Shown: positions 1-64,000 of the stretch, piece after piece | Position numbering within the stretch: position 1 is the stretch's first letter | Layout of the letters: each line of letters opens with the position of its first letter | Assembly: GCF_964213995.1 (NCBI RefSeq) | Contig: NW_027590179.1 | Span: 62,001 to 126,000 of the forward strand | Direction: 5' to 3' | DNA from: Mustelus asterias | Taxonomy: Eukaryota | DNA length: 64,000 bases | The notes under the pieces: generated by a model | Databases searched by the model: none | Told to the model about the DNA's origin: nothing | What the model saw: the letters and a program-made list of their open reading frames with translations, nothing else | Position numbers and translations under genes: made by a program

Positions 1-11850: not shown

Positions 11851-12467
11851 AAACTTTAACTTTATTAATCCGATCTACATGTTACAGAAAAAAGCCAAAT
11901 GAATAGTAATAAAGTGAATTTTCAAGAACTTAGCAACAAATTGTTTATAAAATGTCCAGGTTTTAAAGTTTAGGAAGTCAGTTGAACTGAAAACTGCAAT
12001 GATTTTGGATGAAGCAAAAAATGAATCTTTGCCTGAAAATTTGCAAAGAAACTGTTGACTTTAAGGGATGATGATCATGAATTAAATAGAAAAAAACAAG
12101 TTTAAAAAATGTTATGTTTGTACAACTTTGAAGTCTGTGTATATTTCAGTTTGTGGATGAATCTTTGGAATGCTTTGGGTGAAGATTTGAAAATATGTGT
12201 AAATACAGCTTTAAAACAATGTATAAGCTTCAAATGTTAGTTTATATAAAGTCATGGAATTAAATAATGGTATTATCTATGAGTTTAATAGAAATACTAT
12301 TTGAATAATCACAATAATTAGAAAATTATGTGACTGGGAAATGGGAATGATGAAGTATTTGATCTGTATTTGTGAAAAGGAGTTGAGATTTATAAGTTTA
12401 TACTTTTTCCTAGTCCTTTTTGATCAGGTGTTTATTTTATTTATGGGCAGTGCAATATAGTATCTTA

Positions 12468-12770
12468 GTGCGGCACGGTGGCACAGTGGTTAGCACTGCT
12501 GCCTCACGGCACCAGGGACCCATGGCCAGTTCCCGGCTTGGGTGACTGTCTGTGCAGAGTCTGCATGTTCTCCCCGTGTCTGCGTGGGTTTCATCCAGGT
12601 GCTCCGGTTTCCTCCCATAGTCCAAAGGACGTGCTGGTAAGGCACATTGGCCATGCTAAATTCTCCCTCAGTCTCCCCAAACAGGCGCTGGGTTGTGGCA
12701 ACTAAAGGACTTTCACAGTAACTTCATTGCAGTGTTAATGTAAGCCTGTTTGTCACACTAGTAAATAAAT
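12468..12770 (+). mobile_element. V-SINE with alternative tail
   Basis: Same structure as 11550-11850. Confidence 0.8.
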
Positions 12771-13647
12771 ATACTATTATAGTGTCATGTTCAAAATAAA
12801 AAAATCAGTTCAGTGTAACATAGGTAAGGGGCCCATTAAATACTCCCACAAGAGACCTCACACCTTTACCATTTCTTATCTTGACCCAAACCGATCCTTC
12901 ATCCTGATCTTTCAGGCTAAGGTGGTAGCTCTGTACTGAACTAATGTCATCGTTAATTAATGGGAGAGATCCTATCACCTTTTCCTAGCTTCCTGCCATT
13001 CCATTATGTCAAATACCCTTCAATATTTAGATCCCAGCCTAGGTCACCTTTCAACTAAGTCTCTGTAATGTCTATCAGGACACACACATTTATCTCTATC
13101 CGCCCTGACAATTCATCCTTTTTGTTATAAATGCTGTGTGCATTTTCAGAGATTCAATAATCTAATAGGGATTTAATGTGAAACCTCTTTACCAGCGAGT
13201 GGTGAGACTGTAGAACTCACTATTACAGCGAGTGGTTGAGGTGAACAGCATGAATACATTGAAGGGGAAGCTGGATACATACCTGAGGGAGAAAGGAATA
13301 GAAGGATATGCTGATGGGGGGAGATGACGAGGGGGAGGCTCATGTGGAGCATAAATACTGACACAGACCAATTGAGCCAACTGGCCTGGCCCTGTGCTGT
13401 AGACTCAATGGAACAGAGACAAATGTATTTATTTTAGATCTACCTGTAGCGTTAGGAAAAACACTATTTACTATCCAGAATAAAATAAATATCTTTCATC
13501 AGCTTTTGTGGATCATTTCAGTGGAAATGTGCTCTCCCAGGCTCAAAGAACATCAGCCCACTGGAAGCAAAGTCATGAGACCGGCCAGTCCAGCAGAAAG
13601 AAACCGTCCGACCCTCCCACTTCACCTACTGTCAGAATGAACGTGGT

Positions 13648-14628
13648 TCAGTTCTGGGTGTGATTAATAGCAGCAATAACAGCAGAATCCAATGCTTGTA
13701 ATCGTTTGTGAATTCGCTGGTGTCTCAGCAGGTGGGATGATCGTGTGAATCCCTTTCCACATTCATTGCAGGCAAACAGCCTCTCCCCAGTGTGAAGTCG
13801 CTGGTGCGTCAGCAGGTTAGATAATCGATTGAATCCCTTCTGACACACAAAGCAGTTAAATGGCCTCTCCCCAGTGTGAACTCGCTGGTGTGAAATAAAG
13901 TTGGACGAATCACTGAATCCCTTGCCACACACTGAGCAGGTGAACGGCCTCTCCCCGGTGTGGACTCGCTGGTGTGTCTGCAGACTGGATGCCTGACTAA
14001 ATCCCTTTCCACACAGAAAGCAGGTGAATGGCCTCTCCCCAGTGTGAGTTCGCTGGTGTGAAAATAGGTTGGATGAATCACTGAATCCTTTACCACACTC
14101 AAAGCAGGTGAAGGAAGCCTCCCCAGTGTGAAGTTGCTGGTGTCTCAGCAGGTTGGCGGAGTTACTGAATCCCTTCTCACACACACAGCAGGGAAATGGC
14201 CTCTCTCCGGTGTGAACTCGCTGGTGTGAATACAGGTTGGATGACTGAGCAAATCCTTTACCACACATGGAGCAGATAAATGGCCTCTCCCCAGTGTGAA
14301 CTCTCTGGTGTGTCTGCAGTGTGGATGAATCGCTGAATCCCTTCTCACACACGGGGCAAGTGAATGGCCTCTCTCCATTGTGAACTCGCTGGTGTATCAG
14401 CAAGTGCGATGACTGAGTGAATCCCTTCCCACAATCAGAGCAGGTGAATGGCTTCTCCCCGGTGTGAACTCGCTGGTGTGTCAGCAAGATCGATAACCGA
14501 GTGAATCCTTTCCCACAATTGGAGCAGGTGAATGGCCTCTCCCCGGTGTGACTGCGTCGATGAATTTCCAGCACTGATGGGGAACGGAATGACTTTTCAC
14601 AGTCCTCACATTTCCATGCTTTTTCCAT
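13648..14628 (-). CDS. Tandem C2H2 zinc-finger protein (11 fingers) with C-terminal [18 protein letters not shown]
   Basis: Intact 326-aa ORF, AGACCATGG start, TGERPF linkers; last-exon acceptor ttttacAG|gatattag at ~14860. Confidence 0.85.
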
Positions 14629-14944
14629 GGTCTGAGTGTCTTTCTGTCTCTCCTGCAGTTTTCACAATATGTGCACTGGAACACCGTCACTCGGGTTGCA
14701 CGGGCCTCGATGCTTTTCTGTTCACACCAATGGTTCACCCAACTCAAGCAGATAAACGTTTCTTCTTCCAGATTCAAACCGATGACATTCAGCTCCCATG
14801 AATTGAGTGAATGTTAGATCTTGACATTTCTATCAGCAAATCATCTCCTTCTAATATCCTGTAAAAAGAATTTACAAAAGTCATCACTGTCAGAACAAGA
14901 TAGAAATTCAGATCAGACAATTCTAGTTCCTGTGGAACACTGCA

Positions 14945-15745
14945 AAGGATGTCAATGTCTTTAAGAGAGAGAGAAACCTGGGCCAACCTTTCCAGAGTCT
15001 GCAGCCTCCCTGGATTCACTTTCTTTCCCTTCAGTTGCTGCAAGTCCCCAATTTCCCCCAGAATGAGAAAAGAAATGGAAAGGGGGAAACATTGATTTCC
15101 TCCCAGATGTTGCCCAGAGGAGGGAGTTTGAGTCTGAATCTGAATCAATCGAGCTTCCGCATTGTGACGTCACAATGGAGCCCTGCCTGAATCAGCCAAC
15201 AGGAATCAGTCTCTTCCACAATGACGTCATGGGGTGCCAGTGCGCAGGCCCGGGCGCGCGGACACGGAAGTCCCGCCCCCACCCATTGTTCCCCTCCCCC
15301 TGCACCTCCTCCAGCCAAGGTTTCCAGGCAACCGGCTGGCGGCTCCGGCCAGAGCGAGAAGCCTCTTGGTGATCACCCCCTCCCCCTGGCCTGGGACTGC
15401 GCATGTCCAGTGGAGAGGCGACACTGCGCATGAGCGGGGCAGCCCGCCTTCTGACCTTCGTGCTGAGGTGTTGACCAATGGGAAAAGACCGGAAGGACTC
15501 TGGTCCTTCAGCCAATCGGGCTTTGTGATACTCAGATTGAGGTGCACAACAGACTGAAACTTCCTCCTGTCTCTACCATTTGTGAGTGAAACACTTTCTT
15601 TCATCCCCCTTTCCATTTCTTTTCTCATTCTGGGGGTAATTGGGGACTTGCAGCAACTGAAGGGAGAGGAAGTGAATCCAGGGAGGCTGCAGATTCTGGA
15701 AAGGTTGCCCCAGGTCTCTCTCTCTTCAAGACATTGACATCCTTT
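14945..15745. promoter_or_regulatory. Bidirectional promoter cassette with ~140-bp inverted arms (14945-15086 / 15605-15745)
   Basis: TGACGTCA twice (CRE), GC box, TGCGCATG twice, CCAAT, CCGGAAG; lies between divergent ZNF genes; paralog of 229-1060. Confidence 0.7.
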
Positions 15746-16519
15746 CGCTCTCTCAGTCTGACACATTTATTTGTCTGGGTAAAAGGATGGTCTCTTTCCC
15801 AATGTTCACAATTAAAGAGATGGTTTCTCCAGGATAGGCTGACATTTAAATTAAGATAGGACAGAGATACGTCTAGTCTTGTAATATGGTACAGATTAGA
15901 TATATTATTTGTAATAAAATACATTAATTATTTCTAATCTTGTATTACCCTACTGTAGCTACAATATGCATTTCCAGTCAGCGTCATTACGACACAAGGT
16001 GTCCATTCAGTAACTTGAGCCTATGCTAACACTCTGTAGGACAATCCAGTCACTCCCATTCCTTCTCTACATCCCCATTCCCCCTACAGGTTATTTCCTT
16101 CAAGTGCCCCTCCAATTTCATTCTGAAATTATTCACCACCTCTGCTTCCATCAAGCTGGTAGGCAGAGAGTTTCAGGTCAGCAACACTAGCTGTCGAAAT
16201 AAAATACTCCCTCACAGCCCTATGTATCTCTAATCATGTAACAGAGTACTGTATAATTATACATCATAGTGTTATTGGGTATGTATTAAATACAGCAGAA
16301 TGTGAATAGAGAGTGTGTGGTCCAGATATTTAGGGCCTTCGATAAATGAGAGAGGAATGAATGTTCCTTCGCAATTAAAATTCTGTTCTGAATTTCTATC
16401 CTGTACTGTCACTGATTACGTTTGTAAACTCTTTTACAATATATTAGGGGAGGAGATATCGCAGACAGAACTCTCAAAGCAGATAGCACATCAGGATCTG
16501 ACAGAGTCATGGCATCAAG

Positions 16520-18085
16520 GTTGGTAAGTCGCCGGGACCGGATGGGATGTACCCCAGGTTACTGTGGGAGGCGAGGGAGGAGATTGCGGAGCCTTTGGCG
16601 ATGATCTTTGCATCGTCGATGGAGACGGGAGAGGTTCCGGAGGATTGGAGGATTGCGGATGTGGTCCCTATATTCAAGAAAGGGAACAGGGACAGCCCGG
16701 GAAATTACCGACCGGTGAGTCTAACCTCAGTGGTTGGTAAGTTGATGGAGAGGATCCTGAGAGACAGGATTTATGATCATCTAGAGAAGTTTAGTATGAT
16801 CAAAAGTAGTCAGCACGGCTTTGTCAGGGGCAGGTCGTGCCTTACGAGCCTGGTTGAGTTCTTTGAAAATGTGACCAAGCACATTGACGAAGGAAGAGCG
16901 GTGGATGTGGTCTATATGGACTTCAGCAAAGCGTTCGATAAGGTCCCCCATGCAAGACTTCTTGAGAAAGTGAGAGGGCATGGGATCCAAGGGGCTGTTG
17001 CCTTGTGGATCCAGAACTGGCTTGCCTGCAGAAGGCAGAGAGTGGCTGTGGAGGGGTCTTTCTCTGCATGGAGGTCAGTGACCAGTGGAGTGCCCCAGGG
17101 ATCTGTTCTGGGACCCTTGCTGTTTGTCATTTTCATAAATGACCTGGATGAGGAAGTGGAGGGATGGGTTGGTAAGTTTGCTGACGACACCAAGGTAGGT
17201 GGTGTTGTGGATAGTTTGGAGGGATGTCAGAAGTTGCAGCGAGACATAGATAGAATGCAAGACTGGGCGGAGAAGTGGCAGATGGACTTCAACCCGGATA
17301 AGTGTGTAGTGATCCATTTTGGCAGATCCAATGGGATGGAGCAGCAGTATAAAATGAAGGGTACCATTCTTAGCAGTGTAGAGGATCAGAAGGACCTTGG
17401 GGTCCGGGTCCATAGGACTCTTAAATCGGCCTCGCAGGTGGAGGATGCGGTCAAGAAGGCGTATGGCGTACTAGCCTTCATTAATCGAGGGATTGAGTTT
17501 AGGAGTCGGGAGATAATGCTGCAGCTTTATAGGACCCTGGTTAGACCCCACCTGGAGTACTGCGCGCAGTTCTGGTCACCTCATTACAGGAAAGATGTTG
17601 AAGCCATTGAAAGGGTGCAGAGGAGATTTACAAGGATGTTGCCTGGATTGGGGGGCATGCCTTATGAGGATAGGTTGAGGGAGCTTGGTCTCTTCTCCCT
17701 GGAGAGACGAAGGATGAGAGGTGACCTGATAGAGGTTTACAAGATGTTGAGGGGTCTGGATAGGGTGGACTCTCAGAGGCTATTTCCAAGGGCTGAAATG
17801 GTTGCTACGAGAGGACACAGGTTTAAGGTGCTGGGGGGTAGGTACAGGGGGGATGTCAGGGGTAAGTTTTTCACTCAGAGGGTGGTGGGTGAGTGGAATC
17901 GGCTGACGTCGGTGGTGGTGGAGGCAAACTCGTTGGGGTCTTTTAAGAGACTTCTGGATGAGTACATGGGATTTAATGGGATTGAGGGCTATAGATAGGC
18001 CTAGAGGTGGGGATGTGATCGGCGCAACTTGTGGGCCGAAGGGCCTGTTTGTGCTGTGGCTTTCTATGTTCTATGTTCTATGTTC
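16520..18085 (+). mobile_element. 5'-truncated young CR1 LINE inserted in the last exon (5'UTR part) of a ZNF gene
   Basis: Open RT frame; (TTCTATG)n tail; ZNF exon sequence resumes on both sides (tctgacagagtca...ttcatcgggagctgaatatcatc). Confidence 0.92.
16547..17998 (+). CDS. CR1 ORF2 reverse transcriptase domain (5'-truncated)
   Basis: GNYRPVSLTS, DFSKAFDKVPH, SGVPQGSVLGP, FADD motifs; 483 aa open. Confidence 0.85.
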   Translation: MYPRLLWEAREEIAEPLAMIFASSMETGEVPEDWRIADVVPIFKKGNRDSPGNYRPVSLTSVVGKLMERILRDRIYDHLEKFSMIKSSQHGFVRGRSCLTSLVEFFENVTKHIDEGRAVDVVYMDFSKAFDKVPHARLLEKVRGHGIQGAVALWIQNWLACRRQRVAVEGSFSAWRSVTSGVPQGSVLGPLLFVIFINDLDEEVEGWVGKFADDTKVGGVVDSLEGCQKLQRDIDRMQDWAEKWQMDFNPDKCVVIHFGRSNGMEQQYKMKGTILSSVEDQKDLGVRVHRTLKSASQVEDAVKKAYGVLAFINRGIEFRSREIMLQLYRTLVRPHLEYCAQFWSPHYRKDVEAIERVQRRFTRMLPGLGGMPYEDRLRELGLFSLERRRMRGDLIEVYKMLRGLDRVDSQRLFPRAEMVATRGHRFKVLGGRYRGDVRGKFFTQRVVGEWNRLTSVVVEANSLGSFKRLLDEYMGFNGIEGYR

Positions 18086-18366
18086 ATCGGGAGCTGAATA
18101 TCATCAATCTTGAATCTAAAAGGAGAAATGTTTGTCCTTTTTGTCTGCTGTGAGAGATTTTAATATCAGTGTGACTGGAACAGTACAGAGAATGACACCT
18201 GAGTGAGAGTGTACAATGCAGTGACTGTGAAAGGAGCTTTAATCAGTTACATTGGCTGAAGCAACATCACACCATTCACAGCAGGGAGAGACTGCACACT
18301 GGTTGTATGTGTGAACGAGGCTTCAACTGATTGTCAAACCTGGAGAGACACAAGGACATTGACACC

Positions 18367-18957
18367 ATGGAGAAACCATGGAAATGTGGGGATTGTGGGA
18401 AAAGTTTTCGTTGCCCGAGTCACCTGGAAATTCATCGACGTTGTCACACAGGGGAAAGGCCATTCACCTGCCCTGTTTGTGGGAAGGGATTCAGTAATGC
18501 ATCCATTTTACAGACACACCAGCGAATTCACACTGGAGAGAGACCATTTGTCTGTCCTAATTGCGGGAAGGGATTCACCCAGTTATCCCACCTGCAGTCA
18601 CACCAGCGAATTCACACTGGGGAGCGACCATTCACTTGCTCTGTGTGTGGGAAGGAATTCAGTAATTCATCCATCCTGCGGACGCACAAACGAGTTCACA
18701 CTGGGGAGAAGCCATTCTCCTGTTCTGAATGTGAGAAGCAATTCAGTCATTCATCTGACCTCAGGAAACACGAGCGAGTTCATGCCGGGCTGAGGCCGTT
18801 CATCTGCTCCCAATGCAGGAAGCGATTCAGTGATTCATCTGACCTGAGGAGACACCAGCGAGTTCACACTGGGGAGAGGCCATTCACCTGCTCTCAGTGT
18901 GGGAGGGGATTCACTCAATTATCGAACATGCGGACACACCAGCGAGTTCACAAGTGA
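18367..18957 (+). CDS. Tandem C2H2 zinc-finger protein (7 fingers)
   Basis: [19 protein letters not shown]...HQRVHK*; upstream exon disrupted by LINE, so expression is uncertain. Confidence 0.7.
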   Translation: MEKPWKCGDCGKSFRCPSHLEIHRRCHTGERPFTCPVCGKGFSNASILQTHQRIHTGERPFVCPNCGKGFTQLSHLQSHQRIHTGERPFTCSVCGKEFSNSSILRTHKRVHTGEKPFSCSECEKQFSHSSDLRKHERVHAGLRPFICSQCRKRFSDSSDLRRHQRVHTGERPFTCSQCGRGFTQLSNMRTHQRVHK

Positions 18958-19214
18958 TTACAGGTGTTGGATTCTGCTGTTAATCACACTCAGGACAGAA
19001 CCATGTTCATTCTGACAGTTTGGGAAGTGGGAGGGTCGGAGGGTTTCTTTCTGCTGGACTGGCTGGTCTCACAACTTTGCTTCCAGTGGGCTAAATTTCT
19101 TTGAGCCTAAGAGAGTACATTTCCATTGAAAGGATTCACAAATGGTATTGAAAAACATTTATTTTATCCTAGGTAGTAAATAATGATTTTCCCATCACTA
19201 CAGGTAGATCTAAA

Positions 19215-19510
19215 GTAAATACAGAAAGAACTGGAAAAACACAACAGGTCTGGCAGCATCCGTGGAGAGAGAAACAGAGTTAACGTTTCATGTCCAAAGT
19301 AACTCTACTTCAGAACTAAAGAGAGGGAGAAATGTGATGGGTTTGATGCTGCTGAGAAAGGAGGGAGGGGCAGGTAGAACAAAAGGGAAAGTCAGGGATT
19401 GGTTAGAGGTCGGATGAGAATAAATGACAAAAACATCCTGGAACAAAAGGCAAAGGGAGAGGTAATGGTTGTGGTAAAGGAACTGTTTGGGAGAATGAAC
19501 TCAGAAGAAT
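19215..19510 (-). mobile_element. Penelope-like terminal repeat with hammerhead-like motif
   Basis: Minus strand AGTT-CTGAAGT...GAAACGTT-AACT followed by ctctccacggatgctgccagacctg family tail. Confidence 0.5.
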
Positions 19511-19539
19511 CATTCAACACTTAAGCCTGATTGAATCGA

Positions 19540-20025
19540 CAAACAGCTAATTGAGTATTTATTCTGGGGATGAAGGGGATGACATATGAGGAGAGATTAA
19601 GCAGTTTGGACTATACTCACTGGAGTTTAGAAGGATGACCGGGATCTAATCGAAGGACATAAAATGTTAAAAGCGATTGATAAAGGAAATGTAGAGCAAA
19701 TGTTTCCTCTTATGGGACAATCTAGAACAAGAGGTCACAGGTACAGGTTGCGAGACTGTAGATTTAAAACTGAGATGAGGAGATTCTCAGAGAGTGGTGA
19801 ATTTGTGGAACTTGCTGCCACATAGCGAGGTGGTGTCTGAATCATTGAATTGTTTCAAGAGGGAGGGAGAGATATTTCTGATAAAAAGAAAGGGAAAGAG
19901 GGATATGGGGAACAGGTGGGGAAGTGGATTTGAGACCAGGGAGAGATCAGCCATGATCTGATTGAATGGCGGAGCAGGCTCGAAGAGCTGAATTTACCGA
20001 CTTCTGCTCCTAATTTCAATGTTCC
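19540..20025 (+). mobile_element. Degenerate CR1 3' fragment
   Basis: YEERLSSLDYTH-like remnants, agagtggtgaatttgtggaac, CR1 3'UTR. Confidence 0.75.
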
Positions 20026-20595
20026 TGTGAGTTACGCCAGCGGGGAGAAACCACAGGGGCTGATCATGAGCAACTCCACCCAACACAGAATATCATCAAT
20101 TCCTGTACAGTTACTCAGCCCATCCCAGCTGGACACAATCCAATCAGAATGGTGATAGATTACACACATTACATATAGGTCCAATGGAATGAGTAACTAG
20201 GCTGCGTGATCAACTCGGGGACAGTTCTGGACCATCCCAAGACATTTACGTGGTACCTTATCAACCGTCCCTGAGCCTTCACAACGAATCTCTTCTCAGA
20301 ACGTTCTTATCTCTGACTTGTCTGTGCTGCTGGCAGTCTCACAAAGCAGCTGCCTGTGTGCTGATACGAAAGGCCCTGCTGGACAAGTTTAATGGTCCAT
20401 AACTGTCTTTAATGACTGAATAGCTATAGGAATGTGGTCAGGTCAGCTAGTTCGCTGATCCATGATGTTTCTCAAACCATTATACTACATTTTGATGAGT
20501 ATGATATATTGCTGGTATGAAATGGAATATCTATATATCTAATATGTATTGCCGGTGCCTTTGCCTTGGGCCCACCTCAATAATCCCCCCTTTGA
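20026..20595 (-). mobile_element. Putative LTR preceded by polypurine tract
   Basis: Minus strand aaaggggggattat|TGAGG...ACTCACA; internal segment also present at ~2506-2670. Confidence 0.5.
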
Positions 20596-22276
20596 GTAAT
20601 GGACTAGCCCTAGTCCCATTAACCAACACCATTAGTTTACCATTAGCCTCCCCTCTTGTTCAATTGCCCAGTCTACGGGCATGACCGATTTCTAATCTGT
20701 TTCTCGAGGGTGCTAATCACCCACTGGCATCATCTCCCATCGTCCCCGATTCTGTGCAACACCAGTTCAATGACTGGCCTTCTGAGGTGTCAATTACTTG
20801 TGGGACCCTCTCTCTCATTGAAGTTTGTTTCTGTTACTTCTTGCTAAGTTTAGAGAGCCCCTTGATATCTCCCCTGCCCATTTGTTCAGGATGGGGAAAC
20901 ATGCTGTCTTTGTTTTGGACGAGTTATTTGAAATTACTCCTCTCTGGTTCTTTGGAATGAGTTACTTTACTTTCCTTATAACCTTAAAATACATATCAAT
21001 GCCTTAAAGTGATTGATCTGCTTGATAGAACACAGTACATTCAACTAACAGCTATTTCAGTTGGCTGGACAGCTGGTTTGTGATGCAGAGAAACGGCAAC
21101 AGCGCAGTTTCAATTCCCATATCGGCTCAGGTTGTTCATAAAGGCCCCACCTTCTCAATGGTGTCCCTCACCTGGGGTGTGGTGATCCTCAGGTTAAATC
21201 ACCACCAGTCAGCACACCCCTCAAGGGGCATAGCAGCCTCATCTGGGACTATAGCAATTTTACTTCACTTTTTATTAAAATTTAAAGAAACTAAAGAGTT
21301 ACAAAAGCTAATTACAGAATTTCATTCTAAACTTACTACATTAAAGATGGTTGCAGTGTGAAATAAAGTGACTTTTCTTGAACATCACAAGTTAAACTGC
21401 ACTAAATTTAATGCACAAGGCTGAACATTTTAATATTTGTATTACTTAATACAACAGACTTTGAATTTCGAGAACAGAACTGATCATTTTAATTGTGAGA
21501 AAGGTAGACAGTTTGTACCAGTAATTGTTTAACCGTGACATCTCGCATTGCTGCCTTAAGGCCATGTGTTCTTTCTCCCTTGTCAATTTAAGTGTGGTGC
21601 TAACTCCAAGTCATGTGATGAACTTAAGCCCCAGAATTCAGTATAAAATCATATTGAGGTGACACACGTAGATTGTGTGTAAACTAAACTAGAATTAATC
21701 ATTTAAAATTGGTTACTTGAGGTTGAGATTGCCTGGGCATTTGTGCCCCACATAAAACCTCTACTGCTGTGTGTCAAATATGTCACATTGTGTTTTCTCC
21801 TTTAAATGTGGGTACTGGACTAACTGAACAAACACCATTGTAACTATCACGATTTTCCAATCCTGCTGTCTTTGCCCTCTTTTTAGGTCAAACCAAATAA
21901 ACAAACTCAAATTAAGTCAGGACAAAGTAAAAGGGGCAGCTCCCCAAAAAGGAGGGGGAACAGCCTCAACTCTCCATTTCGGGTCCTGTTTTTGCTAAAA
22001 CAATGGCTGGTATCCATTTCTCACTTGTGGCATAATGACATGCTCAACAATCTCCTTGTTGAAATGAGCATTGTTTTGCCTTCACGTCACAATTTTGGAC
22101 TGCTGTTGACGCTCTAATTTCTGAAGTTTCCAGAGATAATAAACATCGTCCTCAACTTTCTCTTTAAGAGTAGTAATGCAGGTGAACTTTGAGTAGTCGC
22201 ATAAGTAGTGTTTCTAAAAGATGACAAAAAGATGTTCACATGATGTGATAGCAAACCTTGCTCTCTTGAAGCATTT

Positions 22277-22975
22277 GGGCAGCACGGTAGCACAATGTTA
22301 GCACTGCTGCTTCACAAAGGTAGCCGCTTCAACCCTGCTGCCCCTACAAACATGGCGTCCATGCCTGCCCGCTATTGCACATGGCCCCTTAAAAGATGGT
22401 GGCCGCACATGCGCACTGATAGACATTGCCACCGACAGAATGGCATCAGTCAGCCCAGGCCCAACACGACGAGTTGCGCCTCCAATTTGGTACCAACAGG
22501 CCGCCCGGGAAGTTATTTACCAGGGTTTGGGTTTGAACAACATGTTTACGAAGCCTCTCCACCCGCCACATTCATCGCTCTCTGCGCGCCGCTCTCTACC
22601 TTCAACTGATCTCGGATCCGAGTTAAAACTGTCCGTCCACCGCCATTACCTACACTGCGCATGCTTCAGACCCCTCCCCTGGGTTCGATTCCCGGCTTGG
22701 GTCACTGTCTGTGTGGAGTTTGCACATTCTCCTCGTGTCTGCGTGGGTTTCCTCCGGGTGCTCCGGTTTCCTCCCACAGTCCAAAGATGTGCGGGTTAGG
22801 TTGATTGGCCATGCTAAAATTGCCCCTTAGTGTCCTGGGATGCTTAGGTTAGAGGGATCAGCGGGTACATATGTAGGGATATGGGGGTAGGGCCTGGGTG
22901 GGATTGTGGTCGGTGCAGACTCGATGGGCCAAATGGCCTCTTTCTGTACTGTAGGGTTTCTATGATTTCTATGAT
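22277..22975 (+). mobile_element. HE1-type V-SINE split by a ~360-bp insertion
   Basis: Head 22277-22316; B box and body resume at ~22680. Confidence 0.8.
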
Positions 22976-23223
22976 AAAGAATGTTTCAAGAATTGTTCAA
23001 ATCTTTCAGCTAATCCATGGGTTTATGGATGATATGTGGATTTTATATGCTCAATACCAACTTGTCGTGTTGGGCCTGGGCTGACTGATGCCATTCTGTC
23101 GGCAGCAATGTTAATCAGTGCGCATGTGCGGCCAGCATCTTTTAAGGGGCCATGTGCAATAGCGCGCAGGCACGGACGCATTGTTTGTTGGGGGCAGCAG
23201 GGTCGAAGTGGCTACCTTTGTGA
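22312..23223. repeat. ~165-bp inverted repeat (22312-22476 / 23058-23223)
   Basis: gctattgcacatggccccttaaaagatg...gcccaggcccaacacgac versus its reverse complement at 23058-23223. Confidence 0.9.
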
Positions 23224-23939
23224 CGTTTGGGACCTGAACCCACTGCAGTCCATGTTGTGCAGGTACATCCACCCTGCTGGTGGGGAGGGAATTGCAGGAT
23301 TTTGTCCCAGCGACTGCGAAGGAACGGCGATATATTTCCAAGTTAGGATGGTGAGTGGCTTGGAGAGGAGCTTGCAGCTGGTGGTGTTCCCATGTCTCAG
23401 CTACCCTGGTCCTTTTAGACGGAAGTGGTTGTGTGTTTGGAAGATGCTGAGGTGAATTTCTGGAGTGCATCTTGTAGCTAGTACGCACTGCTGCTTCTGA
23501 GCGTCAGTGGTCAGAGCTTGTTCCCCATTGTTCAGAATGGAGACAACCTGTCCATCAAACTGCATCAACCCTCTGAGTCCCAATGTCTTATTGATCCGAC
23601 AGAGCGGTGGCATAGAAGGAAAGAAAAGGAAGCAAATCCTGCTCTCCGGATCCCACTCCCTCATGAGACATCCGAGTCCCATAGAATTCCTACAGAGCAG
23701 AAGGAGGTCATTTGGCCTTTCGAGTTTGCAATGACTCTCTGACAGAGCATCTTACTCCTGCTCTAACCCCGTAACCCCACACGTATACCCCACCAATCCC
23801 CCTAACCTGCACATCTTTGGACACTAAGGGGCAATTTAGAATGGCGAATCCACCTAACCGCACATCTTTGGGCTGTGTGTTTATAGATCAGCAGTCACAT
23901 GAAGACCCATGGCAGAAACTCACAACCCTAAGAAGACAC

Positions 23940-24390
23940 GGGTGACGCAGTGGCAGAATGGTTAGTATTACTGCCTCACAGCACCAGGGACCCGGGTTTG
24001 ATTCCAGTCTTGGGTGACTTAAGTTAAATTTATTTATTAGTGCCACAATAGGCTTACATTAACACTGCAATGAAGTTACTGTGAAAATCTGTGACATTTA
24101 CACGTTCTCCTCGTCGCAACATAAATGTGTTCACACTGCGTGGGTTTCCTCCGGGTGCTCCGAATTCCCCCCCACAGTCCAAAGATGTGCAGGTTAGGTG
24201 GATTGACCATGATAAATTTCCCCTTAATGTCCCAAGATGTGGAGATAAGGGGGCTTAGTTAAGATAAATATGTGAGGCTATGGGGATAGGCTGGGCAAGA
24301 GGGCCTGGGTAAAGTACTCTGTCAGAGAGTTGGTGTAGACCCGATGGGTCGAATGGCCTCTTCCTGCACTGTAGGAATTCTATGATGATA
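23940..24390 (+). mobile_element. V-SINE containing an inverted alternative-tail fragment (~24020-24090)
   Basis: SINE head and body with tttatttattagtgccacaataggcttacattaacactgc inserted. Confidence 0.7.
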
Positions 24391-24903
24391 GATGTCATCT
24401 TCAAATCGAGGGACTGTTGACGATGACAAGCAAAGTGCAACCGGGAGTTAGTGTGGATATCCTGGCCGTGGGAGATTCTATTAAAATCCTGGATTATTTG
24501 TACAAATATAAAATCCCTCTCCTCTGTTTCTGCTCCCAAATCCTCTCTCACGCTCTTCCTCTCATAGAGGACAGAGTCTTGTGCAGACCCAGACCAGGTG
24601 GCAGCTTCCCTTCCCTGAATGACATTAGTGAATCAGTTGGGTTTTTATGACAATTCAGCAGCTTTCATAGTCACTTATTCCTCGTGCCGACCCCACAAAA
24701 TACCAGATTCATTCAGCGCAATTTTACAATCTGCCTTTGTGTTTTTGTGGGTTCTCTCTCGCTTATTTTTTTCTTTTTTAAATCAATTTTATAGGGTCTT
24801 CAAAGGGGAAGGTTTGTATTCGGGAAACAAGAAACCAAACATCACATCAGGATCCGACAAAGTTTCCCAAGTTATTGTAACTGAATATCATCGAGTATTG
24901 AAC

Positions 24904-25605
24904 ATGGAAGGAAAAAGCACCGTTCAGAGTGGGGAGAAACCGTACACCTGTTCTGTGTGTGGACGAGGCTTCAGTCGATCCTCAGGCTTGTCGCAACATA
25001 AATGTCTTCACACTGGGAAGAAACCATGGAAACCTAGGGATTGTGAGGAGTCATTTCGTTACCCATCTCAGCTGGAAATTCATCAACACACACACACTGG
25101 GGAGAAACCATTGACTTGCTCCGAGTGTGGGAAGGGATTCAGTGATTTATCCAGCCTGCTGAGACACCGGCGAGTTCACACTGGGGAGAGGCCATTCAGC
25201 TGTACTGTGTGTGGGAAAGGATTCAATGATTTATCCAACCTGTTGAAGCACCAGCGAACTCACGCTTTGGAGAAACCATTCACCTGCCCCAAGTGTGGGA
25301 AAGGATTCACTGATTCATCCAACATGTTGAGACATCAGCGAGTTCAAGCAGACAAGAGACCATTTAAATGTCAGGAGTGTGGGAAGGGCTTTAAAGGTTC
25401 TGAGGATCTGATTGGCCATCAGCGAGTTCACTCTGACGAGAGACTGTTCAGGTGCTCCAGCTGTGGGACTGGGTTCAGGCAGTCATCTGAACTCACTGTA
25501 CACCAGCGCACTCACACCAAGAAAAGACCATTCACCTGCTCCGAATGTGGAAAGGGATTCACTCGGTCATCCTACCTGCTGAGACACCAGCATCTTCATG
25601 TGTAA
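24904..25605 (+). CDS. C2H2 zinc-finger protein (8 finger units, 2 degenerate), MEGKS-type N-terminus
   Basis: AACATGG start; acceptor tttatAG at ~24795; first finger intact with CGA where paralogs have TGA. Confidence 0.75.
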
Positions 25606-25859
25606 CTACAGTGACTGGATTTTGCTGTTAATCACATCCAGGACTGAACCGTGTTCATTGGGGTCTGTTTCTGCTCCTATTTCTAAACTCAAGCCCAGAT
25701 ACAGGGGCTAATATTTTTGCTTTGAAAAAATAGTTTGTGTAAAGTACACTGTGCTGAATCTTTTTAATAGCTGTTACAAATTAGTTCCTTTTGAAATTCT
25801 CACCCTCTCCCCTGTCTCCTCCATCCTCACCTCCAACAACAAGTGAGGAGTTTTTTGTC

Positions 25860-27268
<1,409 letters not shown>

Positions 27269-27352
27269 TAAAAGGAGTTTACAGAAGTTATCAGTATAAA
27301 TAGAGGATAGAAATTCAGAGCAGACAATTCTAGTTTCTGTGGAAGCTTTCAA

Positions 27353-30300
27353 GGGAACATAGGAATTAGGAGCAGAAGTCGGTAAACTCAGCTCTTCGAG
27401 CCTGTTCCACCATTCAATCAGATCATGGCTGATCTCTCCCTGGTCTCAAATCCACCTCCCCACCTGTTTATACTCCAGATTCTTTACAATAAATACCAAC
27501 ATCCCATTTGCCTTTTTTATGACATGCTGCACCTGCAGACTGACTTTGTGATTCATGAACATAGACACCCAGATCCCTCTGCCTGGACACATTTTGAATC
27601 TGCTTTCCATTTAGATAATTAGCCTTTCCATTTTTTTCTGTCAGTGGATAACCTCACACTTATCCACACTAAACTCCATCTGCCAAACTTTCACCCATTC
27701 TCCTAACGTATCTATATCCATCCGTGGAATCTTTATATCCTCTTCACTGACTGCTTTCCCACCTATTTTAGTATCATTTTGCTATGTTACACTCTGTCCC
27801 TGCTTGCAGATCATTTATATAGATTGTAAAGAGTTGAGGTCTGAGGACTGATCCCTGCAGCACCCCATTAGTTACATTTTGCCAGCCAGAGAAGGACCCA
27901 TTTATCCCGACCCTCTGCTTTCTGTCAGTCAGCCAATCCTCAATCCAATCCAGTACCATACCCCCAATCCCCTGCGATCTCAACTTCTGGATTAGTCTTT
28001 CATGTAGCACCTTGTCAAACGACTTCTGGAAGTCTATGTATACCACATCCACAGGTTCCCCACTATCCACCTTGCTGGTTCTGTCCTCAAAGAATTCAAG
28101 CAAGCTTGTCAAACATGACTTACCCTGAATAAAACCATGCTGACAATAATGGATTGAGCTTTGCCATTCCAAATAATAACATAAGAAATAGGAGCAGGAG
28201 TAGGCCATCTCGCCCCTCGAGCCTGCCCCGCCATTCAATAAGATCATGGCTGATCTGATAGTGGTTTAGTTCCACTTACCCACCCGCTCCCCATAACCCT
28301 TAATTCCCTTATTGATCAGAGATCTATCTACCTGTGACTTCAACATATTTAACGAGGTAGCCTCCACTGCTTCAATGGGCAGAGAATTCCAGAGATTCAC
28401 TACCCTCTGAGAGAAGAAGTTCCTCCTCAACTCTGTTCTAAACTGACTCCCCCTTATTTTGAGGCTGTGTCCTCTAGTTCTTGTTTCCTTTCTAAGTGGA
28501 AGGAATCTCTCTGCCTCTACCCTATCCAGCCCCTTCATTATCTTATATGTCTCTATAAGATCTCCCCTCAGCCTTCTAAACTCCAATGAGTACAGGCCCA
28601 ATCTACTCAATCTCTCCTCATAAGCTAACTTCCTCATCTCCGGTATCAACCTGGTGAACCTTCTCTGTACTCCCTCCAAGGCCAATACATCCTTCCGCAA
28701 ATAAGGGGACCAAAATTGCACACAGTACTCTAGTTGCGGCCTCACCAGTACCTTGTACAATTGCAGCAAGACCTCCCTGCTTTTATACTCCATCCCTCTT
28801 GCGATAAAGGCCAACATTCCATTTGTCTTCTTGATCACCTGCTGCACCTGCAAACTGAGTTTTTGCGATTCATGCACAAGGACCCCCAGGTCCCTCTGCA
28901 CAGTAGCATGTTGTAATTTTCTACCATTTAAATAATAGTCCATTTTACTATTATTCCTTCCAAAGCGGATAACCTCACACTTGTCAACGTTATACTCCAT
29001 CTGCCAGATCCTCGCCCACTCACTTAGCCTATCCAAATCTCTCTGCAGACTTTCCACATCCTCCACGCAATTCGCTTTCCCACTCATCTTTGTGTCATCC
29101 ACAAACTTTGTTACCCTACACTCGGTCCTCTCCTCCAGATCGTCTATGTATATGGTAAATAGTTGAGGCCCCAGCACCGATCCCTGCGGCACGCCACTGG
29201 TCACCAACTGCCAACCAGAAAAGCACCCATTTATTCCAACTCTCTGCTTCCTATTAGATAGCCAATCCCCAATCCACGCCAACACCTTACCCCTAACTCC
29301 GTGTACCCCAGTCTTCTTCAGCAACCTTTTGTGAGGCACCTTATCGAACGCCTTCTGGAAATTCAAAAACACCACATCCACCGGTTCCCCTCTGTCAACT
29401 GCACTCGTTACATCTTCATAAAAATCCAGTAAATTCGTCAAACACGACTTTCCCTTCATGAATCCATGCTGCGTCTGCTTGATCGAACCATTTTTTTCCA
29501 GGTGTCTGCTATTTCTTCTTTAATGATGGATTCCAGCAATTTCCCAACTACAGACGTTAAGCTAACCGGCCTGTAGTTACCCGCCTTTTGTCTACCTCCT
29601 TTTTAAAACAGTGGCGTCACATTAGCTGTTTTCCAATCAGCCGGCACTTCCCCAGAGTCCAGCGAATTTTGATAAATTACAACCAATGCATCCGCTATTA
29701 CTTCTGCCATTTCTTTCAGTACCCTGGGATGCATTCCATCCGGGCCCAGGGACTTGTCTACCTTTAGTCCCATTAGCCTACCAAACACTACCTCTTTAGT
29801 AATAGTAATCGTTTTAAGGACCTCGCCCCCTACAGTCCCACGACCGTCAATTTTCGGTAAGCTATTTGTGTCCTCTACCGTGAAGACCGACACAAAAAAC
29901 TTGTTTAAGGCTTCGGCCATTTCCTCGTTTCCCATTATTAAATCCCCCTTCTCGTCTTCTCAGGGTCCAACATTTACTTTAGCTACTCTTTTCCTTTTTA
30001 TATATTTGTAAAAACTTTTACTATCAGTTTTTATATTTTGTGCCAGTTTAGTTTCATAATCTATCTTTCCTTTCTTTATTGCTTTCTTAGTAGTTCTTTG
30101 TTGTTTTTTAAAGCTTTCCCAATCTTCTAGTTCCCCACTAGTTTTGGCCACTCTGTACGCATCGGTTTTTAATTTAATACTCTCCTTTATTTCCTTAGTT
30201 ATCCACGGCTGGTTATCCTTTTTCTTACATTCCTTCTCCTTCATCTCCTCCTTAACGATTGATTCCAGCAACCTCCTCACTGCAGAGGGCAAGTGAACTT

Positions 30301-30700
30301 GCCTTTGGTTTCCTACTTCTTTTCCCTCTCCCTTTTTGAATAAGGGATTACATTAGCATGTTTCCAATCCACCGGGACCTCACCAGAATCCAAGGAATTT
30401 TGAAATATCACAACTAATGCATCCACTATTTCTGCTGCCACCTCCTTTAATACCTAAGGGTGCAGGTTATCAGGTCCCAGAGACTTATCTGCCTTTAATC
30501 CTTTTAGTTATTGTACCAAGTTCCTCTACATTAACGACAATTTTTGGAAATTCTTCATGATTCTCTACCATGAAGACAGAGGCAAAATATTGGTTTAGTG
30601 TCTCTGCCATCTCTGCGTTCCCCATCATCAGTATTGTCCTCTAAAGGACCAACATTTACTTTAGCTATTCTCTTCCTCTTTGTATACTTATAGTTCCCCC
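27353..30700 (-). mobile_element. Nested CR1 LINE fragments (younger 28178-30230 inside an older copy)
   Basis: RT ORFs 28266-29459, 29603-29935, 27774-28247; two separate CR1 3' tails. Confidence 0.88.
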
Positions 30701-30984
30701 ATATATACTTCCCCAGATCTGTAACTGTGTCCCACACACTCCTCTCCCTCTCTGCTCATTGCTCCAGATTCAGTCTGATTCTCTCTCCTCCTGTCCTTAA
30801 ACTGGTGACTCAGGCTGTGGGTCCATTCCTTCACTCTCATCCCAACAAATTATGCAGCTCACAACAACAAATCAACTTTAATGACTTTATAACTGATTTT
30901 AAATACCCGGAAATGATCACTTTTTCCCAGATGGGCCTTTGCTCCAGGTTGTGATTCCACAACAATGAAAAGAGAGGCTCCGCT

Positions 30985-31150
30985 GGGTGGCTGGAGGACC
31001 GAGAGGGAGCATCTGGAGGACCAAGCGGGAGTGGCTGGTCCTCCAACCAATCGGAGTGAATGAGGGGCGGGGCTGGAAAGGAGCAGCTGGTCCTCCAACC
31101 AATTGGAGTGAATGAGGGGCGGGGCTGGAGGACCGAGAGGGAGCGGAGTG
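30985..31150 (-). promoter_or_regulatory. GC-box/CCAAT tandem promoter repeat of the minus-strand ZNF pseudogene
   Basis: Reverse complement of the 60-bp unit at 61462-61655; 30720-31150 is paralogous to 61460-61880. Confidence 0.65.
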
Positions 31151-31202
31151 CCCCCTCCAGTCCTGCTCCAGACTCTGGAATCTTGTGCCTTCATTCACTT
31201 GT

Positions 31203-31525
31203 TAGAATCATCGAATCCTACAGTGCAGAAGGAGGCCATTCAGCCCATCGAGTCTGCACTGACCACAATCCCACCCAGGCCCTATTCCCATAACCGCATG
31301 CATTTACCCTAGCTAGTCCCCCTGACACTAAGGGGCAATTTAGCACAGCCAATCCACCTAACCAGCACATCTTTAGGCTGTGGGAGGAAACCGGAGCACC
31401 CGGGGGAAACCTACACAGACACGGGGAGAATGTGCAAACTCCACACAGACAGTCACTCAAGCCCGGAATCGAACCTGGGCCCCTGGTGATGAGGCAACAG
31501 TGCTAACCACTGTGCCACCATGCCA
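31203..31525 (-). mobile_element. HE1-type V-SINE
   Basis: Head, V-domain, CR1 tail. Confidence 0.85.
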
Positions 31526-33449
31526 CTTGTCAAGTGTCTTGGATCGCAACCTTTCTTTTAATCAAAGTGTTTATTGTCCCTAACTGGATCCCCCCTCACA
31601 TCCCGGGGTCTGGTCAAGGATTGTAACAATAAGGGGGTGAAAATTTATCGGGGTAGGTGGGTATATGGAGTTGAGGTTACAATCAGATCAGACATTAGCT
31701 TATTGAATGGTAGACCAGACGCAAGGGGCCAAATGGCCGACTCCTCCGGCGCAACTTGTGAGTCGAAGAGCCTGTTTGTGCTGTAGTTTTTCTATGTTCT
31801 ATGCATGTATGTTCACTAATGTCGTTCAGGGAAGGAAATCTGCCATCCTTACCTGGTCTGGCCTACATGTGACACCAAAGCCACAGCAATGTGGTTGATT
31901 CTTAAATGCCCACCAAGGGCAACTAGGGATGGGCAATAAATGCTGTCCAGCCAACGATGACCATGTCCCACAAATGAATAAAAAAATGTTGCAATGAGAG
32001 CCATGCAGTTGGTATCAATGTATTTATATTGTTTTTTCTTATTTAAGGGGGGGGGAGGGGGGGGTGTTTAAAATTTCAGATTTATTCTGTAAGCAACCAG
32101 TGTGTCTGGAAAACATTTCGCTTCAGGTGTAAAAGCAAATTAGAACAGAAAGTCCAGTGGTTAGTTCAGAGCTTCCTTCTCCCCAGGTCTGTTCTAACAA
32201 ACTGTGTCCATCTGAGTTACATTTATACAAACTCACTCACTCAGGAAGTGATCAGATCTCACTGAACTACAACAACAACTTATATTTATGTAGAACTTTT
32301 CACTTAATAAAATATCCTAAGCAGTTTCATAGGAACAAAAGGATATATTGGGTCAGATGATCCAAAGAGATTGGTTATAAGGAGAGTCTTTAGGGAGGAA
32401 AGAGAAGTGGAAAGGTGGAGAGGTTTAGGGAGGAAATTCCAGAGCTCAGGGTCCAGGCAGCTGAAGGCACGGCCACCAACGGTGGGGTGATTTAAATCAG
32501 GGGTGAAGGACATCCGGGAAAGGACATCCGGGAACGGTGCTCCATGTGTGTGGCCCCATAGCCCAGGCTCAAGGCTCTAATCTGAACTTTGGGACGGAGT
32601 TTGACCGTCCCTGGTCTCAGAGAAAAACAGTTCCGCCGATAAACATCTTGTAAGATCCGTGTTTATTGATACTATAAAAAGTTGGGACTCGTCCAGTCCT
32701 CCTGTGGACTGGATGGGGATTGATTTTAACAGATTTAAACTCCTCTGGATTTCAATGTTAAAACTTGAATATGTTTTGGTTAAAAATGAAAATAAATATT
32801 GGAAAAGTGAACAGAACAAAAATGGGGAAACAGACACAATCCCCTTCATGTTCACTGAACATTCCTTCACCCACTCATCCACCCAGTGGCTCCCAGCCGG
32901 ATCGACAATCAGCACAAAGCCAGAGAGAGGGGGAGCTGGTCCTCGGGATGTAACAATGGACAAGGGCTGGAAGTTTACAGTTTATGGTCATGACCTGCTT
33001 GGAGGCAAGTCAGAGCCGTGCTTGAAGCTCCATGGAGGCAGACACTTTCTCCATGATAGACAGTCTCTGGAACCTCCACCAGCCCCACAACCCTCCGAGC
33101 TCCCTGCCCTCCTCCAATTAGGGAAGAAGGTGACACAGTGGTAATGTCGTTGATTGGATTCATTATTGTCACCTGTATTGGGATACTGTGAAAAGTATTG
33201 TTTCTTGCACAACATACAGACAAAAAACATACTGTTCATAGAGTACATCAGGGAGAAGGAAAGGAGACAGTGCAGAAAATAGTGTTAAAGTCATAGCTAG
33301 GGTGTAGAGAAAAGCTTAATGCAAAGTAGGTCCATTCAAGAGTCTGATAGCAGCAGAGAAGAAGGTGTTCTTGAGTCGGTTGGTCGGTGATCTCAGACTT
33401 GAGTGCTTTCTATGGTGCATCTGTAAAAGCTAATGAGAGTCGTAGCAGA

Positions 33450-33665
33450 CATAGAACAAAGAACAATACAGCACAGGAACAGGCCCTTCGGCCCTCCAAG
33501 CCCGTGCTGCTCCCTGGTCCAAACTAGACCATTCTTTTGTATCCCTCCATTCCCACTCCGTTCATGTGGCTATCTAGATAAGTCTTAAACGTTCCCAGTG
33601 TGTCCGCCTCTACCACCTTGCCTGGCAGCGCATTCCAGGCCCCCACCACCCTCTGTGTAAAATAC
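33450..33665 (-). mobile_element. CR1 3' end inserted in another LINE remnant (33135-33800)
   Basis: Closely similar to 48940-49160; (TTCTTTG) tail. Confidence 0.8.
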
Positions 33666-34566
33666 ATGCCAAATTTTCTTAGCCTCCTGAGAAAGCAGAG
33701 GTGTTGGTGGCCTTTCTTAACTATAGTGTTGGCGTGGAGGGACCAGGACAGGTTGTTGGTGATCTGGACACCTCAAATCATGAAGCTCTCAACCATTTCC
33801 ACTTCTGGAACAGACATCCAGAAGTCCAGCCCAATGCTCTGGGGACATGGGTTCAAATCCCCAATTCAATTAATGAACCTGGAATTCTAAAGCTAGTCTC
33901 AGTAATGATGTCCATGTTAGTTATCATCGATTGTTGTAAAACTTTACCAATGTCCTTTAGGGAAGGAAATCTGCCATCCTTATCTGGTCTGGCTTACGTG
34001 TGACTCTGGACTCACAGCAATGTGGTTGGGTCGAGGGCCGAGCAAGTCACTCAGTTCAGGGACAATAAGGGATGGGTAACAAGTTCTGGCCTTTCCAGTG
34101 ATGCCCACATCCCAGGAGACAATAAAATAAAATGTTCTGACCCTCTTCAGCTCCCCCAACCGGCTTCACTCCACCTGCACTTTCACCTGCTGAGGTCCTA
34201 AAGGATGGAAATCCCTCACTAAACCTGCTCCTTACCTTTTCAACCCAGCTTCTTACCGTATGTGAAGGGTCTCGGTACATTCTAACCTGTTACTGGGTAA
34301 ATACCAATTGTTGTCACCGCTTTTCATCTGAAAACTCAGGAATGCCACAAAAACATTTGGAAACTTCAGATCAGAGACATTTCAGACTGGAATAGTCACT
34401 TGTGGTCAGGAACAGCTCGCAGTTTTATATCAATCTGATTTCAGAGCATGCTTTGTAAACAATCACTATCTAATAATCTTCATCAAATGTAAAAAAGTTC
34501 CTTGAAAATTAACAGAACAGCACTCTCTGTCCCTCCCTCTCTCCCTCACAAGGCTTCATTCTATGA

Positions 34567-35037
34567 TCATCTTGCTGGTGCCAGTACAGAGCGAGACTGC
34601 GGATAGTTGGGAACCTGTCTCGGGGGCAGGGAATTCATATGGTGTTCGTGGAAGTGGAAATGACTAGGGTTGGGAAGCATTTCCCGATCAGGGCCATTGT
34701 GATCTCCTGGACTCGTTTCGATCGCCTCAGGGGGTCGGAGAGGAATTTCCCAGATTTTTTTTTCCCCATATTGGCCCTGGGGTTTTTCACTCTGGGTTTT
34801 CGCCTCTCCCTGGATATCACATGGTCTGGAATGGGGGGGTGGGGGTGAGTTAATAGGTTGTAATGAACAAAGCATCGTAGCTGTGAGGGACAGCTCGGTG
34901 GATAGGATATTGGTATGTAGATAGGCTGGAAAATTGGACGGGGATCCTGGATTCACGATTCAATCCTGGACCGGGGAGCGGCGCGGGCTTGGAGGGCCGA
35001 AGGGCCTGTTCCTGTGCTGTATTGTTCTTTGTTCTTA
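34567..35037 (+). mobile_element. Non-coding element with CR1-type 3' tail
   Basis: Ends ggagggccgaagggcctgttcctgtgctgtattgttctttgttct; short tatga duplication at the flanks. Confidence 0.6.
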
Positions 35038-35175
35038 TGAAGAAAGCTTCCACAGCAGCTTGCTGGGTGACAAACCCAGAATGGACCTGTTTTCTCTATC
35101 CAGATAAGGAGCTCTGATCCATGGAAGAGAGCGGCTGAACACATTTCTTTCACACCTCAGGATTAACCCACATGT

Positions 35176-36156
35176 TCAGTCCTCAATGTGATTAACAGCA
35201 GCAAAAGCAGTTGAATCCAACCCCTGCAGACACTCATGAAGTTGCTGGTGTCTGAGCATTTGCTGTAAGTCAGTGAATACATTCCCACACTCGGAACAGG
35301 TGAACAGTCTCTCTCCAGTGTGAACTTGCTCGTGTATCATTAGATCGCTGCTACTTTTAATGTTCCGCTCATAATCAAAATATTTATAATGTTTTATATC
35401 AGAGTGAATCCGCTGATGTTTCAACAGGTTGTATGACTGAGTGAATCCCTTCCCACACACAGAGCAGGTGAACGGTCTCTCCCCAGTGTGAACCCGCTGG
35501 TGCATCACGAGACTTTTGCTGCTTTTGAAGCTCTGCTCACAGTCAAAACATTGAAAAGGTTTTACATCGATGTGAATTTGCTGGTGTTTCAGTAGGTGGT
35601 ATGATTGAATGAAGTTCTTCCCACACACAGAGCAGGTGTATGGTCTCTCTCCAGTGTGAATTCGCTGGTGTACAGTGAGTTCTGATGATCGCCTGAACCC
35701 AGTCCCACAGTGAGAACATCTAAATGGTCTCTCGTCAGTGTGAACACGTTGATGACACGTCACTTCACTGGAGGTTTTGAAGCACTTCCCGCAGTCTGGA
35801 CATTTAAACGGTCTCTTGTCAGTGTGAACTCGCTGGTGTTTCTGCAGGTTGGATGTAGCAGTGAATCGCTTCCCACACAAGGAGCAGGTGAATGGCTTCT
35901 CCTCACTGTGAATGTGTTGGTGCCTCAGCAGATACTTTTTGCTTTTAAATGTTTTCTCACAGTCAGAACATTTGAAAGGTGTCTGATCAGTGTGAACATA
36001 CTGGTGTGTCAGCAGGCTGGATGACTGAGTGAATCCCTTCCCACAGGTGGAGCAGGTGAACGGCCTCTCCCCAGTGTGAGCGCGTCGATGCATTTCCAGT
36101 TCAGAAGGGTAACTGTATCCTTTCCCACAATCCCCACATTTCCATGGTTTCTCCAT
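35176..36156 (-). CDS. Tandem C2H2 zinc-finger protein (11 finger units, one degenerate) with C-terminal LQGLDSTAFAAVNHIED
   Basis: GCACCATGG start; open ORF; acceptor ttttacAG at ~36510. Confidence 0.85.
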   Translation of the reverse strand: MEKPWKCGDCGKGYSYPSELEMHRRAHTGERPFTCSTCGKGFTQSSSLLTHQYVHTDQTPFKCSDCEKTFKSKKYLLRHQHIHSEEKPFTCSLCGKRFTATSNLQKHQRVHTDKRPFKCPDCGKCFKTSSEVTCHQRVHTDERPFRCSHCGTGFRRSSELTVHQRIHTGERPYTCSVCGKNFIQSYHLLKHQQIHIDVKPFQCFDCEQSFKSSKSLVMHQRVHTGERPFTCSVCGKGFTQSYNLLKHQRIHSDIKHYKYFDYERNIKSSSDLMIHEQVHTGERLFTCSECGNVFTDLQQMLRHQQLHECLQGLDSTAFAAVNHIED

Positions 36157-36597
36157 GGTGCCGGTGTCCTTGTGTCGCTCCAGGTTGGACACTCAGTTGA
36201 ATCCTCGTCCACACACAGAACCTGTGCACGGTTTCTCCTTGCTGTGAATGGTGTGATATTTTTTCAGGCTGTGTAACTGGTTAAAGCTCTTTCCATTGTC
36301 AGTTCACAGAAATACTCTCTCAGGTATTTGTGTGTGTCTCAGTGCTTTTCCAGTCACACTGATGTTTGAAATCTTTTCCCACAGACAGAACAAACATTTC
36401 TCCTTCCACATTCAAAGGGCAATGATATTCAGACCCTGATGAATCGAGTGACTCTGTCAGATCTCAATGTGATGTCTGTTTCTGTCTGTAATTCCTCCTT
36501 TCCAATATTCTGTAAAACAGTTTACAAAAGTCATCAGTCAGTCCAGGATAGAAATTTTGAACAATTTTAGTTTCTCTGGAACATTTTTTCCTCTCTT

Positions 36598-37195
36598 GCT
36601 TGCCTTCATTGGCCAGGGCATCAAGTATAAAAGTTAGCAAGATGTGTTACAGCTGTATAAAACTTTAGTTAGGCCACATTTGGAGTATTACATGCAGTTC
36701 TGGTCGCCACACTACCCGAAGGACGTGGATGCTTTGGAGAGAGTATAAAGAAGGTTTACCAGATGTTGCCCAGTCTAGAGGGTTTAAGGTATGAAAAGAG
36801 GTTGGATAAACCTGGATTGTTTTCACTGGAAAGACGGAGACTGAGGGGTGACCTGATAGAAATCTACAAAATTATGAGTTGCATAAATAGGGTGGATAGT
36901 CAGAGGCTTTTTCCCAGGGTGGAAGGGTTGACTACGAGAGGGCACAGGTTCAAGGTGAGGTGGGGAAAGTTTTTCACACAGAGGGTTGTGGGTGCCTGGA
37001 ACATGCTGCCAATGGAGGTTGTGGAAGCAGGCACGTTAGCAACGTTCAAGGCGTATGTTGATAGACACACAAATGGGAGACAAACAGAGGGATAGAATCC
37101 ATATAGGGACAATAAGTAGTGGGTGTAAATTAGGAATCAGCACAGGCTCGGTGGGCCAAAGGGCCTGTTCCTGTGCTGCATTGTTCTTTGTTCTC
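36598..37195 (+). mobile_element. CR1 3' fragment in ZNF intron (antisense)
   Basis: LFSLERRRLRGDLIE; CR1 tail. Confidence 0.85.
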
Positions 37196-37394
37196 CTAAA
37201 TCTGTAAATCCCCGTCCCACACACTCTCCCTCCTCCCTGGGCTGAAGTCCAAACCCTTCTCCACTATTTCTTTCCTCCACTCCCAGTTTTCTCCCTCCCT
37301 CTCCTCTGTCTGGGTTCAGTTCTCCAGCTCCTGTCTGCAGACTGACAATAAAACCAATGGGTCTTATTGGGAGGTTTGGAACCTCCTGCACTCA

Positions 37395-37700
37395 CCCGCC
37401 TGAGTCCAGATTCACAGCCACACCGCGCATGCTCCAGCTCACAATGGGCTGGGGAGTGATTGACGGGCAGGTCCGGACCAATAGGAAGAGGGTCAACCGG
37501 GTCCCGGATTGAATCAGGTCACCGGCCGCCATCTTGGGAGAGGAAGGCGTGTCTGTTGTTCAGGGAGCGGAGCGCGGGGACGGCCATCTTGGTAAGGGAG
37601 GGGGTGAGTGGGCGGGGTTCCTCCCCGTTGCCTGGGCCCGGGGTTACCCGGGCAACCGGCGGGCGCCGCCATCTTGAGGTGGTGGTTGTCCATCCGGGTG
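37395..37700 (-). promoter_or_regulatory. CpG promoter and first exon of ZNF 35176-36156
   Basis: GCCATCTTG three times (YY1-like), CCAAT, GC box, CGCGCATGC; donor ggcgg|GTGAGT at ~37394. Confidence 0.6.
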
Positions 37701-38024
37701 TTTAGTGAAGGGATGGACAATGAGCTGGAGCTGAGTTTGGAAAGTGTTCAGAGGAAGGTGTGAAATCAGATTGACAGCCAGATCTGTGTGAGAACTAGAA
37801 ACTCACATTCAGTATGTTTCTCAAAGCTCACCACAATGCTGCAAACACTCAGCTCATCAACAACAATCCTCTGGCATTGCAAATGTTAACTCTGTTTCTC
37901 TCTCTCCACAGAAGCTGCCAAAACCTGCTGAGGATTTCCACAACTTCCTGTTTTCAGTTCCCATTTCCAGAACTTTCTGTTTTTGGTTCCCATTTCCAGC
38001 TTCTCCGGTCTTTCACTGCGATTA

Positions 38025-38600
38025 TTATAGAATTCCTACAGTGCAGAGGAGGCCATTTGGCCCATCGAGCCTGCACCGAACAACAATCCCACCCAGGCCC
38101 TATCACTGCAACCTCACCTATTTACCCTGCTAATCCCCCTGAGGGTACTAATAGGTCAATTTAGCATGGCCAATCCACCTAGCCTGCACATCTTTGAACT
38201 GTGGGAGGAAACTGGAGCACCCGGAGGAAACCCATGCAGACACGGGGAGAACGTGCAGACTCTGCACAGACAGTGACCCAAACCGGGAATCAAACCCAGG
38301 TCCCTGGCGCTGTGAGGCAGCAGTGATAACCACTACTGTTTTTTTGTTTTTAAAGTTAAACTTTATTTATTAATCACAAGTAAGGCTTACGTTAACACTG
38401 CAATGAAGTTACTGTGAAATCCCCCGAGTCGCCACACTCGGGTACCTGTACAGGTCAATGCACCTAACCAGCATGTCTTTCAGACTGTGGGAGGAAACCG
38501 GCGCACCCGGAGGAAACCTACACCGACAAGGGGAGAACATACAAACTCCACATGAGGCAGCAGTGCTAACCACTGTGTGCCGTGTCGCCACTGTGCCGTT
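38025..38600 (-). mobile_element. Two adjacent V-SINEs (CR1 tail; alternative tail)
   Basis: Two heads and V-domains. Confidence 0.8.
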
Positions 38601-39119
38601 TTTTAAAGTTCAGAGTAAAATAATTGTCACAATTTAAATATACAAATCAGTGATATTTATTTCTTTAACTGAGACTGGGCTGTTCAGGAGGAATGTCAGG
38701 AATCACTTCACGGAAAATAGAAATCTGGAATTCTGATCAGATTCAGTCAACAGAAAATTTAAAAACTGAGATTGTAAGAAGGTTGTGAGATGAGAGTGTT
38801 AAGGATTATGGAATCAAGGGAGATGGATGGATTTAACAAACAGATCAGGCAAGTCATTCTCAAACCCAAGAGACTCCCAATGAAATAGGAAGTCAGGGCA
38901 GATCGGGAAGGTGGGGCTCTTTTGGTGTCATGCCCAAGGTACTCAGGTGACCGGGTGCCACTTGAGGGAGGAAGCTGGCGAGTCTTGTCCAACCAACAGG
39001 GTACATGTGTGGCCGTGTTAGTGAAGGAGCATTGGGTTGGCGGGGCATCAGGGAGCAGTGACCAGGAGAGAAAATGATTGATTTTATTCTTATTCTGCAA
39101 ACAGCAGCTGGAGATCTGA

Positions 39120-39420
39120 ACACAGCCAGTGCGGCTGATCGAGTGAATCCCTTCCCACACTCGGAACAGGTGAATGGCCGGTGAGTTCACAGCGGAGAGC
39201 GGCCATTCACCTGCTCTGAGTGTGGGAAAAGATTTACTTGTTCATCTCATCTATTGAAACACCAGCACACTCACACGTTGGAGAGACCATTCACCTGCTC
39301 CTTGTGTGGGAAGGGATTCACTCAATCTTCTAACCTGCTGACACATCAGCAAATTCACAAGTGAGTGCAGAGGTTGGAGTTCTCTTTATTGCTGCTGTTG
39401 ATCACATTGAGGACTAAATG
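39120..39420. pseudogene. Back-to-back ZNF fragments (minus-strand finger and two plus-strand terminal fingers)
   Basis: 39141-39180 is the reverse complement of ~39200-39239; plus strand ends cacaagtga. Confidence 0.75.
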
Positions 39421-39664
39421 TCTGGGTTAAACCTGAGGTGGGTAAGAAATGTGTCCCAGCTGCTCTCTTCCATGGTTCAGAGCTCTGAGACATGGAACAG
39501 AGGCTCCTTTATAACTGTGTTTAGAGTCAGGAAGAACAACAGTGAACGCTGGAAACATGCTGTCAGATCAGAGATTGGTGTAAAACTGGGATCTGTTCCT
39601 GACTGAGAGTGAAACAGCAGGTTTAAGTTTCCTGTCTGGAACTGATTGTGGTAATTATGGTAAT

Positions 39665-39890
39665 CACAGAATCCCTACAGTGCAGAAGGAGACCATTTGG
39701 CCCATCGAGTCTGCAGCGACTCTCTGTCAGAGCATCGTCCCCAGACACACCCCTCCCACGCTAGCCCCATAACCCCACGCATTTACCCACTTCTCCTCCC
39801 AACCTTAACATCTTGGGACATCTATGGGGCAATTTAGCATTGGTCAATCTGCCTAACCTGTACATCTTTGCACTGCGGGAGGCAACCAGG
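39665..39890 (-). mobile_element. Partial V-SINE
   Basis: Tail and body similarity. Confidence 0.7.
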
Positions 39891-40571
39891 GAGCATTTAC
39901 ATGGAGATGCTGCTTCTACCCAGAGTGTAATGGTAATGCTGCTGCACTTTGATACGACTGCTCAGACATCAGACTGTGTCAGCTCTTATTGATACTGAAT
40001 AAAATCTAACCACTGTCACCAATAAGGGTTATCACTGGCAATCATTTCAGAGTTTGGGGAAAGAGAATAAAGGGTTAATGGACACCCCGAATCCCAATTC
40101 TATAGATTAAAAGGATGTTCACAATGCTCTGGGTCCAAGTGGTTTCTCTTCAGCTCCTCTGCACCCTGTTACTGACACTTTGGGCACATGGACTGAACCC
40201 CAGGGATCCCATCACCATCTGCCCCAATCGCCCCGTCTCCTGCCCCGATTGGCTGGAGGCCCATTTCCCAGTCAGTCCTCCAGCACATTCCTGTCTCTCT
40301 ATCAGTGCAACGTCCAGGGCAGCTTCCCAATTGAGGCTCAGGCCCCATTATTCTCAGCTAAATTCAGCTCTCAACTCCGTCACCTGGCTGTCACTAACAT
40401 GAGCAACAGAGACAGAAAGGTGCCCCAGGCTGAAGTGGGAACTTGAAACTTGTGGCTCCAAACAAACTCTTCAACATTTGTGCATTCAATACCTGTTTTT
40501 GTATGAGGTTGTTATTTTGACATTGAGGCACTGGAGGTGAAGAATAACTTTCCCTTTCTAACTTTGAATTA

Positions 40572-41048
40572 GAACCATAGAACCATAGAAAATTACAGTT
40601 CAGAAACAGGCCTTTTGGCCCTTCTTGTCTGTGCTGAACCATTTTTTACCTAGTTCCACTGACCTGCACTTGGACCATATCCCTCCACACCCCTCTCATC
40701 CATGAACCCGTCTAAGTTTTTCTTAAATGTTAAAAGTGACCCCGCATTTACCACTTTATCCGGCAGCTCATTCCACACTCCCACCACTCTCTGCGTGAAG
40801 AAGCCCCCCCTAATATTCCCTTTAAAATTTTATCCTTTCACCCTTAACCCATGCCCTCTGGTTTTTTTCTCCCCTAGCCTCAGCGGAAAAAGCCTGCTTG
40901 CATTCACTCTATCTATACCCATCAAAATCTTATACACCTCTATCAAATCTCCCCTCAATCTTCTACGCTCCAGGGAATAAAGTCCCAACCTATTCAATCT
41001 CTCTCTGTAACTCAGCTTCTCAAGTCCCGGCAACATCCTTGTGAACCT
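40572..41048 (-). mobile_element. CR1 3' fragment
   Basis: MLPGLEKLSYRERLNRLGLYSLERRRLRGD; (TTCTATGG) tail. Confidence 0.85.
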
Positions 41049-41479
41049 GTCTATTGTCTATTGTATCAGCCACGGAGCAGTGGATCCACACGCTTCCACA
41101 AGAAACTGCAAAGGGTGGTGAACGTACCCAGTCTATCACACAAACCAGCCTCCCATCCATTGCCTGTGTCTACACTTCCAGCTGCTTTGGAAAAACAGCC
41201 AGCATAATCAAGGACCCTACACAGCCCAGACATTCTCCCTTCCACCTTCTTCCACTGGGAAAAGGATACAAAAGTCTGAGGACACATACCAACTGACTTC
41301 CCTGCTGCCATCAGACTTTTGAATGGACCTACCTCATATTAAGTTGATCTTTCTCTACATTCTAGCACTACATTCTGCACTCTCTCCTTTCCTTCTCTAT
41401 GAACGGTATGCTTTGTATAGCATGCAAGAAATAATACTTTTCACTGTATACTAATAATGTGATGATAATAAATCAAATC

Positions 41480-41890
41480 TTCACTCTGAATCAGAAGATT
41501 GTTCTTTCCAATCCCAGTCCATTGACCTGAGGCCAACATTCAAAGTGCCAGCACTGAGGGAGTGCTGCATTATTAGAGCTGCTGCCTTTAGGATGAGATG
41601 TCAACCCAAGTACCCCATCTGCCCCTTCAAGGACATAGACGTTGCCATGGGTATGATTTTGAAGAAGAGCAGGGGGGCTATCCCCAGAGTCCTGACCAAT
41701 ATTTATCAATCAACATCGCTACAAACAGGTCATCTGCTCATGATCATGTTGCTGCTTTTGGGATCTTGCTGTGTACACCTTAGCTGCCACATTTCCTGCA
41801 TTACAACAATGACCACACTTCAAAGCTGCTTCATTGGTTGGAAAGCGCATTGGGACATCCTGTGGTCCTGAACGATGCTAAATGCAAGTT
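41480..41890 (+). mobile_element. DeuSINE-like (SacSINE1/AmnSINE-type) element
   Basis: gcactgagggagtgctgca...ggatgagatg...gaagaagagcagggg...ggatcttgctgtg...cattacaaca, L2-like tail; family recognised from memory. Confidence 0.6.
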
Positions 41891-43683
41891 TTTAAATTTC
41901 AGATTTGTGTTCCCTGATCTTGATATCTGAATTTTAATTGATTTCAGCCACCCCCAACTTGCCATTTAACAAATTCACCTTGGATCGAAGAATATTTTAA
42001 CCAATTAAGGCAACAGCAGGAATCTACGGTGGGTAAATTTTAAAAATAAGTTTATTCGACAAGAAATGTTTACTTCAAACATTTACAGCTTGATGTGGGT
42101 GATCAGTCTGTCGAAGGTTAACCCTCTCTGGCTCCTTCTTTGACAGGAATTCTTGTGGATTTCAACCTCAGAAGCCTGGTTCCTTCTTTGACAATAATTT
42201 ACCTGGAACTCGACCCTGTGAATATTCAGTACTTGGCTGGCAGGGAAGATGTTGGGAATCTCTACTTTTATCCCCAAAGTGACCATTACCTGACATCAGA
42301 GTTGGGCTGATTGTGACATGACACTTGGTCAATTTGGTTACCAGATTAATTTAACCGGATCCCCAATTACTGACACCACCTTCTCTCATCATCTTAGACA
42401 GGAATACAATTGCACAGTTTCATACTAACCCTTTATCTGATTCTATACAATCAGGTGTTCAGACAATTTCAAATTCTGAGACAAATCAGAGCTTGAAGGT
42501 CTCTCTTACCAGTACATTTATCATCATTGCACATTCTTCACATACACAGCAATTCAGATGATATGTTTTTACAGCAAATAAAACTCAGCCTTTTACTATA
42601 AGACTACTTGTGACACTAATAGATAAACAAAAAAATGACATTCTTCATTGATTTATTAACCGTAACTCAATTAAATCTCACTACTTCTCCAGTTATTTGT
42701 TACTGAATGCAAGCTAATTAATGCAGTAATCTTTAATTAATAAACTTGGTTACTACAAGATAGACTGGCTCAAAAAGACAGTTTGTCGAAAGATAACAGC
42801 TTTCTTCCTTACTAATCCTGACCAGACTGAACAATGAACCTTATTCTTTAGTTGGACTTTGGCAGAATATGATATCCTGTAGTTTATCAAAATTATAAAA
42901 TAATTTCTTTCTTTAAACAATTTCTGCCGGCTCTGCGGTTTCTGGAAACATTTCAGGTTATTCAGTGTTAATATTTTAAAATAAAGATCTAGCCTTTATA
43001 TAATTGTCTATTACACTGAGTCACTGATGATAGCTTATTCAAGGTTAATTACTGAATAACCATATGTTACATATAAAATCAATTTGTAGCTAATAAAGCC
43101 AGTGACAGAAGGTGAACAGACTGTTAGAAGCCACATGTTTTGAGTTTAAAATGGTTTCCTTGACCTTGTTACTTATAGCAGTGAATGTGATATGAAAGCG
43201 ATTGAATTTTAAAACTAAATTTGATGACTCAGGCCCTGCAATTTCCTCCATTACAACAGTCACTACAATTCACAGAACTTCATTCACTGTATAATGCTTC
43301 AGGACAAAGGCATAGATAGAGAAACAAGGTGGTGAAAGGTTATCGGGGGAGGTGGGAATGTGGAGTTGAGGTTTCAATTAGATCAGCCATGATCGTGTTG
43401 AATGGCAGAACAGGCTCCTGATTCACATGTTCATCTGACACCCGGTGGTTGTGAGAGGTGCTATAGAAATGCAATTTTTTTTTGTTTCCCCACAATGTTG
43501 GATAATTACACTCAGTCCCTGCATCAAAATCATTGTTAAAGGTTGAGTCTAAATTTGACACATTTTGAATGCTGGGGTGGTTTTCTCCAAAGAGAAGACG
43601 AAGAAGTGATCTGATGGAAGTCTTTAAGATTATGAAGGGGTTCAATAATCCAATAGGGATTTCAGTGAGAAACTTCTTTACCC

Positions 43684-44020
43684 AGTGAGTGGTGAGAATG
43701 TGGAACTCACTACCACAGCCAGTGGTGAGAATGTGGAACTCACTACCACAGCGAGTGGTGAGAATGTGGAACTCACTACCACAGCGAGTGGTGAGAATGT
43801 GGAACTCACTACCACAGCGAGTGGTGAGACTGTGGAACTCACTACCACAGCGAGTGGTGAGACTGTGGAACTCACTATCACAGCGAGTGGTGAGACTGTG
43901 GAACTCACTATCACAGCGAGTGGTGAGACTGTGGAACTCACTATCACAGCGAGTGGTGAGACTGTGGAACTCACTATCACAGCGAGTGGTGAGAATGTGG
44001 AACTCACTACCACAGCGAGT
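43684..44020 (+). repeat. 33-bp tandem minisatellite (~10 copies) derived from a CR1 3' coding segment
   Basis: Unit gagtggtgaga(a/c)tgtggaactcacta(c/t)cacagc, reading RVVRMWNSLPQ. Confidence 0.95.
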
Positions 44021-44461
44021 GATTGAGATGAACAGCATGAATACATTGAAGGGGAAGCTCGATACATACATGAGGGAGAAAGGAATAGAAGGATATGCTG
44101 ATGGGGGGAGATGAAGAGGGGTGGGTGGAAACTTATGTGGAGCATAAATAGTGATGTAGACTGATTGAGCCGACTGGCCTGGCCCTGTGCTGTAGACTCA
44201 ATGGAACAGAGACAAATGTATTTTAGATCTACCTGGAGTGCTATTAAAAGCACTATTTACTATCCAAGATAAAATAAATGTCCTTCATCAGCTTTTGTGG
44301 ATCATTTCAGTAGAAATGTGCTCTCCCAGGCTCAAAGTGCATCAACCCACTGGAATCAACATTGAGAGACCAGCCAGTCCAGCAGAAAGAAACTTCACCA
44401 AAATGGTTCAGTCCTGGACATGATGAACAGCAGCAATAACAGCAGAATCCAACCCCTGTCA

Positions 44462-45640
44462 TCATTTGTGAACTTGCTGGTGTCTCAGCAGCTGTGATGA
44501 CCGAGTGAATCCCTTCCCGCACACAGAGCAGGTAAATGGTTTCTTCCCAGTGTGAACTCGTTGGTGTGCCCACAGGTTGGATGAATTACTGAATCCCTTC
44601 CCACACTGAGAGCAGGTGAATGGTCTCTCTCCGGTGTGAACTCGCTGGTGTGTCTGCAGGTGGGATGACTGAGTAAATGCTTTCCAACAATCAGAGCAAG
44701 TGAATGGTCTCTCCCCAGTGTGCACTCGTCGGTGTTTCTGCAGATTGGATGCATCTGGGAATCCCTTCCCACAATCGGGGCAGGTGAACGGTCTCTCCCC
44801 AGTGTGAACTCGCTGGTGTATCAACAGATGCGATGAATCAGTGAATCGCCTCCCACATTCGGGGCAGGTGAATGGCCTCTCCCCAGTGTGAATTCGCTGG
44901 TGCATCAACAGATGGGATGAGCGACTAAATCCCTTCCCACAGATAGAGCAGGTGAATGGTTTCTCTCCAGTGTGAACTCGTTGGTGCATCAGCAGACTGA
45001 ATGAATCACTGAATCTCATCCCACACATTGAGCAGGGGAATGGTCTCTCTCTGGTATGAACCCTCTGGTGCATCAGCAGGTTGGATGAATCAGTAAATCC
45101 CTTCCCACACTCGGAGCAGGCGAACGGCCTCTCCCCAGTGTGAACTCGCTGGTGCCTCAGCAGGTTGGATGAATCACTGAATGCCTTCCCACACTCAGAG
45201 CAGCTGAATGGTCTCTCCCCAGTGTGAATGCGCTCGTGTGACTGGAGGTGGGATAACTGAGTGAATTCCTTCCCGCACTCCGAGCAGGTGAACCGCCTCT
45301 CCCTGGTGTGAACTCGCTGGTGCATCAACAGGTTGGATGAATCACTGAATCCCTTTCCACAATCGGAGCAGGTGAATGGCCTCTCCCCAGTGTGAACTCG
45401 CTTGTGTGTCTGCAGGTGGGATGAACTTGTGAATCCTTTCCCACACTCAGGGCAGGTGAATGGCCTCTCCCCTGTGTGAACTCGTTTGTGTGTCTGCAGG
45501 GAGGATGAATGAGCGAATCCCTTCCCACACTCCAAGCAAGGGAACGGCCTCTCCCCAGTGTGACTGCGTTGATGAGTTTCCAGCTGATATGGGAAATTGA
45601 ATCCTTTACCACAGTGTCCACATTTCCATGGTTTCTCCAT
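44462..45640 (-). CDS. Tandem C2H2 zinc-finger protein (14 fingers)
   Basis: Intact ORF, ACACCATGG MEKPWKC (alternative in-frame ATG at 45655). Confidence 0.88.
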
Positions 45641-46419
45641 GGTGTAGGTGTCCATGTGTCTCTCCCAGTTTGACAGTCAGTTGAAGCCTTGTCCATACAT
45701 AAAAAACCTGAATAGTGACTAGTGATGTCTTTTCAAGCTGTGTAACTGGTTGAAGCTTTATTCCACAGTCAGTGCACAGGAACACCCACTCATGTCTGTG
45801 TCTCCACGTTTTCCAATCACACTTATGGTTGAAATCTCTTGAAGCAGACAGAACAGAGAAATATTTCTCTTTATAGATTCCAAAGGCTGATGTTGTTCAG
45901 GTCCCGATTTATCAAGTTAATCTGGCAGATCACCACAAGTATTTGTTTTGAGAAGTCCAATTCTGATATTCTGTAAAATGAGTTCCAAAATTCATCACTG
46001 TCAGTGCAACTTAGAAATTCAGAAAAGACAATTCTAGTTTTTATAGAAAATTCTTTACTTTCTCCCGCCATTCTTACCCTGCATCTAATACACATCATAG
46101 AACAACACTCGACATATCCCTGTCCTATATTAATTTACTGTCTCCTTAATATCAGCTATCTCCTGGGGATCCACCCCTTTAATTGTGACCATTACGAATA
46201 TAGACCATCCTTTTAGCCAGACAAATAAATGTATTAAGCTGAGGGAGCTAAAGAATGTTAATGTCTTTAAAAGAGAAAGACTTGGGGCAACCTTACCAGA
46301 GTCTGCAGCCTCCCTGGATTCACTTCCTTTCCCTTCAGTTGCTGCAAGTCCCCAAAATCCCCCAGAATGAGAAAAGAAATGGAAAGGGGGAGAAAAGAAA
46401 GTGTTTCACTCACAGAGGT

Positions 46420-46720
46420 TGGAGAGACAGAAGAACGTTTCTGTCTGCATGAAGCTCAATCTGCATTGTCACAAAGACAGCATTCTGATTGGCTGGAGGA
46501 CCAGAGGGCTTCCGGTCCTCCAACTATTCTCATTGGTGAATGTCTCACGCGACATAATGGTGGGTGGGACCTCCTCCGTACATGCGCACCTTCCCTCTCC
46601 CCTGGACATGCGCATTCGGGGTCGCTTGCTTGCGTGGCGAATAGAGCGGTTTCCCCAGCGCCGTGGATTGTGGGTATGCGGCTGCCATTATTCAGCCGGT
46701 CTCCAAACTCCTGGGACTGG
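46420..46720 (-). promoter_or_regulatory. CpG promoter and 5' exons of ZNF 44462-45640
   Basis: ATTGG twice, CATGCGCA twice, donor GTGAGT at ~46411; homologous to cassette arms. Confidence 0.6.
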
Positions 46721-47770
46721 GGTGAAAATTCGTGGGTTTGGGTTTGGGTTTGGTACCTGTGGGTTATAACTGGATTTGATTGTGACGCCCCTTTCGCAAA
46801 AGAGTTTGTTAAATACAGCTGTAAAGATTTGGACAGTGGCACAGTGGTTAGCACCGCTGCCTCACAGCGCCAGGGACCCAGGTTCAATTCCGGCCTTGGG
46901 TGACTGTCTGTGGGGAGTTTGTACATTCTCTCTGTATCTGTGTGAGTGGCTGGGCTTACCCGTCTTGCCAGCGGTTGACATGAGCTGGCCATGTCAATGA
47001 TGAACCTCATGCAGGAGGACACCAAGGCAGCCTCATGCAGGAGGACACCAAGGGCAGCCTCAAGGCTGGTTTGGCCCTTCTGGTTCCCCTCTCCCCCTGC
47101 TCCAATGGCACAGACATTTGGAAATATGTAACCAATGTCCAACTCCTCAGTGCCAAAAGATATTGCTGATTTTTAAAATTACTGCCTCTGAAAACTGGCA
47201 TGGTTTGCAGAGATTAACAATTTAATGCACTTAACTGGACAGACTGGAAAATGCCCACATCTTTTCTCTGTCTAGTTAATCCACTCGAATGATCATCTGA
47301 TGAGTCAGCTGACACTGTCCCATGCAGGGAGCCTTTTAAAGTGCTGGCCGTGACCTTGTTCTGGGTCACTGCCTGCAGTCTACAACACTAGACATCCCAC
47401 TCTCCAACACTCATTGAGCAAAATGAAGGTCTACAACCCGCCCTTGCTGCTAATTGGTGACAATGAATGTATTATCAGGCACGAAGTGATGGCGGCACAG
47501 AAGTCGGAATGCTGCTGAATTCCGGATGTGGAATGCGCTGTCATAGAAACGAGAAGCAGGAGTAGGCCATTTGGCCCTTCAAACCTGCTCCACCATTCAT
47601 TATAATCATGGCTAATCATCAAATTCAATGGGCTGATCATCGAATTCAATATCCTGATCCCACATAACTGCATTGTTCAGCTGTTGGAAGTTACCTCAAA
47701 ACTGATTGCAAACGTTTATGTTTCTGATGTAAATCACCATTTAAAGTCAATAAGGCTGAGTGTAATTATT

Positions 47771-47906
47771 GAGCTCTGATGGGGGGTCATCTAGACTCAA
47801 AATGTTGGCTCTATTCTCTCTCCACAGATGCTGTCAGACCTGCTGAGATCCCAGCATTTTCTGTTTTTGTTTCAGATTCCAGCAGCCACAGTAATTTGCT
47901 TTTATC
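47771..47906 (+). mobile_element. Penelope-like repeat with degenerate hammerhead motif
   Basis: GAGCT-CTGATGG-GGGGTC-atcta-GACTC-AAAATGTT-GGCTC plus family tail. Confidence 0.5.
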
Positions 47907-49021
47907 TTAAGAGATTATTCCTCAAATTGAAATTGACAAAATAAATTGATATGAGTGGCTGATTTGAACATCCAAAGGGAAAGTTTAAGGGAATAATCAC
48001 ATTGTCAGAACAAAAAGAAACTAACAACTAACAGCCAGGTGGTTCCCCAGTGTCAAAAACGATTTCTTTTTCACAATAATATTTCTACTTGAATTTGGGT
48101 TAATTTCGGAAAAAAAGTCAGAGAAAATTTGTGTTATTTTTAGGAAATAAAAGACCATCTAAAACAAAGATCTTGATAATGCCTGAAATCAAATATGATT
48201 ATAATATATGAAATATGATATGGGGAAGTTTAGGAGTGAGAGGAGGAGAAATTTCTTCATGCAGAGAGTGGTGAACTTGTGGAATTCGCCAGCACAGAAG
48301 GCTGTGGAGGCCAAAACATTAGAAATATATCTGTTTACCTTCTGAGATATATTCAGACTCTAAAAGCCTCAAGGAGTTTGGGGAGATCAGTGGAGAATAA
48401 TGTTGAGATAGGGGATCAGTCATGATCATCTTGAATTGCAGAACAGGATCGAAGGGCCAAATGACCTATCCTGCTCCTATTTTCTATGTTTCTGGAAGTC
48501 AACAAAACAAGATTCTCATCAGGACTGTTGTTAAAAATGGAAACGAGGAATTACACATCTTCAGCCTGATCAACCAACATAAATTATAAAAGTCTGTTCT
48601 GTTAAGTATATTTTTCCATTCTATATTGACAAGTATTTTTCTTTTAAATAAGCTTCCTTCAATTGATTATATAAGATTCCTGAGATAGAATCCCTACAGT
48701 GCTGAAGGAGGCCATTTGGCCCATGGAACCTGCACCAACAACAATCCCACCCAGGCCTAACCTCATAACCCATTTACTCTGCTAATCCCCCTGACACTAA
48801 AGGTCAATGTAGAATAGCCAATCAACCTAACCCACACATCTTTGGAGTGTGAGGAAACCAGAGCACCTGGAGGAAACCCACACAGACATGGGGAGAACGT
48901 CTTATCCAGTGGTTAAAAGTCTTGTTTAAAGTAAAATAACAAAGAACAAAAGAACAAAGAACAGTACAGCACAGGAAACAGGCCCTTCGGCCCTCCAAGC
49001 CTGTGCCGCTCCTTGGTCCAA

Positions 49022-51946
49022 CTAGACCAATCGTTTGTATCCCTCCATTCCCAGGCTGCTCATGTGACTATCCAGGTAAGTCTTAAACGATGTCAGCGTG
49101 CCTGCCTCCACCACCCTACTTGGCAGCGCATTCCAGGCCCCCACCACCCTCTGTGTAAAAAACGTCCCTCTGATGTCTGAGTTATACTTCGCCCCTCTCA
49201 GCTTGAGCCCGTGACCCCTCGTGATCGTCACCTCCGACCTGGGAAAAAGCTTCCCACTGTTCACCCTATCTATACCCTTCATAATCTTGTATACCTCTAT
49301 TAGATCTCCCCTCATTCTCCGTCTTTCCAAGGAGAACAACCCCAGTCTACCCAATCTCTCCTCATAGCTAAGACCCTCCATACCAGGCAACATCCTGGTA
49401 AACCTTCTCTGCACTCTCTCCAATGCCTCCACGTCCTTCTGGTAGTGCGGCGACCAGAACTGGACGCAGTACTCCAAATGCGGCCTAACCAGCGTTCTAT
49501 ACAGCTGCATCATCAGACTCCAGCTTTTATACTCTATACCCCGTCCTATAAAGGCAAGCATACCATATGCCTTCTTCACCACCTTCTCCACCTGTGTTGC
49601 CACCTTCAAGGATTTGTGGACTTGCACACCTAGGTCCCTCTGTGTTTCTATACTCCTGATGACTCTGCCATTTATTGCATAACTCCTCCCTACATTATTT
49701 CTTCCAAAATGCATCACTTCGCATTTATCCGGATTAAATTCCATCTGCCACCTCTCCGCCCAATTTTCCAGCCTATCTATATCCTGCTGTATTGTCCGAC
49801 AATGCTCTTCGCTATCCGCAATTCCAGCCATCTTTGTGTCATCCGCAAACTTGCTGATTACACCAGTTACACCTTCTTCCAAATCATTTATATATATCAC
49901 AAATAGCAGAGGTCCCATTACAGAGCCCTGCGGAACACCACTGGTCACAGACCTCCAGCCGGAAAAAGACCCTTCGACCACTACCCTCTGTCTCCTATGG
50001 CCAAGCCAGTTCTCCACCCATCGAGCCACTTCTCCTTGTATCCCATGAGCCTTAACCTTCTTAACCAACCTGCCATGTGGGACTTTGTCAAATGCCTTAC
50101 TGAAATCCATATAGACGACATCCACGGCCCTTCCTTCGTCAACCATTTTGGTCACTTCTTCAAAAAACACCACCAGGTTAGTGAGGCACGACCTCCCTCT
50201 TACAAAACCATGCTGTCTGTCACTAATGAGATTGTTCCGTTCTAAATGCGCATACATCCTGTCTCTAAGAATCCTCTCCAACAACTTCCCTACCACGGAC
50301 GTCAAGCTCACCGGCCTATAATTTCCTGGGTTATCCCTGCTACCCTTCTTAAACAACGGGACCACATTCGCTATCCTCCAATCCTCAGGGACCTCACCCG
50401 TGTCCAAAGAAGCGACAAAGATTTCCGTCAGAGGCCCAGCAATTTCCTCTCTCGTCTCCCTGAGCAGTCGAGGATAGATGCCATCAGGCCCTGGGGCTTT
50501 GTCAGTTTTAATGTTCCCTAAAAAACCTAACACTTCCTCTCTCGTAATGGAGATTTTCTCTAACGGGTCAACACCTCCCTCCGAGACACTCCCGGTTAAC
50601 ACGCCCCTCTCCTTCGTGAATACCGATGCAAAGTATTCATTTAGGATCTCCCCTATTCCCTTGGGTTCTAAGCATAATTCCCCTCCTTTGTCCCTGAGAG
50701 GTCCGATTTTCTCCCTGACAACTCTTTTGTTCCTAACGTATGAATAGAATGCCTTAGGATTCTCCTTAATCCTGCCTGCCAAGAACATCTCGTGCCCTCT
50801 TTTTGCCCTTCTAACTCCCCGTTTGAGATCTTTCCTACTCTCTCTGTATTCCTCCAGAGCTCCATCTGTTTTCAGTTGCCTGGACTTAACGTACGCCTCC
50901 CTTTTCATTTTAATCAGATCCTCAATTTCCCTGGTTATCCACGGCTCTCGAATCCTACCTTTCCTATCTTTCCTTTTTACAGGCACATGCCTATCCTGCA
51001 GCCTTATCAATAGTTCCTTAAAAGACTCCCACATGCCAGACGCGGACTTACCCTCGAACATCCCCCCCCAATCAACATCCACCAATTCCTGCCTAATCCG
51101 GCTATAGTCAGCCTTCCCCCAATTTAGCACCCTGCCCGTAGGACAGCACTCATCCTTGTCCATTACTATCCTAAAGTTAACAGAGTTGTGGTCACTATTT
51201 GCCACATGTTCCCCTACCGAAACTTTGACGACCTGACCGGGCTCATTTCCCAGAACTAGGTCCAGTATAGCCCCCTCTCTAGTCGGGCTATCTACATACT
51301 GTTCCAAAGAACCTTCCAGTACGCATTTTACAAATTCCTCCCCGTCCGGTCCCCCAGCTCTAAGCACTTTCCAGTCTGTGCCAGGGAAATTAAAGTCCCC
51401 CACTACAACAACCCTATTTTTTCTGCACCTATCCAGAATCTCCTGACATATCCTTTCCTCCACTTCCCGTGGGCTGTTGGGTGGTCTGTAGTACACCCCC
51501 AGCATAGTGACTGCACCCTTCCTGTTTCTGAGTTCCACCCACAGCGACTCAGTACATGACCCCTCTAAGTTGTCTCCCCTCTGCACCGCGGTAATATGCT
51601 CCTTAACTAATATCGCTACTCCCCCACCTTTTTTAGCCCCTCCTCTGTCTCGCCTAAAACACTGATACCCCGGAATATTCAGCTGCCAGTCCTGTCCTTC
51701 TTTTAACCAAGTTTCCGTCACCGCAACCACATCCAAATTCCGCACAAGCATTAAGGCCCTAAGTTCGTCTGTTTTACCCGTTACACTCCTCGCATTGAAG
51801 CAGATGCACTCCAGACCTCCAGGCCCAGTCAGGTCCTCCTCCTCCAGAGTGCTCCTCTTCTTAGCTAGCCTTGCCCTGGCCCCCAGCTCGACCCCAGCCT
51901 CAGTATTTACTGACCTCCTGTTTTGTTCCCCACCCCCCTGCCACAC
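49022..51946 (-). CDS. CR1 ORF2p: APE endonuclease plus reverse transcriptase; no ATG before the endonuclease domain
   Basis: FNARS, VTETW, GDFN, SDHN, GVPQGS, FADD motifs; 974 codons open. Confidence 0.93.
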   Translation of the reverse strand: MWQGGGEQNRRSVNTEAGVELGARARLAKKRSTLEEEDLTGPGGLECICFNARSVTGKTDELRALMLVRNLDVVAVTETWLKEGQDWQLNIPGYQCFRRDRGGAKKGGGVAILVKEHITAVQRGDNLEGSCTESLWVELRNRKGAVTMLGVYYRPPNSPREVEERICQEILDRCRKNRVVVVGDFNFPGTDWKVLRAGGPDGEEFVKCVLEGSLEQYVDSPTREGAILDLVLGNEPGQVVKVSVGEHVANSDHNSVNFRIVMDKDECCPTGRVLNWGKADYSRIRQELVDVDWGGMFEGKSASGMWESFKELLIRLQDRHVPVKRKDRKGRIREPWITREIEDLIKMKREAYVKSRQLKTDGALEEYRESRKDLKRGVRRAKRGHEMFLAGRIKENPKAFYSYVRNKRVVREKIGPLRDKGGELCLEPKGIGEILNEYFASVFTKERGVLTGSVSEGGVDPLEKISITREEVLGFLGNIKTDKAPGPDGIYPRLLRETREEIAGPLTEIFVASLDTGEVPEDWRIANVVPLFKKGSRDNPGNYRPVSLTSVVGKLLERILRDRMYAHLERNNLISDRQHGFVRGRSCLTNLVVFFEEVTKMVDEGRAVDVVYMDFSKAFDKVPHGRLVKKVKAHGIQGEVARWVENWLGHRRQRVVVEGSFSGWRSVTSGVPQGSVMGPLLFVIYINDLEEGVTGVISKFADDTKMAGIADSEEHCRTIQQDIDRLENWAERWQMEFNPDKCEVMHFGRNNVGRSYAINGRVIRSIETQRDLGVQVHKSLKVATQVEKVVKKAYGMLAFIGRGIEYKSWSLMMQLYRTLVRPHLEYCVQFWSPHYQKDVEALERVQRRFTRMLPGMEGLSYEERLGRLGLFSLERRRMRGDLIEVYKIMKGIDRVNSGKLFPRSEVTITRGHGLKLRGAKYNSDIRGTFFTQRVVGAWNALPSRVVEAGTLTSFKTYLDSHMSSLGMEGYKRLV

Positions 51947-52968
51947 TAGTTTAAATCCTGCCGAAACACTCGAGCAAAACTCCCAGCCAGGATATTTGCT
52001 CCCTTCCAGTTAAGGTGTAACCCATCCTTTCTGTACAGTTGCCATCCTGACTTGAAGATTTCCCAGTTATCTATGAATTTAAAACCCTCCCTCTTGCACC
52101 AGTCCTTTAGCCACGCGTTCAACTGTAGAATCTCCCTGTTCCGAGCCTCACTTGCACTAGGCACCGGGAGCAGTCCAGAGATTGCTACACTGGAGGTCTT
52201 ACTTTTTAGCCTAGCACCCAACTCCCTGAATTTCTCTCGTATGACCCCCCTGCTCTTCCTACCTACATCATTTCCCCCAATGTGTACAATCACATCCGTT
52301 TGACTACCTTCCTTTTTAAATATGCTTCCTACCCTCTCGGTGACATCCAGTACCCCGGCACCAGGGAGGCAGACTACCATCCTGGATTCTCGTTCAGTCC
52401 CACAGAAGCGCCTGTCCGTGCCTCTAACTATTGCGTCCCCCACAACTATCGCTCTCCTAAACCCCTTCTTTCCCTTCCGGACCCCTGAGCCTGTCTCCGT
52501 GGAGGCGATCTGGTCCTCGTGGCTTACCCCTGGAGGGTCATCCCCCTCCACAGAATCCAAAACAATATACCTATTGTGGAGGGGGACAACCACAGGGGAT
52601 CCCTCCACAGACTGCTCACTCCCTTCCCTTCTCCCATCTGTTGCCCATCCCTTTCTCTTATGGGAGACTGCCACTGGGGTGCTTTCTGGCACATCACCCT
52701 TCTGACTATTACCCCTCCTAACCGTGACCCACGTGTCTTCCTTCCGAGACCCTGGTGTCACTACCTGACTATAACTTTTATCTATGACTCTCTCATTTTC
52801 CCTAACTAAACTGAGTTCATCGAGCCTCAGCTCCCTTACACGATCCTTCAGGAGATGCAGTTCCACACATCTGGCACAGATATGGACTTCCGGGAGGCAA
52901 GTTGTCTCCAGGAACTCCCACATCCCACACCGAATGCAGTATACTGGCCTCCCACTCATACCAGCCAT
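51946..52968 (-). CDS. CR1 ORF1p: CxxC..CxxC zinc finger, coiled coil, SGNH/GDSL esterase domain
   Basis: CIRC..CARC; IVVGDAIVRG, VHIGGND, DGLHLN motifs. Confidence 0.88.
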   Translation of the reverse strand: MAGMSGRPVYCIRCGMWEFLETTCLPEVHICARCVELHLLKDRVRELRLDELSLVRENERVIDKSYSQVVTPGSRKEDTWVTVRRGNSQKGDVPESTPVAVSHKRKGWATDGRREGSEQSVEGSPVVVPLHNRYIVLDSVEGDDPPGVSHEDQIASTETGSGVRKGKKGFRRAIVVGDAIVRGTDRRFCGTERESRMVVCLPGAGVLDVTERVGSIFKKEGSQTDVIVHIGGNDVGRKSRGVIREKFRELGARLKSKTSSVAISGLLPVPSASEARNREILQLNAWLKDWCKREGFKFIDNWEIFKSGWQLYRKDGLHLNWKGANILAGSFARVFRQDLN

Positions 52969-53289
52969 GTCCTTTTTAGTTTTGGGGATAAAACAAAAAG
53001 GGGGTGTAACCAAAGAAAAACAAACAAACAACCTTCCTCGCCGAAGCCCTGTGAGCCAAAGCCCTTTTAGCTCTACTCTGTCCCCTGCTCACTCCGCTGC
53101 CCGCTAACGACGCTGCCCGCTCAAAGGTGCGGCCTACTTTTAAACCCTCCAAAACCTTCCCAGGCTGCTGCTGGGCCTATTTCCTGTTTAGAAAAAAAAA
53201 CCTCCGATTTTTTTCACTAATTTAACTGAAAAATAATTAAATAAATTAGTGCACAAACAAGCTCCCTTACCCTCAGCCTGCTCCTGTGG

Positions 53290-53900
53290 AACAATGAGGG
53301 AGTTGTTTACAGGCATCGGTGAATTGGGCTGATTGCAGACAGAATGAGCAGGACAGTGAGAGAGAGCTGTGTCTGCACTGGCGCAGAGACAGGAATCCGA
53401 TTGGAGGGTTGAAACATGGAGTTCCAGGATTTGGGAGGTGACAAGGACGTTCCAGGGGAAAAGACGATTAGAGATTGGGGCGGGAGTTTACAAGGATATT
53501 GGGAGTTAAGGGTTGGTTTCATTGGGGGAGGGTGCTGGTGATGATGGCAGAACTGAAGGACAAAGGAATACCTGAAGGGAGAGAACCATGAACGATATCA
53601 GTGAAAATAGGGAAGTTGGGTGAGGAGCAGTTTAGTGGGAATAAGGTCGAGGGAGGAGGTGGGATTGCTGGAAAGATATACTCTGAGAGGATACAAGGAG
53701 AGATAGGAGAGAATTGAAACAAAGGATCAAATTCAGGGCTACAGCAAAGGGGGGTCATTAGAAAGAGTTTGGCTCGGTGGGCTAGGGGAAGGGAGGGAAG
53801 CAGTTGAGGCAGCTGATTACATTGTCTAAATCTTAATGACAAAGAAGCTCCATGAGCTCCTCACACTGGAGGTGAAGATGGAGGAGACAGAGGAAAGAGA
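53290..53900 (-). mobile_element. Degenerate LINE fragment (L2/CR1-like)
   Basis: Purine-rich plus strand typical of decayed LINE ORF2 in this genome; no intact motif seen. Confidence 0.4.
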
Positions 53901-54059
53901 CCTTCAAAGGATCCAAATTGTGTTTGAGATATTAAAAAAGCTCAACACTCTTCATGTCGAACACAAACTGAATTTATTTTACATAACAATGTATAACTTA
54001 ACATTTATAACTATGCTTTGTTTATTAACAGCAATACTGTGATAACTTTCCACACAAAT

Positions 54060-54760
54060 ATGAACATACAAATTAGGAGCAGGAGTAGGCCACTCGGCCC
54101 CTCTAGCCTGCTCCACCACTCAATAAGACCCTGGTTGATCTGATTGTAACCTCAAATCCACATTCCTTTTACCCCCTGTTAATCAAGAATCTATCCAGCT
54201 CTGCCTTCAAAATATTCAAAGACACTGCTTCCAATGCTTTTTGAGGAAGACCCAGAGACTCGCTGCCCTCTAAGAGAAAACATTTATTTCTCATCTTTGT
54301 GTCAACTGAGCAACATTTTATTTTTCAATAATGTATTCAATAATAAGTATTAGATTCGCTCACATGAGAAATCATCCTCTTTAATTCGATCCTGTCAAAA
54401 TACCTCAGGAACTGAAAAAGATTTCAATCAAATTGCCTCTTACTCTTTTAAGCTCCAGCAGATACAAGCTCAGGCTACTCAGTCTTTCCTCATAAGACAA
54501 TCTCCCATTTCTGGTATAGTCTAGTAGACCTTCTCTGAACTGCTTCTAACACATTTACATTCTTCTTTAAATAAGGAGACAAATACTTTAATCATATTCC
54601 AAATCGCCAGTGTTCTGTAAAGCAGAAGCATAAGCTCTGTTTTGTATTCAATTCCCCTCACAATGAACAATAACATTATGTTAACTTTCCCAATTACTTG
54701 CTGTACACTTCTACTAGCCTTTTGTGACTCATGAACCAGGACACTCAGAATCCTCTGACG
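54060..54760 (-). mobile_element. Degenerate CR1 3' fragment
   Basis: VLVHESQKAS..VQQVIGKVN..RGIEYK; CR1 tail. Confidence 0.75.
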
Positions 54761-54970
54761 GGGAACTGAATTTCTCCTCACAGTCTCCACATTTACACGG
54801 TTTCTCCCTAATGTGACTGTGGATGTGAATGGTGCTGTTTCCTTCCATGTTCAAAATTCTCTGCTGTTAAGGTTACGATAAATTGTGCAGCTCCATCCAA
54901 TCCTGATCTGATATTCTGTGTGAGTATCCTGACCCCAAATCCTCCTTCTAAGCCAATTATATTAACACCT
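54760..54970 (-). pseudogene. 5' fragment of a MEGKS-type ZNF exon truncated by CR1
   Basis: gaacatggaaggaaacagcaccattcac...gagaaaccgtgtaaatgtggagactgt. Confidence 0.6.
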
Positions 54971-55068
54971 ATAACAGAGCTGGAGTTATTTTTCAATTCA
55001 GCAGAAACGGACCCAAATGAACATGGTTCAGTCTGAATATGATTAACTGCAAAATCCAATCACAATAG

Positions 55069-55653
55069 TTACTTGTGAATTTGCTGGTGTTTTCGCAGCC
55101 TGGATGAAGTAATGTATCCCTTCCCACACTGGGAGCAAGTGAATGGCCTCTCCCCAGTGTGAGTTCGCTGGTGATTTAGCAGTGTGCATGAGGTAATAAA
55201 TCCCTTTCCACACACAGAGCAGGTGAATGGCCTCTCCCCAGTATGAATTCGCTGGTGTTTCAGCAGCATGGCTGAGGTAGTGAATCCCTTCCCACACTGG
55301 GAGCAGGTGAATGGCCTCTCCCCAGTGTGAACTCGTTGATGATTTAGCAGCGTGGATGACTGAGTGAATCCCTTCCCACACTGAGAGCAGATGAATGGCC
55401 TTTCCTCAGTATGAATTCGCTCGTGTATCGCTAGGTTGGATGACTGATTGAATTCCTTCCTACACACAGAACATGTGAACGGTCTCTCCCCTGTGTGAAT
55501 TCGCTGGTGTTTCAGCAGATGGGATGAGGTAGTGAATCCCTTCCCACATTGAGAGCAGGTGAACGGTCTCTCCCCTGTGTGAATGCGTCGATGAGTTTCC
55601 AGGTGGGATGGGTAATCAAATCCCTTCCCACAATCCTCACATTTCCAAGCCAT
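55069..55653 (-). CDS. Tandem C2H2 zinc-finger protein (7 fingers); upstream MEGKS start lost (ATA) and frameshifted
   Basis: MAWKCEDC...HQQIHK*. Confidence 0.65.
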   Translation of the reverse strand: MAWKCEDCGKGFDYPSHLETHRRIHTGERPFTCSQCGKGFTTSSHLLKHQRIHTGERPFTCSVCRKEFNQSSNLAIHERIHTEERPFICSQCGKGFTQSSTLLNHQRVHTGERPFTCSQCGKGFTTSAMLLKHQRIHTGERPFTCSVCGKGFITSCTLLNHQRTHTGERPFTCSQCGKGYITSSRLRKHQQIHK

Positions 55654-57554
55654 CTCCCTGTTGCGATTGCAATTATGTTCCGAAAGGCCAGATGATTGGG
55701 TGAAGTCTTGTCCACACACACAGAACACGTGTACAGTTTCTCTCCACTGTGAATGGTGCTTTTTCCTTCTATATTCAAAATACAATGATATTCAGGTTAC
55801 AATAAATTGGTCGACTCAATCAGGTCTGAGATCACATTTGATTTCTGTTTACCAACTGCAAATCCCCCTCTCCTAAAATGCTGTGAAATTGATTTAGAAC
55901 AGAAAAAAACTCATTTTCTTCTCATGCAACTGGCAAACATTATTTTATCTATGGAAAGAGACATAAAGTTAAAAGGCAAAAGCGATCGAAGGATATGGGG
56001 GTTTGGGCTATTATCATAATGAACAGAAGAGCAGGCTTGAAGGGCCAAATGGCCTACTCCTGATCCTATTTTCTATGTTTCGATGGAACTCAATGTCTAT
56101 GAGGATGGTGGAACAGGAGACAAATGGTTTCAAAATGAGATTGGATTGGCACACAAAGGAAATGAACATGCTGCACTAATGGAGATATAGAGGGGAATGG
56201 GGCTGAGTGATCGCTTTGCAGAAAGTTGACATGGACTCAAGTTCCTTCTGAAGTGTGGAGTCTATGACTGGAAATGTATAACATCGCTGCAGTACCAGAT
56301 TACAAGAATGGAAATAATAAATACATTATTTTACTGAAATATAAATATTAGACCTAATACGTACTATAAAACAACACTGGATATATCTCTTCTTGTGGCG
56401 TCCCAAGCCAACTGATAACTCTAAAATAAACACATTTCCAGACAATTCCAAGGATAAAATGAGTGAGGTTTCACTTTTTAAAATGTTTCATTGTAAAAGT
56501 CAAAATAAAAGCAACATAAATGAATCAGGCATTGACAGACAAATAGCATTTGAATAGATGGGATACTTTTTACTTCAATAAAACCAGTCTCCACAAAATC
56601 ACCAGCAATTCCTCCCTTAGAATTCATGGCAGTAATTTAATTTACTACAACTCTCTGTATTTCCCAGAGAGAAAAAACACAGGAGAATGGCACTCAGTCA
56701 AAATGCTCATTTGAAGAGTCGGGTACAGATATAATGTTCTAAATGGCCCGTATATATTTATACATTTGCATATTTAATGGATAATAAATGTGTGTAATAT
56801 ACAGCTCTCTGTTATGTGATTGGCGAGATAGGGATCAGTGAGGAAGAACTTTGTTTAGGCCCTGGAACTTGCTGCTGATGAGAGTGGTGCAACAAGAGAT
56901 GATCAGTGATTTCAAAATGAAATTTGATGAACACTTGAAGGAAATAAACTTTCAGGGAAATGGGGATATCGAGGAGGTATGGAATTGACTGACTTTCTCT
57001 ACAGAGGGTTGGTATTGACTTGAGTTGCCAAATAGATTCATTTTGTGCCACAATGACTCTGTGGCTGGAAATATAAAACAGCAACGCTGCTATATATTTC
57101 AAGACAAAAAATAATTATAATGAACTTCAGAGAATCATAAATGATTTTGTGTGTGCCATATGACCATACTATCTCTGTCCTCAGTTGATTTACTCTTCCT
57201 TTAAACGTCATCCATCTCTTGGGAAAACGTTATAATTGTGAACATTAGATAGGAGGCCATCCTATTAACCAGACAAATAAATGTGTCAAACTGAGAGCTA
57301 AAGGATGTCTTTGAGAGAAAAAGGAAAACTTCCCCCTCTGGCCAACATCTGTGAGTAAAACACTTTCTTTCTCCCCCTGGGAAATACAGAGAGTTGTGGG
57401 ACTCTGTAACTGGAATTAGAGCCAAATATACTGAGGGGGAAATGTTTGTGATTTTGTGGAATCTGTTTTTATTGTTTGAGCTATTTAATGACAAAGTTAT
57501 CATGCGCATTCAAATACAATTTGAATGTCATTGCATGATTCAGCAATGTTCAAA

Positions 57555-57856
57555 GAATCCCTAAAGTACAGGAGGTCATTTGGCCCATCGAGCCTGCACT
57601 GACATCAATCCCACCCAGGCCCTAATCCTTCAACTCCACGTACTACCCTGCTAATCCTCCTGATACTAAGGGCAATTTAGCATGGCCAATCCACCTAACC
57701 CTCAGATCTTTGGAGTGTGGGAGGAAACCAGAACACCCTGAGGAAACCCACACAGACACAGGGAGAATGTGCAAACTCTACACAAGGCCAAATTTGTACC
57801 CGGGTCCCTGGTGCTGTGAGGCAGCAGTGCTAAACACTGTGCCACTATGTTGCCCG
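57555..57856 (-). mobile_element. HE1-type V-SINE
   Basis: Head, V-domain, tail. Confidence 0.8.
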
Positions 57857-58419
57857 TTTGATAATTTTAATTAGATTGTTACAGAAAAAGTTTTTAAAAT
57901 GTGAAATGTTGTCCTTCGGTTTATTCCATTGAGTTTCTCTGGGAATTTATTTGCTTTAAGGTAATTGGTCTCCACAAAGATCATACCAACAGGGATACAT
58001 CTAGTGTTATCCTTTGGTACATTAGTATAATATTTCTGTCATTTGTTCTTATTTCTGGTCTGGTACTTTGGAACTATAGCTATATTCTATATTTCCAGCA
58101 TTAGATCCATGATGGCAGATGAGTCAATTAGTCAACTGGAATCCATGCTAACTCATTATAGGACAATCCAGTTAATCCCATTCCCACTATGTATCTCCGT
58201 AGCCCTGCAAATTTATTTCCTTCAAGTTCCATCCAATCTTGTTTTGAAATAATTAATTATCTCTGCTTCCACCACCCTCATTGGCAGCCAGTGCCAGGTC
58301 GAGATCGCTCACTGCCTGAGGAGTGGTCTTCCTCATAACCCTGTATCTGGAAATTACACTGACATTTAGTCCAATAAATATATATACATGTGAGCAGCTG
58401 GCATGAAGATGGTGTGTGT

Positions 58420-58820
58420 GTCCTGGACAGGAAGCAGTGAGCAGGGATCTGTTGATCAACATGAATGAGCACCTTCAGGAGAATTGGGAGGATATATATT
58501 AGAAATAGCAGAATGAGAAAGGAGAGAGTGTGTGGGATGGAGATTTACAACTTTGGGAGAAGGAGCGAGGAAAGAATATTCCATAGAAACTAGAATTGTC
58601 TGTTTTGAACTTCTATCCTGCACTGATAGTGATGCTTTTTGTCAAGCCTTTTAAAGTATATCAGAAAAGGGAGGATTTACAGAGTGAAATCCCAACAAAC
58701 ATCACATCCAAGATCTGATAGTCACTCAATTATTGGTACCTCAATTTCGTCTGCATCTGAAACTTCTTCAAATAGTTTAAACATCAGTGTGACTGGAGAG
58801 AACACACGCGCGCACGCACA
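58420..58820 (+). pseudogene. ZNF 5' exon remnants without finger array
   Basis: Degraded uORF exon (ATG>AGG, donor lost) and start of last exon; ends at a CA repeat. Confidence 0.6.
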
Positions 58821-59742
58821 CACACTTTCTATGTCATCCTTGATGAAGACCGACACACATTTGTTTAATAATAAATAAGAACAGGAAATGCTGGAGAAAT
58901 TCAGCAGGTCTGGCAGCATGTGTGGAGAGAGGAGTACGGTTAATATTTTGAGGCCATACGACCTTCTACAGAACTGTTTCTTTTCTCAGCCATTTCCTCA
59001 TTCGCCATTATCAATTCTGTGGTAACAAACACACATTTTTTCTTTCTTTTTCATGCATCATGTTTTTACAGTCAGTTTTTATGCTTTTTACCAGTTCTTT
59101 CTCATTGTTTTCTTTTTCTTTATCAGTTCCTTTGTGCCAAATTCTAAAAAGATCCAAATCCTCTGGCTTAATACTTTTCTGATCACTTTGTGAGCCTCTT
59201 CCTTTGATTAATGCAAATATTTACTTCTCTCGATAACCACAGTTGCAATCACTATTCCTGCAGGACTTTTGTCTTTAAAGGAATGCACACTTGTTATAAA
59301 TCATGTATTAATTCCTGAAATGTTAGGTATTGCCTATCTTCTATCATATCTTTTAATGTAGCTTCCCATCTACCTAAGCTAACTTTCCCCTCAAATCTTT
59401 GAACTTTCCTTCTATGAGGAACACTCAAAAGAACCTATTAAACACCACAGCCCATCTCCATGGCAACATGGCATGCTTTGGGGTGTTCCAAATAGAAATG
59501 CAAAGTAAATATCTTTGACCTCCCAAACATCCTTTCATTCTATGATTCAGATGAAATATCAAACTAGAATTTTGCAACAAGGCTCTAAGAGTATCAAACC
59601 ATTGGAAGCAAAGTTCCGAGACCAGCCAGTCCACCAGAAAGAAACATTCTGACACTCCCACTTTGCCACCTGTCAGAATGAACATGGCTGAGTCCCAGAA
59701 GTGATTAATAGCAGGAACAATGGCAGAATCCATTCTCTGTAA

Positions 59743-60284
59743 TCACTTGTGAACTCGCTGGTGTGTCTGCAGATGGGATAACTGAATGAATCCCTTTCCA
59801 CACAAGGAGCAGATGAATGGCCTCTCCCCAGTGTGAACCCGTTGATGTGTCAGCAAGTTAGATGATTGAGTGAATCCCTTCCCACACTCAGTGCAGGTGA
59901 ACGGCCTCTCCCCAGTGTGAACTCGCTGGTGCATCTGCAGGGTGAACGATTCAATGAATCCCTTCCCACATTCAGAGCAGGTGAATGGCCTCTCTCCACT
60001 GTGAACTCGCTGGTCTGCCAGCAGATGGGACAACGGAATGAATCTCCTGCCACACTCAGAGCAGTTGAATGGTCTCTCCCCAGCGTTAACACGCTGATGT
60101 GTCTGCAGGCTGCATAAGCGACTGAATCCCTTTCCACACTCAAAGCAGGCGAATGGCCTCTCTCCAGTGTGAAGTCGCTGGTGTGTCAACAGATTCCATG
60201 AGTGAGTGAATCCCTTCCCACACACAAAGCAGGTGAACAGCTTCTCTCCACTGTGAACTCGCTGGTGCAACCGCAGGTTGTTTA
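59743..60284 (-). pseudogene. 5'-truncated ZNF array (about 6 fingers) joined to an opposite-strand LINE 3' remnant (60285-60550)
   Basis: [13 protein letters not shown]...HQRVHK*; upstream sequence is a retroelement tail. Confidence 0.7.
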
Positions 60285-61461
60285 AATGCAAAGCAGCCAG
60301 CATAATCAAGGACCCCACACACCCTGGACCTAAGGTCATGCACCAACTGACTCAAAAACAGCTTCTTCCCTACTGCCATCTGACTCTTGAATGGACTTAC
60401 CTTGCATTAAGGTCATTCTCCGCACCCTAGCTATGACTGTAACATTACATTCTGCACTCCTTTCCTACGTATGGTATGCTTTGCCTGTATAGTGCGCAAG
60501 AAACAATACTTTTCACTTTATAGTAACACACGTGACAAGAATAAATAAAAAATCAACAGTCTCCAGACTCTCCACTCTTCATCCACAGTTTCAGCCACTC
60601 TCCCCTTGTGTTCACCTGCATTTTTCCAGACTCTGCGTTTCATCATGTTTTCCAGATATCTCCCCCACCCCAGATTGTTCACCTGCAGTTTCCAGGCTCC
60701 CCAGGCATGTGCTCACTTACAGTTTCCTGCCACCCCACCCCACCCACATTCACCCAGTGTTTAGGCCCCCTTCTGAACCTGTGTTCACCCACAGTTTCCA
60801 GCTCCCCACGCCGGCTTACCCACAGTTAGCAGGCCCCACACAATGCTCAATTTGTCAGCAACAGCACCACACTATGCATGCTCAGAGCACAGGCCGATTC
60901 CATACCTGTGCACTGGGTACCTAGAATCATGCATAGGGACTTTATGGGGTGCTCTGGGTAACTAATGCAGCATTGACAGAGTGAATTTCAGATAGATCAT
61001 TAATGTTTTAGCATTCCAATTGAGATCAGGAAGAGAGCAGACAGAGACTCAATATGAAAAATCATCACGATCTGTTCAGGATAGAATTCAGATGAGAGAC
61101 ATTTCTCTTGGTTTGAGTTTTGCAGATAGAAATTAATTCCTTTCCTCTGCTGGCAGGGAGCACTGCGCATGCGCACTGTTGCAACCTCATGCGATCAAGA
61201 GGCAGCCTTGACCCCAGGTCTGTCATCAAAAAACTCGCAGCTTCTCTTCCTGAAAACACGGAACCGATAGCTTCTTATTCGGATCGTGAATCCTCCAGAA
61301 GGTGTTAATGGAACCTCCCAGTCCACTCACCGGCTCTGTTCCTCTCCTGTCCGGGCCTCATGTCTCCCTGCGGATTCCACACCACTGTCTGCATCCGCAC
61401 TGCGCATGCTCCAGTCACAGCCCCGCACAGAGCCTGCGCAGCGGGCTCCGGCAGAGGTTAG

Positions 61462-61655
61462 GGCCCCGCCCCTCATTCACTCCTATTGGTTGGAAGACCA
61501 GCCGCTCCAGCTCGGTCCTCCAGCCCCGCCCCTCATTCACTCCGATTGGTTGGAGGACCAGCCGCTCCAGCTCGGTCCTCCAGCCCCGCCTCTCATTCAC
61601 TCCGATTGGTTGGAGGACCAGCCGCTCCCGCTCGGTCCTCCAGCCCCGCCCCCTC
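61462..61655 (+). repeat. 60-bp tandem repeat x3 (GC box plus ATTGG) in ZNF promoter
   Basis: ccccgcccctcattcactccgattggttggaggaccagccgctccagctcggtcctccag. Confidence 0.92.
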
Positions 61656-62474
61656 ACATTGTTCCGGAATCTCACTCTGCCGCTTCCGCCTTCACCCCCA
61701 GCAGCAACTTCAACCAAAGACCCAACTGGGAAAAGGTGAATATTTCCGCATGTTTAAAATCAGTCATAAAATCATTAAATATGATTTGTTGTTGTGAGCT
61801 GCATTATTTGTGAGAATGAGAGTGACGGAGTGGGATTGATCCACAGCCTGAGTCACCAGTTTAAGGACAGGAGGAGAGAGAATCTGGAGAGGACAAAAGA
61901 ATCAGGAGACTGCAGTGAGCATGGATCTGTCAATCAGCCTCAATCAGCACCTTCAGGAGAATTGGGAGGGTGAATATTAGATACAGCAGAGTGAGAATGG
62001 AGGGAGAGTGTGTGGGATGGAGATTCACAGCTTTTGGGGAATGAGAGAGAAAGAATGTTCCATAGAAACGAGAATTGTCTGTTCTGAATTTCTGTCCTGT
62101 ACTGACACTGATGACTTTTGTAAACTCATTTTACAGGATATTAAAAGAGGAATCACAGACCGAAATCTCAAACGTCACATCAGATCTGACAGAGTCATAT
62201 TCCTTGGGAGCTGAATATCATCGGCCTTTGAATCCAGAAGGACAAATGATTGTCCGGTCTGTCGATTTGAAAGGATTTCAAATGTCAGTGTGACTGGAAA
62301 AGGACCAACACGCTGCCACGCTCGGGTGAGGGTGTTAAAGAGCTTTAACCAGTTACACAGCCTGAATAAAGATCACACCATTAACAGCGGGGAGAGACTG
62401 CACTCGTGTTGTGTGTGTGTTAACGAGGCTTCAACTGATTGTCCACCAAAGAGAGAGGCAAGGACACATGCACC

Positions 62475-63483
62475 ATGGAGAAACCATGGAAATGTGGGGA
62501 CTGTGGGAAGAGATACAGATCCCCATCAGAGCTGGAAGTTCATCGGCGCAGTCACACTGGAGCGAGGCCATTCGCCTGTTCTCAGTGTGGGAAGGGATTC
62601 AGTGAAATATCCCACCTGCGGACACACCAGCGAGTTCACACTGGGGAGAGGCCGTTCACCTGCTCTCTGTGGGAAGGGATTCAGTCAGTTATCCAGCCTG
62701 CAGACACACCAGCGAGTTCACACTGGGGAGAGGCCGTTCACTTGCTCTCAGTGTGGGAAAGGATTCAGTCAATTATCCAACTTGCAGACACACCAACGAG
62801 TTCACACTGGGGAGAGACCGTTCACTTGCTCTCAGTGTGGGAAGGGATTCAGTCAGTTATCCAACCTGCGCAAACACCAGCGAGTTTGCACTGGGGAAAG
62901 GCCATTCACCTGCTCTCAGTGTGAGAAGGAATTCACTCATTTATCCAGCCTGCAGACACACCAGCGAGTTCACACTGGGGAGAGGCCATTCACCTGCCCT
63001 CAGTATGGGGAGGGATTCACTCAATCATCCAACCTGCAGACACACCAGCGAGTTCACACTGGGGAGAAACCATTCACTTGCTCTCAGTGTGGGAAGGGAG
63101 TCACTCAGTTATCGAGTCTGCGGACACACCTGCGAGTTCACACTGGGGAGAGACCATTCACCTGCTCTCAGTGTGGGAAGGGATTCAGTGATTCATCCAG
63201 CCTGCGGAGACATGAGCGAGTTCACACTGGGGAGAGGCCGTTCACCTGCTCTCAGTGTGGGAAGGAATTCACTCAGTTATCCAATCTGCGGACACACGAG
63301 CGTATTCACACTGGGGAGAAACCGTTCACCTGCTCTCAGTGTGGGAAGGGATTCACTGACTTATCCAACCTGTGCACACACCAGCGAGTTCACACTGGGG
63401 AGAGGCCGTTCACCTGCTCTCAGTGTGGAAAGGGTTTCAGAGTTTCAGCCCAGCTGCTGAGACACCAACAAGTTCACGAGTGA
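62475..63483 (+). pseudogene. 12-finger ZNF gene with a 2-nt frameshift at ~62668 (or assembly error)
   Basis: tgctctctgtggg versus consensus tgctctcagtgtggg; fingers split between ORFs 62439-62924 and 62290-63483. Confidence 0.75.
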
Positions 63484-64000
63484 TTCCAGGGGTTGGATTC
63501 TGCTGTTATTGTTTCTGCTCTCAATTACATCCAGGACTGCATTTTATTCATTCTCACAGTTAGTCAATGGGGAGGGTCGGAGGGTTTCTTTCTGCTGGAC
63601 TGGCCGGTCTCACGACATTGCCTCCAGTGGGCTGATGCTCTTTGAGTCTTGTTGCAAATACCTGGTTTCAAATTTCACAAGGATCACAGAGTGACCGGGT
63701 GTGAGGAAGTTCAGAGATATTTAGTCAGCATTTCTGTTTGAAACCTCCCCAAATGACCATCCAATTTCCTTTGTAATTGTTTATTGTCTCCATTTCCTCC
63801 ACCCTCGTAGGCAGCGAGTTCCAGGTCATCACCATTCACTGCATCAAAATATTCTTCCTCACATCCCCCCCTACATCTCTGACCCAAAACCATAAATCTG
63901 TGACCTCCTCGTCCTTGTCCCATCAGCCAATGGGAACGGATTTTCTTTGTCCACTTTATCTAAACCTGTCAGAATCTTGTCAGGAATGTGTAGCTGGAAA

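Follow-up and report, generated by a model that had tools for sequence, protein, structure and literature searches.

A full-length CR1-clade LINE in the genome of Mustelus asterias probably expresses its second open reading frame by programmed −1 ribosomal frameshifting, which would yield an ORF1-ORF2 fusion; judging from sequence comparisons, we put the probability of this reading at about 0.8. The element lies in the window, the whole stretch of 64,000 nucleotides that was analysed (assembly GCF_964213995.1, contig NW_027590179.1, positions 62,001 to 126,000), and its features are given in Table 1. It is assigned to the CR1 clade with an esterase ORF1 on the basis of its architecture and of the grouping of its ORF1 with reptile and bird relatives, rather than of a reverse transcriptase tree.

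Table 1. Features of the CR1 element and its ORF1-ORF2 junction (positions are those of the window)
Feature	Positions	Strand	Basis or remark
CR1-clade LINE, full-length, young, 4.3 kb	48940..53248	minus	99% identity with two further copies in the genome across about 4,316 nt
5' UTR	52969..53248	minus	From shared 5' boundary to first ORF1 ATG
ORF1, 340 aa, C-terminal D-L-N-stop	51946..52968	minus	Translation; Pfam PF13472
TAA in ORF2 (−1) frame	52010..52012	minus	18 codons 5' of heptamer
Slippery heptamer T_TTA_AAC, predicted −1 shift site	51949..51955	minus	In phase with ORF1
ORF1 stop TAG	51946..51948	minus	Adjoins heptamer; CTA = Leu in −1 frame
G-run, conserved, candidate 3' stimulator	51928..51938	minus	10 nt 3' of heptamer; Gly-x-Gly in −1 frame
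Linker, shift site to endonuclease	51815..51945	minus	About 45 codons; open in −1 frame only
First ATG in ORF2 frame	51749..51751	minus	Residue 69, 16 residues into endonuclease match
APE-type endonuclease, ORF2	51188..51799	minus	PF03372, residues 53-256 numbered from heptamer
Reverse transcriptase, ORF2	49685..50344	minus	PF00078, residues 538-757
ORF2 stop, short 3' UTR and T-rich simple-repeat tail	48940..49024	minus	

The N-terminus of ORF1 is Cys-rich and, by reading of the sequence, zinc-finger-like and leucine-zipper-like; it is followed by an SGNH esterase whose profile also matches the ZfL2-1 ORF1 esterase 4C1B (E 1e-34). The −1 frame of ORF2 is open for 977 codons, and a phmmer search of the endonuclease against the PDB gave no match. 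The proteins nearest to the element come from sharks and rays. Dispersal of the family is evident from 1,519 candidate copies in this genome, from many ORF2-only fragments within the window and from the T-rich repeat at the 3' end; all 40 of the copies scored were 100% identical over the 301-nt junction.

The initial annotation had read the junction on the minus strand as GAT TTA AAC TAG TGT GGC AGG GGG GTG GGG, and this reading was correct, as were the in-phase (X_XXY_YYZ) placement of the heptamer just 5' of the ORF1 stop, the −1 frame of ORF2 (FKLVWQ) with an in-frame TAA shortly upstream, and the lack of an ATG in that frame until the endonuclease (Table 1). The upstream TAA closes the ORF2 frame to any start further 5'. 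A single such heptamer is no more than chance would supply: XXXYYYZ words number 23 on the element's sense strand, and 222 instances of TTTAAAC were counted across 1.6 Mb of sampled strands. Its conservation, by contrast, exceeds chance. We located 206 ORF1 ends through the upstream DG.HL motif, with queries that omitted the last four residues. The stop occupied the expected codon in 181 of them, preceded by TTTAAAC in 179 and by TTTAAAT in two.

Junctions were then compared among 13 lineage representatives (43-82% identical). All seven heptamer bases are invariant in all 13, a count taken from the one genome with full junction DNA spanning both ORFs and from lineages that are related rather than independent trials. 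The codon before the heptamer encodes D, R, T, S, G or A, yet ends in T in every representative. Third positions are invariant at 3/3 sites in the heptamer versus 0/23 upstream, TTA accounts for only 20 of 173 Leu codons, and none of 18 internal Leu-Asn pairs reads T_TTA_AAC. By these sequence measures, the heptamer is conserved as nucleotides, beyond the needs of the protein. The stop that follows varies (TAG in six representatives, TAA in five, TGA in two). Heptamer and phase are conserved across CR1 lineages at the nucleotide level within this genome and, at the protein level, in rays, reptiles, frog and birds outside it, which supports the −1 frameshift originally proposed for this site.

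No start codon is shared at the 5' end of ORF2. None of the 13 representatives has an ATG in the interval from the upstream stop to the heptamer, and five of them, this very young family included, have none before the endonuclease; the other eight carry a linker ATG at eight different positions. In the ORF2 frame, an AUG that overlaps the ORF1 stop or lies close to it occurs in one representative only (L069, a single copy). The codon after CTA may be GTG, GAT, GAG, GTA, ATT, AAT, ATA, ATG, GTT or GCA; initiation at the GTG, once considered for this junction, is rejected, as GTG stands there in 1 of 13. L1 and SART1 resemble CR1 in having a bicistronic LINE RNA with ORF2 at low level, but their ORF2 has an AUG of its own or begins at a UAAUG stop-start (PMC5009743 and PMC10275272, accessible parts), neither of which is found at this junction.

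The linker holds no stop in the −1 frame, three in frame 0 and two in +1; because representatives were chosen with a preference for an open frame, the product of open-frame probabilities was not used. In an unselected count, 149 of the 181 copies had the endonuclease motif in the −1 frame, 139 of them stop-free. Linker length differs between lineages by multiples of three. Purifying selection on linker amino acids was not detected (pN/pS of 1.0 for the −1 frame and 0.54 for +1, from six non-independent pairs). Linker dN/dS is uninformative, and its control values for the endonuclease and ORF1 are in part invalid, owing to indels in pairs that were compared without gaps. Visual inspection of the linker revealed no 2A-like motif.

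Beyond this genome, 104 ORF1 relatives included 61 ending in LN, nine in GN and 33 otherwise, with tails of 24-39 aa and LN or GN ends in several deep clades. Proteins ending Leu-Asn-stop were found in rays, houndshark, snake, lizard, turtle, swallow and frog. In a distant GN clade, two DNAs (L121 and L122) read G_GGA_AAC at the end of ORF1; this heptamer and U_UUA_AAC are both listed among the most shift-prone in the accessible part of PMC5009743. Read in the −1 frame, L121 gives GKLGWIGGQG; an ATG also stands in its +1 frame just past the stop. The L121 DNA extends 29 nt beyond the stop codon and that of L122 less far, so an ORF2 in the GN clade would lie outside the available DNA; a search for fused GN-clade proteins, which is weak evidence, gave one unrelated match only. 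In gene models from a ray and a stork, FKL-x-x-x-G follows ORF1-like sequence and precedes the endonuclease motif by about 95-110 aa. The alignment with the solved ZfL2-1 esterase extends no further than the helix preceding the LN position, and the apparent clade of that esterase lacks LN, which indicates that the esterase fold does not need these residues.

Could the junction be conserved for another reason? Termination followed by restart on ORF2 near the ORF1 stop, with or without an AUG and with the conserved bases serving as the reinitiation signal, is an unlikely explanation. It is the route described for mammalian L1 (AUG-independent, PMC5009743) and SART1 (PMC10275272), in the parts of these sources that were accessible; the 181 copies all retain the stop at precisely the junction, and an open, unconstrained linker would suit it equally. 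It nevertheless leaves unexplained why the conserved bases form an in-phase XXXYYYZ word and why this switches to G_GGA_AAC in distant relatives, and neither an AUG nor a near-cognate codon is common to the representatives. A join at the RNA level, in which splicing, or slippage of the polymerase on the T3A3 run, brings ORF2 in frame with ORF1, is very unlikely. A CAG does lie 8 nt past the heptamer in seven of 13 representatives, and lineages with a TAA stop contain CTAAT, which we take to be branch-point-like. No YAG position, however, is common to all 13; the spacing is far below the usual distance from branch point to acceptor; splicing would leave an in-phase heptamer unfixed; and slippage during transcription usually needs runs longer than three bases.

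Least credible, and in our view close to negligible, is that ORF1p requires a C-terminal Leu-Asn, or that the junction is simply inherited, with ORF2 started from lineage-specific linker AUGs. The clustering of LN ends on a quick version of the ORF1 tree (11 changes versus 33 for shuffles) and the linker ATGs of 8/13 representatives would fit such an account. It does not explain the fixed synonymous positions (the rare TTA, the AAC and the T that closes six different codons), the variable tail length, the GN ends, the absence of LN from the ZfL2-1-like group or the 5/13 representatives without an ATG before the endonuclease.

Under −1 frameshifting, a fraction of ribosomes would slip back one base at U_UUA_AAC and continue into a fusion of esterase, linker, endonuclease and reverse transcriptase of about 1,315 aa, while non-slipping ribosomes would stop at the ORF1 stop and release ORF1p, perhaps giving the two products in a Gag/Gag-Pol-like ratio. 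We infer that slippage would proceed by re-pairing of the Leu and Asn tRNAs, with D-L-N-L-V-W-Q at the junction. The peptide predicted by the initial annotation, DLKLVWQ or DFKLVWQ, should thus be replaced, since two-tRNA slippage would mainly give DLN-LVWQ (mechanism as in PMC6771820).

The signal for pausing is the least certain part of this scheme. Most eukaryotic −1 sites carry a 3' structure; a stimulatory stem-loop or pseudoknot would be expected 5-9 nt past the heptamer. At the CR1 junction, no conserved stable stem-loop was found 3' of the heptamer (folding z-scores within 1 SD of shuffles in 12/13 representatives, in tests of a G-rich, C-poor region that did not model pseudoknots explicitly), and no long-range pairing partner is common to the 13 elements; a hairpin stimulator was rejected. 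What is conserved is G at +8, +9, +15 and +16 after the stop in 13/13, and the G-run window has the highest G4Hunter score of the ORF1-ORF2 region (1.84). The G-rich tract does start 6 nt after the heptamer, as first described, but its conserved core begins only at 10 nt. The G-quadruplex suggested there has partial support: it is predicted in 9/13 representatives, mostly as a two-tier fold, and in none of the other four; the optimal spacing for quadruplex stimulators is 6-8 nt (PMC3919603), and the 10-nt spacing counts against this form of stimulation. The pause signal is most likely the G-run, which might bind a protein or form a weak quadruplex. A role for the adjacent stop was also proposed at the outset, and slow termination there may aid pausing. 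The stop adjoins the heptamer here, but not always in distant clades (L122).

A homopolymer-rich motif likewise lies about 10 nt from the shift site of PRRSV nsp2TF, and the two junctions appear alike in that a short homopolymer-rich stretch, not a fold, stands behind the shift site, the CR1 motif being G-rich. The nsp2TF frameshift is trans-stimulated by nsp1beta and a poly(C)-binding protein, and the coronavirus (IBV) 1a/1b and retroviral gag-pol sites have the same heptamer class in the same phase as CR1, a structural protein upstream, a polymerase downstream and an immediate stop for non-shifting ribosomes (all from the accessible part of PMC5009743). CR1 differs from IBV and gag-pol in that no pseudoknot or stem-loop was found, the G-run standing at a 10-nt spacer and the stop at zero spacer. 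Among LINEs, the precedent is Dictyostelium TRE5-A and TRE3-A, likewise of APE type, in which a figure legend of PMC5911963 says that ORF2 requires a −1 frameshift; their ORF1 is unrelated to that of CR1 and their clade is different. Vertebrate CR1 elements with a type IV (zf/lz and esterase) ORF1, CR1 subgroup 7, have the same two ORFs (esterase ORF1, APE and RT ORF2) in about 4.3 kb, and the accessible part of the source gives no mechanism for their ORF2 translation (PMC4120745). The words frameshift, overlap, slippery and reinitiation do not appear in a 2026 vertebrate-wide survey (PMC13343379), and no description of −1 frameshifting in CR1 was found in the searchable literature, whose coverage excludes the original CR1 papers.

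In most vertebrates, the dominant retrotransposons belong to the CR1 group (PMC13343379, accessible part). If the frameshift is real, LINEs can employ the retroviral Gag-Pol strategy and CR1 ORF2p would be redefined as a fusion with ORF1p, which would explain annotated ORF2 proteins without a sensible start and inform the design of CR1 retrotransposition assays. The lack of a classical RNA fold suggests that the stimulator is unusual. A broader reading, which we regard as possible though doubtful, is that an ancient −1 frameshift, yielding a Gag-Pol-like ORF2 fusion, is common to CR1 elements of the esterase type, from sharks to birds, and to distant relatives. Its stimulator would be not a base-paired fold but the G-run, to which a protein of the host or of the element binds, together with the adjacent stop. 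Such a site would represent a new class of frameshift signal in the LINE that predominates in most vertebrates, and would tether a lipid-binding esterase to the reverse transcriptase.

Viral contigs scanned with the reptile/bird and GN alignments contained no relative. Contigs bridging the junction were obtained from 4 of 15 sequencing runs, whose RNA status was guessed; among those listed, none had a heptamer indel or splice-type joint, and as contigs drop rare forms they were not counted as evidence. Prokaryote genomes gave one distant SGNH match, on a bacterial record and ending at the contig end, which was not used. The single metagenome scanned contained two short loci.

The minus strand at 51957-51928 reads exactly as in the initial annotation, which had placed a T_TTA_AAC heptamer in phase with ORF1 immediately before its TAG stop, and ORF2 in the -1 frame behind an in-frame TAA; both placements hold. 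ORF1 encodes 340 aa carrying an SGNH esterase, and from the heptamer the -1 frame is open for 977 codons, ending at 49022, with APE and RT domains. As also claimed, no ATG precedes the endonuclease in this frame: the first Met is residue 69 whereas the Pfam endonuclease match begins at residue 53, so that an AUG start would remove the first conserved strand. The junction sequence is identical in all 40 scored copies of the family, and in 22 of the 30 copies retrieved ORF2 stays open as far as the end of the locus, indicating that the layout is typical of a recently active family rather than a defect of one copy. Judging by the nearest named proteins, the host is probably a cartilaginous fish. 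Because the whole element contains 23 words of the form XXXYYYZ, a single heptamer carries little meaning by itself.

Features of the CR1 element, its surroundings and related loci (window positions)
Feature	Position or loci	Strand	Remark
CR1 element	53248-48940	minus	99% identity to two further full-length copies
Heptamer T_TTA_AAC	51955-51949	minus	in ORF1 phase, TAG next
TAA opening the -1 frame	52012-52010	minus	18 codons upstream of the heptamer
5'-truncated ORF2 fragments, older CR1 families	4371-5461, 16514-17995, 27464-30549, 33527-33670, 36596-37092, 40677-41048, 54417-54769
C2H2 zinc-finger array exon	55069-55791	minus	just upstream of the CR1 element
Loci with length change noted in the G-run after the ORF1 stop	L073, L083, L087, L098, L103, L137, L143, L179, L186

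Further CR1 lineages of the genome were collected with divergent ORF1 queries lacking the final four residues, together with 80 evenly spaced 10-kb stretches, and ORF1 ends were placed by a DG.HL motif 26 codons upstream. Of 206 sites found, 25 were removed: 4 at a locus edge and 21 whose first stop lay elsewhere owing to indels, nonsense changes or truncation. Among the remaining 181 junctions, in which a few large families predominate, 179 carry TTTAAAC and 2 carry TTTAAAT. The evenly spaced stretches, an unselected 800 kb, held 10 sites, one of them edge-cut; 8 of the other 9 contain TTTAAAC and one had lost a T. The 181 junctions formed 15 clusters, which after removal of two indel-bearing duplicates left 13 representatives (7 multi-copy, 6 single). 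These share 43-82% identity across the last 69 nt, and the heptamer is invariant in all of them; the preceding codon specifies six different amino acids and always ends in T, and each of 23 third positions upstream varies. Leu is encoded by TTA in 20 of 173 cases and Asn by AAC in 32 of 81, and none of 18 internal Leu-Asn pairs reads T_TTA_AAC. Phase is conserved as well, as the proposed comparison of CR1 lineages had called for: 149 of the 181 copies have the endonuclease motif in the -1 frame (139 of them open), 23 have it in a different frame and 9 gave no match to it, and the -1 phase is kept throughout stop-to-endonuclease distances of 116, 119, 125, 134, 137, 179, 215 and 347 nt.

Beyond this genome, 18 of 21 close ORF1 relatives reaching the C-terminus end in Leu-Asn (LN). 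Among 174 ORF1-related proteins, 104 had a usable tail, near-duplicates included, ending in LN (61), GN (9), KN (1) or otherwise (33). In a quick tree, LN ends turn up on tails of 25-39 aa in several deep-branching clades, and the signal is missing from two clades; named carriers, identified from protein ends only, include snake, lizard, turtle, swallow and frog. Three gene models (P0017 from a ray, P0202 and P0203 from a stork) carry the -1 frame as FKL-x-x-x-G running into the endonuclease. In the GN clade, ORF1 ends G_GGA_AAC_TAG at one metagenome locus and G_GGA_AAC_TAC_TAG at another; the -1 frame of the former, GKLGWIGGQG, resembles the shark FKLxWQGGG. This replacement of one canonical shift site by a second, through three base changes, is the strongest sign that selection acts on slipperiness itself; its limit is that both contigs end within 30 nt, too soon to show ORF2. 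The two well-supported esterase-ORF1 clades without LN or GN (P0089, P0095, P0097, P0132, P0147, P0158 and P0165; P0109, P0112, P0135, P0148, P0153, P0159, P0163 and P0166) are natural negative controls in which ORF2 is probably expressed otherwise. The P0089 group shares a DGLHP motif with the solved ZfL2-1 esterase. KN, FFR, FFN and SN ends, seen in P0098, P0099, P0119, P0164, P0091 and P0133, could encode other shift sites, such as A_AAA_AAC or U-runs.

The proposed G-quadruplex stimulator is only partly supported. A conserved G-run occupies +8 to +17 past the stop; four of its positions are G in 13/13 representatives, among them the third base of a codon whose amino acid varies. The Gly codons in the run have G as their last base in 11/13 and 12/13 representatives, against 31/88 in ORF2, and the run is the highest G4Hunter window in the coding region. 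However, ViennaRNA folded a quadruplex in only 9/13, mostly two-tier, and the spacer is 10 nt, whereas the optimum reported in the covered part of PMC3919603 is 6-8 nt. Binding of a protein, as in PRRSV, would be an equally tenable alternative. The adjacent ORF1 stop may add a pause; in L122, a GN-clade locus, it lies one codon further on. No conserved hairpin (folding z within 1 SD in 12/13) and no common long-range pairing partner was found among the representatives. G-run length is altered in about 9 of the 23 copies with the endonuclease outside the -1 frame, so the run is prone to indels, or else to homopolymer errors of the assembly, and single copies can look like readthrough or +1 layouts for that reason. 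In locus L178 (G000:C140:143500-146500) the G-run has grown to >30 bases with the -1 frame still open.

Two-tRNA -1 slippage at the heptamer, a mechanism described in the covered part of PMC6771820, is the most likely explanation (probability about 0.8). It would yield the junction peptide D-L-N-L-V-W-Q and an ORF1-ORF2 fusion of 340 + 975 = 1,315 aa. Against it count the absence of a classical 3' structure, the neutral amino-acid evolution of the linker between shift site and endonuclease, and the origin of all complete junctions (both ORFs) in one genome. Reinitiation, for which L1 and SART1 are precedents, agrees with the fixed ORF1 stop but leaves the heptamer unexplained, and we regard it as unlikely. 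No ATG occurs in the ORF1/ORF2 overlap of the 13 representatives; ahead of the endonuclease, 5 of them lack any ATG and the remaining 8 carry one at 8 different codons. Splicing or polymerase slippage, for which shared signals are absent, is less probable still, and constraint on the encoded protein, which fails at synonymous sites, is the least credible of all. Judged from sequence, the junction of esterase-type CR1 LINEs is a genuine and ancient candidate site of programmed -1 frameshifting, and one open to a precise test.

The full-text literature searched yielded no description of CR1 frameshifting and no paper joining retrotransposon CR1 with UUUAAAC; since Haas 1997 and Kajikawa 1997, which lie outside it, may refer to an overlap or frameshift, the novelty of the signal is provisional. 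In the portions covered, PMC13343379 lacks the term frameshift, PMC5009743 treats HeT-A frameshifting and L1 reinitiation without CR1, and a review legend (PMC5911963) states that a -1 frameshift is necessary for TRE5-A and TRE3-A. Partial coverage extended to PMC5006619, PMC3905857, PMC10275272, PMC2734521, PMC4120745, PMC13405545 and PMC11835228.

None of the numerous ORF2 fragments left in the window by older CR1 families, all of them 5'-truncated, includes an ORF1 junction. Block I of the ORF1 esterase (window 52184 region; motif at about 52440-52432) reads GDA in the element's active family versus GDS in most relatives; we take the serine to be the catalytic residue, and the family's esterase may be inactive. 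The element itself is located in a zinc-finger gene region, where a degenerate frame related to the C2H2 array is also present on the plus strand.
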